Shown piece by piece: positions 1 to 64,000 of a DNA stretch of 64,000 bases; the stretch's first letter is position 1, and every line of letters starts with the position of its first letter. Below the pieces are notes generated by a model that was not told where the DNA came from, did no database searches, and worked only from the letters and a program-made list of their open reading frames with translations. The stretch spans positions 9,768 through 73,767 of the forward strand of contig JAKEER010000295.1 of the NCBI GenBank assembly GCA_022616615.1. The letters run 5' to 3'. Position numbers and translations under genes: made by a program. Source of the DNA: Acidobacteriota bacterium. Lineage in GTDB: Bacteria; Acidobacteriota; Terriglobia; Versatilivoradales; Versatilivoraceae.

Positions 1-132
1 AACCTCCACCCCATCATGGGGCAGACACCCCTGGTCATGTTTTATCCGGGTCGTTACGACGGCCAGTCGGTGCGGCTATTTGGAAAGCTGAAACAGAACA
101 ACTACTACCGGGCCTTCAACCTCATTCCGTAA
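1..132 (+). CDS. brxB: BREX protein BrxB (DUF1788), C-terminal end only (5' partial)
   Basis: Frame 1 reads ...TPLVMFYPGRYDGQSVRLFGKLKQNNYYRAFNLIP*. This C-terminal signature and the position directly upstream of brxC fit DUF1788/BrxB. Confidence 0.7.
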   Translation, partial: NLHPIMGQTPLVMFYPGRYDGQSVRLFGKLKQNNYYRAFNLIP

Positions 133-146
133 GAGGAGAGCCAGGC

Positions 147-3100
147 ATGCTGATCCAGAACCTTTTTGAGCGAAATATCCATCGCCCCATCAACGGGGTC
201 GTCAAGGCCGATCAACTCGACGATTCCTCCGTCTGGCAGGAGCTGGACGAGTTTGTCGTCACTCGCGAACTGGACCAACATCTCCGCCGGTTCTTCTCCG
301 CTTACACCGACGCCATCAGCCAGAAGAAAGACCCCGATGTGGCAAGCAAGATTGGCGTCTGGGTTTCCGGTTTCTTTGGATCAGGCAAATCGCACTTCAT
401 CAAAGTTCTTTCCTACCTGCTTCGTAACCACGAGCATTCCCATGAGGGCCAGACCAAGAGAGCTACTGAATTTTTTCAAAGCAAGATCCAAGACGCCATG
501 CTGTTTGGCGACATTCAGCGATCTGTCGCATCAAATACGGATGTCATTCTATTCAATATCGACAGCAAGGCCGACAGTCGCGCTGGACGGGACGCCATTC
601 TCCAAGTCTTCTTGAAGGTCTTGAATGAAATGCAGGGCTACAGCGGCGATCATCCGCACATCGCTCACATGGAACGCTATCTGGAGAGCAAGGGAAAGCT
701 GCAACAGTTTCACGAGGCGTACGAGGCGGCGACAGGCGCCGGCTGGCACACCGAGCGCGACGCCTATCAGTTCAACCGGGACGAAGTCGTCAAGGCGCTC
801 ACCGGCACCCTCAACCTCAGCAAAGAATCAGCGGACAAGTGGATTGATGGGGCCGAAACCAGCTTTGCCCTTACTATTGAGAACCTCTGCAAGTGGGTTA
901 AAGACTACCTGGACTCCAAAGGTCCGGATCATCGCCTGCTGTTTCTGGTCGATGAAGTCGGTCAGTTTATTGGCACTGATTCCCATCTCATGCTCAATCT
1001 GCAAACAATCACTGAAGAATTGGGAACGATCTGCCAAGGCCGCGCCTGGGTCGTCGTCACTTCGCAAGAAGACATCGATTCTGTCCTGGGTGAGATGAAG
1101 CAAAGCCGCGCCAACGATTTTTCCAAGATCCAGGGCCGATTCAGAACTCGTCTCTCGCTGTCCAGTGCCAACGTCGATGAAGTCATTCAATCCCGGCTGC
1201 TGGCCAAGCACCAGGAAGTGGAGGAGGAGCTTCGAGACATTTTCAAGACCAAAGGCGACATCCTTAAAAACCACCTCACCTTCACCCAATGCGGGATGAC
1301 GCTCAAGCCCTATAAGGACCGCGACGACTTCGTTAGGAACTACCCCTTCGCTCCTTACCAGTTTCAGCTCGTACAAAAAATCTTCGAAGCCATTCGACGG
1401 GCCGGAGCCACCGGTCTGCACCTGTCCCGTGGAGAACGTTCCGTCCTCGATGCTTTTCAGTCGGCAGGCAAGCAAGTCGCACTCAACGAAATCGGGATTC
1501 TTGTCCCGCTCTATCGATTCTACCCATCCATTGAGAGCTTCCTCGACACTGCGGTCAAACGCACCATCGACCAAGCCAGAGTCAATGCCAGCCTGGAGGA
1601 CTTTGACATCCACCTTCTCCAAGTTCTTTTCCTCATTCGATACGTCGATGAAATGAAAGGCAACGTCGATAACCTGGTCACCCTTTGCCTCGACCAGATC
1701 GATGCCGACCGGCTGGCACTGCGGCGCAAGATCGAAGCTAGTCTTGGACGGCTGGAGAAAGAAACGCTCATCAGTCGCAATGGCGATATCTATTTCTTTC
1801 TCACCAACGAAGAAAGAGACATCGGCCGGGAGATCAAGTCGGTTGAGATCAACTCTGGTGAAGAGCCAAAGCTCCTGGGTGAACTCATCTTCACTGAAGT
1901 CTTGAAAGATCAACGAAAGTACCGCTACCCCGTCAACAAGATGGATTTCGCATTCAACCGCGTCTGCGACCTTTACACAGTTGGCAATCGGTCAGACGGG
2001 GCTCTCCAAGTCTCGGTCGTCACGCCTTTGAATGATGACTACGACTACTACGACAAAGGGAAACGTATTCTCGAAAGTGGCGCGGAAGGTGGGCAAGTCC
2101 TCTTCAAGTTGGGCAATGACGACAAGCTAAGCCGCGAACTGCGGATCTATCTGCAAACCGACAAATACGTCAAGCATAAGAGCGATGGCACTCAGGCAGA
2201 ATCAACCAAAAAGATTCTCAGGGGAATCGCTGAAGACAATCAGGAACGGCGCGGCCGGCTCGTCACCTTGCTAGACGAGCTGTTAGCGAGTTCGGAAGCC
2301 TACGCGGCCAGCCAGCAGCTCAAACTGAAGTCCACGGGCTCCATCACGTCGCTCCACGAATCATTGGAATATCTCGTTCGAAACACTTTCAACAAGATGG
2401 GTTATCTCAAGAAGATCCATCCCGATCCTCTTCCGGAGATCCAGGCCATCCTTCGCAGCAATGATATCGCTCAAGAGACGTTGGACTTGGACATGGAGGA
2501 TGGAAACAAGCAAGCTGTGGATTACCTCCGCAATTATGTCGAACTCTGCTCGGCCACGAGCAAGCAAGTTGTGCTGTACGACCTCATCGACAAAAAGTTC
2601 TCCCTGCGGCCTTACGGCTGGCCTGAAAACGAAGTGCTTGTCATCGTGGCTCGTCTTCTGGTTCTGGGGCAAATCAGCCTCATGATGGATGGTGCCCTCA
2701 TTCCGCTCGACAAGGTCTACGAAGCCATCACCTCACCCGCCAAGCAGCGCAAGATTCTCCTCATCAAACGGCAGACTTCCGATCCAGCGGCTGTGCAGAA
2801 AGCCCGAAGCCTGGGGAAGGAGCTGTTTCATGAAATGGGACCAGACGGTGAAGACCCACTCTTCACGCATTTGCAGATAAAACTCAAAGGCTGGCAGTCC
2901 TCCCTCAACACTTACAAGCCTCTGGCCGACACTGGCGACTACCCGGGCAAAGCGGAGATCGATGATGGACTAGTCCTGATCAAGAAGCTGCTCAGCGACA
3001 CCAGCAGCTTCAAGTTCATCGAACGCTTCAACACATTGAAAGACGACCTGCTGGAATTCGCTGGTCATTTCCAGGATCTGGAGCAGTTCTACGAACACCA

Positions 3101-3740
3101 GAAGCCCTCCTGGGAGAAACTTCGGAAGGCGCATAGCCAGTTCCAGCTCAACCGAATGGAACTGGACCGCGATGGTAAGGCAGGCCCTCCTTTCAGGCGC
3201 ATTGAGCAGATACTTGACGCCAAGAGTCCCTATGCATTGATCCATGAGGGAGAGAAACTGATTAACTCTGTGGCTGGAGTCAACACGGCACTGCTCACCG
3301 AACGCCGCAATCAGGTTGACGAAAGGATCAACGGCTACGTGGCCACTCTCAGCAAAGACATCGCTGCGGCCAACGGCGACGAGAACCTTCGCGTGGCCTG
3401 CCTCCGCCAGTTGGAGTCAGTCCGCCAGCAGATCGCTTCAGAAAACAGCCTGGCCCACATCACCCAAGCGGAAGGCGAGGCTCTCAAGGAATTCGATTTG
3501 GCTGTGGCTCGGATTGAGGTATTCGCCAAGAATGCTGCCGAGAAGGAGACGATCAAAGATCCATCGAAAGACCCGCACAAGCCAACGTCAGCCATCAAGA
3601 AGCAGCGGATTGTCGAACCCGCCAAGCTGGTCAAGACGATCTATCTCGAAACGACAGAGGACGTAGCTGGCTTTCTTGATGATTTACGGCAGGAGCTTGA
3701 AACGGGCATCAACAACAACGAACGCATTCAGATCCGCTGA
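147..3740 (+). CDS. brxC: BREX system P-loop ATPase BrxC (DUF499 family), apparently intact
   Basis: 1197-aa ORF. The N-terminus MLIQNLFERNIHRPINGVVKADQ and Walker A GFFGSGKSHFIKVL are typical of BrxC/PglY. Size and position in the brxB-brxC-pglX-pglZ-brxL order fit. Confidence 0.85.
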   Translation: MLIQNLFERNIHRPINGVVKADQLDDSSVWQELDEFVVTRELDQHLRRFFSAYTDAISQKKDPDVASKIGVWVSGFFGSGKSHFIKVLSYLLRNHEHSHEGQTKRATEFFQSKIQDAMLFGDIQRSVASNTDVILFNIDSKADSRAGRDAILQVFLKVLNEMQGYSGDHPHIAHMERYLESKGKLQQFHEAYEAATGAGWHTERDAYQFNRDEVVKALTGTLNLSKESADKWIDGAETSFALTIENLCKWVKDYLDSKGPDHRLLFLVDEVGQFIGTDSHLMLNLQTITEELGTICQGRAWVVVTSQEDIDSVLGEMKQSRANDFSKIQGRFRTRLSLSSANVDEVIQSRLLAKHQEVEEELRDIFKTKGDILKNHLTFTQCGMTLKPYKDRDDFVRNYPFAPYQFQLVQKIFEAIRRAGATGLHLSRGERSVLDAFQSAGKQVALNEIGILVPLYRFYPSIESFLDTAVKRTIDQARVNASLEDFDIHLLQVLFLIRYVDEMKGNVDNLVTLCLDQIDADRLALRRKIEASLGRLEKETLISRNGDIYFFLTNEERDIGREIKSVEINSGEEPKLLGELIFTEVLKDQRKYRYPVNKMDFAFNRVCDLYTVGNRSDGALQVSVVTPLNDDYDYYDKGKRILESGAEGGQVLFKLGNDDKLSRELRIYLQTDKYVKHKSDGTQAESTKKILRGIAEDNQERRGRLVTLLDELLASSEAYAASQQLKLKSTGSITSLHESLEYLVRNTFNKMGYLKKIHPDPLPEIQAILRSNDIAQETLDLDMEDGNKQAVDYLRNYVELCSATSKQVVLYDLIDKKFSLRPYGWPENEVLVIVARLLVLGQISLMMDGALIPLDKVYEAITSPAKQRKILLIKRQTSDPAAVQKARSLGKELFHEMGPDGEDPLFTHLQIKLKGWQSSLNTYKPLADTGDYPGKAEIDDGLVLIKKLLSDTSSFKFIERFNTLKDDLLEFAGHFQDLEQFYEHQKPSWEKLRKAHSQFQLNRMELDRDGKAGPPFRRIEQILDAKSPYALIHEGEKLINSVAGVNTALLTERRNQVDERINGYVATLSKDIAAANGDENLRVACLRQLESVRQQIASENSLAHITQAEGEALKEFDLAVARIEVFAKNAAEKETIKDPSKDPHKPTSAIKKQRIVEPAKLVKTIYLETTEDVAGFLDDLRQELETGINNNERIQIR

Positions 3741-3746
3741 AATGCT

Positions 3747-3888
3747 AACCACGGATTTCACCGATGACACTGATCAAAGCAGGAAAAGCCAGATCACGTG
3801 AGGTTAATCAAGCGAATTGCGGAGGCGCACAAAACGGTTGAGTTTTTCCACCTCAGGTTCCATCTGTGTTATCCGTGTCATCCGTGGT
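3747..3888. repeat. Inverted pair of CACGGAT-word repeats (R1 3747-3779 forward, R2 3864-3888 reverse) in the brxC/GxxExxY junction
   Basis: R1 is aaccacggatttcaccgatgacactgatcaaag. R2 is ctgtgttatccgtgtcatccgtggt, the reverse complement of accacggatgacacggataacacag. The arms are separated by ~85 nt. Confidence 0.85.
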
Positions 3889-3891
3889 CGA

Positions 3892-4278
3892 GTGAATTCA
3901 GTGATTGCCAAAGAGTTGATCCACAAGGAACTGAGCGAGTCGATCATCGGAGCGGCGATGACGGTTCTGAACACGTTGAAGCCAGGCTTGGATGAAAAGC
4001 TCTATGAGAAAGGATTGGTCATCGAGCTTCGCAAACGGAATCATCAGGTGGAGCAACAGCGGCAGTTTCCGGTGCGCTATGAGGGTCAACTGATCGGAAC
4101 ACTCACCCCAGACTTGATTGTTGACGGCCTGGTGATTGTAGATACCAAGGTTGTCACGGCATTCAACGAAACCCACATGGCGCAGATGTTGGGTTACCTG
4201 AACATCACCGGATTGCGCTTAGCATTATTGCTGAACTTCAAGAACGCCAAGTTGGAATGGAAGCGAGTGGTCCGCTAA
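3892..4278 (+). CDS. GxxExxY protein (PD-(D/E)XK nuclease-fold family)
   Basis: ELSESIIGAAMTVLNTLKPGLDEKLYEKGLVIEL contains the G-x-x-E-x-x-Y motif (GLDEKLY). D...DTK and LLLNF...EWKRV are typical of the family. The start is taken at GTG 3892, after repeat R2; the longer ORF from 3817 translates the repeat. Confidence 0.8.
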   Translation: MNSVIAKELIHKELSESIIGAAMTVLNTLKPGLDEKLYEKGLVIELRKRNHQVEQQRQFPVRYEGQLIGTLTPDLIVDGLVIVDTKVVTAFNETHMAQMLGYLNITGLRLALLLNFKNAKLEWKRVVR

Positions 4279-4498
4279 CCACGGATTACACGGATGACAC
4301 GGATAAAGGCTGAAGATCAGATTGTGCGAAACTGATTTCAACCTGCATTTACTATTCAGGTTTTAGGCTGCTATCTGTTGAACAACCTGGATCGTTATTG
4401 GTTTGAAGGCTGACGAACATCCTTGTCGTCCACAGGTCTGTGACTCGTGGCCGATTATCGCAATGCTTTAATCGGTGTTATCCGTGTCATCCGTGGTT
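4277..4498. repeat. Inverted pair of CACGGAT-word repeats (R3 4277-4309 forward, R4 4473-4498 reverse) in the GxxExxY/pglX junction
   Basis: R3 is aaccacggattacacggatgacacggataaagg and overlaps the GxxExxY stop codon. R4 is cggtgttatccgtgtcatccgtggtt. A ~160-nt spacer lies between them. Confidence 0.9.
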
Positions 4499-4512
4499 GT
4501 CTTTTGCTTTAT

Positions 4513-5186
4513 ATGAATCGCACCAAGCTCAAGAACTACGCTACCCAGGCACGTCGCGACTTCATCCAGGCCGTCACAGATCGTGCGGCCTACCACGGCC
4601 TCACCGCCAAGAAGGTGGAGCCTGTTACCCAGAAGGGTGACGTGGCCATCATCGAGGGCACGGCGTTTCCCCGGAGCGCCGTCCGGAAACGGAAGCGGCT
4701 GGAAGAACGGATCAGCCAGCATGGCTTTCAGCAGACGATGGAAGCGATGGCCTATACCTGGCCACAGGGTTGTACAAAGACCACCTGCAAACTTACAAGA
4801 AGCGCCCCATCTACTGGCTGTTTTCAAGCGGCAAACAGAGGGCGTTCCAGTGCCTTGTCTATCTCCACCGCTACCACGAAGGCACCCTGGCACGAATGCG
4901 CACGGAATACGTGATTCCCCTTCAGGGCAAGATCGCAGCCCGTCTTGAGCATCTAGCGCGTGATATTGCAGGAGCGGCCTCGACGACTCTCCGTCGAAAA
5001 CTGGAGAAGGAACGTGACGCGCTTCTAAAACATCAGAACGAACTACGCACGTTCGACGAAAAACTGCGCCACTACGCCGACCAGCGCATCAGCCTGGACC
5101 TCGATGATGGTGTGAAGGTGAACTACGGCAAGTTCGGCGACCTCCTGGCTGAAGTTAAAGCCATAACCGGAGGAAGCGACGACTAA
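4513..5186 (+). pseudogene. pglX: pglX (BREX adenine methyltransferase) remnant: N-terminal ~83 codons fused out of frame to C-terminal ~135 codons, methyltransferase core missing
   Basis: 4513-4761 encodes MNRTKLKNYATQARRDFIQAVTDRAAYHGL...MEAMAYTW, a PglX N-terminus. 4770-5186, in another frame, encodes ...KKRPIYWLFSSGKQRAFQCLVYLHRYHEGTLARMRTEYV...DLDDGVKVNYGKF, a PglX C-terminus. Intact PglX proteins are roughly 1100-1250 aa. Confidence 0.8.
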
Positions 5187-5203
5187 CTTCAGCCAAGAGG
5201 CTT

Positions 5204-5291
5204 GACCACGGATCACACGGATGGCACGGATAGTGCAGGTGCAAGACAAGGAATTGGATTTCTATCGGTGTCATCCATGTGATCCGTGGTT
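5204..5291. repeat. Inverted pair of CACGGAT-word repeats (R5 5204-5233, R6 5262-5291), hairpin with 28-nt loop
   Basis: R5 is gaccacggatcacacggatggcacggatag. R6 is ctatcggtgtcatccatgtgatccgtggtt. 26 of 30 positions are complementary. Confidence 0.9.
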
Positions 5292-5335
5292 CAATAACCG
5301 TCGTTGAATCGCTTGTAAGGAAGGAGTAACTCCAT

Positions 5336-5569
5336 ATGTCTTCGAACGTCACGTTGCAGGAAGCCCAGGCCCACTTGGCTGAGCTGATCGCCAAACTGGC
5401 CCCTGGTGAGGAAGTCGTCATCCTCCAAAATGACCAACCCATAGCGAAGCTCGTAGGCGAACCCGCGGCGATCCGTCAACCCCGGCAACCGGGCAGCGCC
5501 AAAGGCAGGCTAACGATCTTGGCAAACGATGACGACCATCTGGATGACTTCAAAGAGTACATGCAATGA
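5336..5569 (+). CDS. Type II antitoxin, Phd/YefM (prevent-host-death) family
   Basis: 77 aa. MSSNVTLQEAQAHLAELIAKLAPGEEVVILQNDQPIAKLV is a typical Phd/YefM-like N-terminus. The ATGA overlap with the downstream PIN gene indicates translational coupling. Confidence 0.75.
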   Translation: MSSNVTLQEAQAHLAELIAKLAPGEEVVILQNDQPIAKLVGEPAAIRQPRQPGSAKGRLTILANDDDHLDDFKEYMQ

Positions 5570-5952
5570 GGCTGCTGCTCGACACGCATACGTTCTTGTG
5601 GTTTCTGCTGAATGACGCGCAATTGACTGAAACCGCAAGGAGCTTGATTGCCGATTCCGGCAACGACATTGAGATCAGCCCGGCCAGCATCTGGGAGATT
5701 GCCATCAAGATCAGCTTGGGCAAGTACGCGCTAACCGAACCGCTCGAAGCGTTCATGGAACGCGAGATGACGGCAAACGGATTCCGCCTTTTGGCGCTTG
5801 AGATCAAGCACATCTCGGTGGTCACGACGCTGCCGTTCCATCACCGCGATCCCTTCGACAGATTGTTGGTGGCACAGGCCATCGCCGAGCAGATCCCAAT
5901 CATCAGCGGAGACCAGATGCTGGATGCCTACCCCGTGCAGCGGCTGTGGTAA
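5566..5952 (+). CDS. vapC: Type II toxin VapC (PIN-domain ribonuclease)
   Basis: 128 aa. LLLDTHTFLWF...SPASIWEIAIKISLGK...HHRDPFDRLLVAQA carries the PIN acidic residues and typical VapC motifs. Confidence 0.8.
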   Translation: MRLLLDTHTFLWFLLNDAQLTETARSLIADSGNDIEISPASIWEIAIKISLGKYALTEPLEAFMEREMTANGFRLLALEIKHISVVTTLPFHHRDPFDRLLVAQAIAEQIPIISGDQMLDAYPVQRLW

Positions 5953-5959
5953 GGATTTT

Positions 5960-6122
5960 GATCACGGATAGCACGGACAACACGTGTGAAGTAAGCCTTG
6001 ACACCATGAAGAATGTAGCCCCAGTGACTTTATTTTATGGCAAGGTCCCCTGTTGATGATGCCAGTAACGACCCGAGTTGGGACCAAGTCTCTTATCAGT
6101 GTTATCCGTGTCATCAGTGGTT
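5960..6122. repeat. Inverted pair of CACGGAT-word repeats (R7 5960-5984, R8 6097-6122) in the vapC/pglZ junction
   Basis: R7 is gatcacggatagcacggacaacacg. R8 is cagtgttatccgtgtcatcagtggtt. This pair is a more degenerate copy of the same family. Confidence 0.8.
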
Positions 6123-6133
6123 GAGAACTGCTA

Positions 6134-8777
6134 ATGGATTCCAAGCAAATCAACGACGCGCTGGACCGCGTCTTTAACCAGGAGGCAGAACGGATCGTCT
6201 TCTGGAACGATCCTGATGCTGAGTTCCGGGAGTTCGTGGACCGTCTCCCCATTCTCACGTTCGGCAGCGTGAGCGTGAACATTCTGCGTCTGGACCAGAC
6301 CAGCGCCCTTGAGGCCAAGATCCGGTTGGAACAGGAAGCTCCAGATCATCGCTTCTTGGTCTACTCGCCAACGGAAGAGCCTGACTACGAGAAGGACTGG
6401 TTGCTGGACATCCGCCTCTTCAGCCGCAGCTTTCGTGCTGACAAAGCTTCAATCGTGCTCGACGAGCTTGGCCTGACAAACCAACACCTTCGGCTACACC
6501 TGGCCGAACGGCGCAAGTTCTTCGACAACAAGGAGCGCCTTCAGAAGATGAAGTCCCTGGTCGCGGCAGACGACGCCGCTGCCGATCTGGACCAGAAGAT
6601 GATCGCGGTGGTCGCTAAGGCGGAGCAGCCTGAGTTCTTCAACATCATCCGCACACTATTCCACACTTTCGCCGAAACAGCCCAGGGCATTGACTTGGAT
6701 ACTCCGCCTACGGTCTGGGAGCAGGTTGAGAGATTTGATTTAGCCGAGCCCTTCTGGCAGATGGTGAGAACTTGCATTCGGTTATTCGGAACAAGACCCG
6801 AACCTGAAGAACTTCCTCATTCAACTGTTTGTTACCGATTTTGCTCAGCAGTTAAAGACAGGGTTGCCACCCGCTCTTCAGCATCTTCAATTGCCCTCGG
6901 GAGGCCGGGCGAACGCCGTTGTCTGCCTGGCTCAGTGGCGCGACAGTAGCAGCAAGGGAAGCAGCTATGATCGTCTTTCCGCCTTGGTTGCTGCCCTGAT
7001 CAAGCTCTGGGATTGCCTCGGTTCCACTGAGATGGGTGGTCTGATTGACGTGATGACGTTCCGGATTGTGGACCAGAAAATTGCCAACACCTTGTGCGAG
7101 CGAGTGAAGAACACGGCAGACACGATCAATGCGGATGAGGTCCGTGCCATCGCGACCCGCCGACAAGCAGGCCATTGGGCTTCACTAAGCGTTTCCGGAG
7201 CGCCCGAGGTTCTTCGAAAGCCACTCCATGCGGTTTTCGATGCGTTGGTGGCTGCCAGCGAGTTCTTTGCCTTGCGGAACCAACACCAGAGCAGCTTCGA
7301 TTTTGCTGATGCCGCTGGGCTGTATCGCGCCTATGAGAAGGAACTCTACCGCTACGACCAGTTGTATCGGCATTTCTGCGAGTCCGCCGATGATGCCGAG
7401 GCGGAGGGCTGGGATGTTCTCAAGTCTCTGCGCGAGTCTTTGGAAGCCTGTTATGCCAACTGGTATCTCCCTACGCTTGGCCTGAGTTGGGGCAAGTTTG
7501 TCGAACCAGCAAGCCAACTCCCCTTGTTGACCCATTGGCGGATTGATGAAGTTCCCAGCCAGCAGCAGTTCTTCGAAGAGCACGTTCGGAGACGATTGGA
7601 AGAAGCCGAGAACCGCAAGGTTTACGTCATTATCAGCGATGCTTTCCGCTATGAAGCAGCCGAGGAGCTGAGCCGCGAACTCAACGGCAAGTATCGCTTT
7701 GAAGCCAGCCTCACATCTCAACTGGGGGTGCTGCCTTCTTATACCGCTTTGGGGATGGCCAGTTTACTGCCCCACAAGAAGTTGGCCTACAAGGCCAATG
7801 GTGAGGTTCTCGTGGACGATTTGCCCACCGTTACGCTTGAGGACCGGAACGATATCCTTGCTGCGAGAAGCGGAATGACTTGCAAGCCTACGGATTTGAC
7901 GGAGAGAAAGAAGGACGAAGGAAGAGAGTTCGTCAGTGGAAAACGAGTGGTTTACATCTACCACAACACGATTGACGCCACGGGTGAATCGAACATCACT
8001 GAGGGACGAACTTTTCATGCAGTGCGAACGGCGATTAATGAGCTGGCCTCCCTGGTGAGTTACATCATCAACAACCTGAACGGCAACTTCATTCTGATCA
8101 CGGCAGATCATGGGTTCCTTTTCACTGAGACAACTCCCGGTGAGCCTGAGAAGAGCAAAGTTCAGCAGAAGCCGGAAGGCACCGTCCAATTAAAGAAGCG
8201 ATATCTGATCGGGCAGGATCTTCCCGACCATGAATCGGTTTGGCACGGCAGGACTTCAATCACAGCAGAGGCCGAGGGAGATATGGAGTTTTGGATTCCC
8301 AAGGCAGCCAATCGGTTCCATTTCCTTGGTGGAGGACGCTTTATCCACGGTGGCGCGATGCCGCAAGAGACTGTCGTTCCGCTCATTACGGTGAGGCACG
8401 TCAAAGGGAAGTCTATTAAGGACACCACTACCAAGTTTGTCACGGTCCATGTGCTGGGAAGCAGCCACAAGATCACGACGAACCGGCACCGATTTGAATT
8501 GATTCAGATGGAGCCAGTAACCGAGCGGGTCAAACCGGTGACCCTCAAGGTAGCCATCTACGAAGGCGATGAGCCCGTGACCAACATCGAAGCCGTGACC
8601 TTCGATAGTGCCTCAGACAAGATGGAGGACCGGAGAAAGTGGGTTCCTTTGGTCTTGCGGGATCGGCAGTACAACAAGAAGACCTCCTACTATCTGATTT
8701 TGCGAGACTCCAAAACCAACCTCGAACAACAGCGGGTTGAAGTGACAATTGACAAGGCATTCAGCGATGACTTCTGA
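6134..8777 (+). pseudogene. pglZ: pglZ (BREX alkaline-phosphatase-fold protein) with a single frameshift near 6765
   Basis: The N-terminal ORF (6134-, frame 2) reads to ...LAEPFWQMV. Homology continues in frame 3 from 6768 as ELAFGYSEQDPNLKNFLIQLFVTDFAQQL...AQWRDSS...ITADHGFLF (PglZ domain). A frame-3 stop TGA lies at 6765-6767. Confidence 0.75.
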
Positions 8778-9145
8778 CACCGACAAACTGCAATTCAATC
8801 TGGACGATCTGCTGAACCGGCACTTTGCCGGCCGGGTGGTTCGCAAGGATCTGACCAAACTGGTGAAGGAAGGCGCCAACGTTCCAGTGTACGTGCTGGA
8901 ATATCTGTTGGGATCGTACTGCGCCTCAAACGATGAGGCGGTCATCGAGGACGGTCTCAAGACGGTGAAAAAGATCCTCGCGGAAAACTACGTCCGGCCC
9001 GACGAGGCCGAAAAAGTGAAATCGACGATTCGGGAGCGCGGCAGCCTGAAGGTGATCGACAAGATTTCCGTAACACTTAATGAAAAAAGGGATGTCTACG
9101 AGGCCCTGCTTGCAAACCTGGGAGTGAAAGGCGTGGAAGTGACCA
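8767..9145 (+). pseudogene. brxL: brxL (BREX Lon-like protease) 5' remnant, about 125 of about 680 codons
   Basis: MTSDTDKLQFNLDDLLNRHFAGRVVRKDLTKLVKEGANVPVYVLEYLLGSYCASNDEAVIEDGL...VRPDEAEKVKS...VIDKISVTLNEKRDVYEALLANLGVKGVEV matches the BrxL N-terminus. The ATG overlaps the pglZ end. After ~9145 the ORF continues to 9672 in unrelated low-complexity sequence. Confidence 0.75.
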
Positions 9146-9149
9146 GTAG

Positions 9150-9309
9150 CACCTCTGCAGCACTTCGAGCACCGGCGGCAGGACTTCATAATCGACTTCG
9201 ATCAAGTCGAGCGCCTCTTCGGCCAGATGTGAGCACGCTCTCTCCGCTGGTGCAGCAGAGCGACCGCCTCCTTCAAACTCTTGGGTGTGGCATAATCAAA
9301 GGCGCGCAA
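9150..9309 (-). pseudogene. Juxtaposed fragments of xanthine dehydrogenase/CO dehydrogenase family genes (FAD-subunit N-terminus plus a molybdopterin-subunit internal piece)
   Basis: The minus strand reads (TTG)RAFDYATPKSLKEAVALLHQ, like a CoxM/XdhB N-terminus. It then switches frame to AEEALDLIEVDYEVLPPVLEVLQ, like a CoxL/XdhA internal motif. Both pieces are far too short to be functional. Confidence 0.4.
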
Positions 9310-9578
9310 GAGGTTTCCTCACTTTCTTTTCGCTGTTTTTCGCTGTGTCTCGGAACAGTTCCAGCAGGATTTCTCCAGGCAGTTAGAATGAAATGGAGCG
9401 CTGGCGGCTGGCATCACAAGCGAAGCCCACGCGGCACGCAACGAGGATCACTGGGCGCTCCACAGGCCTGCAAAGGTACTCGGCCTCCCTCACTTCAGCC
9501 GCCGCCGGGGTCAGAAGGCCAGAAACTTGCTAGGTCGCTTGGCGCGATGAGATTCACAGTTCAGTCAAGTTCAGAAGA

Positions 9579-9653
9579 GTGGCAGCGGCATCCTGCCGCT
9601 GCCGGCCAGCGGCATCCTGCCGCTGCCGGCCAGCGGCTGGAAGCCGCTGCCAC
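9579..9653. repeat. Tandem 24-bp repeat (2.5 copies); each unit is a CAGCGGC/GCCGCTG hairpin, and the whole is bracketed by gtggcagcgg/ccgctgccac
   Basis: cagcggcatcctgccgctgccggc occurs at 9583-9606 and again at 9607-9630. A variant, cagcggctggaagccgctgcc, follows. Confidence 0.9.
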
Positions 9654-9820
9654 TTTAGCTGTCCTCGGCTGACCCAGCGGCCTGATCTCGCTGTAGCCCA
9701 GGAGTCAGCAAGGGCTGTACCTCGACACGATCACCTCGAGGGAGCCTTGCCTTTTTCCTAGACACTGTTGAATTGTTCATCTAAGATCTCGCCTGCTTTG
9801 CGCAGGAAGAAGTCAGCTTT

Positions 9821-9924
9821 CAGGTCTCGGGCTCCGTGCAATCTGAAACCGCAAACCCCGCCAGGTTCGGAAGAAAGCAACGGTAGTGGAGCTTCAGATG
9901 TGCCGCGGAATCACCCGGGGCCTG
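9821..9924 (+). ncRNA. ffs: Signal recognition particle RNA, small (4.5S) type
   Basis: GCCAGGUUCGGAAGAAAGCAACGG matches the conserved SRP domain IV (E. coli CAGGUCCGGAAGGAAGCAGCC), including the GGAA tetraloop. The closing helix caggtctcggg/cccggggcctg has 9 WC and 2 GU pairs, and there is an internal helix atctgaa/ttcagat. The position directly upstream of dnaX-ybaB-recR is a common synteny. Confidence 0.7.
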
Positions 9925-10046
9925 GCCAGATTTGGTGCTTATCGAAAAGAGCACTCTCTGAACAGACTGGGCAGGCCTTTTCTGGCGTCCGATCTCCTGA
10001 TCCTCGAAGAATCCGCATTTCCTGACCCGATTCCCAGCACATTGTC

Positions 10047-11693
10047 ATGAGCTATCAGGTGATTGCCCGCAAGTATCGTCCGCAGACCTTTGACGAGGTG
10101 GTGGGCCAGAATGCTGCGGCCCAGACGCTGCGCAACGCCATTCTGCAGAATCGCATCGCGCACGCGTATCTTTTCGCAGGCGCGCGCGGCGTCGGCAAGA
10201 CCTCCACGGCTCGCATCCTGGCCAAAGCGCTCAACTGTGCGCAAGGGACGACGGTGACGCCCTGCAACGAGTGCGCCTCCTGCGTCGAAATCACTGCCGG
10301 AAACTCGCTTGACGTCCTCGAGATCGATGCCGCTTCAAATCGCGGCATCGACGAGATCCGCGAGCTGCGAGAGAACGTGAAGTATGCCGCCGCGCGGGAC
10401 CGTTACAAGGTCTTCATCATCGACGAAGTGCACATGCTGACCACTGAGGCCTTCAATGCGCTGCTGAAGACGCTGGAAGAGCCACCCCCGCAGGTTGTGT
10501 TTATTCTAGCGACCACGGAGTTGCACAAGGTGCCGTCGACTATCTTGTCGCGCTGCCAGCATTTCAATTTCCGGGCCATCAGTTACCAGGAGGTTCTGGG
10601 GCAGTTGAAGAAGATCGCCGCTGAAGAGCGCATTCAGATCAGCGACGAAGCCCTGAATGCCATTGCCCGAGCCTCGGAAGGCAGCCTGCGGGATGCGCAA
10701 TCGCAGCTGGACCAAATCATCTCGTTCTGCGGTAGTGAAATTCGAGATGAGCAGGTTCGCGACCTGCTGGGGATTGTTCCCCAGCAGGTGCTGGACGATT
10801 TCACCGCAGCGCTCGTACAGCAGGATGCGCGGAAGGTTCTGGGGCTGGTCGATCATCTCGTGTCGAGCGGGCTGAACTTGCAACACTTTGTGCGAGAGAT
10901 GCTGGCGCACTTTAGAAACCTGCTGATGTTGAAGATTGCGGGCGAAGACCCGAAACTCATTCCGCTCGCGCCGGCAGAAATGAGCCGCGCCCGCGAGCTG
11001 GCGGCGCATTTTTCAGAAGAGGACCTGACGCGCTTTTTCAACATTCTGGTGTCGGCGGACGGAGAAATGCGCTGGTCGTCGCAGCCACGCTTTCATCTGG
11101 AGATGACGCTCACTCGAATTGTCCATGCGAAGCGGCTCGTCCCGATTGAAGAACTGATTGCTCAACTGGGCGGCGGGGGTCTGCCAGCGGCTGGAGATCC
11201 TCCGGCCAAAGGCTCTACGCAATTGCCTCAGGCTCCTGCAACTAGCCGTTTCACGGCGGCAGGGCCGGCCCGGTCCGTGTCTGAGACTATGTCTGCCTTA
11301 TCAGCGGCTACTGAGAGCAGTCTGGTCGAAGCGTTGAGCGCTGCCCTCGCCCAGCGTTCGCCGATGGTGTCTTCGCTGATGGAGCACGCGCGCGACATCC
11401 GGCAGACGGACGCGGGTCTTGAAATTGAGTTTGGAAAGCAAGACCGGTTTTCGCTTGACATGCTCCAGTCACCAGAAAACTTCAACTTGGTAAAGGAAGT
11501 GACAGATTCCATCGCTGGGAAGCCGCAAACTGTCAAGCTGCTGCTGGAGGCTGGCGCCGCAGGGGAAGCGATGCCTGTGCCTGCGCCGGACGAGAAAAGG
11601 GAGTTGCTGGAACGGGTGAAGGAAGATGCCGGTGTGAAAGCCTTTCTAGATACTTTTCATGCTGAGATCACGGATGTAAAGGATTTGAAGTAA
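10047..11693 (+). CDS. dnaX: DNA polymerase III subunit gamma/tau
   Basis: 548 aa. YRPQTFDEVVGQ, the Walker A GARGVGKTSTARILAK, the Zn module CNECASC, and DEVHML with SRCQHF are all present. Confidence 0.95.
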   Translation: MSYQVIARKYRPQTFDEVVGQNAAAQTLRNAILQNRIAHAYLFAGARGVGKTSTARILAKALNCAQGTTVTPCNECASCVEITAGNSLDVLEIDAASNRGIDEIRELRENVKYAAARDRYKVFIIDEVHMLTTEAFNALLKTLEEPPPQVVFILATTELHKVPSTILSRCQHFNFRAISYQEVLGQLKKIAAEERIQISDEALNAIARASEGSLRDAQSQLDQIISFCGSEIRDEQVRDLLGIVPQQVLDDFTAALVQQDARKVLGLVDHLVSSGLNLQHFVREMLAHFRNLLMLKIAGEDPKLIPLAPAEMSRARELAAHFSEEDLTRFFNILVSADGEMRWSSQPRFHLEMTLTRIVHAKRLVPIEELIAQLGGGGLPAAGDPPAKGSTQLPQAPATSRFTAAGPARSVSETMSALSAATESSLVEALSAALAQRSPMVSSLMEHARDIRQTDAGLEIEFGKQDRFSLDMLQSPENFNLVKEVTDSIAGKPQTVKLLLEAGAAGEAMPVPAPDEKRELLERVKEDAGVKAFLDTFHAEITDVKDLK

Positions 11694-11702
11694 GTCCTGG
11701 GG

Positions 11703-11719
11703 GCGGGCATCTTGCCCGC
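11703..11719 (+). terminator. Stem-loop just after the dnaX stop (possible terminator)
   Basis: gcgggca-tct-tgcccgc forms a 7-bp perfect stem followed by ttctt. The U-tract is weak. Confidence 0.35.
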
Positions 11720-11907
11720 TTCTTGCAGCCCTGAAGATTGGGCGTCTTTGTTCCGTTCCTCGGCTGAATAGGGGCGGGCGCTGTCACAGCCAGTATTGGG
11801 GTGATGCGACCGGAGGTTGCGAAAAGCTCCATTCGAGCAAGACGATTCCCGGATCATTCCTCAGACCACCCCTCGTGCCGCCACGCGACCGCCGTCGCTG
11901 CGCGGCA

Positions 11908-11933
11908 CTTCCCTCCTGATCTCAGGAGGGAAG
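11908..11933. repeat. Perfect 12-bp-arm palindrome cttccctcctga-tc-tcaggagggaag
   Basis: Read directly from the sequence. A related palindrome, cccctcctcatctgaggagggg, occurs at 58749-58770. Confidence 0.9.
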
Positions 11934-12020
11934 TCCGAAAAACGTCCAATCTGCAACGCAGTCTTCAGGCCTGCCGTTTCCTGGGGCCCTGCCGCCGGAT
12001 TGCGCGCGGGGACGCCCGCG

Positions 12021-12154
12021 CAGGGTCCCGTCAAAGTCGCAAGCCCTCCCTTACGGTCGGGCTACTGAACAGGCCAGAGCTCAAATCAGTAGCCCGCGCG
12101 TCAGCAAGGGCTCTGCTTCATCGCAGTGACTTACAGGACTTTGACGGGACCCTG
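12021..12154. repeat. 134-bp nested palindromic element in the dnaX/ybaB spacer
   Basis: The outer arms cagggtcccgtcaaagtc (12021-12038) and gactttgacgggaccctg (12137-12154) are 18 bp and perfect. The inner arms cgggctactga (12058-12068) and tcagtagcccg (12086-12096) are 11 bp and perfect. Confidence 0.9.
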
Positions 12155-12230
12155 GATGCCCGCGCTGCCGGCCTTCCCAATTCCGGGCTTTTGAGCTATC
12201 TTTAGAATCAAACTTCCAAGTGAGGGCCCC

Positions 12231-12533
12231 ATGAAAAACATGCAGCAAATTATGAAGCAGGCCCAGAAGATGCAGGAGCAGCTTCAGAAGCAAATGGCTG
12301 AAATGTCGGTGGAGGGCAGCGCCGGCGGGGGCATGGTGAGCGTGAAGCTCAACGGGCTGAAGCAGGTGCTAAGCGTCAAGATCGAACCGGACGCCGTCAC
12401 TTCCGGCGACGTGGAAATGCTGCAGGACCTGATCGTGGCTGCGTTTAACGAAGCTGCCCGCAAAGTGGATGATGAGCTTTCCGGGCAAATTGGCGGCCTC
12501 ACGGGAGGGCTGAAAATTCCGGGGTTGTTCTGA
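12231..12533 (+). CDS. ybaB: Nucleoid-associated protein YbaB/EbfC
   Basis: 100 aa. [20 protein letters not shown]...[11 protein letters not shown]...[16 protein letters not shown] is typical, and the gene lies between dnaX and recR. Confidence 0.9.
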
Positions 12534-13138
12534 TGCGAGACTACGCGGGGCCGGTCGAGATCTTAATCGAGGAATTCAAGAAGCTGCCCGGTATTGGTTC
12601 GAAATCCGCTCAACGCCTGGCCTTCTTCGTGATCCGCACGCCGAAGAAAGAAGCGGAAAAGCTGGCCCACGCTATCCTCCAAGTGAAGGAGTCTATCCGC
12701 CACTGTTCGGTTTGCAACAACATGACGGACATAGATCCTTGCCGCTACTGTATGGATGCTTCCCGAGACCGCAGCATCCTTTGTGTTTTGGAAGAACCGC
12801 ACAACCTGCTCGCCATCGAAAGGACCCGCGAGTATCACGGCTTGTATCACGTCCTGCTGGGGGTGATCTCACCGCTTCAAGGAGTTGGGCCTGATCAGCT
12901 GCAGATTCCTGGCCTGATGCAGCGATTGAAACAGGGTGAGGTGAAGGAAGTGATCCTCGCCACCAACCCTAACATCGAAGGGGAAGCCACTGCTCTTTAT
13001 CTTTCCCGCCTCATCAAACCGCTCAACATCAAAGTGACTCGCATTGCCACTGGCGTGCCCGTTGGCGGCGACCTCGAATACGCCGATCACATTACCGTAT
13101 CTCGCGCTCTTGAAGGGCGCCGCGACTTTTCGGCCTGA
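12533..13138 (+). CDS. recR: Recombination protein RecR
   Basis: 201 aa. [14 protein letters not shown] (HhH), the C4 zinc finger [13 protein letters not shown], and a Toprim region are present. Confidence 0.95.
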
Positions 13139-13633
13139 TGCCACCTTCTCCCAAACCGTGCGACGGGCGCACCCTAACGGGCCGGAGCAGCAAGAGTCGT
13201 CGTGCTGAGCAGGCTCTCAGACAGCGAGGGGCAGATGCATTGGCTATCGAGAGAGTTCAAGGCGCCAGAGCAGGTCGCCGTGCTCGACGATCAATCGCAA
13301 ATGCCTTCAGAGCTGAGCAATCGGCAAATTAGTCCTTGACCCACTCGGGGCGGTTCTCTATGATTCCCCCACCCTGCGATGTTCGTGTTGGCACACCAAT
13401 ATTTGTACCAACACCTATTTGTAAGGGATCCCGTGTCGTTTCACGGTGTGCAAGCTTCACCATGTGAAGTTTCCTAAAGTGAAAGCTAGGGAGCCCACCT
13501 GGTTACCAGGTGCAAATAGAGTGCCTCACGGCAAAGCGGGGTTTTCGTGTTTCTGGCGCTGGCCTGGAAAACAGTGACAAGAGCGCGGCGAAGGACACCG
13601 CGTCCTACCCTTCGACCCTCACATGGAGCCATC

Positions 13634-14314
13634 ATGAATTCCGTACACTGGTTGTGTGGAATGGCCTTACTGGGAGCTTTCGTCTCTGGCAATTCTGTCT
13701 TGGCGGATGGGAAGTGGATTGTCTTGTTCGACGGCAAGTCAAAGGAGGCCTGGCGCGGATACCAGCGCCGGGATTTTCCAGACAAAGGCTGGGTGATCGA
13801 CCAGGGAGCATTCAAGACGGTCGTGGACGGCGAGCATGTAGATCTAGTCACGAAGCAGAAGTTTCGCAACTTTGAGCTTGAGCTGGAGTGGAAGGTTTCC
13901 CCAGGCGGCAATGGAGGCATTTTCTACCGCGCAAGTGAAGAGGACAAGGAAATCTGGCACAGCGCCCCAGAAATTCAAGTGCTGGACGACGACCGGCATC
14001 GGGATGGGAAGAATCCGAAAACCTCCGCAGGATCACTTTATGCTTTGGTCGCTCCAGTCGGCAAGAAGCTTCGACCCGTGGGCGACTTTAATCAGTTCCG
14101 GCTAGTGCTGCGGAGCAATCACGGAGAACACTGGGTTAACGGCCTGAAGATTGTCGAGTACGACCTAGGCAGCCCGAAGCTGAAAGAGCTGATTGCCGAG
14201 AGTAAGTTCAAGGACATGCCCAGCTTCGCACGGTTACCGGAAGGTCACATCGGAATTCAGCACCATGGACAGGAAGTTTGGTATCGAAACATTCGAGTTC
14301 GAGACCTGCCTTAG
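13634..14314 (+). CDS. Exported DUF1080 (3-keto-disaccharide hydrolase-like) domain protein
   Basis: Signal peptide MNSVHWLCGMALLGAFVSGNSVLA, then WIVLFDGKS...W.GY...GW....G.....DLVTK..F.NFELELEWK...GGNGGIFYR...H.G.VWYRNIRVRDL, the typical DUF1080 pattern. The start was moved to ATG 13634. Confidence 0.8.
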   Translation: MNSVHWLCGMALLGAFVSGNSVLADGKWIVLFDGKSKEAWRGYQRRDFPDKGWVIDQGAFKTVVDGEHVDLVTKQKFRNFELELEWKVSPGGNGGIFYRASEEDKEIWHSAPEIQVLDDDRHRDGKNPKTSAGSLYALVAPVGKKLRPVGDFNQFRLVLRSNHGEHWVNGLKIVEYDLGSPKLKELIAESKFKDMPSFARLPEGHIGIQHHGQEVWYRNIRVRDLP

Positions 14315-14530
14315 CTTGTTGCCCTTGCTCTGAGATCGCCCGCAGGAACATGGAGCTGCAGGCCTTCCAGATGATCTGGGTTCCAACACCCGTGGCCCTG
14401 CCGGTTTCTGATCCACCCCTTACAGCGTTGGATGCCTCTGAGACCTGATTGAGCCTGGCTACACTCCGTGGTTAAGAGGGATGCCGCGCATTCTTGCCTT
14501 GCACAGTGCGCATTCAGCTTCTACGAAATA

Positions 14531-14559
14531 TTGTAATTCCCTGAGTCGTGAATTATAAT
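14531..14559 (+). promoter_or_regulatory. Candidate sigma-70 promoter upstream of rny
   Basis: TTGTAA (14531-14536), a 17-nt spacer, then TATAAT (14554-14559), about 170 nt upstream of the rny ATG. Confidence 0.4.
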
Positions 14560-14728
14560 CCAGCCAAAGACGTAAACGTTTGACCTGTTTTGTCCTCGAG
14601 TCCAGTCTGGATCAAGGTTTCCAGCATGTTAACTTCAAGTTCTCTTTTTGTGGCATCCATGTTGGTCTTTGTCTGCGCTGGCGCCCGGTCAGAAAAGCGT
14701 CCGGGTCTGATACCATTTAGGAGACGCC

Positions 14729-16291
14729 ATGAATTCGGTCACATATTTTGCGTTGGCGGCGGCAGTTGGCTTGATTCTTGTTCTCACGATCATGCTCCTC
14801 AAGAACAAGCAGATTTTAAGTTCGCTGAAAACTGCGGACCAGACGGCTCAGAAGATCATAGGAGATTCAAAGCGAGAAGCCGAGACCATCAAAAGAGAAG
14901 CCCACTTAGAGGCCAAGGACAGAAGCCTCAATCTACGGGCAGAGGTTGAAAAGCAGACCAAGGATCGAAAACTGGAACTACACAGCCTGGAAAAGAGGCT
15001 GGGGCAGCGCGAGGAGTTGCTCGAGAAGAAGGAGCAAGCGCTGATCTTGAAGGAGAGAGAGCTGGGCCAGAAGGAGAAGCGCTTCGCTGAGAAGGAATAC
15101 GCCCTGGCCTTGGATGAAAAAAGGGTCAAGGAGCTAGTTCACGAGCAAAAGCGGCAGTTGGAAGTTGTTTCGGGAATGACTGCTGAGGAGGCCAAGCGGC
15201 AGTTCCTGAAGCAGGTCGAGACCGATGCGCGCCGCGACGCTGTGGCCATCACCCGTCGCATCGAAGAGGAAGCGCGGCAGACGGGCCAGGAGCAGGCAAA
15301 AGAAATCATCACGATGTGCATTCAGCGGTGCGCTGGAGAGCATGTTGTGGAATCGGCTGTGTCTGTCGTTGATCTCCCGGGCGATGAGATGAAGGGCCGC
15401 ATCATCGGCCGAGAGGGCCGAAACATCCGTGCCCTTGAAGTAGCCACCGGCTGCGACCTCATTATCGATGATACGCCGGAAGCGATCATCGTCTCCGGCT
15501 TCGACCCTATGCGCCGCGAGATCGCCAAGATGTCGATCGAGAAGCTGATTTCGGATGGGCGCATTCACCCGGCTCGAATCGAAGAGGTGGTAGAAAAGGT
15601 TAAGAAGGAACTCGACGAGAAAGTTGCCAAAGAGGGAGAGGCTGCGGCCCTGGAAGTCGGTGTGCACGACCTGCACCCGGAAATGATTCGGCTGCTGGGC
15701 CGGCTGAGGTATCGGACCAGCTACGGGCAGAATGTCTTGAACCATTCCAAGGAAGTTGCCTTTCTGGCTGGAATGATGGCTGCTGAAGTCCGAGCGGATG
15801 TAGCAGTGGCCAAACGTGCTGGATTGCTGCACGACGTTGGAAAAGCGATAGACCGGGAAGTGGAAGGGACGCATATTCAGCTTGGAGTTCAGGTTGCGCG
15901 CAAGTGCGGCGAACCGGAAGCCGTGATTCATGCCATGGAGGCGCATCATTTTGACGTGGAGTTCCGCACCCTGGAAGCACAACTCGTTCAGGCGGCCGAC
16001 GCTTTGTCTGCGGCACGTCCTGGCGCGCGACGTGAGATTCTTGAAACCTACGTGAAGCGCCTCGAAAAATTGGAAAACCTGGCCGACTCCTTCGAGGGGG
16101 TCTCCAAGTGTTACGCGCTTCAGGCGGGACGCGAACTGCGTATCATGGTGGAGAGCGACAAGGTCAGCGATGAACAGGCTTTCTGCCTAACGCGCAACAT
16201 TGCCCGCAAAATCGAGAATGAGCTGCAGTACCCAGGGCAAATCAAGGTGACTGTGATCCGCGAAATGCGTGTGGTGGATTACGCGCGGTAG
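14729..16291 (+). CDS. rny: Ribonuclease Y
   Basis: 520 aa with an N-terminal TM helix, a coiled coil, a KH domain (GRIIGREGRNIRALE) and an HD domain (LLHDVGKA). Confidence 0.95.
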   Translation: MNSVTYFALAAAVGLILVLTIMLLKNKQILSSLKTADQTAQKIIGDSKREAETIKREAHLEAKDRSLNLRAEVEKQTKDRKLELHSLEKRLGQREELLEKKEQALILKERELGQKEKRFAEKEYALALDEKRVKELVHEQKRQLEVVSGMTAEEAKRQFLKQVETDARRDAVAITRRIEEEARQTGQEQAKEIITMCIQRCAGEHVVESAVSVVDLPGDEMKGRIIGREGRNIRALEVATGCDLIIDDTPEAIIVSGFDPMRREIAKMSIEKLISDGRIHPARIEEVVEKVKKELDEKVAKEGEAAALEVGVHDLHPEMIRLLGRLRYRTSYGQNVLNHSKEVAFLAGMMAAEVRADVAVAKRAGLLHDVGKAIDREVEGTHIQLGVQVARKCGEPEAVIHAMEAHHFDVEFRTLEAQLVQAADALSAARPGARREILETYVKRLEKLENLADSFEGVSKCYALQAGRELRIMVESDKVSDEQAFCLTRNIARKIENELQYPGQIKVTVIREMRVVDYAR

Positions 16292-16593
16292 TCCCCCCGG
16301 GGCCGCCAATGGCCACGCAGCATTAGTGTGATCCTGGAGCTTCAGGGCCGCAGAGTCTGAAAGCGACACGCAACTCTGCGCGACAATCGTTCAGATACCA
16401 GCGATTCATCCTGGCACCCTTTCCAACGAGTCAAACAGCAAATAGGATGCACAGAACGCCGAGGACAAGCACCGGATTGATGAGGCCTTGACTCGCAGCT
16501 ATTGTTGTTTCGCGGCCAAGTGTTTCCAGTCTGGTTTGTCCTGAGGTCCGTGGCATCCTGTTTGTTTTTTTGTAGTAAGAAGCGGCGGAAACG

Positions 16594-17382
16594 ATGAAGA
16601 TTTTCTTTGTTGGCGACATCGTTGGGCGTCCGGGCCGGGCTGCCCTGAAGAATCACCTGGGTCATATCCTCGAAACGAGGGGCGTTGAATTGTGCATTGC
16701 CAACGCTGAGAACTCGGCGTCGGGCAACGGGATAACTCCCCGATTGGGAGAGGAACTGCTGGGCCTCAACATCGACGTGCTGACGTCGGGCAACCACATC
16801 TTTGATAAGAAGGAAGTGCTGCCCTATTTTGAGCAGGAGCCGCGTCTGCTGAGACCCGCCAACTATCCGCCCAGCGCTCCAGGAAGGGGATTGTTGGCGG
16901 GCCAGACACGCAGTGGGATTCCTTTTGCCGTGATCAACCTTCAGGGGCGCGTGTTTATGCCCGCGATTGACTGCCCCTTTCGAACTGGCGAGAATCTGCT
17001 CGCTTCGCTAGCCCCAGAAGTGAAGGTGATCTTTGTAGATTTCCACGCGGAGGCAACGGCCGAAAAGCAAGCGATGGGCTGGTATTTCGATGGCCGAATT
17101 TCTGCGATCGTGGGAACGCACACGCATGTCCCCACTGCTGATGAACAGATACTGCCCGGTGGAACTGCCTACATCTCCGATTCAGGCATGACAGGGCCGC
17201 ACGACTCGATCATCGGTGTCAGCAAGGAGATTATTCTGCCCAAATTCATCAGCCAGTTGCCTGCTCGGTTTGAGACCGCCACCGAGGATGTGCGCATCAA
17301 TGCCGTTGAAGTGGAGGTGAACCCGGAAACCGGGCGTGCGGTGAACATCGAACGGTTCTGTATGAGGGTTTATGATAGCTAG
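16594..17382 (+). CDS. ymdB: YmdB-family metallophosphoesterase (TIGR00282)
   Basis: 262 aa. MKIFFVGDIVGRPGR...NAENSASGNGIT...VDFHAEATAEK...GTHTHVPTAD. Pairing downstream of rny is conserved. Confidence 0.9.
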   Translation: MKIFFVGDIVGRPGRAALKNHLGHILETRGVELCIANAENSASGNGITPRLGEELLGLNIDVLTSGNHIFDKKEVLPYFEQEPRLLRPANYPPSAPGRGLLAGQTRSGIPFAVINLQGRVFMPAIDCPFRTGENLLASLAPEVKVIFVDFHAEATAEKQAMGWYFDGRISAIVGTHTHVPTADEQILPGGTAYISDSGMTGPHDSIIGVSKEIILPKFISQLPARFETATEDVRINAVEVEVNPETGRAVNIERFCMRVYDS

Positions 17383-17491
17383 TTTCTGGCGGGTCCGCCT
17401 AGTCGAGGCGCCAGCCGCGTGCCCAAGAGTTTCCTTGCCGCCCCTCGTGGAAACCGGGCTGCCTGAACTTGTGGGAAGTTGAGGATTCATC

Positions 17492-18817
17492 ATGTTTGAT
17501 CAGTTGTCACAAAAGCTTCAGAGGGTTTTCAAAAACTTGCGTGGTGAAGGGCGACTGACGGCCGAGCACATCGAAGAGGCGCTAAAAGAGATTCGCATGG
17601 CTCTGCTTGAGGCCGATGTGAATTTCAAAGTCGTCAAGCAGTTTGTCGAGTCCGTTAAGATCAAAGCCCTGGGACAAGATGTCTTGAGCAGCCTGACACC
17701 TGGCCAGCAGGTGATTAAGATCGTCCGGGATGAGCTAGTGGAGATGCTGGGCGGCGAGTCGGCCAGTCTGAATTTCCCGGCGAAACGTCCTAATGTTTTT
17801 CTAATCGTGGGGCTGCAGGGATCAGGAAAAACTACCTCCACGGGCAAGCTGGCGCGCTGGCTGAATCGCAACGGACACCGTGCTTTTCTGCTCTCCATCG
17901 ATATCTACCGGCCTGCAGCGCGCGCGCAGTTGGCCATTCTGGCCAAAGACCTCGGCGTGCCTGTCTATCCAGGGGTTGGAGCCGAAGACCCGCTGAAGCT
18001 TTGCCGGGCGGCCATGCGCGAGGCGGAAAATTCAGGATGCGACGTCTTGTTGATTGACACGGCTGGACGTTTGCACATCGACGAACAGTTGATGCAGGAA
18101 CTCCGGCAGGTGAAACAGGCCGTCGGCCCGGCGGAGATTTTGTTCGTAGCTGATGCGATGACCGGCCAGGATGCCGTCAAAAGTGCCCAGGAGTTTCACA
18201 CTCAGCTTGGCTTGACTGGCGTCATCCTCACCAAGATGGACGGCGACGCCCGTGGGGGTGCCGCGCTGTCTATCAAGGCCGTTACCGGACAGCCTGTGAA
18301 GTTCGTGGGTGTGGGGGAAAAGGCGGATGCGCTGGAGCCGTTTCATCCAGACCGGCTGGTTTCGCGTATCCTCGGAATGGGCGATGTACTCTCACTGATC
18401 GAGAAGGCGCAGGAAGCGATAGATCAGGAACAAGCCGTCGAACTGGAGAAGAAATTCCGTGAAGACTCATTCACCCTCGAAGACTTTCGTGATCAGCTTC
18501 GCCAGATGCGCAAGCTCGGCCCGCTGGAGCAGATTCTCGGGATGCTACCTCAGGTCGGCCCTTTCAAAGACCTGAATAGAGTGAAAGTGGATGAGAAAGA
18601 GCTGTTGCACGTCGAAGCGATCATCAACTCCATGACACCCAAAGAACGCGCGCATCACCAGATCATCAATGGCAGCCGCCGCAAGCGCATTGCCCGCGGC
18701 AGTGGCACGTCCGTCCAGAAGGTGAACCAGTTGCTCAAACAGTATGTTCAAGCGCGCAAGATGATGAAGCAAATGAGCAGCGGCATGATGGGCAGACTCG
18801 GACGGATGAAGTTTTGA
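17492..18817 (+). CDS. ffh: Signal recognition particle protein Ffh
   Basis: 441 aa. GLQGSGKTTSTGKLA, DTAGRL, TKMDGDARGGAALS, and a Met-rich M domain are present. Confidence 0.95.
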   Translation: MFDQLSQKLQRVFKNLRGEGRLTAEHIEEALKEIRMALLEADVNFKVVKQFVESVKIKALGQDVLSSLTPGQQVIKIVRDELVEMLGGESASLNFPAKRPNVFLIVGLQGSGKTTSTGKLARWLNRNGHRAFLLSIDIYRPAARAQLAILAKDLGVPVYPGVGAEDPLKLCRAAMREAENSGCDVLLIDTAGRLHIDEQLMQELRQVKQAVGPAEILFVADAMTGQDAVKSAQEFHTQLGLTGVILTKMDGDARGGAALSIKAVTGQPVKFVGVGEKADALEPFHPDRLVSRILGMGDVLSLIEKAQEAIDQEQAVELEKKFREDSFTLEDFRDQLRQMRKLGPLEQILGMLPQVGPFKDLNRVKVDEKELLHVEAIINSMTPKERAHHQIINGSRRKRIARGSGTSVQKVNQLLKQYVQARKMMKQMSSGMMGRLGRMKF

Positions 18818-18829
18818 AGCGCGAGTTTC

Positions 18830-18912
18830 GAAGCACGAAGTGTGAAGCATGGTCTTGAAGTGGAAAATGAGTGTTTCGAGCCGCGTACTTGGAAGTTTGT
18901 ACTTCGTGCTTC
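18830..18912. repeat. Heptamer-word palindrome downstream of ffh
   Basis: The arms gaagcacgaagt (18830-18841) and acttcgtgcttc (18901-18912) are 12 bp and perfect. The left flank reads as 7-nt words tgaagcg|cgagttt|cgaagca|cgaagtg|tgaagca. Confidence 0.85.
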
Positions 18913-18915
18913 CAA

Positions 18916-19335
18916 GTGGAGTTCAGAGAATTGCCTTCCCAACCTAATCAATCCGAGGGTGATCCGGCATCGCCGGCCACGGTCCTGGTCGTTGATGACG
19001 AGCCTGCCATTCGGAGTTTGTTAACGCGGTTTCTCAGCAAATCCGGCTACACCGTCTTGGAGAGCGCAGATGGACGGGACGCTCTGGAGCAGCTGCGTCA
19101 GCGCAAAGTGGATCTTCTCATTTCGGATATCGTCATGCCGGAAAGGGATGGGTTGGAGGTCCTGCGATCTCTACGGAACGATTTTGCAGGATTGAAGGTC
19201 ATCGTTATGTCGGGTGCTTTTGATGGAAGGTTTCTCAGGACTGCCGAGATGCTGGGCGCTCACGCCACGCTGCAAAAACCGTTGCGCCTGGACGCTGTGT
19301 TTGAGACCGTACGCCAAGTGCTCGGAATGGATTGA
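18916..19335 (+). CDS. Single-domain response regulator (CheY-like receiver)
   Basis: VLVVDDEPAIRSLL...DLLISDIVMPERDGLEVL...KVIVMSG...LQKP. The start is uncertain: GTG 18871, GTG 18916 or TTG 18931. Confidence 0.8.
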   Translation: MEFRELPSQPNQSEGDPASPATVLVVDDEPAIRSLLTRFLSKSGYTVLESADGRDALEQLRQRKVDLLISDIVMPERDGLEVLRSLRNDFAGLKVIVMSGAFDGRFLRTAEMLGAHATLQKPLRLDAVFETVRQVLGMD

Positions 19336-19340
19336 GTCTT

Positions 19341-19381
19341 GAAGTGCGAAGTTCGAAGTGCAAAAGGAGTTCGCGCACTTC
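19341..19381. terminator. Hairpin between convergent genes (bidirectional terminator candidate), GAAGTGC word family
   Basis: gaagtgcg (19341-19348) pairs with cgcacttc (19374-19381). The words read gaagtgc|gaagttc|gaagtgc. It lies between the response regulator stop (19335) and the stop of the minus-strand gene (19383). Confidence 0.5.
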
Positions 19382-19382
19382 G

Positions 19383-20405
19383 CTAGCTTTTCTGCACGAG
19401 TTCTCTCAATCGGAGCAGGACTTCAGCAGAGATATCATTCGGCACTGAGCAGCCGGGCGACAGGATAAAGCGGCGTTTCTGCATGGCCAGGGTTGCGGCG
19501 TGAACGTCGTTAGCGAGTTCCTCTGGCATTTGGCTCGCGATCTTTCCTTCGTTCAAGCCACCCATCAAAGTTCCCGTAAATTTTCTTCGGATGTCAGACA
19601 GGCCGATGCCGGTTCCATGAGCTGAATAATTCATCACCTGGACCGGATAAGTGACCAGAGTGTCCCAGTGCGGCTTGTTGCCGTGAACGTGAAGCACATT
19701 GAGAATGCTTTTGTCTCTGACAGCCTCGAGGATGATGAGATCTGATTCGCGACCCATCTTGACGTAGTCTTGCGGGTCTGTCACAAAGTGATCGGCTGCT
19801 GACACCGCCAGAAAGATGCCCGCTGCCCCAGCATCCAGGGCCAGCCGTGCGTGGTTAACCTGGGACTCTGAGATCGCCCGGAGAACAGTCTTGAACAGCT
19901 TTGGGTCGTTTTCCTTCAGTTGCGCCAGATCCTTCTTTGACGAGAGCTTCTCAGCGACATTCCAGGATTGAAAAATCGTCTCAACGAACAGCGCCTGTCC
20001 TTTCAATTCCTTGTTGATCAGCCGCAGCGCCTTGATCTGTTCCGGAAAGGGGTTCTTGAGCGGCTCGAGTCTTTGCCAGTCTTCCGGCTCAGAGATTTTA
20101 TCCAGCCCCTCCGGCGGCGGGTAGGGGGAATCGCTCATGACTTTGAGCAAATCGACGTCAAACTTTCGGTAGAAATCGAGCGTTGCCTCTGCGTGTTTTT
20201 CACCAGGCAATTTCTCCAGTCCGAAATGATGCCAGCAGGTGAAGGGCACGCGGTCAACGCGCTCTCCCCGCAAGGCGGCTCTAACCCGTTCGACCTTGCC
20301 CATGTGAGATCTCCCACTGGCCAGTAGGGCTGGGCCGGCGGTGCTGGCAGAGGCGAGAACGCTGGCAAGCTTGAGAAAGTCCCGGCGCGAAAGTGCGCTT
20401 CCCAT
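19383..20405 (-). CDS. Uroporphyrinogen decarboxylase (URO-D) family protein with a twin-arginine signal
   Basis: The start was moved to ATG 20405: MGSALSRRDFLKLASVLASASTAGPALLA matches the Tat consensus SRRxFLK. The body has URO-D/MtaA-like motifs (RVPFTCWHHF, LHVHGN, ILSPGCSVP). Confidence 0.6.
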   Translation of the reverse strand: MGSALSRRDFLKLASVLASASTAGPALLASGRSHMGKVERVRAALRGERVDRVPFTCWHHFGLEKLPGEKHAEATLDFYRKFDVDLLKVMSDSPYPPPEGLDKISEPEDWQRLEPLKNPFPEQIKALRLINKELKGQALFVETIFQSWNVAEKLSSKKDLAQLKENDPKLFKTVLRAISESQVNHARLALDAGAAGIFLAVSAADHFVTDPQDYVKMGRESDLIILEAVRDKSILNVLHVHGNKPHWDTLVTYPVQVMNYSAHGTGIGLSDIRRKFTGTLMGGLNEGKIASQMPEELANDVHAATLAMQKRRFILSPGCSVPNDISAEVLLRLRELVQKS

Positions 20406-20487
20406 TGTGTCAGTGTCCTTTCCATACGGACTGCGACGAGGGGCATTGTAGCATTTCGATCCGGAAAGTCGCGAAGTTTGGGTTATA

Positions 20488-20507
20488 CTCTCGAACTTTT
20501 CGAGAGG
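20488..20507. promoter_or_regulatory. Palindrome in a divergent promoter region (possible operator)
   Basis: ctctcgaa-ctt-ttcgagag has 8-bp perfect arms. It lies between the divergent starts at 20405 (-) and 20520 (+). Confidence 0.3.
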
Positions 20508-20519
20508 CAGAGCAACACG

Positions 20520-21617
20520 ATGGCGATGCATTTTTATGGCCGAAAGAACGCGGTTGGCGGTGCTGTAAACAGGCCGAGGGAGGCCGATCGGGCGCTGCTT
20601 GTGGCGGTCTTGGTCTTGCTGGCAGCAGTGTCTCTGGCCAGCTGCCAAACCCAACGGGCCGGTCCTCGCCCCAGGCTCCGACTCGGTTATTTTGCCAACT
20701 TGACTCATGCGCAGGCGCTGATTGGCCTTGCCAATGGAGAGTTTCAGAGACACCTGGGCTCCCACGTCGAGTTTGTTCCGAAACTCTTCGGTTCGGGCCC
20801 AGCGGCCATTGAAGCTTTGCTGGCAGACGAGGTTGATCTGACCTATGTGGGGCCTTCCCCGGCGATCAACGGATTTATCCGGTCGGAAGGGAAAGCGCTG
20901 CGCGTGATCGCAGGCGCTGCTCAGGGCGGCGCGGTTTTCGTGCGGCGAGCCGATGTTGTCTTAAATCGGAAGGAGGATTTCGCCGGGAAACGTTTCGCTT
21001 CGCCTCAGATTGGCAACACCCAGGATATCTCGCTGCGAACGTATCTCGCCGAGATGGGGCACTTCACCAAGGAGAGGGGCGGAAGCGTCGAGGTTTTGCC
21101 AATGGCCAACGCGGACATCCTGACGCTCTTTCTGCGCCAAGAGCTGGATGGGGCTTGGGTTCCAGAGCCCTGGGGCGCCATTCTCGTTCATCGTGCACAG
21201 GCCGTAATTTTGGTGGATGAGCGCGACCTGTGGCCTAACCGAAGGTTTGCTACCACGCTCCTTGTGGCTTCCCAGAAGGTCCTGGATGAAAAGCCCGAAT
21301 GGGTGCAGCACTTTGTGAACGCCCATGTGGAACTCACCCACTGGATTCAGGGGCATCACCAGGAAATCGGACAGCTCCTCAATCAGGAACTTGCCAGGCA
21401 TACGCGGAAGCGCCTCGACGAAGGAATCCTTGCTGATGCCTTGAGTCGGTTGGAAGTGACTTTTGATCCGCTGCCGGATTCACTGGAGACGTTCTTTAAA
21501 CGCGCGAGAAAACTGCGGTACTTGAAGAAAGGCGACCTCAAGGGAATTCTGGAACTCCGCTACCTAGAACAGGCCCGTAGGGAAGCAGACGCTGCGGCGA
21601 ACTTTCCGACCCACTGA
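20520..21617 (+). CDS. ABC transporter substrate-binding lipoprotein, NitT/TauT (sulfonate/nitrate/taurine) family
   Basis: Lipobox LLAAVSLASC. RLGYFANLTHAQALIG and the NMT1/SsuA-like body fit the family. The start was moved to ATG 20520. Confidence 0.6.
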   Translation: MAMHFYGRKNAVGGAVNRPREADRALLVAVLVLLAAVSLASCQTQRAGPRPRLRLGYFANLTHAQALIGLANGEFQRHLGSHVEFVPKLFGSGPAAIEALLADEVDLTYVGPSPAINGFIRSEGKALRVIAGAAQGGAVFVRRADVVLNRKEDFAGKRFASPQIGNTQDISLRTYLAEMGHFTKERGGSVEVLPMANADILTLFLRQELDGAWVPEPWGAILVHRAQAVILVDERDLWPNRRFATTLLVASQKVLDEKPEWVQHFVNAHVELTHWIQGHHQEIGQLLNQELARHTRKRLDEGILADALSRLEVTFDPLPDSLETFFKRARKLRYLKKGDLKGILELRYLEQARREADAAANFPTH

Positions 21618-21665
21618 GCACCTTCAGTTGTGCCGGGCGCCGACCTGCGCTGGTGAACCCTGGAT

Positions 21666-21978
21666 CTAGCTGCCAGGCTCAATGCCGACTGAATGGGCCA
21701 AGTATTTGCGGAATTGCAGAATCATCGATATCACACGCTGATGTTTTTGGGTATTGACGTCGTGAAACTGGAATCCGTTTAGGGCGTCGTAAAGACTGTT
21801 TCGGACTCCTGCGACAATGTCTCCGGTGGCCGACGGCTTCGTTGAGTTGCTGCAGGTTCTGGATGAGCGGATTGATTCTGCCAAGGGCGTCTTCGAGCAT
21901 TGTCATGGCTTCGAGGGCGCCTTTTTTGGAATGGCGGTCGATGTCGGTCAACTCTCCAAAAAGACTCTGCCTTTCCAA
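21666..21978 (-). pseudogene. Small helical protein apparently split by a frameshift near 21826-21838 (or an assembly error)
   Basis: ORF 21679-21978 looks protein-like only up to ...LIQNLQQLNEAVGH. ORF 21666-21884 looks protein-like only from GDIVAGVRNSLYDALNGFQFHDVNTQKHQRVISMILQFRKYL. Joining them gives a ~104-aa product. Confidence 0.35.
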
Positions 21979-22090
21979 TCGCGTTCAACTCCTCTTCATT
22001 TTCAGAATCTTTGCATGCCAGCCTTTCGCTGCGAACGACAAAGGACGGCGGCCCGAAGCAAGAGAGCGGGCATCACTCCTCCCGTTGCCT

Positions 22091-23437
22091 CTAAGCGGAT
22101 TCCTGCATGAATGCGATTTCCTCTTCAAAGGTCAATCCCATGCCCAGATCCAGCTCCGACACACCGAGCGCCAAGCCCATGCCACCCCCCAGCTCATTCT
22201 TGTCAAAACAGCCTCTTTCCAAAGCCCGGATGACCTGCTGCACGGTGTTCCGCATGTTGTCGGGTGTTTGGTCCAGGGTTGCTTCGTTAATAAGATTCAA
22301 GAGATCGAGATAAAAGCTGGATTGGCCATAGACCACGAGCTTATTGAGGCTCTCCCGGGCATCCCGCACTTCATTGGCGCGCAACTGCACAAGGACTAGC
22401 CTCTTCAAGTAGCCTTCCAGTTTTTCCTTGTCGTTCATTCGAATGAGAACGGTGATCAAGGTTCTGAGCAAACGGCCGTTGGTCTCGTCGAGTTCGAGCA
22501 GGGAATCGAGCAGCACCTTCAACGTGCTCTCATCGCGGAGTCGGATAGAGGTTTCGAAGATGTCTTCCACGATTTCGAGACTGGCATTCAAGTCCTTCCT
22601 CACAATTAGCCCTTCCAAGATCTTGAGGGCCGGCTTGTAGAGAGTGGGGCATTGCCGCACGCTGCCCTGAATCAACTGCCGGGCTGTCTCGAAACTGCCG
22701 TCCTGCAGGAACATCTCCGATAGGACTAACTTGAACTCCGGATCCTGATCCAGCGCCAGAGCGTTGAGATACTCCAAGCCGCGTTGAGTAAGATCGATCT
22801 TTTGAAGCAGGAGAAAAAAAGACTTCGCTGTATCTTTGTCCTTCGGCTGTAACCGAAAGATGTTCTCCGCAACCTGAGCCGCGGCCATCGAGTTTCCCTG
22901 TTGCGCATAAAGTGTGGCGCTTTGCAGGAAGCCTCTAACAGCGTCGGTGATGTTTCCGCTGAACTCCAGCGACTCGGCCAGAATCCTCTGGCTCTCAGCA
23001 CAGCTGGGATCCAAACTACAGATCTTTTTCAGAATCGTGATGGATTCCGCATACTCATTGAGGCCCATTTTCAGCTTTGCCAACATCTGGTAGTGGGTCT
23101 TCGCATTCTGAGCCTGTCCCTGCCGCTCGCAGAGTTGGGCCAGTAGTGTCATGGCTTCCTGATTCTTGGGAGAGAGCTTCAGAATCTTCCGATAGGTTGC
23201 CATCGCGTTCGAGTGCAGCTCGCGGTATTCGAACGCTTCGGCCAGCTTGTGATACCAGACTAAGGCATTGTCCTTGTCGTCCAGTCGGACATAAAGGTCG
23301 CCGATTGTGTTGACAATGGTTGTATCGTCAGGTTCCGACTCGTGAATCTTAAGGTACTGCTCTAGAGCCAGTGTCAGCTTACCCAGGACAATGTATTTGC
23401 CAGCCTGTTGAAGGAGTTTGTCAGTTTTGGGATTCAT
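22091..23437 (-). CDS. Tetratricopeptide (TPR) repeat protein
   Basis: 448 aa from ATG 23437, preceded by gagagag. It contains multiple TPR-like helical repeats (A..Y.K.L...P.....A...LA..Y). Confidence 0.7.
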   Translation of the reverse strand: MNPKTDKLLQQAGKYIVLGKLTLALEQYLKIHESEPDDTTIVNTIGDLYVRLDDKDNALVWYHKLAEAFEYRELHSNAMATYRKILKLSPKNQEAMTLLAQLCERQGQAQNAKTHYQMLAKLKMGLNEYAESITILKKICSLDPSCAESQRILAESLEFSGNITDAVRGFLQSATLYAQQGNSMAAAQVAENIFRLQPKDKDTAKSFFLLLQKIDLTQRGLEYLNALALDQDPEFKLVLSEMFLQDGSFETARQLIQGSVRQCPTLYKPALKILEGLIVRKDLNASLEIVEDIFETSIRLRDESTLKVLLDSLLELDETNGRLLRTLITVLIRMNDKEKLEGYLKRLVLVQLRANEVRDARESLNKLVVYGQSSFYLDLLNLINEATLDQTPDNMRNTVQQVIRALERGCFDKNELGGGMGLALGVSELDLGMGLTFEEEIAFMQESA

Positions 23438-23825
23438 GATTTTGCTCTCTCTCGATCCGTTTAGTTGCTGCCTCTTTCGCCAACCCATAAATCACGCCAT
23501 CTGCCAAAACGTAGCTTTGGCTTAAGTATCTGTTACAGAACGCCTTAGGCGACAGGTTTATCTGGCTTGGATTTTTGACCGAAGATGCAATGTCCGAAAA
23601 TCGGTCATTCTGTTATCTCGGTCTTGCTAGGACTCTCTCAAGGGGGCTGGGCGCACTCAAGTGTCGTCCTGGCTGGGGGCTAGGCTGACCGGGGGTTTTC
23701 GAACAGACCCGAGAACCGTACAGACTAGACAGCCCTGCTCGCCCTGCCGGCCTTGGCCGTTGCCTTTCGGAAACCAAAGGCATAGGATGGCGCCTTCCTA
23801 ACCGGCTGTTGGGATCTCAAGTACT

Positions 23826-24815
23826 GTGACGACACGTTTAGCCCTCATCAGTCTGGAACACGTTCATGCGGGGCATTACCTGACCTCCCTCAAGCGCCTG
23901 CCCGGCGTGGATGTGGTCGCCGTGGCCGAATCCGATGCGCGGCGGCTCTTTGCCCATGCCGGCCTGCTCGAGGGACTTTCGGTGATTCCCGACTACCATG
24001 TGCTCCTCGGTTCGGGCGTTGTCGACGGCGTCCTGGTCTGTTCGGCCAACAGTCGCCACAAGGAGATGGTTCTTGATTTTGCCAGGACGAATGTTCCAAT
24101 CCTCTGCGAGAAGCCCATTGCGACTCAGGCTGCGGACGCGCGGGAGATGCTGGCAATCTGCCAAGCCCATGATGTTCCACTAGGAATCTGTTTCCCGGTT
24201 CGCTTCAGCGAGCCGTTGCGCCACGCGAAGCGGTTGATCAAGCATGGAAACCTTGGCCAGGTGGTCGCCGTCAAAGCGACCAACCATGGCACGATGCCGG
24301 GAGATTGGTTTACCGACCCGCAGCTTTCGGGCGGCGGCGCGGTCATGGACCACACGGTTCACGTTGTTGACGCGCTACGCTGGCTGTTCGAGGCAGAGTT
24401 CACTCAGGTGTTCGCTCACGCAGCCCGCCGGCTTCATGCGATTCCGGTGGAAGATGTGGGTCTTCTCACGCTGGAGATGAGCAACGAAGTGTTTGTCACG
24501 CTGGACACAAGTTGGTCGCGCCCCAATCAGTCCTTTCCGATCTGGGGTGACTGCAATTTGGAGATCATTGGAACCGGCGGGGTCCTGAGTCTGGAGCTGT
24601 TTCCTTGGACTCTCAACCATTACTCGGAATCTGCGGGCAAACATTCGGCTGAGGCTCGCGACGGAGACCTCAGCTTGCGTCTCCTGGAAAACTTCCTCTG
24701 GACGATTCAGGGCCGGGCCGAGCTGTCGGCCACTGGCGTAGATGGATTGCGGGCCCTGGAGGTAGTGGAAGCGGCGTATAAGTCGGTCGCCACACAACAA
24801 GTAGTGCCGCTGTGA
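23826..24815 (+). CDS. Gfo/Idh/MocA family oxidoreductase
   Basis: 329 aa with an N-terminal Rossmann region, the EKP motif (ILCEKPIA) and the typical C-terminal alpha/beta domain. Confidence 0.85.
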   Translation: MTTRLALISLEHVHAGHYLTSLKRLPGVDVVAVAESDARRLFAHAGLLEGLSVIPDYHVLLGSGVVDGVLVCSANSRHKEMVLDFARTNVPILCEKPIATQAADAREMLAICQAHDVPLGICFPVRFSEPLRHAKRLIKHGNLGQVVAVKATNHGTMPGDWFTDPQLSGGGAVMDHTVHVVDALRWLFEAEFTQVFAHAARRLHAIPVEDVGLLTLEMSNEVFVTLDTSWSRPNQSFPIWGDCNLEIIGTGGVLSLELFPWTLNHYSESAGKHSAEARDGDLSLRLLENFLWTIQGRAELSATGVDGLRALEVVEAAYKSVATQQVVPL

Positions 24816-24853
24816 GGTCTATAGTTAGGGCGTGAATCACGCGCCCAGCAGGC

Positions 24854-24930
24854 GAAGATCTGAGATCGCAGATTTGAAATTTCAAATGGTTACTCAGCAC
24901 GCAAACCACAGATCGAAATCTCAAATCAAC
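24854..24930. repeat. Heptamer-word array with an internal palindrome at the junction of the two Gfo/Idh/MocA genes
   Basis: The words read gaagatc|tgagatc|gcagatt|tgaaatt|tcaaatg. The palindrome is atttgaaatttcaaat. A second cluster, cagatcgaaatctcaaatca, lies at 24908-24928. Confidence 0.8.
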
Positions 24931-25914
24931 CTGGCGATTCTGGGCGCTGGCAATATGGGACGGCGTCTGGCCAAGTCTTTTCAGGGCATTCCAGAGGTTT
25001 TAATCAAGTACGTTTACAGCCGCGCCCTGGCTCAGGCAGATAGTCTTGCCAGTCTGCACGGCGCGAGGGCCGTGAAGGAAACTGCCAGGATATTCGAAGA
25101 CACTGAAGTCGATGTTGTCGTCCTTTGCCTTCCGACCTTTACTCGACTCGAAACTCTGAAGCCGGCGCTGGAGTTTGGCAAACACGTCTTTTGCGAGAAG
25201 CCGCTGGCTCTCAATCAAGCGATGGCGGATGAAATGCGGGACTTGCTGGCGGGCTATCCACAGACGGTCATGGTGGGTCAGGTTCTTCGATTCTTCTGGG
25301 AATACGCACGACTTCGTGCGCGAGTGTTAGCGGGAGACGTCGGCCAAGTTGGAACGGTGCGCCTTTCGCGTTGCGTGGGATATCCGGGCGCCGAGTCGTG
25401 GTTTGCCGATCCCGACAAGAGTGGTGGCGTTATTCTCGATCTCTTGATCCATGATCTGGACTTTCTGCGCTGGACGTTCGGCGAGGTGAAACAAGTATTT
25501 GCAAAGGCATTGACACATAGCCAGCGTGGAAAACTTGATTACGCATTGTTGAACCTGCTACTCCAATCTGGCGCCTTGGCGCACATCGAGGGAAGCTGGG
25601 CTCACCCGGTCGGCAGCTTTCATCAAACTGTGGAGATCTGTGGCAGTCTTGGAATGCTGCACTACGACAATCTAACCTGCCAAAATCTGAAGGTGGTCTC
25701 GACTGCCGAGGCGGAAACGGGTCCCAGCTCGCGCATCTCGCTGCCGGAAGCGGATCCGAGCAACGATCCCTACGTTGCCGAGGCTCGTCACTTCATTGAC
25801 TGCATCCGCAATCAGCGCAAACCTGATGTGCCCGCCGAAGACTCTCTAAAGTCCTGCGAGCTGGCATTCCGCTGCATCGAATCGGCTCGGCAAGGCGTGC
25901 CTCTGCCAGTGTAG
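24886..25914 (+). CDS. Gfo/Idh/MocA family oxidoreductase
   Basis: INLAILGAGNMGRR (Rossmann) and FCEKPLA (EKP motif). The start ATG 24886 lies inside the word repeat, so the start is uncertain. Confidence 0.85.
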   Translation: MVTQHANHRSKSQINLAILGAGNMGRRLAKSFQGIPEVLIKYVYSRALAQADSLASLHGARAVKETARIFEDTEVDVVVLCLPTFTRLETLKPALEFGKHVFCEKPLALNQAMADEMRDLLAGYPQTVMVGQVLRFFWEYARLRARVLAGDVGQVGTVRLSRCVGYPGAESWFADPDKSGGVILDLLIHDLDFLRWTFGEVKQVFAKALTHSQRGKLDYALLNLLLQSGALAHIEGSWAHPVGSFHQTVEICGSLGMLHYDNLTCQNLKVVSTAEAETGPSSRISLPEADPSNDPYVAEARHFIDCIRNQRKPDVPAEDSLKSCELAFRCIESARQGVPLPV

Positions 25915-26091
25915 CGTCCGGTTTGGAGCGGGACGCAGAGCGGAAGAGGTTCTTCATAGTGCTGCGCAGCTTCGACCTGACTGCCTCGCTTGGATGGTTC
26001 AACTGAATTGACATCCCCAACCGACTTGCATAGCATTGGCCCGTTTTCTCGCGACAATCTGTCCTGCATGGCTGTTGTAAGGAGAGCACTC

Positions 26092-27462
26092 ATGGATCGA
26101 CGTGAAGTCTTGCGATGGATTTCTGCCGGTGCGATGGCCGGAGGTTCTACGCTTTTCTCGCAGCGTAGCCCGCTGGCGCCGCTTTGGGCCCAGGAAAAAC
26201 CGGCGTCTACCAAGGGGTTGCCCTCGTTGAAGATCAAGGACATCAAGACGGTGCTGAGTGCTCCCAACCGAATCCGGCTGGTAGTGGTCAAGGTCGAGAC
26301 CAGCGAACCAGGCTTGCATGGCTGGGGATGTGCCACTTGGACACAGCGCGCTTATGTGGTGGAAACGGCCGTCGAGAAGTACCTGAAGCCGTTTCTGACC
26401 GGGCGAAACGCGGATGAGATCGAGGATATCTGGCAGTCTGCGTACGTCAGTTCCTATTGGCGGAACGGTCCGGCCATGTTTAACGCAATGAGCGGAGTTG
26501 ACATGGCTCTGTGGGACATCAAGGCCAAGCGGGCCAACATGCCGCTCTACCAGTTGCTGGGTGGGAAGTGCCGTTTCGCTGCCGATTGCTACTATCATGC
26601 TAGCGGCCAGGACTTTCAGGAACTGGAAGAGAACGCTCGCCGGGGAATGGAGCTCGGCTACCGGCACATTCGCATTCAGTCTGGTATTCCCGGCCTGGCA
26701 ACCTATGGCGCCCCATCGCGCAACCAGCGTGCGGGCCAAGATGTGGACGCAGGACCTACCGATCCAAAGGACATTTGGGAGCCGGCTGCCTACTGTCGCA
26801 TGCTGCCCAAGCTGTTCGAGCACTGCCGCGCCAAACTGGGCGACGACGTGGAGCTGTTGCACGACATTCACGAGCGCGTGACGCTGAACCAGGGAGTCAA
26901 CCTCTGCAAGGAACTGGAGAAGTACCGGCCCTTCTTTATCGAGGACCCCTTCCCGCCGGAAGACAACGAGCACTTCCGGCTGGTTCGGCAGCAGTGTGCA
27001 ACGCCGATTGCGATGGGTGAGCTGTTCAACACCATGCACGAGCACGTGCCGCTGATTGCGGGACGCCTGATCGACTATATCCGCACGCACATCTCGCAGA
27101 TCGGCGGCCTCAGCATGGCTCGCAAAGTAGGCGCCCTTTGCGAATTCTTCGGCGTCAAGACGGCGTGGCACGGTCCTGGTGACGCTTCACCCGTTGCGCA
27201 TGCAACGCAGCTGGCGCTGGAACTGGCCAGCTACAACTTTGGTATTCATGAGGGCGGGCGGTTCCCGAAGGAAACAGCAGAGGTCTTCAAGGGCTGCCCG
27301 GAGACCAAGAACGGTTATCTCTACGCCAACGAAGTTCCAGGTCATGGCATCGAGGTCGACGAGGAGCTGGCCAAGAAGTTTCCGTTCCCGAGCGGCCCGC
27401 GCAACTTCGACTATAGTTGGGGCACTACGCGCAGGCGCGATGGAACAGTGATTAGGCCCTAG
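26092..27462 (+). CDS. Enolase-superfamily dehydratase (D-mannonate/D-galactonate dehydratase-like, ManD/RspA subgroup) with a Tat-like leader
   Basis: MDRREVLRWISAGAMAGGSTLF, then IKDIKTVLSAPNRIRLVVVKVETSEPGLHGWGCAT...MALWDIKAK...MPLYQLLGG. ATG 26092 is preceded by aaggag. Confidence 0.75.
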   Translation: MDRREVLRWISAGAMAGGSTLFSQRSPLAPLWAQEKPASTKGLPSLKIKDIKTVLSAPNRIRLVVVKVETSEPGLHGWGCATWTQRAYVVETAVEKYLKPFLTGRNADEIEDIWQSAYVSSYWRNGPAMFNAMSGVDMALWDIKAKRANMPLYQLLGGKCRFAADCYYHASGQDFQELEENARRGMELGYRHIRIQSGIPGLATYGAPSRNQRAGQDVDAGPTDPKDIWEPAAYCRMLPKLFEHCRAKLGDDVELLHDIHERVTLNQGVNLCKELEKYRPFFIEDPFPPEDNEHFRLVRQQCATPIAMGELFNTMHEHVPLIAGRLIDYIRTHISQIGGLSMARKVGALCEFFGVKTAWHGPGDASPVAHATQLALELASYNFGIHEGGRFPKETAEVFKGCPETKNGYLYANEVPGHGIEVDEELAKKFPFPSGPRNFDYSWGTTRRRDGTVIRP

Positions 27463-27463
27463 G

Positions 27464-27492
27464 GAAGTGCGAAGGACGAAGTGCGAAGGTCG
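27464..27492. repeat. Direct array of four 7-nt words, gaagtgc|gaaggac|gaagtgc|gaaggtc
   Basis: Read directly from the sequence. The word family is the same as at 19341-19360. No inverted partner was found nearby. Confidence 0.85.
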
Positions 27493-27702
27493 GTCGCGAA
27501 AAGCTTTGAGTTGTTGAAGCCCTGGCTGCGCAGTGTTCATATCAACGAGCTTTGGAAGAAAGAGTATCCTTGGCGCGAGCTGTTTGGCCTGCTGAGGAAG
27601 GCTGGATTCAACCGGTATAAGCTGGCAGAGATTGACGGGAATCCAGACTGTGTCCGCTTGATGCGTCATTACCGGGCGTTGTGGCTGGAACTTAATAGAT
27701 AA
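27481..27702 (+). pseudogene. 3' remnant (about 70 codons) of a sugar phosphate isomerase/epimerase (xylose isomerase-like TIM barrel) gene
   Basis: LLKPWLRSVHINELWKKEYPWRELFGLLRKAGFNRYKLAEIDGNPDCVRLMRHYRALWLEL resembles the C-terminal end of ~280-300-aa TIM-barrel proteins. The N-terminal ~75% is absent. Confidence 0.5.
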
Positions 27703-27820
27703 TGCCAAGATAGGGCGACCGGCCTCAGCCCGCTGTCCGGGTCTTGTCCGAGGACGGCGCGGTGAGGACACCACGCCCTACGTTGAATTTCGCGTCATCA
27801 ACTATAACAGGAGGGGTTGA

Positions 27821-28804
27821 ATGAGAAGAGCACAGTTACTGATGTCCACAGGGCTCATGTTGGTCATGGCCACACTTTGGATCGCGGCGTGGAAAACTGC
27901 AGTCGAAGCTACTCCGGGAAACGTAAAGCAGATTGCTCCTGGTGTCTGGTTCCGAGAGGGAGAGATCAAGGACAAGGGCCACTGCAACAATATCTGGATC
28001 GAGATGAAGGATTACTTGATCGTCGTAGATGCCAACTTTCCCAGCGGCGCCGAGGCCTGCCTGGCAGACATCAAGAAGACATCGCAGAAGCCGGTGAAGT
28101 ACGTCTTCGATACGCATCACCACGGTGATCACGCGTACGGCAATCCAGTGTGGACCAAGCTTGGAGCCACCACGCTGGCATACGTTGGAGTTGCCGAAGA
28201 GATGAAACGCTACGAGCCGAAACGCTGGCAGGACAGCGCCAAGGGACGCAAGGACGTCAGCGCGCTGAATCTGTCTACGGCAGAGCCGCCAAAGCAAACC
28301 TTCAAAGAGAAGCAGTTTGTATTAGAAGATGGTGCGCGCCGCGTGGAGTTTCACTTCTTCGGCTGGGCGCACACCCGCGGCGACGGGTTCGTTTATCTCC
28401 CAAAGGAAAGTATCATTTGCACGGGAGATGCGGTGGTGAATGGACCCTTCAACTATATGGGCGACGGCAATTCAGCTAATTGGCCGAACGTCATCGACCA
28501 GGTGAAGAAGCTGAAAGTCTCCACGATACTGCCAGGTCACGGCATTCCAGGTGGAAGCGAAGTACTAGACGGGCAGCGACAATTCTTTGTGGAACTGCGG
28601 AAGACTGTGGGAGAAGCGGTGAAGAGCGGCAAGAAGCTGGAAGACTTGGTTGCCAAGAAGGACGACAAACCTGCAACGACGAGTCTGCACCTTCCCGCCT
28701 CGGTTAAGAATTGGACCGGTGATTTTTTGGCCGGGCAGGTTGAAGTGGTTTACAAGGAGATGACCCAGAATAAGCCGCATGGCGAGATCCTAGGCGGAAA
28801 GTAG
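27821..28804 (+). CDS. Exported MBL-fold metallo-hydrolase
   Basis: Signal peptide MRRAQLLMSTGLMLVMATLWIAA and the HxHxDH motif (THHHGDHAYG), with downstream H and D ligands (GWAHTRGD, PGHG). Confidence 0.8.
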   Translation: MRRAQLLMSTGLMLVMATLWIAAWKTAVEATPGNVKQIAPGVWFREGEIKDKGHCNNIWIEMKDYLIVVDANFPSGAEACLADIKKTSQKPVKYVFDTHHHGDHAYGNPVWTKLGATTLAYVGVAEEMKRYEPKRWQDSAKGRKDVSALNLSTAEPPKQTFKEKQFVLEDGARRVEFHFFGWAHTRGDGFVYLPKESIICTGDAVVNGPFNYMGDGNSANWPNVIDQVKKLKVSTILPGHGIPGGSEVLDGQRQFFVELRKTVGEAVKSGKKLEDLVAKKDDKPATTSLHLPASVKNWTGDFLAGQVEVVYKEMTQNKPHGEILGGK

Positions 28805-28809
28805 GTTGC

Positions 28810-28960
28810 ATCGGTTGGGACAAGCACCGGATCATCGTTACTCCGATCGCGCACGAAGAATTCCAGGGCATTCGGGTCACGCCGAATGTTTACACCACAC
28901 TGACTGAGATCGATGGATTCTGCGTGGCGATGGAGAGGGTGGTTCGAGCGGGATTGCGAC
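28810..28960 (+). pseudogene. C-terminal fragment of a class V aminotransferase-fold (PLP) gene
   Basis: Frame 1 reads RIIVTPIAHEEFQGIRVTPNVYTTLTEIDGFCVAMERVVRAG, typical of the last ~45 aa of class V aminotransferases/cysteine desulfurase-like enzymes. No upstream body exists; the MBL gene ends at 28804. Confidence 0.4.
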
Positions 28961-29133
28961 CGTTGCGAAGAGACTTGCCTTGTAGCTCCCGACTGAGGAG
29001 GCGGGTGGCTGGCGAGGGCCGCCTCCTCGCGTCGCCGGCTACGCGTCGCATTTCGCAGAAACGCCACCGGCTTGCCTATAGCAGTGCCCGCCACGAACTC
29101 TCAAGCTTCAAATTCATTCAATGTGAGGTCGAC

Positions 29134-30213
29134 ATGAAACGTCGCCTGTTCGAGACGACATGGTTAATCTTCTTTGCCATTTCCGCCGCCAGAACCCTTC
29201 TTTGCCAGACTCCATCCCAATGGAAAGCCCACGACATGAACCGCCCGCGTCCGCCTGTTGTCAAGCCGGCCGACCAGAAATTACCCGTTTCCCCGCCCTC
29301 GGATGCCGTGGTTCTGTTTGATGGCCGCGATCTCTCCCAGTGGCGCAGTCAGGACGGCGGCCCCGCGAAATGGGTGGCGGCCAACGGTTACATGGAATCG
29401 GTCAAGGGTAGCGGGTATGTTGTATCTCGGGGCACTTTCGGCGACGTGCAGTTGCATGTGGAATGGGCTGCGCCCGTGCCTGTAGTGGGAAAAAGCCAGG
29501 GGCGCGGCAATAGCGGCGTGTTCTTGATGGGCCAGTATGAGATACAGGTGCTGGACTCTTACGAGAATGACACTTACGCCGACGGCCAAGCCGCATCGGT
29601 CTACGGCCAATACCCGCCGCTGGCAAATGTCTGCCGTCCTCCAGGCGAGTGGCAGAGCTACGATATCGTCTTCCGCCGACCGCGTTTCGATCGAACCGGC
29701 GGACTGCTCAAACCGGCGCGGATCACGATTTTACACAACGGCATTTTGGTCCAGGACAATGTGGAGCTCTGGGGACCGACCAACTGGCTGCAGCATTCAC
29801 CCTACCAAGCCCATCCTGACAAACTGCCGATTTCACTGCAGGACCACGGCAATCCGGTGCGCTTTCGCAACATCTGGCTGCGCGAGCTTCCCGAGTGGAA
29901 TGATCCCGGGCCGGCAAACGTCAAGAGCCAGCTTGTGCTGGTTCTGCAATCACAGGAATTGGACCGCTATGTGGGAACGTATCAGCGGCAGACCAGCAAC
30001 AAAGAGATCTACACCATCAAACGGGATGGACAGAAGCTGCGCGCAAACTTCTGGGGCCCGGCAGAAATCGAACTGGTTCCCAACTCCGAGCACGAGTTCT
30101 CTCTGCGTTGGACTGCGGGCAGGCTGGTGTTTGATCTTGCAGCTGATGGAAGGCCCACCGGGTTTACATTTCATCTCGGCGGGGAGGAGTATCCAGTCAA
30201 GAGGATCGAGTGA
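29134..30213 (+). CDS. Exported DUF1080 (3-keto-disaccharide hydrolase-like) protein with an extra C-terminal domain
   Basis: The start was moved to ATG 29134 (MKRRLFETTWLIFFAISAARTLLCQ, a signal peptide). VLFDGRDLSQW...GDVQLHVEW...GNSGVFLMG.YEIQVLD...LQDHGNPVRFRNIWLREL. Confidence 0.8.
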   Translation: MKRRLFETTWLIFFAISAARTLLCQTPSQWKAHDMNRPRPPVVKPADQKLPVSPPSDAVVLFDGRDLSQWRSQDGGPAKWVAANGYMESVKGSGYVVSRGTFGDVQLHVEWAAPVPVVGKSQGRGNSGVFLMGQYEIQVLDSYENDTYADGQAASVYGQYPPLANVCRPPGEWQSYDIVFRRPRFDRTGGLLKPARITILHNGILVQDNVELWGPTNWLQHSPYQAHPDKLPISLQDHGNPVRFRNIWLRELPEWNDPGPANVKSQLVLVLQSQELDRYVGTYQRQTSNKEIYTIKRDGQKLRANFWGPAEIELVPNSEHEFSLRWTAGRLVFDLAADGRPTGFTFHLGGEEYPVKRIE

Positions 30214-30227
30214 GGTTTGAGGGTGGG

Positions 30228-30246
30228 AGCCGCTGTCCCAGCGGCT
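30228..30246. terminator. Stem-loop after the DUF1080 gene, between convergent transcription units
   Basis: agccgctg-tcc-cagcggct forms an 8-bp perfect stem followed by gtctttg. It uses the same CAGCGGC word as the 9583-9650 repeat. Confidence 0.45.
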
Positions 30247-30972
30247 GTCTTTGAGCGGTCGCCTACACGGTTGTGGTTGCATTCCCATCCAGTACGGCAG
30301 CAGGAAGAAGGCGCCGTCGTCTTCGTGGTCCCATTGCTACCGCCATCCAATTGATAAGGACTCCCGTTCCATTTCATGATGACTCGTTCGCCCGGCGGAA
30401 GTGGCAGCACCGCCTGCGGTCTTTGAAACCGATCGCTGTCCTGGCGGGACTGAACATCCCATCGAAAGGAGCTGGGCGTGTTCCAGGAGACCAGGTTCAT
30501 GGGAATCCGCTGCAGTGTCCAGACGGAGTTCATCAAATCAAAGTCTGCCGAATCTGTTGCGGCCGCATAGATGAAGTTCCACCGCCTCAAGCTTTGCAAG
30601 TAAGTGGAGTGCAGCGCAGGCTGGGGAGAATGGCCAGTTCGTCGTCTGCTAGCCATCTTGAGGATACGGCTGTAGCTTGAAGGGCTGCTGGGATGCCATG
30701 GCGGGCAAGGGGGCGCGTGCCAGAGTCGAAAGAGCCAGAGCACCTAGACGAAAACTCAGGATCAAGCACTTGATGGGCATGATGGTTCCTGAAAGCCGCA
30801 TTCGATTTCAGCACGAAGAGTCTCATGCAAAGTTCCAAAGAGCCAAAGAAGCAGAGCATAGCGTGCGCTGCGTTTTCAAATGCAGCACTCACTCCTTTCG
30901 GGACTTCTGTCCTTGGACTCTCTGCGATTTTGCTTGAGACTCTTCGTGCTGGTCCAGAGGGAAGCATTCCTG

Positions 30973-31956
30973 TTACTTGAACGAGGCGCACAGAAACGCC
31001 AGGGACTCACCGAGGTGCAGGCTGACAAGTTCCCACCCGTGCGGCTCGTTGGGATGTTCCTTGAAGGTGTGCGCAATCTGGCGTTCGGTCAGGACGGCGT
31101 CCAGCGCCTTGAGGCCCCGGCCCAAGCCGATGCTTTGGTTGTAACGGTCGGCAGTACCGTAATCGAAATAGATACGCAGGTTGCCGAGACTGGCTGTTTT
31201 GGCGAGGTCCAGCGGGTTATTAGCGCGCCAGCGCTCAACCTCTAAGGGATTACCAAACATGGGAGTAATCATGCGCGTGAACCACTCAAAGCGTCCGCTG
31301 TTCCTGGTCTGTCCTGACATTTGGGCAGGATCGGCGGGGAAAACGATGGGAGAATGCGCCGCCGTGGCCGAGTAGAGATCCTTGTGTTTGAACGCAATCT
31401 TCAAGGCGCCAAAACCTCCCATGGATGTGCCTCCGATGCTTCTCGACTGCCTGCCGGGTTTGGCGCGGTAGGCCTTCTCGACGTGCTGGATCAAATCGCT
31501 CGTGATGAGGTCTTCGTAGTTCCGACTGCCATCGACGTAATTCGTGTAAAAGCTGTTGTCGCCCTTAGGGTGAACCATGAGGATTTCAGGAGCTTTTTTC
31601 TCAGCAATCAGTTTGTCTACTTGCTCGTGCAGATGGCCGTAACGATCTACCGTCCAACTCGTGTGGTCGTTGTTCAGTCCGTGCAGAAAGTACACGACCG
31701 GATAGGTACGGCCGCTTTTGGCATAAGACGGTGGCAAGTAGATGGAAAACTCCCGCTCTTCCTTAAGAGCCGGGCTAGCCAGGGAACCGAACTCAACTCG
31801 CGCGCCGCTCGCTAGCTCGATGGCGCCGCGTTCACTGCGGCGGCGTTCGCTCAGCGTCCGCTCTTGCCCGGCCGCCTGTGAAAACAAACGGCACGGTTGG
31901 ACAAGCGTCAAAGCAAGCAGGCTCACAAGAAAGACTCGCGGTGATGTGTTGCGCAT
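30973..31956 (-). CDS. Exported alpha/beta hydrolase, putative esterase (esterase D-like) family
   Basis: 327 aa with a signal peptide, YPVVYFLHG and the GxSxG nucleophile elbow GGTSMGGFGAL. Confidence 0.8.
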   Translation of the reverse strand: MRNTSPRVFLVSLLALTLVQPCRLFSQAAGQERTLSERRRSERGAIELASGARVEFGSLASPALKEEREFSIYLPPSYAKSGRTYPVVYFLHGLNNDHTSWTVDRYGHLHEQVDKLIAEKKAPEILMVHPKGDNSFYTNYVDGSRNYEDLITSDLIQHVEKAYRAKPGRQSRSIGGTSMGGFGALKIAFKHKDLYSATAAHSPIVFPADPAQMSGQTRNSGRFEWFTRMITPMFGNPLEVERWRANNPLDLAKTASLGNLRIYFDYGTADRYNQSIGLGRGLKALDAVLTERQIAHTFKEHPNEPHGWELVSLHLGESLAFLCASFK

Positions 31957-32217
31957 AACCCTCCAACAGTCGATCGATTCAGTCGGAGGAGTTCTAGCAT
32001 TTCACTTGCGCAAACTCCAGAAGAAAACCGGCAGGCGAAGTAGAAGGCGACCCATGTGTTCTGCCCAGTGCGCCATTCGTGCCTACCGGCGCAGTCGGAC
32101 GCACGGGTTCGTCAGCGCCAGCGACCTGTCTGTTTGAGCCCCCTGCTCCATCGTGGGATAATGAAGCCGTGCTTGCCATCCTTAATAGTGTCCTAAAAGA
32201 ACAACGGAGAAGCTGTC

Positions 32218-33945
32218 ATGCCAGACCGAAAAACCTCCTGGATTGTTGCCATACTCCTACTCGCTTTGGGCCTTTTCTTTGTCCTGGTACTGTATGGCGC
32301 CTACCGGTTGATGCGACCGGGGAAGACAGAAATTACCCAAAAGAGCGTTCTGGAAGTCGACTTGGGCGGCGAAATCGCGGAACTGCCGTCGCCATCCTCT
32401 TTGGCCAGGCTGCTGGATAAAGACGCCGTTTCCATGGTGGACATGGAACGTGCCTTTCGGGCTGCAGCCAAAGACCCCCAAATTACTTCCCTGTTCCTTT
32501 CAATTCATTCCCTGGGAATGCCCTGGGCGCAGGTCGAGGAACTGCGCGACTTTCTCAAAGAGTTCAAGAAGTCCAACAAGAAAGTGATCACTCACCTTCA
32601 GTTGGATATGGCGGAAGAGAAAGAGATGTACCTCGCCTCGCTGGCCGACGAAATCTACCTCAATCCGGACGCGGGATTGCTCATTAACGGCCTGGCAGCC
32701 GAAGTGGAGTTCTACAAACGGACCATGGACAAGCTGAAAGTCGAGCCGCAATTCCTGCAGTTTAAGGAATTCAAGAGCGCAGAATCCTTTACGCGGGAGA
32801 AGATGACTCCCGAGTACCGATCCATGCTGGAGAGCATTCTCAGTGACATTCAGGGGCGCTTTGTCCAGACCGTGGCCCAGGAACGGCGAATCGAGCCAGA
32901 ACGCTTGCAGGAGCTGATCAAAACCGGTATGGCAACAGCGTCGATGGCGCTTAAGGAACGCTTGGTGACAGCGCTGGGCTATGAAGATGAGATTCAGACA
33001 AAACTACTGCCTGAGAAGAGCAAAGAGTACAGGTCTGTGAGCGTTGCCAAGTATTTGAAAGCTGTTCGCGACCGCAGCGGGAAGAAAGCAAAGCATCGCG
33101 TAGCCCTCATTGGAGGCCTGGGTCCGATCACTTCGGGAGCTGGCGACGATGTTTGGGGAAATATCATGGGCGGAGAGACGATGGCGGCCCGACTGCGCGA
33201 AATCCGCAAAGCTAAAGAGGTGAAAGGGGTGTTGTTCCGGGTCAACAGCCCCGGTGGATCGGCAGTCGGTTCGGACAAAGTGTGGCGGGAAGTGCGTCTG
33301 CTGGAGCGCGAAGGCAAGCCAGTGGTGGTGAGCATGAGCGGTGTGGCGGGATCGGGCGGTTACTACATCGCCATGGGAGCGCGCAAAATTGTGGCCCAGC
33401 CTTCCACGATTACGGGTTCAATCGGTGTGATCTTTGGCAAGTTTAACGTTCGCGGACTCTATGAGCACTGGCTGGGCATCACGACCGACGAAATCAAGTT
33501 GGCTGACAACGCGAACATCTTTTCGCCGCTGCATTCATTGTCCGAAGAACAGAAGGCGCAGATCCGAAGCTGGATGGAAGACATCTATCATACCTTTGTG
33601 AAAAAGGCGGCGGAAGGCCGGGGGATGAGGTTTGAAGAGCTCGAGGCGAAGGCTCACGGACGCATTTATACTGGCTCCCAGGCGAAGAATTTGAAGTTGA
33701 TTGATGAAGTCGGCGGATTAAATACCGCGCTGGCGCTGCTTAAGAAAGAACTCAAGATTGCGGATAGTGAAGAGGTTGAGCTGGTGCTGTATCCGAAACC
33801 CAAGAGTGTCTGGCAGTCTTTGGCTGAAGGTGATTTCTTTGGGAGTTCTTTTCCGAGAGTGTCGGTGGAGTCGCTGAGACAGACTGTGCGCTCGATGGAA
33901 ACGCCAGCTCCCTGGCTGCTTGCCCCGGCGGTGGAGATCCGGTAG
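32218..33945 (+). CDS. sppA: Signal peptide peptidase SppA, 67K type
   Basis: 575 aa with an N-terminal TM helix and two ClpP/crotonase-like S49 domains (VNSPGGSAVGS, SMSGVAGSGGYYIA). Confidence 0.9.
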   Translation: MPDRKTSWIVAILLLALGLFFVLVLYGAYRLMRPGKTEITQKSVLEVDLGGEIAELPSPSSLARLLDKDAVSMVDMERAFRAAAKDPQITSLFLSIHSLGMPWAQVEELRDFLKEFKKSNKKVITHLQLDMAEEKEMYLASLADEIYLNPDAGLLINGLAAEVEFYKRTMDKLKVEPQFLQFKEFKSAESFTREKMTPEYRSMLESILSDIQGRFVQTVAQERRIEPERLQELIKTGMATASMALKERLVTALGYEDEIQTKLLPEKSKEYRSVSVAKYLKAVRDRSGKKAKHRVALIGGLGPITSGAGDDVWGNIMGGETMAARLREIRKAKEVKGVLFRVNSPGGSAVGSDKVWREVRLLEREGKPVVVSMSGVAGSGGYYIAMGARKIVAQPSTITGSIGVIFGKFNVRGLYEHWLGITTDEIKLADNANIFSPLHSLSEEQKAQIRSWMEDIYHTFVKKAAEGRGMRFEELEAKAHGRIYTGSQAKNLKLIDEVGGLNTALALLKKELKIADSEEVELVLYPKPKSVWQSLAEGDFFGSSFPRVSVESLRQTVRSMETPAPWLLAPAVEIR

Positions 33946-34597
33946 GAGCCGGAATGGATCGGCAGACCGCCGGGACAAGCAAGACGATCCGAAGGCCATG
34001 AGAAATTTCTGTACCCCATCGTTATTCCGATCGTTGTTGAATTCCCCGTTCTGAACCGCCGTGGCGAACTCGGCCCCGGCTTCGTGCACCCGAGGGTCTT
34101 CCAGGCCATGCCCAGGGCCTCGATTTCGCACACAAAACTCGCTTGTTTCACGTCTCCGATGAAAATCCCCCTTTGAAGAGATTTGAAGAAGGGGAAGAAG
34201 GCGAAGCGACGGCGGTCGCCGAACCTTCAGGGGGTTATCTTGAAAGGTTGGGAATGGCAGATAGACAACCCCCTGCGCGCCGCGCCGCCCGCTTTGTTAA
34301 GGGGAAATATTTTCACAGGTCGTGGCGCCGCAACGCGGCATCAGAAACTCCTAAGAAAATCCCTGTCGGCAGGGACGCAGCCAGACTGGGCCCTTCCCTC
34401 GGAGCCGTGAGAAAAAAGTGGGAGGGCGAGCGTCCCCACGAGCCGGTTGTCAGCGACCCCCACCCGGAGCGGCTCGTAGGCTCGCCCCCCCACTCCAACC
34501 GGCCTCGAAATTTTCACAGCTCCATTCCCAAGAGTGTTGGTTTTCTACAGTGTTCATTCCGCAGCAGCATGCTTCCTATTCTTCCTATTCGGAGCAA

Positions 34598-34625
34598 TTG
34601 ACTTAACAAATTTCTGTCTTATAAT
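34598..34625 (+). promoter_or_regulatory. Candidate sigma-70 promoter of the sigma factor gene
   Basis: TTGACT (34598-34603), a 16-nt spacer, then TATAAT (34620-34625), about 50 nt upstream of ATG 34679. Confidence 0.5.
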
Positions 34626-34678
34626 CTAAAACGAAAATTTTAGGTAGCATAGTTGTGGAATGATTAGACCTCTAAGTC

Positions 34679-36277
34679 ATGAAAGCCAACCTGCACGAAG
34701 GAATTTGGGAACGTCTGGCCCACTTGGAGCGTGAAGGTGACGAGGAAGAGACCAGCTCGGAAACGCTTTGGGGGGGCGCAACCGGCGGTTCCCTGTCGAT
34801 TTTTGAAGAGCCTGCCGCCCCAGAACTGCACGCGGGTTCCGACGAGGAAAAGGAATGGCATCCTGAACTGACGCCGACGGAGCCAGAAACCGAACTCGTC
34901 GCGATCAATCCGGATTCTGTTTCACGCTATCTTCACGAAATGGGCGCCGTCCCATTGCTCACGCGGGAGAGAGAGTTTTTTCTTTTCAAGAATCTGTTTC
35001 GAATCAAAACGCGCCAGGCAAGACTGGTAGGCCGCCTGCGATTGAGCTCTGAGTGCTTGCTGCAGCAGGCTGAAGAGTCTCTGCGCAATGGGCATTTTGA
35101 CTTGTTTGAGTTGAACGACGAGCCTGATGCGGGCCGTTCTTCCGTGGTCCAAAAGGAGCGCCTCGCGAACTTTCAAGCGAAAGCGCTGGTGATCTACGCA
35201 GAGATGGAGCGGCTGGAAAAGCAGCAGTCGCGTCGCGGGCCATGCCGCCACAGCGGTGCTGCTTTGCGCAACTATCGAAAATGCCTGGTGCGCCTCGGCA
35301 GGCTTTGGGTGCAATTCATGCCCGGAGAGAAACTGCGGGCTGCGGTGTTTGAAGACGTTAGGCGGGTCAGCCAGGAGATGGCAAGCCTGCAGTGCCCGAT
35401 GGAAAAGCATCAGCTGGCCAGACAGCGCAATGGCCGCGCGCAGCACTTGCGCGGGGAGCTTCAGCGCTTGCAAGACATGCTGCAGCAGAAAGAACGGCAA
35501 GTTCGGGGTGATGCAGGGTCGTTGCGTCGAACCGTCGAAGCTTACGAACGGCTTGACCGCCGCAAGCGGGAGCTCCGGGACGCTATCATTGAAGCCAATC
35601 TCCGCCTCGTGGTTTCGATTGCAAAGAAGTACTTCCATCACAATCTAAATTTTCTCGACTTGGTTCAGGAGGGAAATCTAGGCCTGATGAGAGCGGCTGA
35701 TAAATTTGATTACCGCAGAGAGATCAAGTTTTCGACTTATGCCACTTGGTGGATCCGGCAGTCGATCATGCGCTCGATTTTTACTCAGGGTAGGACGGTG
35801 CGTGTGCCAGAGCACCTGTCTCTGACAGCGCAAAAACTGTTGCGAGCAAAGCGACATTTGAGCGCCAAACTGAAACGTGAGCCCCTGGCCGAGGAAATCG
35901 CCAAAGCCGTGAATCTGCCGCTCGCCAAGGTAGTGGCAGCTTTTCGGTCAGCGCAGGATTCAGTTTCCCTTGATTCGACCTCGGGTCCTCTGGAACTGCA
36001 GCGGCTCAACCTGTTGGCCGACGGGCAAAGGCTGAACCCGGCAGAGCTGGCGATTGTGCGCGATCTCCAGACGAAATGCAGGCTGCTTCTGCAGAACCTG
36101 AGTCAGCGGGAGCGCGAGGTCTTGCGGCTGCGTTACGGTTTCGGCGACACCGGCGAGCAGACGCTCGAAGAAGTGGGCCGCCGATTCATGCTCACGCGTG
36201 AGCGGATTCGGCAGATCGAGAAGGAAGCGCTGGGTAAGCTTAGGAATTCGGCGCTTCGCTTTCACACCCGCTCTTAA
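34679..36277 (+). CDS. rpoD: RNA polymerase sigma-70 family factor (RpoD-like, group 1/2)
   Basis: 532 aa. Region 2 ([56 protein letters not shown]), region 3 (TVRVPEH) and region 4 ([14 protein letters not shown]...[20 protein letters not shown]) are all present. Confidence 0.85.
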
Positions 36278-36314
36278 GGTGTTAAGATGAACGAGTTCCT
36301 GGGAGTAGACACGA

Positions 36315-36689
36315 ATGGCGCCCCTTCCGAAAGAAATCAATAATCCGGAGATGCCTCTGTTTCCGATTGGCATTGTTGCTGAGTTACTGCAAGTGACTGA
36401 TCAGACGCTGCGCGTTTATGAGAAATGCGGAATAATCAAACCTTCCCGCCGAAACAAGGACCGTTACTATTCAGCCAACGATATTGTCTGGCTCAAATGT
36501 ATTCGAAGATTTATGAAGGAGGATGGCATCAATCTCAAAGGCATTGAGAAGCTGATGCAGTTTGTGCCCTGTTACGAAATCAGCCCCTGCGAGGACTGCG
36601 CTCACTGCACCGCGCACGTCAAACGCTGCCTCCCGCAGCCGAAGAACTCCCGCCGGTTTCCAGGAGGCCCTTCCAAGAAGATGACCTAA
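36315..36689 (+). CDS. MerR-family transcriptional regulator (HspR-like HTH) with a Cys-rich tail
   Basis: FPIGIVAELLQVTDQTLRVYEKCGIIKPSRRNKDRYYSANDIVWLKCI is a MerR wHTH. The C-terminal CYEISPCEDCAHC cluster follows. Confidence 0.7.
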   Translation: MAPLPKEINNPEMPLFPIGIVAELLQVTDQTLRVYEKCGIIKPSRRNKDRYYSANDIVWLKCIRRFMKEDGINLKGIEKLMQFVPCYEISPCEDCAHCTAHVKRCLPQPKNSRRFPGGPSKKMT

Positions 36690-36837
36690 AGCGAGCGATA
36701 CCACGGCTCGCTTCACCACAAATCCTTCCTGCCGCCTCGCGGAGCGTGCCCTCCTCGTGGTGTGCTGGCAGCGCCTCTTCTCGCCAAGTTGGCAAGCAGA
36801 AGCACTCGCGGATGCGTAGCCGGAGCCCTCAGATACC

Positions 36838-37569
36838 CTACCCCTCAATCGTGACATCGAACTGACTCAACGCAATCCGCTGTCTTGTTGGATTGCCCTG
36901 CACCGTCATTCGGTAATTTCCCCTTCCCAAAGCTGAACGCGTCAAGAGGAGCGTCACCAGGTCTTCGTTAAACAGCCTCTGCTGTGGAAGGGCGATGCTC
37001 TGATTCCAGACCAGCCGCGTTTCCTGGTAAATGCTGATTTCCACTTCCTGCAACTCCACCTTTGGAAGCGAGAACACCAGGATTGCCTGCTCGGCTTGAG
37101 TGAAATCGATATTGATCAGATCTGGCGTAGCGGATTTTTTGGATCCCAGGTACAACAGGGGCGACAGGTAAAGTCCTGAGCCCGTGACCGCACGGCCCTG
37201 CTGCTGCCGTTGCGTCAACTGGAGCTCCAGCTCGGCCAGTTTTCGTTCCAGCGTAATGACGCGTGTCTGGGACACATCTAGTTTTTGCTGCAGCTCCTGA
37301 TTCGCCTGGTCCAGGTGGCGAAGCGTGGAACTCGAAGTCAGCCCCTTGTAGGCCGGAAACAAGAGAAAGGCGGTGAAAACAAGTGCGCCGAGCGTTACCG
37401 GAACCGGAATGACCAGCGTTGCCATCCACGCCTTGAGCAGCTTCAGCCAGGCAGAGATTCCTGTAATGTGATCAGTTTTGGAATGCCCAGTTGAATCTTG
37501 GGGAGGCAGGGGAGGCGGCGATCCGGCAGCCTCGCCTTCTTTTTCATCTCGATCGTCGGGGGTGTGCAT
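36838..37569 (-). CDS. Hypothetical membrane-anchored coiled-coil protein
   Basis: ATG 37569 is preceded by ggagaa. It has an acidic/proline N-terminus, one TM helix (ATLVIPVPVTLGALVFTAFLLF) and a coiled coil (LQQKLDVSQTRVITLERKLAELELQL). I recognised no family. Confidence 0.5.
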   Translation of the reverse strand: MHTPDDRDEKEGEAAGSPPPLPPQDSTGHSKTDHITGISAWLKLLKAWMATLVIPVPVTLGALVFTAFLLFPAYKGLTSSSTLRHLDQANQELQQKLDVSQTRVITLERKLAELELQLTQRQQQGRAVTGSGLYLSPLLYLGSKKSATPDLINIDFTQAEQAILVFSLPKVELQEVEISIYQETRLVWNQSIALPQQRLFNEDLVTLLLTRSALGRGNYRMTVQGNPTRQRIALSQFDVTIEG

Positions 37570-37700
37570 AAGGATTCTCCTAACAAATTCTCTTTGGCAA
37601 GTGCGACGGCTTGACGCCGGTTCCAATCCGACTCATCCAAAGCACTTTGAATCAGTAGAGTAGTATTTGGTGCTGCGGATTCAGCAGTATTCCAATCTGC

Positions 37701-37726
37701 AAAAAAAAGCGGCGGCAACCTGCCGC
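37701..37726 (-). terminator. Intrinsic terminator-like hairpin on the minus strand
   Basis: The minus strand reads GCGGCA-GGT-TGCCGC-CGC-TTTTTTTT (T8). No annotated minus-strand gene ends immediately upstream of it. Confidence 0.5.
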
Positions 37727-38148
37727 ACTCTGAATGATGAAACTCCATACTTATCGGCAATTTCATCTGGCGTGTTGCAGGGGTGAGAACCTAGCTGGAC
37801 TTTAACGGTAAGCCCGTTCCATTCTGCCCAACTGCAACGTAGGTTAAATTCATATGAAGCTATTTTTTATCTGATACTTGCAAGAAGAAACAAGAAAGGC
37901 AAGAGAGTTGCAATCGCTTAGTGAAGATACAGAAGTGATTCCGAATAGTAGAAACCTACGGAGCTCTCTCTTGCGAAACTCTCTCTATCTCGAATTACAG
38001 GTTCTCATCCCAGTTGGAATCCTCCTCATTGTGGCGTCGCGGTTTGTGAAGCGCTGGTTGGTCCGCCCCGCTAAGGTCAGCGATGCCCCAGCCACCGTCA
38101 CGAACGTTCGAGCAGCAGCGGCGGGAAAGGTGTAGCCTGCCGACTCTC

Positions 38149-38463
38149 ATGAGCGCAGCGAAGCATTTCACCAAAAGCTATTTCGAACACGATTTTCCTA
38201 AACTGCAAAAGCTGGTAGATCGTAACGCCCAGCCGCTCTCAGTGATTTTGACTCTAGATGAGGGGCATCGGATTGAATTGCGGGAGTTTGAACTGACTCG
38301 CTTGGGCCTGATTGTCAAAATTTCTTCAGGGGAATATTCCATTCCCTTTCACACCATTCGCAGCATCCAATTTGTTCCGCAGAACATGAAGTGCCTGATT
38401 CTGTCTGCGCAGCGTCTTTCGCCCTCGGCAGAAGCAGTCCACGGTTCCCTCGAGTTGTCCTAG
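38149..38463 (+). CDS. Hypothetical protein
   Basis: 104-aa ORF from ATG 38149 (MSAAKHFTKSYFEHDFPKLQKLVD...) with protein-like composition. I recognised no family. Confidence 0.35.
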   Translation: MSAAKHFTKSYFEHDFPKLQKLVDRNAQPLSVILTLDEGHRIELREFELTRLGLIVKISSGEYSIPFHTIRSIQFVPQNMKCLILSAQRLSPSAEAVHGSLELS

Positions 38464-38543
38464 CTAGAGGCGAACCGCAAGGGGAGCGATGCCTTCCTGG
38501 GTCCCGATTTTCTCCTGAACTCTTCACATTCAAAGGGACCTTT

Positions 38544-40379
38544 TCACCAGCCCACTGGCTTGCCTTTATTCTGTTCATCCAGCCACTTCTGCAGTGGAGC
38601 GAAGTAGTCAAGAATGGCAGTGGCATCCATTTGGCGCTGACCGGTGATGACTTCCAAAGCCTCCGGCCAGGGCTTGCTAAGTCCCAGAGAGAGCATGTCC
38701 TTCAGTCGTTGTCCGGCTTCTTTGCTTTCATAAATGGAGCAACGATTCAGCGGCCCCTGACATCCGGCGGACTGCGCTAGTGACCGGTGAAACTGAAACT
38801 GCAGAATATGGGCGAGGAAGTAGCGCGCGTAGGGCACGTTTGCCGCCACATGGTATTTGGCTGCAGGGTCGAAGTCATTCTCGCTGCGCGGAACAGACGC
38901 CGCCACGCCTTGGTATTTCTGCCGAAGCTGCCACCAAGTTTCGTTGTACTTTTCCGGCGGAGTCTCGCCCGAAAAAACCCTCCAGCGCCACTGGTCGATC
39001 AGCAGGCCGAAGGGCAGAAACGCGATCTTCTCCAGCGCCGTGCGCAGCAGCAGGCCAATGTCTTTGGAGGCATCGGGGGCCTTATTCAAGAGGCCCAGCT
39101 TTACCAGATATTCAGGCGTCAAAGACAAGGCGATGGTGTCTCCCACGGCTTCATGGAAGCCATCGTTGGCACTGTCGCGAAAGAGCATCGGCTGGCGGTT
39201 GTAAGCCCGTTGGAAAAAGTTATGTCCGAGCTCGTGGTGAATCGTGTTGAAATCCTCGGCGGTAATGTCGATGCACATCTTAATGCGGAGATCGTCCACA
39301 TTGTCAACATCCCAGGCGCTAGCGTGGCAGACAACTTCGCGGTCTCTGGGCTTTACGAACAGAGAGCGCTCCCAGAACGTTGTTGGCAGAGGGTCGAATC
39401 CCAGCGACAGGAAGAACTGCTCTCCATACCTTACCATCTGCCTGTAGTCGGTGTTTCTGCTTTTGAGAATTTCCGTTAGATCGAATCCGGGATCGGCCTT
39501 CTGCGGAGCCACTAACGGATAGATGTTCTCCCAGCTCTGCGCCCACATGTTTCCGAGCAGATGGGCTGGAATCGGTCCCGTTGCCGGAACGAGGTCGTTA
39601 TACTTTTCTCTCAAACGATTCCGAACGTAGGCATGGAGCGACAGATAAAAGGGTCGAACTTGGTTCCACAATCGATCAAGCTCTTTGGCAAAAGCATCTG
39701 GCGGCATGTCGTACTTCGAACGCCACATTGCGCCCGTGTCGGCAAACCCCAGCTCGCGCGCGCCTTTGTTGGCCAATTCTACGTAACGTTTGAAGCCTTT
39801 GCGCATCGGCGGCGCAATGCGATGCCATCCAACCCACGCGTCTAACAATTGCTTGGCATCCCGGCTGTTGGCCAGGAGACGGGTCAGATCCTCCAGCGTG
39901 AGGCATTTTTCCTGTCCCTCGGGGCAGTATTTCCCTTTGCCATACGTTCCTTCCATTGAGGCGACCAGGCGTGTGAGCTCTTCGCTTTCCTTGGGATCTG
40001 ATGGCGCGGCCAGCGTCAACGAAAGCTTCAACAACTTCAGCTTGCGTGCCAGATCCGCCGGCAGCTTTAGCCCGTCAAATCGCTTGGAGCGTTTTGCGAA
40101 GTCAACACCGGCGGCAATAGCCCGTTCGTTGGCCTGAGCCGAAAGGATTTCGGTATCTTCGGTGATGTAGGTTGCCTGCACCCAATTGGCGCGGGAGGCA
40201 TCCATAGAGAGAGTCAATAGCCTGGCCTCGGCTGCGTCGACAAATGCTTTCGCTTCGGCGACCGAGGGTTGCTTCGGGGGTGACTTGCTCGTCTTCGGTG
40301 TTCCCTGGGAAAAGCCTAGGGCTATCGAGCCGCAGCAGAGAGCCAGCCAGGAAAAACGGAGAGAGCGCAAAAGAATCAT
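38544..40379 (-). CDS. Peptidase family M2 (angiotensin-converting-enzyme-like peptidyl-dipeptidase), exported
   Basis: 611 aa with a signal peptide, the zinc motif HHELGH plus the downstream HEAVGD, and overall ACE-like length. Confidence 0.85.
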   Translation of the reverse strand: MILLRSLRFSWLALCCGSIALGFSQGTPKTSKSPPKQPSVAEAKAFVDAAEARLLTLSMDASRANWVQATYITEDTEILSAQANERAIAAGVDFAKRSKRFDGLKLPADLARKLKLLKLSLTLAAPSDPKESEELTRLVASMEGTYGKGKYCPEGQEKCLTLEDLTRLLANSRDAKQLLDAWVGWHRIAPPMRKGFKRYVELANKGARELGFADTGAMWRSKYDMPPDAFAKELDRLWNQVRPFYLSLHAYVRNRLREKYNDLVPATGPIPAHLLGNMWAQSWENIYPLVAPQKADPGFDLTEILKSRNTDYRQMVRYGEQFFLSLGFDPLPTTFWERSLFVKPRDREVVCHASAWDVDNVDDLRIKMCIDITAEDFNTIHHELGHNFFQRAYNRQPMLFRDSANDGFHEAVGDTIALSLTPEYLVKLGLLNKAPDASKDIGLLLRTALEKIAFLPFGLLIDQWRWRVFSGETPPEKYNETWWQLRQKYQGVAASVPRSENDFDPAAKYHVAANVPYARYFLAHILQFQFHRSLAQSAGCQGPLNRCSIYESKEAGQRLKDMLSLGLSKPWPEALEVITGQRQMDATAILDYFAPLQKWLDEQNKGKPVGW

Positions 40380-40466
40380 TTTTGTTTCCTCCGTTGAAAT
40401 TGAGTTTAGAGTTCAAGCTTTGGCCTGCACCGGGTGCGGAGCCACCCGCTGCCTGAAGGCGGTGCT

Positions 40467-41309
40467 CTAAACTTGTCTTCGGCTGCACTTCACCAGATAG
40501 CCCGTCCCCAAATCACTCCTGAGAAATGGCCGTTGGGCATGCAGGCAGAGAAACCAAACCTGCTCCCGGAACAGCCAGTCTGAAAACCCTGGAAACCGGC
40601 GGCTGCCGCTCGAAGTCGTTTTCTCGAAGTCGGTCATCCGCGCATCACCTTCTTCAAGCACGTGAACTGCAGATGACGATCCCCGAAAGAATGCGGAAGA
40701 TAGCGGATAGGTCATATTCAGGACAGGAAAACCGTAGCACCAGAGACGCTCAACCTGGAAGCCACAGTTCTCCAGCTTCTCCACCAACTCCTTCTTTTCG
40801 TAGCGCCGAGCATGGCCAGCGAGGGTGTCATTCCTTGTCCATTGCCGCATGTGGGCGGGAACAGAGAACACCAGCGTGCCTCCAGGTTTCAGCAACTCCA
40901 CCCACTTCTGCAGGCAGTCCGAATCCTGCGCATAGTGCTCCAGCACCTCAAACCCGACAATGAGGTCAAAGCGCTCGTGTACCGAGAAGAAGTTCTGAGC
41001 CTTGAATTCAACGCATCCAGCCCGGAAGCTCTCGCTTTTCTCATGCTCAGCAATCAGCTCTCGGTTCAAATCGAGACAAAGTCCCTGAAAGCCCAGCTTT
41101 ACCAGGTCCTCAAAAAATCGGCCGCGGCCCACACCAATCTCCAAGAACCGTCCCGGGGGCACTCCCTCTAGAAGCCGCGTCGTGAGGAAGCGCCGGTAAA
41201 GATAAGCCAGAGTGGGATTCGGCGAGTTTCGCAATTTACGAATAGTTTGGAAGCTAGCCGGTCTCTGTATGGACGCCTTGGCTTTTGCCGGAACCGAACT
41301 GGCCCGCAT
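40467..41309 (-). CDS. Class I SAM-dependent methyltransferase
   Basis: The start was moved to ATG 41309. Motif I is FLEIGVGRGRF, with LKPGGTLVFSVP also present. Confidence 0.75.
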   Translation of the reverse strand: MRASSVPAKAKASIQRPASFQTIRKLRNSPNPTLAYLYRRFLTTRLLEGVPPGRFLEIGVGRGRFFEDLVKLGFQGLCLDLNRELIAEHEKSESFRAGCVEFKAQNFFSVHERFDLIVGFEVLEHYAQDSDCLQKWVELLKPGGTLVFSVPAHMRQWTRNDTLAGHARRYEKKELVEKLENCGFQVERLWCYGFPVLNMTYPLSSAFFRGSSSAVHVLEEGDARMTDFEKTTSSGSRRFPGFSDWLFREQVWFLCLHAQRPFLRSDLGTGYLVKCSRRQV

Positions 41310-42217
41310 GACGCATCTACCCTTTCGAGAATCTCTTCTGACACCGGCGCGGGTGAAACACAGCACGAAAGAGCTGAAAAAGCCGAACCGCAGAGACACG
41401 AGGCACAGAGAGCGGGCGGGCGAGACAAAGAATCCTGAAGGCTCTGGGAACGGCGCCGTTTTTCAAGCTCACCGTCTGTGCCCCTTGCACGATGAACCCT
41501 TCAAACTATAGGGGCTGGCTGAAACTGCGGTCAACAGAATAGATGCTTGGACCTTGTTGGTTAAGGCCTAGCTAGTTAGGGCGGAAACGTTGACTTGTCC
41601 GCTGCTCCAGAATACGCTGCCCAACGGCACCGACCTTGAAATTGCCTTGCTGAGGAAGCTAAGGGCCCATGCTGAAGACCCCGGAGCCGCCCTAATGGAG
41701 CTCATCAATCAGACCCCTTCTCCTGTCCCTTTCTCCAGTTCCTGGCACGTCGACATGTACGCATAGAAGATCTGAAAACAGGTTCCGAACAGAGTGGGGA
41801 GACGACTTCCGAGCCGCCGGAAAGTGCTTCGTGCTGCTACCGGATCGATCCTCTGGCCTCAGCGACAACAAACGGCACACCCCCAGGATTTTCATCCGAC
41901 CGGACAAGCCTCCGGCAGTTGAACGAATCGTTCAATGTCCCCCAAAGGCATGGAACGAATTGAGGAAGTCGACGGCTAGAGACGGGATTACCTTTTTGTC
42001 AAGTGTCTGAAAAATCGACTCATCCCGGCCCGCTCTGGCCGTAGGGCGTTGGACGCCCGATTGCAGCCTGAATGGCAGTTCAGTTCAGGACGTAAGAAGC
42101 TTTTGCTGAAGTCGACAAGAGCGGGACCGCTGGATGGTTTTTGAATTGGAAGCCAATCGAGATATGATAAGCGCCGCTCACCGAGCGATTCAAAACTTTT
42201 GAAATGAGGAATGTGGA

Positions 42218-43225
42218 ATGGCAAAGGTCTATCACGAGGAAGATGCCGATCTAGTTCATCTCAAGGGAAGGAAGATCGCTGTCATCGGTTACGGCAGCCA
42301 GGGCCACGCCCATGCGCTGAACCTGCAGGATAGCGGACTGGACGTTGTGGTCGGTCTCTACAAGGGCAGCAAGTCGTGGGAGAAGGCGGCGAAAGCCGGC
42401 CTGAACGTGGCCACGGTTGAGCAAGCTTCCTCAGAAGCGCAGGTCATCATGATTCTGGTTCCCGACCAGACGCAGAGGCCGCTGTTTGAGACCTCCATCC
42501 GTCCGAACCTGACCGAGGGCAAGACGCTGATGTTTAGTCATGGCTTCAACATTCACTTCAACCAGGTGGTGCCTCCGACGGACGTCGATGTGTCGATGAT
42601 CGCTCCCAAAGGTCCTGGCCATATGGTGCGCAACGTCTTCGTTGAGGGGGCTGGCGTTCCAGCTCTGCTGGCGATCCAGCAGGACTATACGGGGCATGCC
42701 CGAGATCTGGCTCTGGCTTATGCAAAGGGCATTGGCGCGGCGCGCGCCGGCGTCATTGAAACCACTTTCAAAGAAGAGACGGAAACCGATCTGTTCGGTG
42801 AGCAAGCAGTCTTGTGTGGTGGCACTTCGGCGCTAGTGAAAGCCGGCTTCGAAACGCTGGTGAACGCGGGTTACCAGCCCGAGGTCGCCTATTTTGAATG
42901 CCTGCACGAGCTGAAGCTGATCGTCGACTTGATGTATCAGGGCGGCCTCGCTTACATGCGTTATTCCATCAGCGATACGGCCGAGTACGGCGACTATACA
43001 CGCGGCCCCAGAATTGTGAATGCAGCTGTCAGAACGGAAATGAAGAAAATTCTCGAAGAGGTCTGCAACGGCAGCTTTGCCAAGGAGTTCATTCTGGAGA
43101 ATCAGGCTGGACGCGCTTCCATGAACGCTTACCGGCGTCAGGAAGCGGCTCATTCGATAGAAGAGGTTGGCAAGGGTTTGCGTGGCATGATGAGCTGGAT
43201 GCGGAAGAAAGGCGCAACTGGCTAG
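42218..43225 (+). CDS. ilvC: Ketol-acid reductoisomerase (NADP+)
   Basis: 335 aa. [12 protein letters not shown]...[21 protein letters not shown]...GFNIHF... Confidence 0.95.
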
Positions 43226-43232
43226 GAAAAGC

Positions 43233-43383
43233 AAACCGCGGAGACGCAGAGGCGCGGAGAGCTAGGAACAAGCGTTGGATCGTTCTTTCCATTCCGAAAA
43301 TCGAAGATTGAGGATGGAGTATGGCCAGGCAATATTCTATCGAGGTGGCAGCGACCAAAGCTTTCTCTGCGTCTCCGCGGTTT
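43233..43383. repeat. 19-bp perfect inverted repeat flanking a 113-nt loop in the ilvC/cimA spacer
   Basis: The arms are aaaccgcggagacgcagag (43233-43251) and ctctgcgtctccgcggttt (43365-43383). The loop contains the 7-nt words aaaatcg|aagattg|aggatgg|agtatgg. Confidence 0.9.
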
Positions 43384-43403
43384 GTAGTTTCTTAGAGATT
43401 CGC

Positions 43404-45008
43404 ATGAAAAAAATTCAGATCTACGACACGACACTGCGCGACGGTTCCCAAGGCGAGGACATCTCGTTTTCCGTTGATGACAAGCTGCACATCGCCAGAA
43501 AGCTGGACGAACTGGGTATTGATTATATTGAAGGCGGCTGGCCCGGTTCGAACTTCAAAGACATGGCCTTCTTCAAGCGGGTCTCCGAGCTTGGGTTGAA
43601 GCACGCCCGAGTTGCAGCCTTCGGCAGCACCGCTCATCCCAAGAATAGTAAGGTCGAGGATGACAACAACATTCAGGCGCTGATCGAGTCGGGCACGCCG
43701 GTGGTCACCATCTTCGGCAAGAGCTGGGATCTGCATGTGAAGGTGGCACTGGGCATTTCGCTGGAGCGGAACCTCGAACTGATCGGCGATTCGGTGGCTT
43801 ATCTCAGGTCACTGGGCAAGGAAGTGATTTACGATGCCGAACACTTTTTCGACGGCCTTAAGGCGGATCGGGAATATGCCTTAGCAACGCTGAAAGCTGC
43901 CGAGCAGGCTGGCGCCGGCACGATTGTTCTGTGCGATACCAACGGCGGAACGCTCACCGAAGAGATTCGTGATTGCTTGCGGTCTGCCGTCGAGCGTCTG
44001 AAGACCCCCATCGGCATTCACACTCATAACGACTCGGACATGGCCGTGGCCAACTCGGTGATCGCCATTCGCCACGGAGCCGTGCACGTGCAAGGAACCT
44101 TCAACAGCTACGGTGAACGCTGCGGCAACGCCAACCTCTGTTCCATCATTCCCAACATCGAGTTGAAGCTGGGAATGCGCGCGATTGGTCAGGAGAAGCT
44201 GCGGAATCTGACCGAAGTCTCGCACTACGTCAGCGAAATTGCTAATATGCATCATCGGCAGGACTTTCCCTTTGTTGGCAAGAGCGCCTTTGCCCATAAA
44301 GGCGGCATTCATGTCAGTGCCGTTATGAAGGAACCCCTGGCGTACGAGCATATCCCACCGGAGACTGTCGGCAACGAGCGCCGAGTGCTGATTTCAGAGC
44401 TTTCGGGCAAGAGCAACGTGCTCTACAAGGCCGAGCGCATGGGCTTGCAACTCGATAAGGCGTCTCCCGGCGCCCAGGCCGTCGTCAACAAGTTGAAGGA
44501 GATGGAGCACTATGGCTATCAGTTTGAAGGCGCCGAGGCTTCCTTTGAGATTCTGTTCAACAAGCTAATGAACGAGCACAGTGAGTTTTTCGATCTCGAC
44601 GGGTTCCGTGTAATCACCGAGAGGAAGGGAAGCAACTCGTCCACGTCGGAGGCTGTCATCAAGCTGCGCGTGGATGGAACTGAAGAACACACGGCGGCAG
44701 AAGGGGTGGGGCCGGTCAGCGCCTTGGATCACGCTTTGCGCAAGTCGCTGACGACGTTTTTCCCGTGCATCAAGGATATTCGGCTGACTGACTACAAAGT
44801 CCGCGTTCTGAATGCCAAGGGAGCCACCGACGCCAAGGTACGCGTGCTAATCGAGACGAGCGACGGCCACGAATCCTGGGGCACCGTCGGCGTTTCTGAA
44901 AACCTAATTGAAGCCAGTTGGCTGGCGCTGGTCGACAGCATCACGTACAAGTTGAAGAAAGAGTACGGATTCAAGAACAAGGAGGCCCGGGAAAGGGTCA
45001 AGGGATAA
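43404..45008 (+). CDS. cimA: (R)-citramalate synthase (LeuA-like, CimA type)
   Basis: 534 aa from ATG 43404. [50 protein letters not shown] is CimA-type, and a C-terminal LeuA-dimer regulatory domain is present. Confidence 0.8.
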
Positions 45009-45017
45009 GTGGGTTAA

Positions 45018-45171
45018 GGGTCAAGGGTGAAGGCGAAAGGGTCAAGGCCGGAATGACGAATGACTAAGCTCGAATGACTAATGACGGATAACGGTCTGGC
45101 CATTCGTCATTCGAACTTCGACATTCGTCATTCTCCTCTTTTCTTGACCCTTTCGCCTTCACCCTTGACCC
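45018..45171. repeat. 154-bp near-perfect palindrome built from heptamer words (29-bp perfect outer arms)
   Basis: gggtcaagggtgaaggcgaaagggtcaag (45018-45046) is exactly complementary to cttgaccctttcgccttcacccttgaccc (45143-45171). The inner arms, gaatgac-type words (45051-45088) and cattcgtcattc-type words (45101-45133), are also largely complementary. Confidence 0.95.
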
Positions 45172-45198
45172 TTCAAAAGGCCTTGACACTTTGAGCCT

Positions 45199-46470
45199 AT
45201 GCCTATTTTCCAAGACCCCGTCGAAATAGAAGGTCATCTGATCGATTCAGGCATTCTCAAGTATGCCTTCGACAAAATTGTCGAGCACCAGGGTCAGTTT
45301 GAGGTGCTGGATTTTCGCATTGGGAGAAATAACCAGGAGACGTCCAAAGTTCGCCTGATGGTCCGGGCGGGGAGCCCGGAGCAGTTAGAGCGGATTCTGG
45401 CGGCGCTGGAAGACTTCGGCGCCGTGGTGGATTGGGACGACTGTCAGTTCCTTGCTGCGCAACAGGACAACATCCTGCCCGACGACTTCTACTCCACGAC
45501 GAATTTCGACACCTTCGTTAAGCTGAATGGCGAATGGTTTCCGGTGACGAACCAGAAAATGGACTCTGTGATCGTGTGGGAGGATGGCTGTGCCACGACC
45601 AAGAAGATCAGCGAAGTGAAAGCTGGCGATCAGGTCGCTGTGGGCCGGAAAGGCATCCGCGTCAAGCCTCAGGAGCGCAGCCGCGAATATTCGGTGTTTG
45701 ATTTCATGTCCAACGATCTGACGGCCGAGAACAACAAAAGTCTGCTCATTGCGGAGATCGCCAAGGCAATCGCCCAGGCAAAAGAAACGGGCGGGAAAGT
45801 TGCACTGGTGCCCGGGCCGGCCATCATTCATTCAGGCGCCGACCGGTACCTAAAAGAGATCCTTCAGATGGGTTTCATTGATGTCGTGCTTACCGGTAAT
45901 GCCTTTGCGGTTCACGACATCGAAAAGGCGATGCTCAATACGTCGCTGGGTGTCAATCAGAGCACTGGAAAGCCGGAAGAAGGCGGACACCGCAATCATC
46001 TTTGGGCGATCAATGAAATCAACAAAGCCGGCGGCATTCCGAAGGCCATCGAAGCCGGCGTCCTCAAATCGGGTCTGATGTACGAATGTGTCCGCCAGGG
46101 CGTTCGCTACGTGCTGGCGGGTTCGATTCGCGATGATGGTCCGTTGGTGGATGTGGTTACCGACTGCGTGCAGGCACAGAAGAAATACATTGCCGCACTG
46201 GAAGATGTGTCTGTGGTGTTGATGCTGGCTTCCACGCTTCACAGCATTGCGGTGGGTAATCTGCTGAGAGGCAGTGTGAAGACCGTTTGCGTGGACATCC
46301 ATGAGGCGACGCCCATGAAACTCAGCAATCGGGGCAGCAAGCAGGCCATTGGCCTGGTTACGGATGTTTCGTTCTTTTTGAGCATCCTGGCTGCGGAGCT
46401 CAGACGACACCAGCAGGAAACCGTGGGGCACATTTCACACCTCACGGATCACGCGTCACGTGATGCTTGA
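45199..46470 (+). CDS. TIGR00300 / LOR-SDH conserved-region family protein (ornithine cyclodeaminase-like, function uncertain here)
   Basis: 423 aa. MPIFQDPVEIEGHLIDSGIL...LDFRIGR..., then a Rossmann-like half (VALVPGPAIIHSG...VVLTGNAFAVHDIE...GHRNHL.AIN). Recognition is from memory of the family, not from a search. Confidence 0.55.
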   Translation: MPIFQDPVEIEGHLIDSGILKYAFDKIVEHQGQFEVLDFRIGRNNQETSKVRLMVRAGSPEQLERILAALEDFGAVVDWDDCQFLAAQQDNILPDDFYSTTNFDTFVKLNGEWFPVTNQKMDSVIVWEDGCATTKKISEVKAGDQVAVGRKGIRVKPQERSREYSVFDFMSNDLTAENNKSLLIAEIAKAIAQAKETGGKVALVPGPAIIHSGADRYLKEILQMGFIDVVLTGNAFAVHDIEKAMLNTSLGVNQSTGKPEEGGHRNHLWAINEINKAGGIPKAIEAGVLKSGLMYECVRQGVRYVLAGSIRDDGPLVDVVTDCVQAQKKYIAALEDVSVVLMLASTLHSIAVGNLLRGSVKTVCVDIHEATPMKLSNRGSKQAIGLVTDVSFFLSILAAELRRHQQETVGHISHLTDHASRDA

Positions 46471-46486
46471 AACGTGATCCGTGAGG
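46440..46486. repeat. 14-bp perfect inverted repeat overlapping the 3' end of the TIGR00300-like gene
   Basis: cctcacggatcacg (46440-46453) pairs with cgtgatccgtgagg (46473-46486). The words read cacggat|cacgcgt|cacgtga, and the CACGGAT word also builds the BREX-island repeats. Confidence 0.9.
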
Positions 46487-46525
46487 CGCAAGATGGAGAG
46501 TGGCATCAACTAAGGAGGAGAAACC

Positions 46526-48088
46526 GTGGAAGAGAAGATCTACATCTTTGATACAACCCTGCGGGATGGAGAGCAGTCTCCGGGCGCTAGTATGAATCTG
46601 GAAGAGAAGTTGAAACTCGCGCGGCAGTTGGAGGCCTTGCAGGTGGATATCATCGAAGCTGGCTTTCCGATTGCTTCTGACGGCGACTTCGAGTCGGTGC
46701 GCCAGATCGCCAAAGAGGTTCGCTCGGTGTCCATCGCGGGGCTGGCGCGCGCCACGGAGCTGGATATCCGCCGTGCCTGGCAGGCGCTTGAGCTCGCGGC
46801 CAAACCACGCATCCACACCTTCATTGCGACTTCTGACATTCACCTTCAATACAAGCTAAAGCGAAGCCGCGAACAGGTGCTGGAGCAGGCCGCAGAAGCC
46901 GTGCGGCTGGCCAGGTCGCTTTGCGACGACGTTGAATTCTCAGCCGAAGATGCCGGCCGCAGCGATCTGGACTATTTGTGCCAGGTGGTGGAAGCAGCCA
47001 TCCGCGAAGGGGCTACGACCATCAATATTCCCGACACAGTGGGTTATTGCATACCCGACGAGTTTGGAAACATTTTCAGAGTGCTGCGCGAGAAGGTGCC
47101 GAATATCGCCAAGGCGCGACTGAGCAGCCATTGCCATAACGATTTGGGGTTCGCCGTGGCGAATTCGCTAGCAGCGCTCCTGAACGGCGCGCGCCAAGTG
47201 GAATGCACGATCAACGGCATTGGTGAGCGGGCGGGTAACGCCTCACTCGAAGAAGTCGTGATGGCTTTGAAAGTGCGCAAGGAGAAATTGGGTTTCACGA
47301 CTGGGGTCGTCAGCGAGGAGATTTACAAGACGAGCCACCTGCTTTCCAATACTACGGGCATGATGGTCCAGGCCAACAAGGCCATCGTCGGCAAGAATGC
47401 GTTTGCCCATGAAGCGGGCATTCATCAGGACGGCGTTTTGAAGCAGGCTCTCACCTATGAGATCATGACGCCACAGTCGGTGGGAATTCCAACCAACAAC
47501 ATCGTTCTGGGCAAGCACTCCGGCCGCCACGCTCTCTTGAAACGCTATGAGTCACTAGGCTACACCTTGGGCAAAGAAGAACTCGATCGCGCCTACATGC
47601 TGTTTACCAAGCTGGCCGACAAGAAGAAGAGCGTCTACGACGAAGACTTGCTCGCCATCATTCACGACGGCCTTAAGATTATTCCCGAACGCTACCATTT
47701 GAAATATGTGCATGCCACCGGCGGCAACCAGGTTCTGGCCAGCGCCACCGTGAGGCTCAGTAAAGATGAAGAGTTTCAGGTCGAATCGGCCACAGGCGAC
47801 GGCCCGGTGGAAGCCACCTATCGGGCCATCGACCGAATCACCGGGATGCCCGGAAGATTGATTGACTATTCAGTGCACGCGGTCAGCCGCGGGAAGGATG
47901 CCGTGGGCGAAGTCTTCGTACACGCAAGTTTTGACGGGCGGAGTTTCAGCGGAAAGGCAGCCAGCTCAGACATCATCGATGCAAGCGCGCGCGCCTACCT
48001 CAACGCGGTCAACAAGGCGATTCACGAGCGCGAAACGCTGGCCGCAAACCGGGTGGCGGCTCAGGGGGTGACGGTCCCACAAGGGTGA
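46526..48088 (+). CDS. leuA: 2-isopropylmalate synthase
   Basis: 520 aa. GTG 46526 follows aaggaggag. [30 protein letters not shown] and a LeuA allosteric C-terminal domain are present. Confidence 0.95.
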
Positions 48089-48126
48089 GGTCGAAGCCAC
48101 ATCAGAAAGTTCCCTCCTTGGCCAAG

Positions 48127-48157
48127 CTCCCCCAAGCGGGGCGAGGGGAGCGGACAC
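48127..48157. repeat. REP-like ~30-bp element, copy A (inverted relative to copy B at 55798)
   Basis: ctcccccaagcggggcgaggggagcggacac is the reverse complement of gtgtccgctcccctcgccccgcttgggggag. Copy B reads gtccgctcccctcgccccgtttggggag. Confidence 0.85.
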
Positions 48158-48243
48158 CCAAGAGTGGCGTTCTCTAACCAGCGCTCGGATTGGTAAGCCT
48201 CTGAGAAATCACCATTCCACACAACCTCAGGAAGGAAAATCCT

Positions 48244-49314
48244 GTGCAGAAAAAAATTACAGTCATACCCGGTGATGGCATCGGGACCGAAGTCATCGAA
48301 CAGGCCTTGCTGGTTCTCGACAAAATCGAAAAAGTCTACAGACATCGCTTCGAGCGCCAGGAGGCTGTCGCCGGTGGCGCTGCTCTGAACGCAACGGGTG
48401 TGCCGCTGCCCGCTGAAACTCTGGAGAGGTGCAAAGCTAGCGACGCTGTCCTGCTGGGCGCCTTGGGAGGGCCGAAGTGGGACAGCAATCCTCCCGGCAT
48501 GAAGCCTGAGAATGGCCTGCTGGGGTTGCGCGCGGGGCTTGGTCTCTATGCCAATCTCCGACCGGCGCGAATCTATCCGGCTCTGGCTAATGCGTCCACC
48601 CTAAAGAGAGAAGTGGTCGAAGGCGTCGATTTGCTTATTGTCCGCGAATTAACCGGCGGCATCTACTTCGGGAAGCCACGCGGAGTCTCGAAGGAAGGTG
48701 AGGAAGAAGTTGGAGTTAATACGGAAATTTATCGAACGTCCGAGATTCGGCGCATTGCCAAGGTTGGCTTTGAGGCAGCCCGAAAGCGCCGCCGTATACT
48801 GACCTCGGTAGATAAAGCTAATGTTCTGGAAGTCTCGCAGCTGTGGCGCCGCGTTGTGACCGACGTGGGCAAAGACTTTCCCGACGTTGAACTCAGTCAT
48901 CTCTACGTGGATAACTGTGCGATGCAGCTAATAGCCAACCCGAAGCAGTTCGATGTTGTAGTGACTTCGAACCTTTTCGGCGACATCCTGAGTGATGAAG
49001 CAGCCATGCTTACCGGTTCCATCGGCATGCTGCCGTCTGCCAGCCTGGGCGGCAACATCGGCATCTACGAGCCAGTGCATGGCAGCGCGCCAGACATTGC
49101 CGGAAAAGAAATCGCCAATCCTATTGCCACCATCGCTTCGCTCGCCATGATGTTGAAGTATTCTTTTGGCCTGCAGAAAGAATCGGACGCCATCGAGCAG
49201 GCGATTGTCTCCGTCCTGGAAGCTGGTTATAGGACTGCGGATCTAAAGGAAGAAGGCAAGACAACCGTCGGCACAAAGCAGATGGGAGAGCTAATCATCG
49301 AGCGGGTCGGGTAG
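48244..49314 (+). CDS. leuB: 3-isopropylmalate dehydrogenase
   Basis: 356 aa. [25 protein letters not shown] and [26 protein letters not shown] are present. Confidence 0.95.
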
Positions 49315-49350
49315 GGAAGCGCTGAGGATTAGAGTTTTGCATCCATCAGT

Positions 49351-49737
49351 TTAATCGCGAGGAGTCTCGGCGCGACCTAACGGCAGGTGTCGAACTCGGA
49401 GTCGAGTAGGCTGCACACTCACCATGGCCCCAGCAATCAGAGGTTGTTGTGTCTGAGTGGTCACATTGAACAGGAGTTCGGCCAGTTCTGCCGCTCGGAG
49501 CTTCTCGATTCGAATTCGAATCACCGAAGGCGAGGAGCAGCCGGAGAGAGCCAGTAATGTGTGGAAGTCGGCATCCAGAGTCACAACGACTCGACCGACT
49601 TCTCGGGCTGTGTCAAGAATGGATGGATCGTCGGCAGAAGCCATTGCCAGTTCGCCCACATGGACAGTGTCAATTCCGCGCGAGCGCAAGAGCTCAGCAG
49701 ATCCACGCGGCAATCCTTGATCCAAAAGCAACTTCAT
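49351..49737 (-). CDS. DUF5615 family PIN-like (Mut7-C-like) protein, putative toxin
   Basis: 128 aa. MKLLLDQGLPRGSAELLRSRGIDTVHVGE...D..IL..A......VVTLDADF. ATGA overlap with the upstream DUF433 gene. Confidence 0.7.
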   Translation of the reverse strand: MKLLLDQGLPRGSAELLRSRGIDTVHVGELAMASADDPSILDTAREVGRVVVTLDADFHTLLALSGCSSPSVIRIRIEKLRAAELAELLFNVTTQTQQPLIAGAMVSVQPTRLRVRHLPLGRAETPRD

Positions 49738-49982
49738 ATCGCGCGAGGCAGCTCAATCACTTCATCGTCCAAACTGGCGGCCGCATAAGCCAGGGCCTGT
49801 TCGATGTCTTCATCCTCAAGTTCTGGATACTGGCGCCGGAGCTCCTCGCGGTTTGGGTAGAGCGCAATAGCTTCTAAGACACGTTTCACTGTTAGGCGCA
49901 TGCTTCGGACGCATGGCTGCCCATTCATCTGGCCGGGATTGCTTGTAATTCTGTCGAATCGTCTTGCGCGTGTTTCCATCAT
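49734..49982 (-). CDS. DUF433 domain protein, putative antitoxin
   Basis: 82 aa from ATG 49982 (aggagg RBS). RITSNPGQMNGQPCVRSMRLTVKRVLEAIA...PELEDEDIEQALAYAA is the typical DUF433 pattern. Confidence 0.7.
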   Translation of the reverse strand: MMETRARRFDRITSNPGQMNGQPCVRSMRLTVKRVLEAIALYPNREELRRQYPELEDEDIEQALAYAAASLDDEVIELPRAI

Positions 49983-50090
49983 TCTGCCTCCTGCCGGAAA
50001 CTGCTCTCCGCTTGTGCAGACAGGGCTATCGGATACCCACATCCTACTAGAGAACGTGCCCTCAATGCCATAACCTGTCCAGACCAGGGC

Positions 50091-50819
50091 TCAAAGCGAC
50101 TGCAGCACCTGCCGCGTTCCCATGAAAAGCAGCACGCCGCCGAATACGCACAGCGAGAGCTTGACGCCTGGCTCCTCGTTCACTTCCGGCATCAGGTCCG
50201 AGGCTGCCACGTAGATCGTCACTCCGGCTGACAAGGGCAATCCATACTGGACCAATCCCTTCGACATCCCCATCATTAAGACACCTGCCAGAGTAGCCAC
50301 TCCCAGTGCCGCGGCAGACAGGAGCGAAAAAGTCTTGCCGCGTCCGGAAGCCATCATGATGGAAGCGACGGTGAATCCCTCGGGCAGCTTGTGAAGGATT
50401 ACTGCCAAAAACAAGATGATGCCCAGTTGATAAGAGAGGATGAATCCTGAGGCGATCGCCACGCCGTCAAAAAAGCAGTGCGAAAGCAGGCCGATAAGGG
50501 CGGAGGTGCCGACGTGCGGATCGAGCAGCTCTTCCGTGTGCACCTCTTCGCCGAAATGGAAGTGGGGCGCAAAGCCGTGCTCAAAAAGATGGACCAGGAG
50601 ATAACCGCCCAGAACAAAGGCTGGCGAAGAATGCAGCAGCTCTAGGCTTTCGGGAATCATCTCCAGAAAAGCTGCGGCCAACATAAAGCCAGACCCGAAG
50701 GCGAGAAAGTACTTGAGGTACTCCCGATGCCAGTTGGTCTTGATGATGATCAGTCCGCCAAAGAGATTGGCTGCGGCGGCAAGGCTGCCAAACAGCAGGC
50801 TGGTGGCGAGAGGAGACAT
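50091..50819 (-). CDS. ZIP family metal (zinc) transporter
   Basis: 242 aa and polytopic. HCFFDGVAIASGF and HKLPEGFTVASIM are ZupT-like motifs. Confidence 0.8.
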   Translation of the reverse strand: MSPLATSLLFGSLAAAANLFGGLIIIKTNWHREYLKYFLAFGSGFMLAAAFLEMIPESLELLHSSPAFVLGGYLLVHLFEHGFAPHFHFGEEVHTEELLDPHVGTSALIGLLSHCFFDGVAIASGFILSYQLGIILFLAVILHKLPEGFTVASIMMASGRGKTFSLLSAAALGVATLAGVLMMGMSKGLVQYGLPLSAGVTIYVAASDLMPEVNEEPGVKLSLCVFGGVLLFMGTRQVLQSL

Positions 50820-50823
50820 TAAG

Positions 50824-50974
50824 AATTGTCGATTGCTGATTTTCGATTGTCGATTACGGGAGCCAGTTCTTATAAGGTGAGCTCGAAAGACAAAACCAGT
50901 TCATGTTGCGCTGATCGTTTGTCGCTGACTTGATCAATTGTCAATCGGCAATCTGCAATCGACCATCGGCAATT
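50824..50974. repeat. Heptamer-word inverted repeat between ychF and the ZIP transporter gene
   Basis: The left arm reads aattgtc|gattgct|gattttc|gattgtc|gatt (50824-50855). The right arm reads caattgt|caatcgg|caatctg|caatcga|ccatcgg|caatt (50935-50974). The arms are complementary at about 19 of 22 positions over the core. Confidence 0.85.
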
Positions 50975-50979
50975 CCTGT

Positions 50980-52065
50980 TCATCCGCTGTGGCGGAAGTT
51001 GACGACGTCGCCGTCCAGGACGACATACTCCTTGCCTTCGAGTTTCAGGCAAGCTTTCTCACGGGCGGCAGCAAGAGTTTTCAGCTGCAGCAGTTTGTCG
51101 CAGTGCACCACCTCGGCGCGAATGAAACAGCGCTCGATGTCTGAGTGAATCACTCCGGCAGCCTTCAGAGCGGGCGTGCCACGCCTAATCGTCCAGGCGC
51201 GGCATTCGTCTGCTCCTACCGTGAAGAAGGAAATCAGACCCAAAAGATCGTAGGTGACGCGGATGAGGCGGTCGAGCCCGGATTCCTTCAGGCCGTAATC
51301 TGCCAGAAACGCCTGGGCATCTTCTCCGGAAAGCTCTACGAGTTCAGCCTCGATTTTGCCACAAACGGCGGTGACGCCTACGTTAACCAGCGCCGCCGTC
51401 TCTTGCAGTTGGTATGCGCTGGTGACGTCTTCGACTTTGGAAGCATCCGCGTCCGACAGGTTCAACACATGCACGATGGGTCTTTCTGAAAGAAAGGTAA
51501 ACCCCCGAAGAACTCTCTTCTGATCCTCGCTGAGAGGCATGGCCCGGAGCGGTTTTTCAGCCTCCAGCCAGCCCTTGCATTGGCCGAGAAGCTCCAGCTC
51601 TTTCTCATTGTCCTGGTTCTTCACCTTCTTGATGTCTTTGGCAAGGCGCTCGACACGCTTCTCAATGATGGCGAGATCGGACAGGATCAGCTCGAGCTCC
51701 AGATTCGAGATGTCCCGTTTGGGATTGATCGGGCCTTCGGAATGGGGCATCGCTTCATCTTCGAAAGCGCGCACCACGTTCACCAACGCGTCCACGTTCT
51801 TCAGGTTTCCCAGCGGCGCGGCGTTCTTACTGTCGCCCTTTACCAGGCCGGCCACGTCAATGTATTCGACGGTGGCGTGGGTCGTCTTCTTGGGATTGAA
51901 AAGTGCGGCAAGTTCGTCGAGCCGAGGATCAGGAACGGTTGCGACCCCGATATGTGCTTCCGTCTTGCCACCGGAGAACTTTCCGGTATCGATGTGAGCT
52001 TTGGTGAGGATCTTGAAGAGAGTGGTCTTGCCGCCCGAGGGGAATCCGATAATTCCAGCCTTCAA
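50980..52065 (-). CDS. ychF: Redox-regulated ribosome-binding ATPase YchF
   Basis: 361 aa. MKAGIIGFPSGGKTTLF, DVAGLVKG and a C-terminal TGS-like domain (FFTVGADECRAWTI) are present. Confidence 0.95.
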   Translation of the reverse strand: MKAGIIGFPSGGKTTLFKILTKAHIDTGKFSGGKTEAHIGVATVPDPRLDELAALFNPKKTTHATVEYIDVAGLVKGDSKNAAPLGNLKNVDALVNVVRAFEDEAMPHSEGPINPKRDISNLELELILSDLAIIEKRVERLAKDIKKVKNQDNEKELELLGQCKGWLEAEKPLRAMPLSEDQKRVLRGFTFLSERPIVHVLNLSDADASKVEDVTSAYQLQETAALVNVGVTAVCGKIEAELVELSGEDAQAFLADYGLKESGLDRLIRVTYDLLGLISFFTVGADECRAWTIRRGTPALKAAGVIHSDIERCFIRAEVVHCDKLLQLKTLAAAREKACLKLEGKEYVVLDGDVVNFRHSG

Positions 52066-52160
52066 CGTTGTTCTCCAAGCGGTTTAAGTATGGAGCAGTC
52101 TGCCTGCACAAGACAGGCCTGCCTCTGCAAAACGCGACATCTTAGCACAAACTGACGATG

Positions 52161-53186
52161 CTAGACGCCATCGACCTCAACCATCGCTTTGATGACTTTC
52201 GTTTTCGGATCGAGCCAGGACGGAAAAGCGTCAATCATAGCTGCCAACGACACGCGATGCGTAATCCAAGGCATCGTGTTAATCTGGCCGCTCTCCATCA
52301 GCGAAATAATCCGCGCAAAATTAGCTGGAGTGGAGTTGCGGCTGCAGAGCAACGTCAGCTCGCGGCGGTGAGCGTCGGGATCGTGGAAGCTGACATCTCC
52401 CAGCATCAGGCCGACCAGAATCAAGCGGCCGCTGTGGGCAACCAGATCAAAAGCCTGGATCATCGACTGGCGGTTTCCAGTCGCGTCAAACACGGCTGTC
52501 GGCATGTCTCCCGAGGTCAGTTCCAGAATGCGAGCCGCGCTATCCTTTCCCGCAGGCACGGTCAAATCTATCTTGAACTGATCGTGGCAAAAGTTCAGCC
52601 TGTCTTCGTTTACGTCCGTCACGACGACCCTCGCTCCAGCGAGCTGAGCAAACTGGATGACGGCCAGCCCGATGGGTCCGGCGCCAATCACCAGCGCAAA
52701 CTCTCCCGGCGCCAGCGAGGCGCGATCCACAGCATGGGCGCCAATACCCAGCGTTTCAACCAGGGCCAGTTGCTCCAGCGTCAAGGCGCGCGATCGGTGC
52801 AGCTTGGCGGCCGGAACCGTGATGAGCTCCCGCATGCCTCCGTCGGTGTGAACCCCCAGACACTTCAGCTCTACGCAGCAGTTCGGACGACCTCTGCGGC
52901 AGGCGATACAGGCGCCACAGTTCAGATAGGGCTCAACAGCGCATCGGTCGCCTGCCTGCAGGCCCGATTCGATCGAAGCCACCGAAACGACTTCAACGCC
53001 CAATTCGTGCCCCAGAATGCGCGGATAGGAAAAGAAGGGCTGGTCGCCTTTGAACGCATGAATGTCTGTCCCGCAAATGCCAACGCGGCGAACCCGCACC
53101 ACTGCCTGGCCTGGCAAAGGTCCTGCCGGAGGCTCCGTTTCCGCAAGTTGAAACTGGCCGGGGTTGTCGAGAATAACGGTCTTCAT
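52161..53186 (-). CDS. Zinc-binding medium-chain alcohol/polyol dehydrogenase
   Basis: The start was moved to ATG 53186. GICGTDIHAF...GHELG, the structural Zn Cys cluster (CGACIACRRGRPNCC) and the Rossmann VIGAGPIGL are present. The plus-strand ORF 52158-53249 is its shadow. Confidence 0.85.
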   Translation of the reverse strand: MKTVILDNPGQFQLAETEPPAGPLPGQAVVRVRRVGICGTDIHAFKGDQPFFSYPRILGHELGVEVVSVASIESGLQAGDRCAVEPYLNCGACIACRRGRPNCCVELKCLGVHTDGGMRELITVPAAKLHRSRALTLEQLALVETLGIGAHAVDRASLAPGEFALVIGAGPIGLAVIQFAQLAGARVVVTDVNEDRLNFCHDQFKIDLTVPAGKDSAARILELTSGDMPTAVFDATGNRQSMIQAFDLVAHSGRLILVGLMLGDVSFHDPDAHRRELTLLCSRNSTPANFARIISLMESGQINTMPWITHRVSLAAMIDAFPSWLDPKTKVIKAMVEVDGV

Positions 53187-53866
53187 TTGTTTGGATCCCT
53201 TCGGATAGTGATTGCACAACAACCTATTCAAAGCAACCTAAGACTATAGAAGGACTGCAACTGTTTCAATTGTTGTGTTCCCGCAGGAATCCCATGATGC
53301 GACCGGCTGCGAAAGCGCAACAAGGCGCGGCGCCGCTCCTGCTGCCCGGCTATTTCTGATCTGCTGCCCGTTGTGTTCGACCCGGCTTCGTCATATGATC
53401 GGGCGCGGTGAACGAGAGTGAGGGTCGGAAATGAAAGCGAGATTAAGTCATTCGACGATTCCTCGGGTGGCGCCTACATGGCGTAGGTTGCCATGTGGGC
53501 GTACGCTCCGCATACATCGCAAAAAGCAGGATGTATGCGCCACCCAGAAAGAAACTTAACAAAGTAGTACTAGTTGGGCTGCCGGCCATCAACGCCATCG
53601 TTGCAGAGGCATGTCCAACGCGTACTCGATCCCAATCAACTCGATCTGCCGCCGCTGGCTGGGGATATTTTCTTCGCCGCAGGCATGCAGGTGCTGCAGG
53701 CGCGGCGGGCGGCTTCGGCGGGCCTTTCTGGCGGACTGCTGGGCAGGGGTAGCCAGCAGCCAGAAGGCAAGCCCCATTCTAGGAAGGGCCTTCGTTATCT
53801 CGAATGGGCTTTGAACTTGCCTTCAAGCATCTTTTCCAGAAAACTCAATAAATACTAAAAATCCTC

Positions 53867-53896
53867 TTGACTTTGCCGATAATGCGTCCGTATAGT
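53867..53896 (+). promoter_or_regulatory. Candidate dcw-cluster promoter (Pmra)
   Basis: TTGACT (53867-53872), an 18-nt spacer, then TATAGT (53891-53896), about 100 nt upstream of mraZ. Confidence 0.5.
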
Positions 53897-53902
53897 CGCG
53901 CG

Positions 53903-53922
53903 GTGGAGTAAAGTGGACTAAA
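53903..53922 (+). promoter_or_regulatory. Putative MraZ operator: two tandem decamers, GTGGAGTAAA GTGGACTAAA
   Basis: This direct repeat has 10-bp periodicity and lies immediately downstream of the -10 element. MraZ is known to bind GTGG-containing direct repeats spaced one helical turn apart in its own promoter. Confidence 0.5.
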
Positions 53923-53997
53923 AAGGTTTTTGATGGGAAAAGAGAGCTGAAATTCACTGATTTTTGGGGTGAATTTATCAGCTTGAGCTGGAGATCC

Positions 53998-54441
53998 ATG
54001 CTCAGAGGTAGCTACGCAGCCAAGGTGGACGAGAAGGGCCGACTGAAGCTTCCTTCGGATTTTCGCTCCAAAATCGAGGAAGAATACGGATCTAAGTTCT
54101 ACATTACAGCCAGTTTAGAGATCGACTCGGTTCATCTCTACCCTTTGCCGGTTTGGGAAGAGATTGAGCGCAAGCTGGCCGGCCAGCCTATGACTAATGC
54201 TTCAGTGGACAAGTTTATGGACATAACTGGCTACTATGGCGCTGAGGTAACTATGGACAGTCAGGGCAGGATACTGATTCCACAGCGCCTACGCGAGGCC
54301 GTCCAGATTCGAGATGAAGTGAATGTCATGGGTAAGATGCGTTTTCTTTCCATTTGGAATGACGAGAATTACAAGACCAAGCGTCTGAATCAGCCCTTTG
54401 GAAAAGATGATGCGCATGAGCTTTCCCAGCGGGGAATCTGA
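53998..54441 (+). CDS. mraZ: Transcriptional regulator MraZ
   Basis: MLRGSYAAKVDEKGRLKLPSDFR... plus a second SpoVT-AbrB repeat (MDSQGRILIPQRLR). The start is taken at ATG 53998. Confidence 0.9.
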   Translation: MLRGSYAAKVDEKGRLKLPSDFRSKIEEEYGSKFYITASLEIDSVHLYPLPVWEEIERKLAGQPMTNASVDKFMDITGYYGAEVTMDSQGRILIPQRLREAVQIRDEVNVMGKMRFLSIWNDENYKTKRLNQPFGKDDAHELSQRGI

Positions 54442-54518
54442 TCGAGAACACCATGCGAATTGCAGCAGTTGCACAGTCCCACTTTTTCCCACTGCCGGTC
54501 CGACCTTGGAGCGGGGAC

Positions 54519-55454
54519 ATGGCCAGTTTGGAGAGTGAGTCGATCCACTTGCCTGTTCTGTTGGATGAGGTGCTGGGCTTCCTACAGCCGGAGCGGGGTG
54601 GCTTCTTTATTGATGCCACGGTCGGTTTGGGTGGGCATGCCAAGGCTCTCCTGGGTGCTGGGGAACAGTCCGAGCTCCTCGGCATCGACCGCGATGCGGA
54701 GGCATTGATCCGGGCCAATGAGCGGTTGGCTCATTTTCAGGGGCGCTATCACTTGGTGCACGCCAATTTTTCCGAGATCGGCGACATTGCCGTCCAGAAA
54801 AGGATTGAGAGTTGTCAGGGAATTCTGGCGGATTTGGGAGTGTCATCCCTGCAGTTCGACTCATCCGACAGAGGTTTCAGCTTCCAGAGGGAGGGTCCGC
54901 TGGACATGAGGATGGATCGTGAGGCTGAGCTGACCGCTGGCGAAGTGGTGAATCATTATTCTGAAAGAGATCTGGCGAACCTCATTTTTAACTATGGCGA
55001 GGAGCACCGATCTCGAAGCATCGCGCGGGCGATTGTGGCATCCCGGCCGATTCACAGCACGAAGGTGTTGGCTGAGGTTGTTGCCAGAGCCGTCCATGCT
55101 CGGGGTTACCAGCGAATCCACCCGGCGACGCGCACGTTTCAAGCGCTCAGGATTTTCGTCAACAATGAGCTGAGCCGCATTCCAATGTTTATCTGGTCAG
55201 CGGTTGGTTTGCTTTGCAGCGGCGGGCGGCTGGCCATTATCAGTTTTCACTCGCTTGAAGACCGGGCGGTAAAGGAGACGTTGCGTTCGCTCAGTCAAGC
55301 TTGCACCTGCCCCCCAGGCATTTCCCAATGCCAATGCGGGCAGAAGAAGCTGTTGAAGTTGTTGACTAAGAAGCCGGCTGTGCCATCCGAAGCCGAGATC
55401 AGCCGGAACCCTAGAGCTCGCAGCGCCAAGCTGCGTGTGGCGGAGAGGATATAA
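54519..55454 (+). CDS. rsmH: 16S rRNA (cytosine1402-N4)-methyltransferase RsmH
   Basis: HLPVLLDEVLGFL...FIDATVGLGGHA...GILADLGVSSLQFD...ISFHSLEDR...NPRARSAKLRVAE. The start was moved to ATG 54519. Confidence 0.95.
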   Translation: MASLESESIHLPVLLDEVLGFLQPERGGFFIDATVGLGGHAKALLGAGEQSELLGIDRDAEALIRANERLAHFQGRYHLVHANFSEIGDIAVQKRIESCQGILADLGVSSLQFDSSDRGFSFQREGPLDMRMDREAELTAGEVVNHYSERDLANLIFNYGEEHRSRSIARAIVASRPIHSTKVLAEVVARAVHARGYQRIHPATRTFQALRIFVNNELSRIPMFIWSAVGLLCSGGRLAIISFHSLEDRAVKETLRSLSQACTCPPGISQCQCGQKKLLKLLTKKPAVPSEAEISRNPRARSAKLRVAERI

Positions 55455-55775
55455 CTATGGTCTCTCGCAAATGGCTTTACAGCTATCGGATACTCACTGC
55501 CAGGCTGCGCGAGGGGGCAGATGCGCCGTCGCCTCTTGCAAACAGCTTAACCGCGTCTTCTCACCAGCATCCCCTCTCCCTAAACGCCGAGCTGAGTGAG
55601 AACGACCCCAAGAAAACGGCTTCCTTGCTGACTGCCGGGGCAGAGAGGTGAACGTTGAAAGCCCTTCTCACATGGTTGCGGAGGCTGAGTGAGAGGTGTT
55701 TGCTGCCAGGACAAGCGGCATTGAACTTTGTTTGTCACATTTGGATTAGGTTGTTTTAGTAGTCAGACCAATAGT

Positions 55776-55825
55776 GAGCGGACACAACTTGTGTATGTCC
55801 GCTCCCCTCGCCCCGTTTGGGGAGA
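55776..55825. repeat. REP-like element copy B plus an adjacent 9-bp hairpin, in the rsmH/ftsL spacer
   Basis: gagcggaca...tgtccgctc forms the hairpin. gtccgctcccctcgccccgtttggggag (55798-55825) matches the reverse complement of 48127-48157. Confidence 0.85.
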
Positions 55826-55956
55826 GGCGTCGGGGATTGAGGGTTGGATTGAGGGGCGCTTATTCTGCCCTCGCAGTGTCCCCTACTTCTGTACTCATCA
55901 ATAAGAGCTCTTGACCAGCGCGCTGCGAGCAAGTCTTGGTCGAATGAGGAGGCACC

Positions 55957-56382
55957 ATGACGGAGATCTACATTGTTAGGCAGATTGACAATACCCGGCT
56001 GACCAAGGAAGTCGACTACCGGCGGACGAAGGAGTGCCTGTGGCTGATGTCCCTGGGCTTTTTCTGCCTCCTCATTTTTTTGTTTCTGGCGTGGCAGCAG
56101 TTCGAAGTCATTCGGGACGGGTACGAGGGCGAGGTGCTAAAGAAGGAAGCCACTCAACTGTCTGAAGAAAATCACCAACTGATATTGGAGCGCGCCTCGC
56201 TGCGCAGCCCCCAGCGAATTGACTTGATTGCCAAAAAGAAACTCGGACTCATTGCGCCGGCGCATGACCAGATTGTTGTTCTCTCAACGCCATTTCCCAC
56301 CGAGCCACCGGCGACTCTGGTGGCCAGGTCGGACAAGACAACCAGCGAGCCAGGCTTGGCCAAGCTGGCTGTCGTCCGGTAA
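55957..56382 (+). CDS. ftsL: Cell division protein FtsL
   Basis: 141 aa with a single TM helix (LWLMSLGFFCLLIFLFLAW) followed by a coiled coil. It lies between rsmH and ftsI. Confidence 0.75.
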   Translation: MTEIYIVRQIDNTRLTKEVDYRRTKECLWLMSLGFFCLLIFLFLAWQQFEVIRDGYEGEVLKKEATQLSEENHQLILERASLRSPQRIDLIAKKKLGLIAPAHDQIVVLSTPFPTEPPATLVARSDKTTSEPGLAKLAVVR

Positions 56383-56451
56383 TGCCGCGCTCTGTCTTCT
56401 CTGGGCACAGTTTACAAGCATCCGGCCGTTCCCTCCAATGGGTGTGCACCC

Positions 56452-58515
56452 ATGTCTGCCAAACCCAAGGATTCCTTCCCAGCGAGAATCTTCGTTCTCA
56501 GCAGCCTTTTTTTGATCTGGTCCTTCCTGCTGGTTTTCAGGCTCGTTCATTTGCAAATCTTCCAGTATGCAGAGCTGAGCGCGAAGGCCCGGCGCCAGCA
56601 GAGCCGCTCCTTCGAGATTAGCCCTCAGCGAGGCACGATTTACGACCGTCACGGGCGGGAACTCGCCGTCAGTGTCAGCGTCGATTCTGTCTATGCGATC
56701 TCATCTGAGATCTCCGACAAGAAGCAGGCGGCGGATCAGCTTGCCCGCGTCCTTACCCTGAAGCGGCAGGATGTTCTCGCCAAACTGAAAGCTACCCGCG
56801 GCTTCATCTGGCTCAAGCGCAAAGTCGACTATTCCGAAGTAGCCAAGGTCAAGGCCTTGGAGATACGTGGCGTTTACTTCGAAAAGGAAAGCAAGCGGTT
56901 CTATCCGAACCGCGAGCTGGCGGCTCATGTCCTGGGCTACGTAGGCATGGATAATGAAGGGCTCAGCGGGCTCGAGTTTGCGTATCAGAAGCAGATCGGT
57001 GGTTCGCCCGGCCGGGTTTTGCTGCTCTCGGATGCGCGGCAGCGTTCTTTTAGCAGTGTCGAAAAGGCGCCGGACCCAGGTGAAGATCTGGTGCTCACAA
57101 TCGATCAAACACTGCAGTATCTCGCAGAGCAGGAACTGGCAGCGCAGGTGCGGAAATCCAATGCGCTGGGAGGCACGGTGATTGTGATGGAGCCGAACTC
57201 CGGCGACGTCCTGGCCATGGCGAGCTACCCGGCGTTCAATCCGAACCATTATGCTAAGTATTCTCCCGAGCACTGGAAGAATCGTGCCATTCTCTCGATC
57301 TATGAGCCGGGTTCGACGTTCAAGATCTTCACTGCCGCCACTGCGCTCGAAGAGCGCCTCGCCAAGCCGGACGAGCCTATTGACTGCCTGAACGGGGCGA
57401 TTGTCGTGGGGAAGCATCGAATTCGGGATCACAAGCCCTATGGTGTTCTTCCCGTGCGCGAAGTGGTGGCCTACTCCAGCAACGTGGGCGCGGTGCAACT
57501 GGGTTTTCGCATCGGCAAAGAACGCTTCGAGAAATACATCCGCTCCTTCGGCTTCGGCGCACCCACGGCTGTGGATTTGCCAGGCGAGGCCAAGGGCTTG
57601 TTGCGCCCATCTTCCCAGTGGCCCACTGTGACGCTGGCCAACATCGCTATGGGGCAGGGCATTGGCGTGACACCGATGCAGTTGGTCACGGCCGTCAGTT
57701 CTATTGCCAATGGGGGCTATCGCGTCAGGCCTCGGATTGTGCGGCGCACGCGGTCGGGTGCGGTGGAAAAGGTGAGTTTTAAACCCGAGAGTGGGCGCAG
57801 CCGCATCCTCAGCAGTCGAACAGCATCGGAACTCACCGAAATGCTCACCGGCGTCGTGAAGCGCGGAACCGCCAAAAGCTCGCAACTGGAAGGCTTCAGT
57901 GCCGCCGGAAAAACGGGCACGGCCCAGAAGATTGATCCGAATGGGCGGTATTCCCATTCGCGCTTTATCGCCTCCTTTGTGGGGTTTGCGCCTGCCGAGC
58001 GCCCCGCGCTGGCAATGGTCGTGACCATTGACGAGCCGCGCGGTCGCTACTATGGTGGAGAAGTGGCGGCGCCCGTTTTCAGGAATATCGCGGAGCAGGC
58101 GTTGCGCTACCTAGCCGTCTCTCCAGACCAGGAACTGACCCCGGTTCAGTTGGCCAGAAGACGCCAATTGCAAGCTTCCATTCCAGACCTGGCGCACGAC
58201 CAGTTTGAACCCATGAACGCCAATTGGGAAGGCGAAGCGGACGAAACACCGGCGGCGCAACAAGAGGGCGTGCCGCTTTCTCCCGCCCCGCCTGCGGCTG
58301 AGCCGGACGCGGCGGTCAGCCTCAGCGAAGCGGCGACGATCGAAGTGCCCGATCTTCGGGGAAGGTCTCTGCGAACGGCAATCACGGAGGTCTCCAAGCT
58401 GGGCTTGCAGTTGGGCGCCTTTGGTTCTGGCCTCGTTGTTGAACAGTCGCCAGAGCCCGCTTCGAAAGTGGAGCCGGGATCGAAAGTAATGATCAAGCTG
58501 AGCCGGCGGTTGTAG
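56452..58515 (+). CDS. ftsI: Peptidoglycan D,D-transpeptidase FtsI (class B PBP) with a C-terminal PASTA domain
   Basis: 687 aa with a TM anchor, a PBP dimerisation domain, the SxxK motif (STFK), SSN and KTGT motifs, and a C-terminal PASTA-like VPDLRGRSLRTAITEV... Confidence 0.9.
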   Translation: MSAKPKDSFPARIFVLSSLFLIWSFLLVFRLVHLQIFQYAELSAKARRQQSRSFEISPQRGTIYDRHGRELAVSVSVDSVYAISSEISDKKQAADQLARVLTLKRQDVLAKLKATRGFIWLKRKVDYSEVAKVKALEIRGVYFEKESKRFYPNRELAAHVLGYVGMDNEGLSGLEFAYQKQIGGSPGRVLLLSDARQRSFSSVEKAPDPGEDLVLTIDQTLQYLAEQELAAQVRKSNALGGTVIVMEPNSGDVLAMASYPAFNPNHYAKYSPEHWKNRAILSIYEPGSTFKIFTAATALEERLAKPDEPIDCLNGAIVVGKHRIRDHKPYGVLPVREVVAYSSNVGAVQLGFRIGKERFEKYIRSFGFGAPTAVDLPGEAKGLLRPSSQWPTVTLANIAMGQGIGVTPMQLVTAVSSIANGGYRVRPRIVRRTRSGAVEKVSFKPESGRSRILSSRTASELTEMLTGVVKRGTAKSSQLEGFSAAGKTGTAQKIDPNGRYSHSRFIASFVGFAPAERPALAMVVTIDEPRGRYYGGEVAAPVFRNIAEQALRYLAVSPDQELTPVQLARRRQLQASIPDLAHDQFEPMNANWEGEADETPAAQQEGVPLSPAPPAAEPDAAVSLSEAATIEVPDLRGRSLRTAITEVSKLGLQLGAFGSGLVVEQSPEPASKVEPGSKVMIKLSRRL

Positions 58516-58568
58516 GATCTGAAGTGAGGCCAGAGATTTGTCCCCCTGGAGCTGTGAAAAAATTCAGT

Positions 58569-58770
58569 GGTAGGGACGCGCTGCTCCGCGTCCCTACCGG
58601 ATCACGTTTATGCGTCCAATCGAATTTTTTCCCACCTCCCCTTGGCAAGGTGGACTACAGGGGGTGTGCTACGAACTAATGAAGACTCCCTGCCGCAAAA
58701 AAAGCGGCGTCCCCCTTGGAAAAGGGGGACAAATGTAAAACTCCCAATCCCCTCCTCATCTGAGGAGGGG
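58569..58770. repeat. Cluster of four unrelated perfect hairpins in the ftsI/murE spacer
   Basis: ggtagggacgcg-ctgctc-cgcgtccctacc (58569-58598, 12 bp), gccgc-aaaaaaa-gcggc (58692-58708), gtccccctt-ggaa-aagggggac (58709-58730, 9 bp) and cccctcctca-tc-tgaggagggg (58749-58770, 10 bp). Confidence 0.9.
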
Positions 58771-58784
58771 CATAGTAGCCTTCC

Positions 58785-60257
58785 ATGCAGCTTTCACAGT
58801 TACTTCAAGATGTTGCACCCATTTCCGATGCGAGTTTTCGAAATGTTGAAATCCACGGCCTCGCCTATGATTCCAGGAAGGTGGGATCAGGTTATCTTTT
58901 CGTGGCAATCAAAGGAGAAAAGACGGACGGCAATTTTTTTACCGCTCAGGCCATGGAACGAGGCGCCGCGGCGATCCTTTCGGAAAACAGCGCCCCTGCG
59001 GGGTTCAGCGGTTGCTGGATTCAGGTGGGCAACGCCCGTCAGGCACTGGCCAAGGCCGCTGCCAGCTTTTACCAGAATCCCACCAGGGCGTTTGAACTGA
59101 TTGGAATCACCGGCACCAACGGGAAAACTTCAACCGCCTATCTCATCGAGTCGATCCTGCGGGCAGCGGGCGCGCGGGTGGGTGTGATTAGCACCATTGA
59201 GTATCGCGGGCCGGAAGGCAAGAGGGCTGCCGAGCGGACGACTCCAGAAAGTCTGGATCTGCAAGCGCTGTTCGCAAAATTTGTTGAGCAGCGCTGCCGC
59301 TTTATCGTCATGGAGGTGTCGTCGCACGCGCTCGACATGGAGCGTGCGCACTTCTGCCAGTTCCGGACCGCCGTTTTCACGAACCTGACGCAAGATCACC
59401 TGGACTATCATCACACGCTGGAGAATTATTTTCTTGCCAAGCAGCGGCTCTTTCTGGGAACCGGCTTGAAGCCTCCGGCCCAGTCAGTGATCAACCGCGA
59501 TGACCCGTACGGAGCCAGTCTCGAGCTGATCTGCGCGGGTCGCTGCCTTACCTATTCCACGGCGATGAGCGCTGATTTTCAGATTCTGGATTCGCGGCTG
59601 GAGAAGGCTGGCCTGTGGGTTCGGCTCAGAACTCCGGAGGCTATCCTGGAGATACAGACACGGTTGATGGGCAGACCTAACCTGTCGAATACCCTGGCAG
59701 CGGTGGCGGTGGCCTGGGACCTGGGCATTGAACCTGCTGCGATCCAGCGGGGCATTGAAAGCTGTGCGCCCATCCCGGGGCGGTTCGAGTGGATTGACTG
59801 CGGGCAGCCGTTCCACGTGTTTGTCGATTACGCACACACGCCCGATGCGCTGGAGAAGCTGTTGCTAACGACGCGCGAACTCAGGCCGAAACGCCTGCTG
59901 GTCTTATTCGGCTGTGGCGGGGAACGCGACCGCGCCAAGCGCCCCGCCATGGCCCGGATCGCCGAATCGCTGGCCGATTTTTGCTGGATCACCTCCGACA
60001 ATCCGCGCAATGAAGATCCGATGCAAATCCTTGCCGAGATCGAAAGTGGTTTCCAAGCTCGCCCAGTGCGCTACCAGCTGGAGCCCGATCGCCGAACGGC
60101 GATTCGAGAAGCTCTTCGCCAGGCGCAGCCGGGCGACGCGGTCGTCATCGCTGGCAAGGGTCACGAGACCTATCAGGTACGGGCCGATCGCACCGTTCAC
60201 TTTGACGATCGGGAGGAGGTCCGGCAGGCCCTCGGCGAGCTGGGGTTTTCGTCATGA
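58785..60257 (+). CDS. murE: UDP-N-acetylmuramoyl-L-alanyl-D-glutamate--2,6-diaminopimelate ligase
   Basis: 490 aa with GITGTNGKTST and the DNPR motif (ITSDNPRNEDP), which indicates meso-DAP specificity. Confidence 0.95.
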   Translation: MQLSQLLQDVAPISDASFRNVEIHGLAYDSRKVGSGYLFVAIKGEKTDGNFFTAQAMERGAAAILSENSAPAGFSGCWIQVGNARQALAKAAASFYQNPTRAFELIGITGTNGKTSTAYLIESILRAAGARVGVISTIEYRGPEGKRAAERTTPESLDLQALFAKFVEQRCRFIVMEVSSHALDMERAHFCQFRTAVFTNLTQDHLDYHHTLENYFLAKQRLFLGTGLKPPAQSVINRDDPYGASLELICAGRCLTYSTAMSADFQILDSRLEKAGLWVRLRTPEAILEIQTRLMGRPNLSNTLAAVAVAWDLGIEPAAIQRGIESCAPIPGRFEWIDCGQPFHVFVDYAHTPDALEKLLLTTRELRPKRLLVLFGCGGERDRAKRPAMARIAESLADFCWITSDNPRNEDPMQILAEIESGFQARPVRYQLEPDRRTAIREALRQAQPGDAVVIAGKGHETYQVRADRTVHFDDREEVRQALGELGFSS

Positions 60258-61654
60258 AGCTCAATGCCAAGGAGATCGCCAGTGCCGTGCAGGCGCAGCG
60301 TCTCAATGCTAGCGGCGCCATCATACCGGCGGGCTACTCGATCGATTCCCGAACGCTTGGCACTGGGGAGTGCTTCATTGCCATCCACGGGCCCAACTTC
60401 GATGGGCACGAATTCATTGCCGCAGCCTTGAAGCAGGGCGCCGCCCTCGTCATCGCTAGTTCGGAAACCAAGGTCCCGACAGAGGTCGACTGGCCGGTGA
60501 TTTTTGTCGACGACACGCTGGCTGCTCTGCAACGTCTTGGTAGATACGCGCGCCGCAAGTGGGGCAAAACAGTGATTGGCATCACCGGCAGCACCGGCAA
60601 AACAACCACGAAGGAGATTGCGAGTCTCCTGCTGCAGGCGCACTTCCGGGTCTTCAAGTCGGCTGGCAATTTCAATAACGACTTTGGGCTGCCACTTTCC
60701 ATTTTGAAGCTAGCCGAGGAACACGAGATCGCGGTGCTCGAGCTGGGCATGTCCCGCGCGGGTGAAATTGAGCGGCTGAGCGGGATCGCTAAACCCAACA
60801 TCGGTGTCGTCACCAACGTCCTCCCGGTGCACCTTGAGAATTTCCGTTCGATGCAAGGCGTCGCTCTGGCCAAGCGCGAGCTGATCGAGAGCCTGCCTGC
60901 AGGCGGAGTGGCCGTTCTAAACAATGACGACAGGCGGGTGCGCAAGTTTGGACGGGTGTTCCCAGGCAAAGTGCTAACCTTTGGCGTCGAAGCGGCTGCG
61001 GCCTACCGTGCCAGTGAGATTCGTTCTCTCGGTCTGGAGGGCCAGGAGTTCCGGCTGGACTACAAGGCGCAAGGGCACCGGCTACAGTTGCCGCTGATCG
61101 GCGAGCACAACGTCCACAATGCGCTTCCGGCGATCGCCGTGGCGCATCACTTGGGCGTCGGTTTTGAAACCATCCGCCAGAGCCTGCGCGCCCTCAGGCC
61201 GGCGCCCGGCCGCGGCGAGCTGCTGCGGTTTTGCGATGGTTTTGCCGTTTTGAACGACAGCTACAATTCGAACCCTGCAGCCCTGGAGGCAGTGATTGGA
61301 TTCTTGAAGGCGCTCGCCGGATTCAAGCGAAAGATCCTGGTTGCCGGGGAGATGCTGGAGCTTGGGCCTAAGGCCGAGCAGTTCCATCGGGATTGCGGCA
61401 GGCTGGCAGCTTCAGCCAGAGTTGACCGGATCGTTGGCGTGCGCGGGCTGGCCGAGTTCATCACGCGGGCCGCCCAGGAAGAAGGCCGCTCGGCTACCGA
61501 GACACCGTTCTTCGCAGATGCTGCCGCAGCGGGTGAGTGGCTCACGCGTGAAGTCATGGCTGGCGACTTTGTGGTGGTGAAGGGATCGCGAGGGGTCAGA
61601 ACCGAGAAGGTCATCGAGATTCTGAGGCGAGATCACGCTTTGGCGGGGAATTGA
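60254..61654 (+). CDS. murF: UDP-N-acetylmuramoyl-tripeptide--D-alanyl-D-alanine ligase
   Basis: 466 aa. GITGSTGKTTTKE, ELGMSRAGEI and DSYNSNP are present. A 4-bp overlap with murE. Confidence 0.95.
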   Translation: MKLNAKEIASAVQAQRLNASGAIIPAGYSIDSRTLGTGECFIAIHGPNFDGHEFIAAALKQGAALVIASSETKVPTEVDWPVIFVDDTLAALQRLGRYARRKWGKTVIGITGSTGKTTTKEIASLLLQAHFRVFKSAGNFNNDFGLPLSILKLAEEHEIAVLELGMSRAGEIERLSGIAKPNIGVVTNVLPVHLENFRSMQGVALAKRELIESLPAGGVAVLNNDDRRVRKFGRVFPGKVLTFGVEAAAAYRASEIRSLGLEGQEFRLDYKAQGHRLQLPLIGEHNVHNALPAIAVAHHLGVGFETIRQSLRALRPAPGRGELLRFCDGFAVLNDSYNSNPAALEAVIGFLKALAGFKRKILVAGEMLELGPKAEQFHRDCGRLAASARVDRIVGVRGLAEFITRAAQEEGRSATETPFFADAAAAGEWLTREVMAGDFVVVKGSRGVRTEKVIEILRRDHALAGN

Positions 61655-61687
61655 GAAACAACCTCGGCCAGGAGCCAGAAGCGATTC

Positions 61688-61810
61688 GTCATTGGTCATC
61701 TGACATTTTTCATCGCGCTCGGTCTGTACTGGACTGGCCACAGAAGCTCTGCTGGTTGCTGCGCCTTGCGATGACCAATGACACATGACCAATGACCAAT
61801 GAGAAATGAC
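61688..61810. repeat. Heptamer-word inverted repeat in the murF/mraY spacer (TGACCAA words)
   Basis: The left arm is gtcattggtcatctgacatttttcatcgc (61688-61716). The right arm reads gcgatga|ccaatga|cacatga|ccaatga|ccaatga|gaaatga|c (61768-61810). gtcattggtcat/atgaccaatgac are 12 bp and perfect. Confidence 0.9.
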
Positions 61811-61875
61811 TTTTGAGTTTGGATCGCAGGCTCCACGGCGCACCTCTGATAGGGTGCTGCACAGAACGAGGCGGA

Positions 61876-63018
61876 ATGCTCTACCACTTGCTGTATGAAT
61901 GGCTGTATCGGACCAATCCGAGCTACTCGGTGCTGAATGTTTTTCAATACGTCACGTTTCGCACAGCCTATGCAAGTTTGACGGCGCTGGCACTCGGCTT
62001 GATCATGGGGCCATGGCTCATCCACCGGCTGCAGCTCTTCCAAATCGGGCAGCAGATTCGCGAGGAAGGTCCGTCGCACCATCAGGTGAAGGCCGGGACG
62101 CCGACGATGGGCGGCATTTTGATCGTGGTCAGCACCGTGCTACCTACATTCCTGTGGGCCGATCTCACCAACTCTTTCACTTGGGTCGTGCTGGTTTCCA
62201 TCGTCGGATTTGGCGCCATTGGTTTTGCGGACGACTACATCAAAATCGTTAAGAGAAGAAGTCTCGGGCTCACGGGAAGGACGAAACTTGTGCTGCAGTT
62301 CAGTTTGAGCTTTGCTATCGGTTTGGCGCTCGTGTGGATGAGCGCAGCCAGGCTGTATAAGACGAACCTCATCGTTCCGTTCTTCAAACAGTTCACTCCC
62401 AGCTTGATTCTGGAAGGCTTCCTGAGTTCGCCTTACTTGTATTTGGTAGCGTTTCTGCCGTTCCTGATTTTCATTTCCATTGTGATTGTGGGATCGTCGA
62501 ACACCGTGAACCTCACCGATGGGCTGGACGGACTGGCCATTGGATGCGTCATCATTGCCAGTTCCGCGCTCACTGTCCTCACGTACGTCACGGGCCACGC
62601 CCGGTTTGCGAGCTATCTGGATATTCAGCATTTGCCGCAAGTTTCCGAGGTAACGATTTTCTGCGGCGCGCTGGTTGGGGCCTCGCTGGGGTTTCTCTGG
62701 TACAACTGTCACCCTGCCGAGGTCTTTATGGGAGATGTGGGGTCGCTGGCGCTCGGTGGCGCCATCGGAACCATTGCCGTACTCATCAAGCAGGAGATTT
62801 TGCTGGTCGCCATCGGCGGCGTTTTCGTGGCCGAGGGTTTGTCAGTAATGATTCAGGTGGCTTCATTCAAGCTGCGAGGTAAGCGGGTCTTCAAGATGGC
62901 GCCATTACACCATCACTTTGAGCTGCTGGGTTGGAAGGAAACCAAGGTGGTGGTTCGCTTTTGGATTGGGGCCCTCATCTTTGCGCTGTTCAGCTTGACG
63001 ACGCTGAAGCTGAGGTAG
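61876..63018 (+). CDS. mraY: Phospho-N-acetylmuramoyl-pentapeptide transferase
   Basis: 380 aa from ATG 61876. [30 protein letters not shown] and APLHHHFE are present. Confidence 0.95.
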
Positions 63019-63021
63019 AAA

Positions 63022-63163
63022 ACGAGGATAGAAGATTGAAGATAGAGGATAGAAGATAGAGATAGAGATAGAGGATTGAGGATTGAGGATTGAGGATTGA
63101 CGCGATGACACGCCTCCCTTAACCCTCAATTCTCGATCTTCAATCCTCCATCCTCCATCTTCA
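63022..63163. repeat. Heptamer-word inverted repeat in the mraY/murD spacer, including 4 perfect tandem GAGGATT units
   Basis: The left arm reads ...tagaaga|ttgaaga|tagagga|tagaaga|tagagat|agagata|gaggatt x4 (63071-63098). The right arm reads cctcaat|tctcgat|cttcaat|cctccat|cctccat|cttcagt (63123-63163), complementary words. Confidence 0.9.
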
Positions 63164-63184
63164 GTCTGAATCCAGGGCTTCAGG

Positions 63185-64000
63185 ATGACTCTAGATCTCA
63201 CAGGCAAAGAGATCGTCATCGTCGGCATGGCTCGCAGCGGGCTGGCGGCGGCGGAGTTCCTCTGGAAACGAGGTGCGCGTGTCACAGTATCCGACAACCG
63301 TCCTGCTGCGGTGCTGGAGTCTGAGGCCCGAATCCTTGCTGACCGGCAGATCCGATACGAAACTGGCGGTCACAGCTGGGAGCTATTTGGTGCGGCAGAC
63401 CTTATCGTCGTGAGTCCCGGTGTGCCGCTTAGCCTTCCGATTTTGCGACAGGCAACGCTTGCCGGCAGAGAGATCATCAGCGAAATCGAGCTGGCCTCAC
63501 GCTTTCTCAAGGGCAAGGTGATCGCAATCACGGGCACTAACGGCAAAACCACGACGACGGCCCTGACGGGAGAGATTCTCCGAACGGCCGGTTTCCACGT
63601 GCAGGTAGGTGGCAACATTGGCACGCCCCTGATCTCACTAGTGGATTCCTCGACGCCGGAGACATGGAGCGTCGTGGAGTTGAGCAGCTTTCAACTGGAG
63701 GCTGTGCCCACTTTTCGTCCGGACATCGCGGTGATCCTCAACCTCACGCCAGACCACTTGGATCGTTACGCTTCCTTCGAGGCTTACGCCCAGGCGAAGC
63801 TCAAGATCTTTCAGAATCAGATCGCCAGCGACTTCGCTGTAGTCAACCAGGAGGACGCAAGTCTGCAGAAGGCGGCAGAGAATTTGCATTCCCAGGTTTT
63901 TTGGTTCAGCGGCAGCCGCAAAGTGGGCCGCGGGACTCATGCTGGTGGGGGCGACCTTATCTTCGAGTCCAAGCGAGGAAGCGAAGTGGTCATGGCCTGC
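63185..64000 (+). CDS. murD: UDP-N-acetylmuramoylalanine--D-glutamate ligase (3' partial, runs off the window)
   Basis: The manual frame from ATG 63185 reads MTLDLTGKEIVIVGMARSGLAAAEFLWKRGARVTVSD...AITGTNGKTTTTAL...ELSSFQLE...LNLTPDHLDRY. It is not in the ORF track because there is no stop within the window. Confidence 0.9.
   Translation, partial: MTLDLTGKEIVIVGMARSGLAAAEFLWKRGARVTVSDNRPAAVLESEARILADRQIRYETGGHSWELFGAADLIVVSPGVPLSLPILRQATLAGREIISEIELASRFLKGKVIAITGTNGKTTTTALTGEILRTAGFHVQVGGNIGTPLISLVDSSTPETWSVVELSSFQLEAVPTFRPDIAVILNLTPDHLDRYASFEAYAQAKLKIFQNQIASDFAVVNQEDASLQKAAENLHSQVFWFSGSRKVGRGTHAGGGDLIFESKRGSEVVMAC

Follow-up and report, generated by a model that had tools for sequence, protein, structure and literature searches.

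We propose that the long palindrome between the citramalate synthase gene cimA and the TIGR00300 ornithine cyclodeaminase gene (ocd) of this acidobacterial operon consists of two nested gene-less elements, each of them a hairpin with inverted arms of 7-nt words, and that the full form of such an element carries a four-helix-bundle gene of the TIGR02436/PF05635 type. We give this reading a probability of roughly 0.7. The evidence comes from the build of the palindrome itself, from the dispersed family to which its inner part belongs, from hairpins elsewhere in the genome that match its outer part, and from one sibling copy whose arms enclose such a gene. Positions refer to the window, by which we mean the whole stretch of 64,000 nt that was analysed and which is part of contig C525 of a fragmented 9.58-Mb MAG (918 contigs, GC 56.4%, 8% contamination). 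This genome is labelled G000 and its two congeners G001 and G002, contigs carry C numbers, and gene calls in the genome-wide comparisons are long-ORF approximations.

Architecture of the cimA-ocd spacer

The operon runs ilvC, cimA, ocd, leuA and leuB, all on the + strand. A sequence-only reading had placed the palindrome between cimA and a TIGR00300-like gene, and both neighbours are confirmed: cimA (43406-45008) matches TIGR00977 with 779 bits, and ocd (45199-46470), the gene for a nickel-pincer-nucleotide-dependent ornithine cyclodeaminase, matches TIGR00300 with 496 bits, followed on its 3′ side by leuA (46526-48088) and then leuB (48244-49314). The true start of cimA is probably the ATG at 43406 and not the TTG at 43275 with which the listed ORF begins; another assembly calls a 534-aa gene. 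The closest orthologs point to an acidobacterial genome. The public records of the closest relatives, the two nearest MAGs included, are titled 'Acidimicrobiia' and those of other close relatives Acidobacteria/Terriglobia, probably a labelling conflict in those records.

Read in 7-nt steps, the left side of the palindrome is GGGTCAA GGGATAA .. GGGTTAA GGGTCAA GGGTGAA GGCGAAA GGGTCAA, then GAATGAC GAATGAC TAAGCTC GAATGAC TAATGAC. The five words from GGGTTAA onwards form the left arm of the outer hairpin, or shell (45016-45046), which is the exact reverse complement of the right arm (45143-45173) over all 31 nt, with 96 nt between the two. Inside lies the core, the left arm of which (45051-45083, from the first GAATGAC to TAATG) pairs at 88% over 33 nt with the right arm (45101-45133; CATTC GTCATTC GAACTTC GACATTC GTCATTC), around a 17-nt central loop (45084-45100) for which a small apical stem is predicted. 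The long, near-perfect palindrome that had first been noticed is therefore real, its outer arms reaching 2 nt beyond the 29 originally given, and the potential stem of ~65-70 bp ascribed to it agrees with the arm coordinates and the pairing. An 18-mer from the outer arm occurs three times in the window against 0.05 expected occurrences.

A further, imperfect helix of 12 nt (92%) pairs 44992-45003, inside the 3′ end of cimA, with 45181-45192, which lies 7 nt upstream of the ocd start codon, and it is present in the MFE structure. With this helix added to the outer and inner arms, the structure extends through the entire spacer, beginning in the final cimA codons and ending just short of the ocd ATG. 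The outer array reaches into the gene: the last five codons of cimA and its stop (GAA AGG GTC AAG GGA TAA, 44991-45008) consist of GGGTCAA/GGGATAA words belonging to that array, the TAA stop lying within a GGGATAA word. The 10-residue C-terminal tail is unlike that of the congeners (KKDEEAKLAT). At the other end the 10 nt that precede the ocd ATG are covered by the outermost helix, and the MFE pairing extends to 45198, burying the sole Shine-Dalgarno-like GAG. Folding had been suggested as a check on the palindrome, and both nucleic acids fold far below their shuffled controls: the RNA of 44990-45200 reaches -119.7 kcal/mol, compared to -59.3 ± 4.5 for shuffles (z = -13.5; 0 of 200 shuffles as stable), and the DNA of the same interval -70.8 kcal/mol (z = -13.6). 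A CRISPR identity was rejected, as the words are not direct repeats with spacers.

Hairpins also lie at the junctions on either side. The ilvC-cimA spacer holds a second palindrome, with 20-nt perfect arms (CAAACCGCGGAGACGCAGAG) at 43232-43251 and 43365-43384 and 113 nt between them, and a 19-nt-arm hairpin of CACGGAT/CACGTGA words (46440-46486) overlaps the ocd stop just before leuA. With the cimA-ocd palindrome, three consecutive junctions of the operon thus carry hairpins.

A dispersed GAATGAC family

The words of the core are not peculiar to this spacer. The sequence GAATGACTAATGAC occurs 35 times in the genome against an expected 0.04, and an nhmmer profile of the 118-nt palindromic consensus, built from 22 full copies, finds about 76 loci, about 48 of them full length. 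The copy studied here is a short variant (C525:54818-54899, window 45051-45132; model positions 23-120, E = 2e-10, 43.5 bits), and it shares non-periodic detail with the family consensus, namely TAAGCNC and the order of the arms. All 59 copies of at least 80 bp, one weak match excepted, lie between long ORFs, with the flanking genes co-directional in 28 cases, convergent in 10 and divergent in 10. No transposase gene is found inside the element, and no direct repeat of the kind left by target-site duplication is found at the ends of 47 copies.

About one third of the copies carry a one-sided tail on the right or left edge (GTTCACGCAAGGGGTGCGTCC, also given as GTTCACGCAAGGGGTGCGTCCTT(CAGGGACTGCCAAAG); for example C330:10844-10880 and C311:7535-7575), which gives the otherwise palindromic element an orientation. 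Relative to the flanking genes the orientation of the element is the same in six copies and opposite in one (p = 0.125), a count limited to the few clear copies; the tail motif yielded only eight cases. An RNAalifold consensus over 31 family copies retains only 14 outer pairs, all of them invariant, with no family-wide covariation.

We considered whether complementary flanks, as in a shell, are a general feature of the family and rejected this, since most copies have none: the observed flank complementarity is 11-19 compared to 14.0 ± 1.9 for controls, most copies scoring no better than random positions. Nesting is therefore particular to a few loci.

Nesting of core and shell

The outer GGGTCAA arms appear to be a second element, belonging to another word class of the same kind, with the GAATGAC core sitting in its loop. 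Stand-alone GGGTCAA hairpins without a core are present at C253:4857-4931 (12-nt loop, -63 kcal/mol) and C427:3366-3432, and the order of the shell words at the cimA-ocd locus is common to both. Compared to the arms of the C253 hairpin there are two differences, each compensated in both arms, and in place of its 12-nt loop the present locus has CCG, the 83-nt core and TCCTCTTTT. The last of these is the asymmetric core/shell junction at 45134-45142, read from the sequence by comparison with the C253 loop; together with CCGG (45047-45050) it is best taken as the remnant of the shell loop. That the core went into the shell, as opposed to the reverse order of events, we infer from the stand-alone shells; metagenome scans with the outer arm and with a degenerate ocd N-terminal pattern returned no empty-shell allele of this spacer.

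This arrangement does not stand alone. At C527 a diverged shell surrounds a full core, and unrelated palindromic repeats occupy the centres of the GAATGAC copies at C606, C384, C322 and C554. These shell/core cases and foreign palindromes imply that insertion into hairpin centres is recurrent, and the middle of a palindrome is apparently favoured as an insertion site. The repeat found in three of the GAATGAC centres (C606:31573-31873, C384:3789-3915 and C322:6462-6704) is GC-rich and itself palindromic, with a CCCCTCGCCCC..GCGGG.GAGGGG motif.

Conservation between congeners

Among 26 related genomes the GAATGAC family is confined to G000 and G002 and is absent from G001. The orthologous cimA-ocd spacers of both congeners are short, 118 nt in one congener, unrelated and without a palindrome, so that by parsimony the insertion at this spacer arose in the present lineage. 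The view that such a sequence is unusual in a conserved operon accordingly holds across relatives, both congeners lacking it, but fails within the genome, where there are about 76 copies and where two neighbouring junctions have hairpins of their own.

At other spacers copies have been kept in place. Twelve of the 26 copies in G002 map by both flanks to spacers that also hold a G000 copy, and five more map beside a G000 copy at a contig end. In the 12 orthologous pairs identity is 79% for the elements (arms 79-80%, centre 68%), compared to 53-56% for the 60-nt non-coding flanks (random, 48%) and ~70-86% for the coding flanks. When 48 copies are ranked by similarity, the ortholog comes first in 5 of the 12 pairs and is one of the top two in 7, which argues that the copies were inherited in place and not homogenised; some of the conservation could also stem from concerted evolution among the copies. 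Differences affect 11.7% of the paired and 19.2% of the unpaired positions, and there are 14 double changes where 6.4 are expected, 8 of which keep the pair. The constraint is mainly on sequence, and the pairing signal is modest. With the stems only 12% changed and the neighbouring non-coding DNA randomised, the family copies are constrained and evidently tolerated. The suggestion that the palindrome is a replication or recombination hazard is weakened accordingly, at least 12 copies having persisted in the same spacers of two species that have diverged to 70-86% identity in the coding flanks.

The family as a whole is old, and gains or losses do occur. The G002 spacer orthologous to that of copy C64_12638 is 15 nt long, and opposite copy C795_8743 G002 has a clean empty site, which reads CTTGAATGA; this filled/empty pair reveals no target-site duplication. 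The spacer orthologous to that of C610_1569 (G002:C5:129140-129350) holds a palindrome of other words (GAAGTTC/GAAGGTC), representing either turnover or an independent insertion.

Association with four-helix-bundle genes

One family member encloses a gene. At C78:11953-12449 both family arms (profile positions 1-70 and 1-59) enclose a 133-aa ORF, the ATG of which lies inside an arm word (GAATGACTAAGG), with no second set of arms at that locus. The encoded protein matches TIGR02436, 'four helix bundle protein', with 71.5 bits (cut-off 24) and PF05635, '23S rRNA-intervening sequence protein', with 52.3 bits, and it matches PDB 2RLD at E = 1e-11. Furthermore, visual inspection shows arrays of 7- or 8-nt words on the flanks of about six of the nine TIGR02436 loci in the genome; several of the arrays form inverted pairs, and the words differ from gene to gene (ACGGCGA, GGGTGAA, AATGACA, GAGAACN, CGTGATA, CGGACAC). 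Words of the shell type, GGGTCAA/GGGTGAA, flank the four-helix-bundle gene at C387.

The same pattern is seen in relatives. Flanking inverted repeats exceed the 95th percentile of controls in 24 of 30 TIGR02436 genes from 20 genomes (one of the 30 loci contains masked N), and the best lag-7 self-match averages 0.69 compared to 0.42 for controls, with no excess periodicity at lags 5, 6, 8 or 9 in the same genes. The gene-bearing copy at C78 and the flanking arrays in relatives lead us to read the gene-less palindromes of ~118 nt as cassette arms without the gene, a link that rests on one family member together with the class-wide pattern. There is no ORF within the palindrome at the cimA-ocd locus. 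The C78 protein has no ortholog in G002 (best match 38% identity; G002 is 92% complete), and the conserved G002 copies may lack a cognate protein. In a different cassette, at C223:980-2000 of G000 and C22:257200-258000 of G002, a four-helix-bundle gene lies among repeated modules of ~170 bp with AATGACAAATGACC words, cassette and words being conserved between both congeners. A literature search that combined TIGR02436/PF05635 genes with heptamer palindromes found only a paper on the Coxiella intervening sequence (IVS) (PMC4990558), and the search turned up no account of four-helix-bundle cassettes with heptamer arms outside rRNA, or of gene-less copies.

The strongest competing explanation is that of a miniature transposable element or a repeat resembling REPINs, which a Y1/RAYT (IS200/IS605-type) or DDE enzyme encoded elsewhere would mobilise in trans; the C78 gene would then be a mere passenger that had come to lie, like other inserts, at the centre of a palindrome. 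Such an origin would fit a palindromic family that is scattered over intergenic sites and has conserved arms at its ends, a presence that varies between congeners, palindrome centres that accept foreign inserts, and a genome with about 10 Y1_Tnp genes. Within 3 kb of the family copies, however, there is no such gene, and AATGAC words are not enriched in the vicinity of the Y1_Tnp genes. The lack of target-site duplication extends from the 47 copies to the clean empty site, and most copies are old and fixed, not recently moved. A passenger gene is also at odds with an ATG placed inside an arm word where no second arm set exists, and with heptamer arms being the rule for TIGR02436 genes in relatives. 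On balance we consider mobilization by such an enzyme unlikely, and prefer the reading of two nested gene-less elements related to four-helix-bundle cassettes.

Explanations specific to the locus

A structure evolved for this operon, whether attenuator, terminator or stabiliser, with the role of adjusting cimA expression relative to the downstream leucine/ornithine genes, would make sense of a palindrome that spans the spacer exactly from stop to start, with its outermost helix over the region just upstream of the ocd ATG, and would draw some support from the constraint on family copies in general. The same family nevertheless occupies ~76 unrelated spacers, divergent and convergent ones included, and the closest relatives have the same gene order without the palindrome. 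Nor does the sequence resemble a known regulatory RNA. An intrinsic (Rho-independent) terminator was rejected, there being no terminator-like site on either strand of 44800-45400 and no T-run, and the earlier prediction of a strong block to transcription thus finds no support in the form of an intrinsic terminator, which would need a T-tract on one of the strands. An Rfam structured RNA, riboswitch or leader was likewise rejected, as the best matches reach 17-26 bits against hairpin-shaped miRNA/snoRNA models with cut-offs of 64-100 bits. We regard an operon-specific origin as very unlikely and retain the nested gene-less elements as the preferred reading.

A local repeat generated by 7-nt slippage and strand switching, or a chimeric assembly, in either case a copy of nothing, would account for the periodic words and the perfect 31-nt arms but is hardly credible, as the core shares its non-periodic detail with the family and the shell its word order with C253 and C427, and as the sequence recurs in independent data. 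Two further NCBI assemblies, on contigs 49 and 95 kb long, contain an identical 271-nt region, and three Logan contigs from three sequencing runs all start at 45144, one base inside the outer right arm, where a k-mer graph is expected to break at a 31-nt inverted repeat. DNA of the organism is contained in runs SRR16971108, SRR16971109 and SRR29686276. The palindrome is no assembly artefact, and sequence error is, as had been said from the outset, not the issue. The same kind of break may explain why contigs C460, C198, C385 and C163 end inside family copies. Two practical warnings follow: long palindromes in operon spacers of Acidobacteriota should be annotated as family members and not as locus-specific regulators, and such palindromes break short-read assemblies.

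A model for RNA processing

In the model that we favour, a GGGTCAA shell hairpin would have received a GAATGAC core into its loop in this lineage. Neither a promoter nor a terminator consensus occurs in the spacer, which makes co-transcription of the element with the operon probable, and in the ilvC-cimA-ocd-leuA-leuB transcript the spacer would fold into a duplex of ~65 bp. RNase III needs a duplex of about 20 bp, and its gene (rnc) is present in the genome, at C500:14643-15305. The Coxiella IVS, which has an S23p ORF, a 28-bp terminal stem and tandem GACAGAT heptamers, is cut by RNase III (PMC4990558). Given the ~65-bp duplex, the rnc gene and the cutting of homologous rRNA elements, cleavage between cimA and ocd would be expected: by analogy to the stems of rRNA intervening sequences, RNase III would cut the duplex, separating the cimA portion of the mRNA from the ocd portion and exposing or removing the paired translation start region of ocd. 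That the spacer is cleaved in this way, and that the outermost helix affects the translation start, we rate as a real possibility, a little short of even odds.

Conservation at the level of words suggests a protein that reads sequence, and the four-helix-bundle protein suggests itself as the candidate reader. Taken further, heptamer-armed palindromes could act as cis sites in a widespread system with a dedicated four-helix-bundle (Avd/S23p-like) protein to read each class of words, gene-less copies being kept by selection as RNA-processing or punctuation signals in operons and the classical 23S rRNA IVS being a special case. The conservation of the orthologous copies, with 12% change in the stems beside a randomised spacer, would fit such reading by a cognate protein, and yet we hold this wider scheme to be speculative and rather doubtful.

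Comparison with known systems

Like REP/BIME and REPIN-RAYT repeats, the GAATGAC elements are short, dispersed, intergenic hairpin repeats that often lie in operons and are conserved in place, and REP hairpins are known to affect mRNA stability. Unlike REPIN-RAYT, none of the 10 Y1_Tnp matches is flanked by GAATGAC repeats (0 within 3 kb), and unlike REP, a single sequence of 20-35 nt, the arms are arrays of 7-nt words and the only gene that they enclose codes for a four-helix-bundle protein. The Correia elements of Neisseria, the ERIC/IRU elements of enterobacteria and the RUP/BOX elements of pneumococci are similar as imperfect intergenic palindromes of ~100-150 bp in tens of copies. Palindromes of the Correia, ERIC and RUP/BOX type are co-transcribed with their neighbours; in the case of Correia and ERIC, RNase III or RNase E cleaves the RNA. 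The present family differs from these in its 7-nt periodic arms and has no sequence similarity to them; it differs from MITEs in having no target-site duplication and no transposase-encoding parent, its sole gene-bearing copy encoding a four-helix-bundle protein.

Arrays of 7-nt words are also known from intergenic regions. In cyanobacteria the STRR are intergenic 7-nt-word arrays whose words vary by lineage. Intergenic TAACTGA heptamer repeats of unexplained function occur in Beggiatoaceae (PMC4679880). Both are mainly direct arrays upstream of genes, whereas the arrays described here form hairpins as inverted pairs and are associated with a family of protein genes. We know of no explanation for why many bacterial genomes carry 7-nt tandem repeats in excess.

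The closest known system is the ORF-bearing 23S rRNA IVS of Coxiella burnetii, Leptospira and others, with its S23p ORF. The two share a long stem formed by terminal inverted repeats and tandem 7-nt repeats in the arms and, for the sibling at C78 only, a PF05635/TIGR02436 four-helix-bundle gene in the loop. They differ in that the palindrome lies in an mRNA spacer without any rRNA match and not in rRNA helix 9, 25 or 45, that this copy is gene-less, that there are ~76 loci, and that two elements are nested. By this analogy the palindrome may work like an rRNA IVS; being outside rRNA and without an ORF in this copy, it is not a member of that class. The rRNA of this MAG was found by motif search as fragments only. 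In one of these, a 23S rRNA 3′ fragment at C693:5620-6020 (compare C313:1-130), ~130 nt are inserted immediately 5′ of the sarcin-ricin loop motif. With its short terminal stem and internal array of 7-nt words (AATTCAA...) this insert looks IVS-like; the contig may be chimeric or a contaminant.

To our knowledge the nature of 23S rRNA intervening sequences and the role of their four-helix-bundle protein have been open questions since about 1990. The present locus adds to that comparison an inverted heptamer-array build that, with or without a gene, exists in mRNA spacers as a multicopy family, and heptamer-armed elements that nest in one another's loops. Copies are fixed in place and better conserved across species than the surrounding DNA, which argues for a function. 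Finally, the GAATGAC arms and the C78 protein provide a defined pair of sequence and protein with which such a function can be put to the test.
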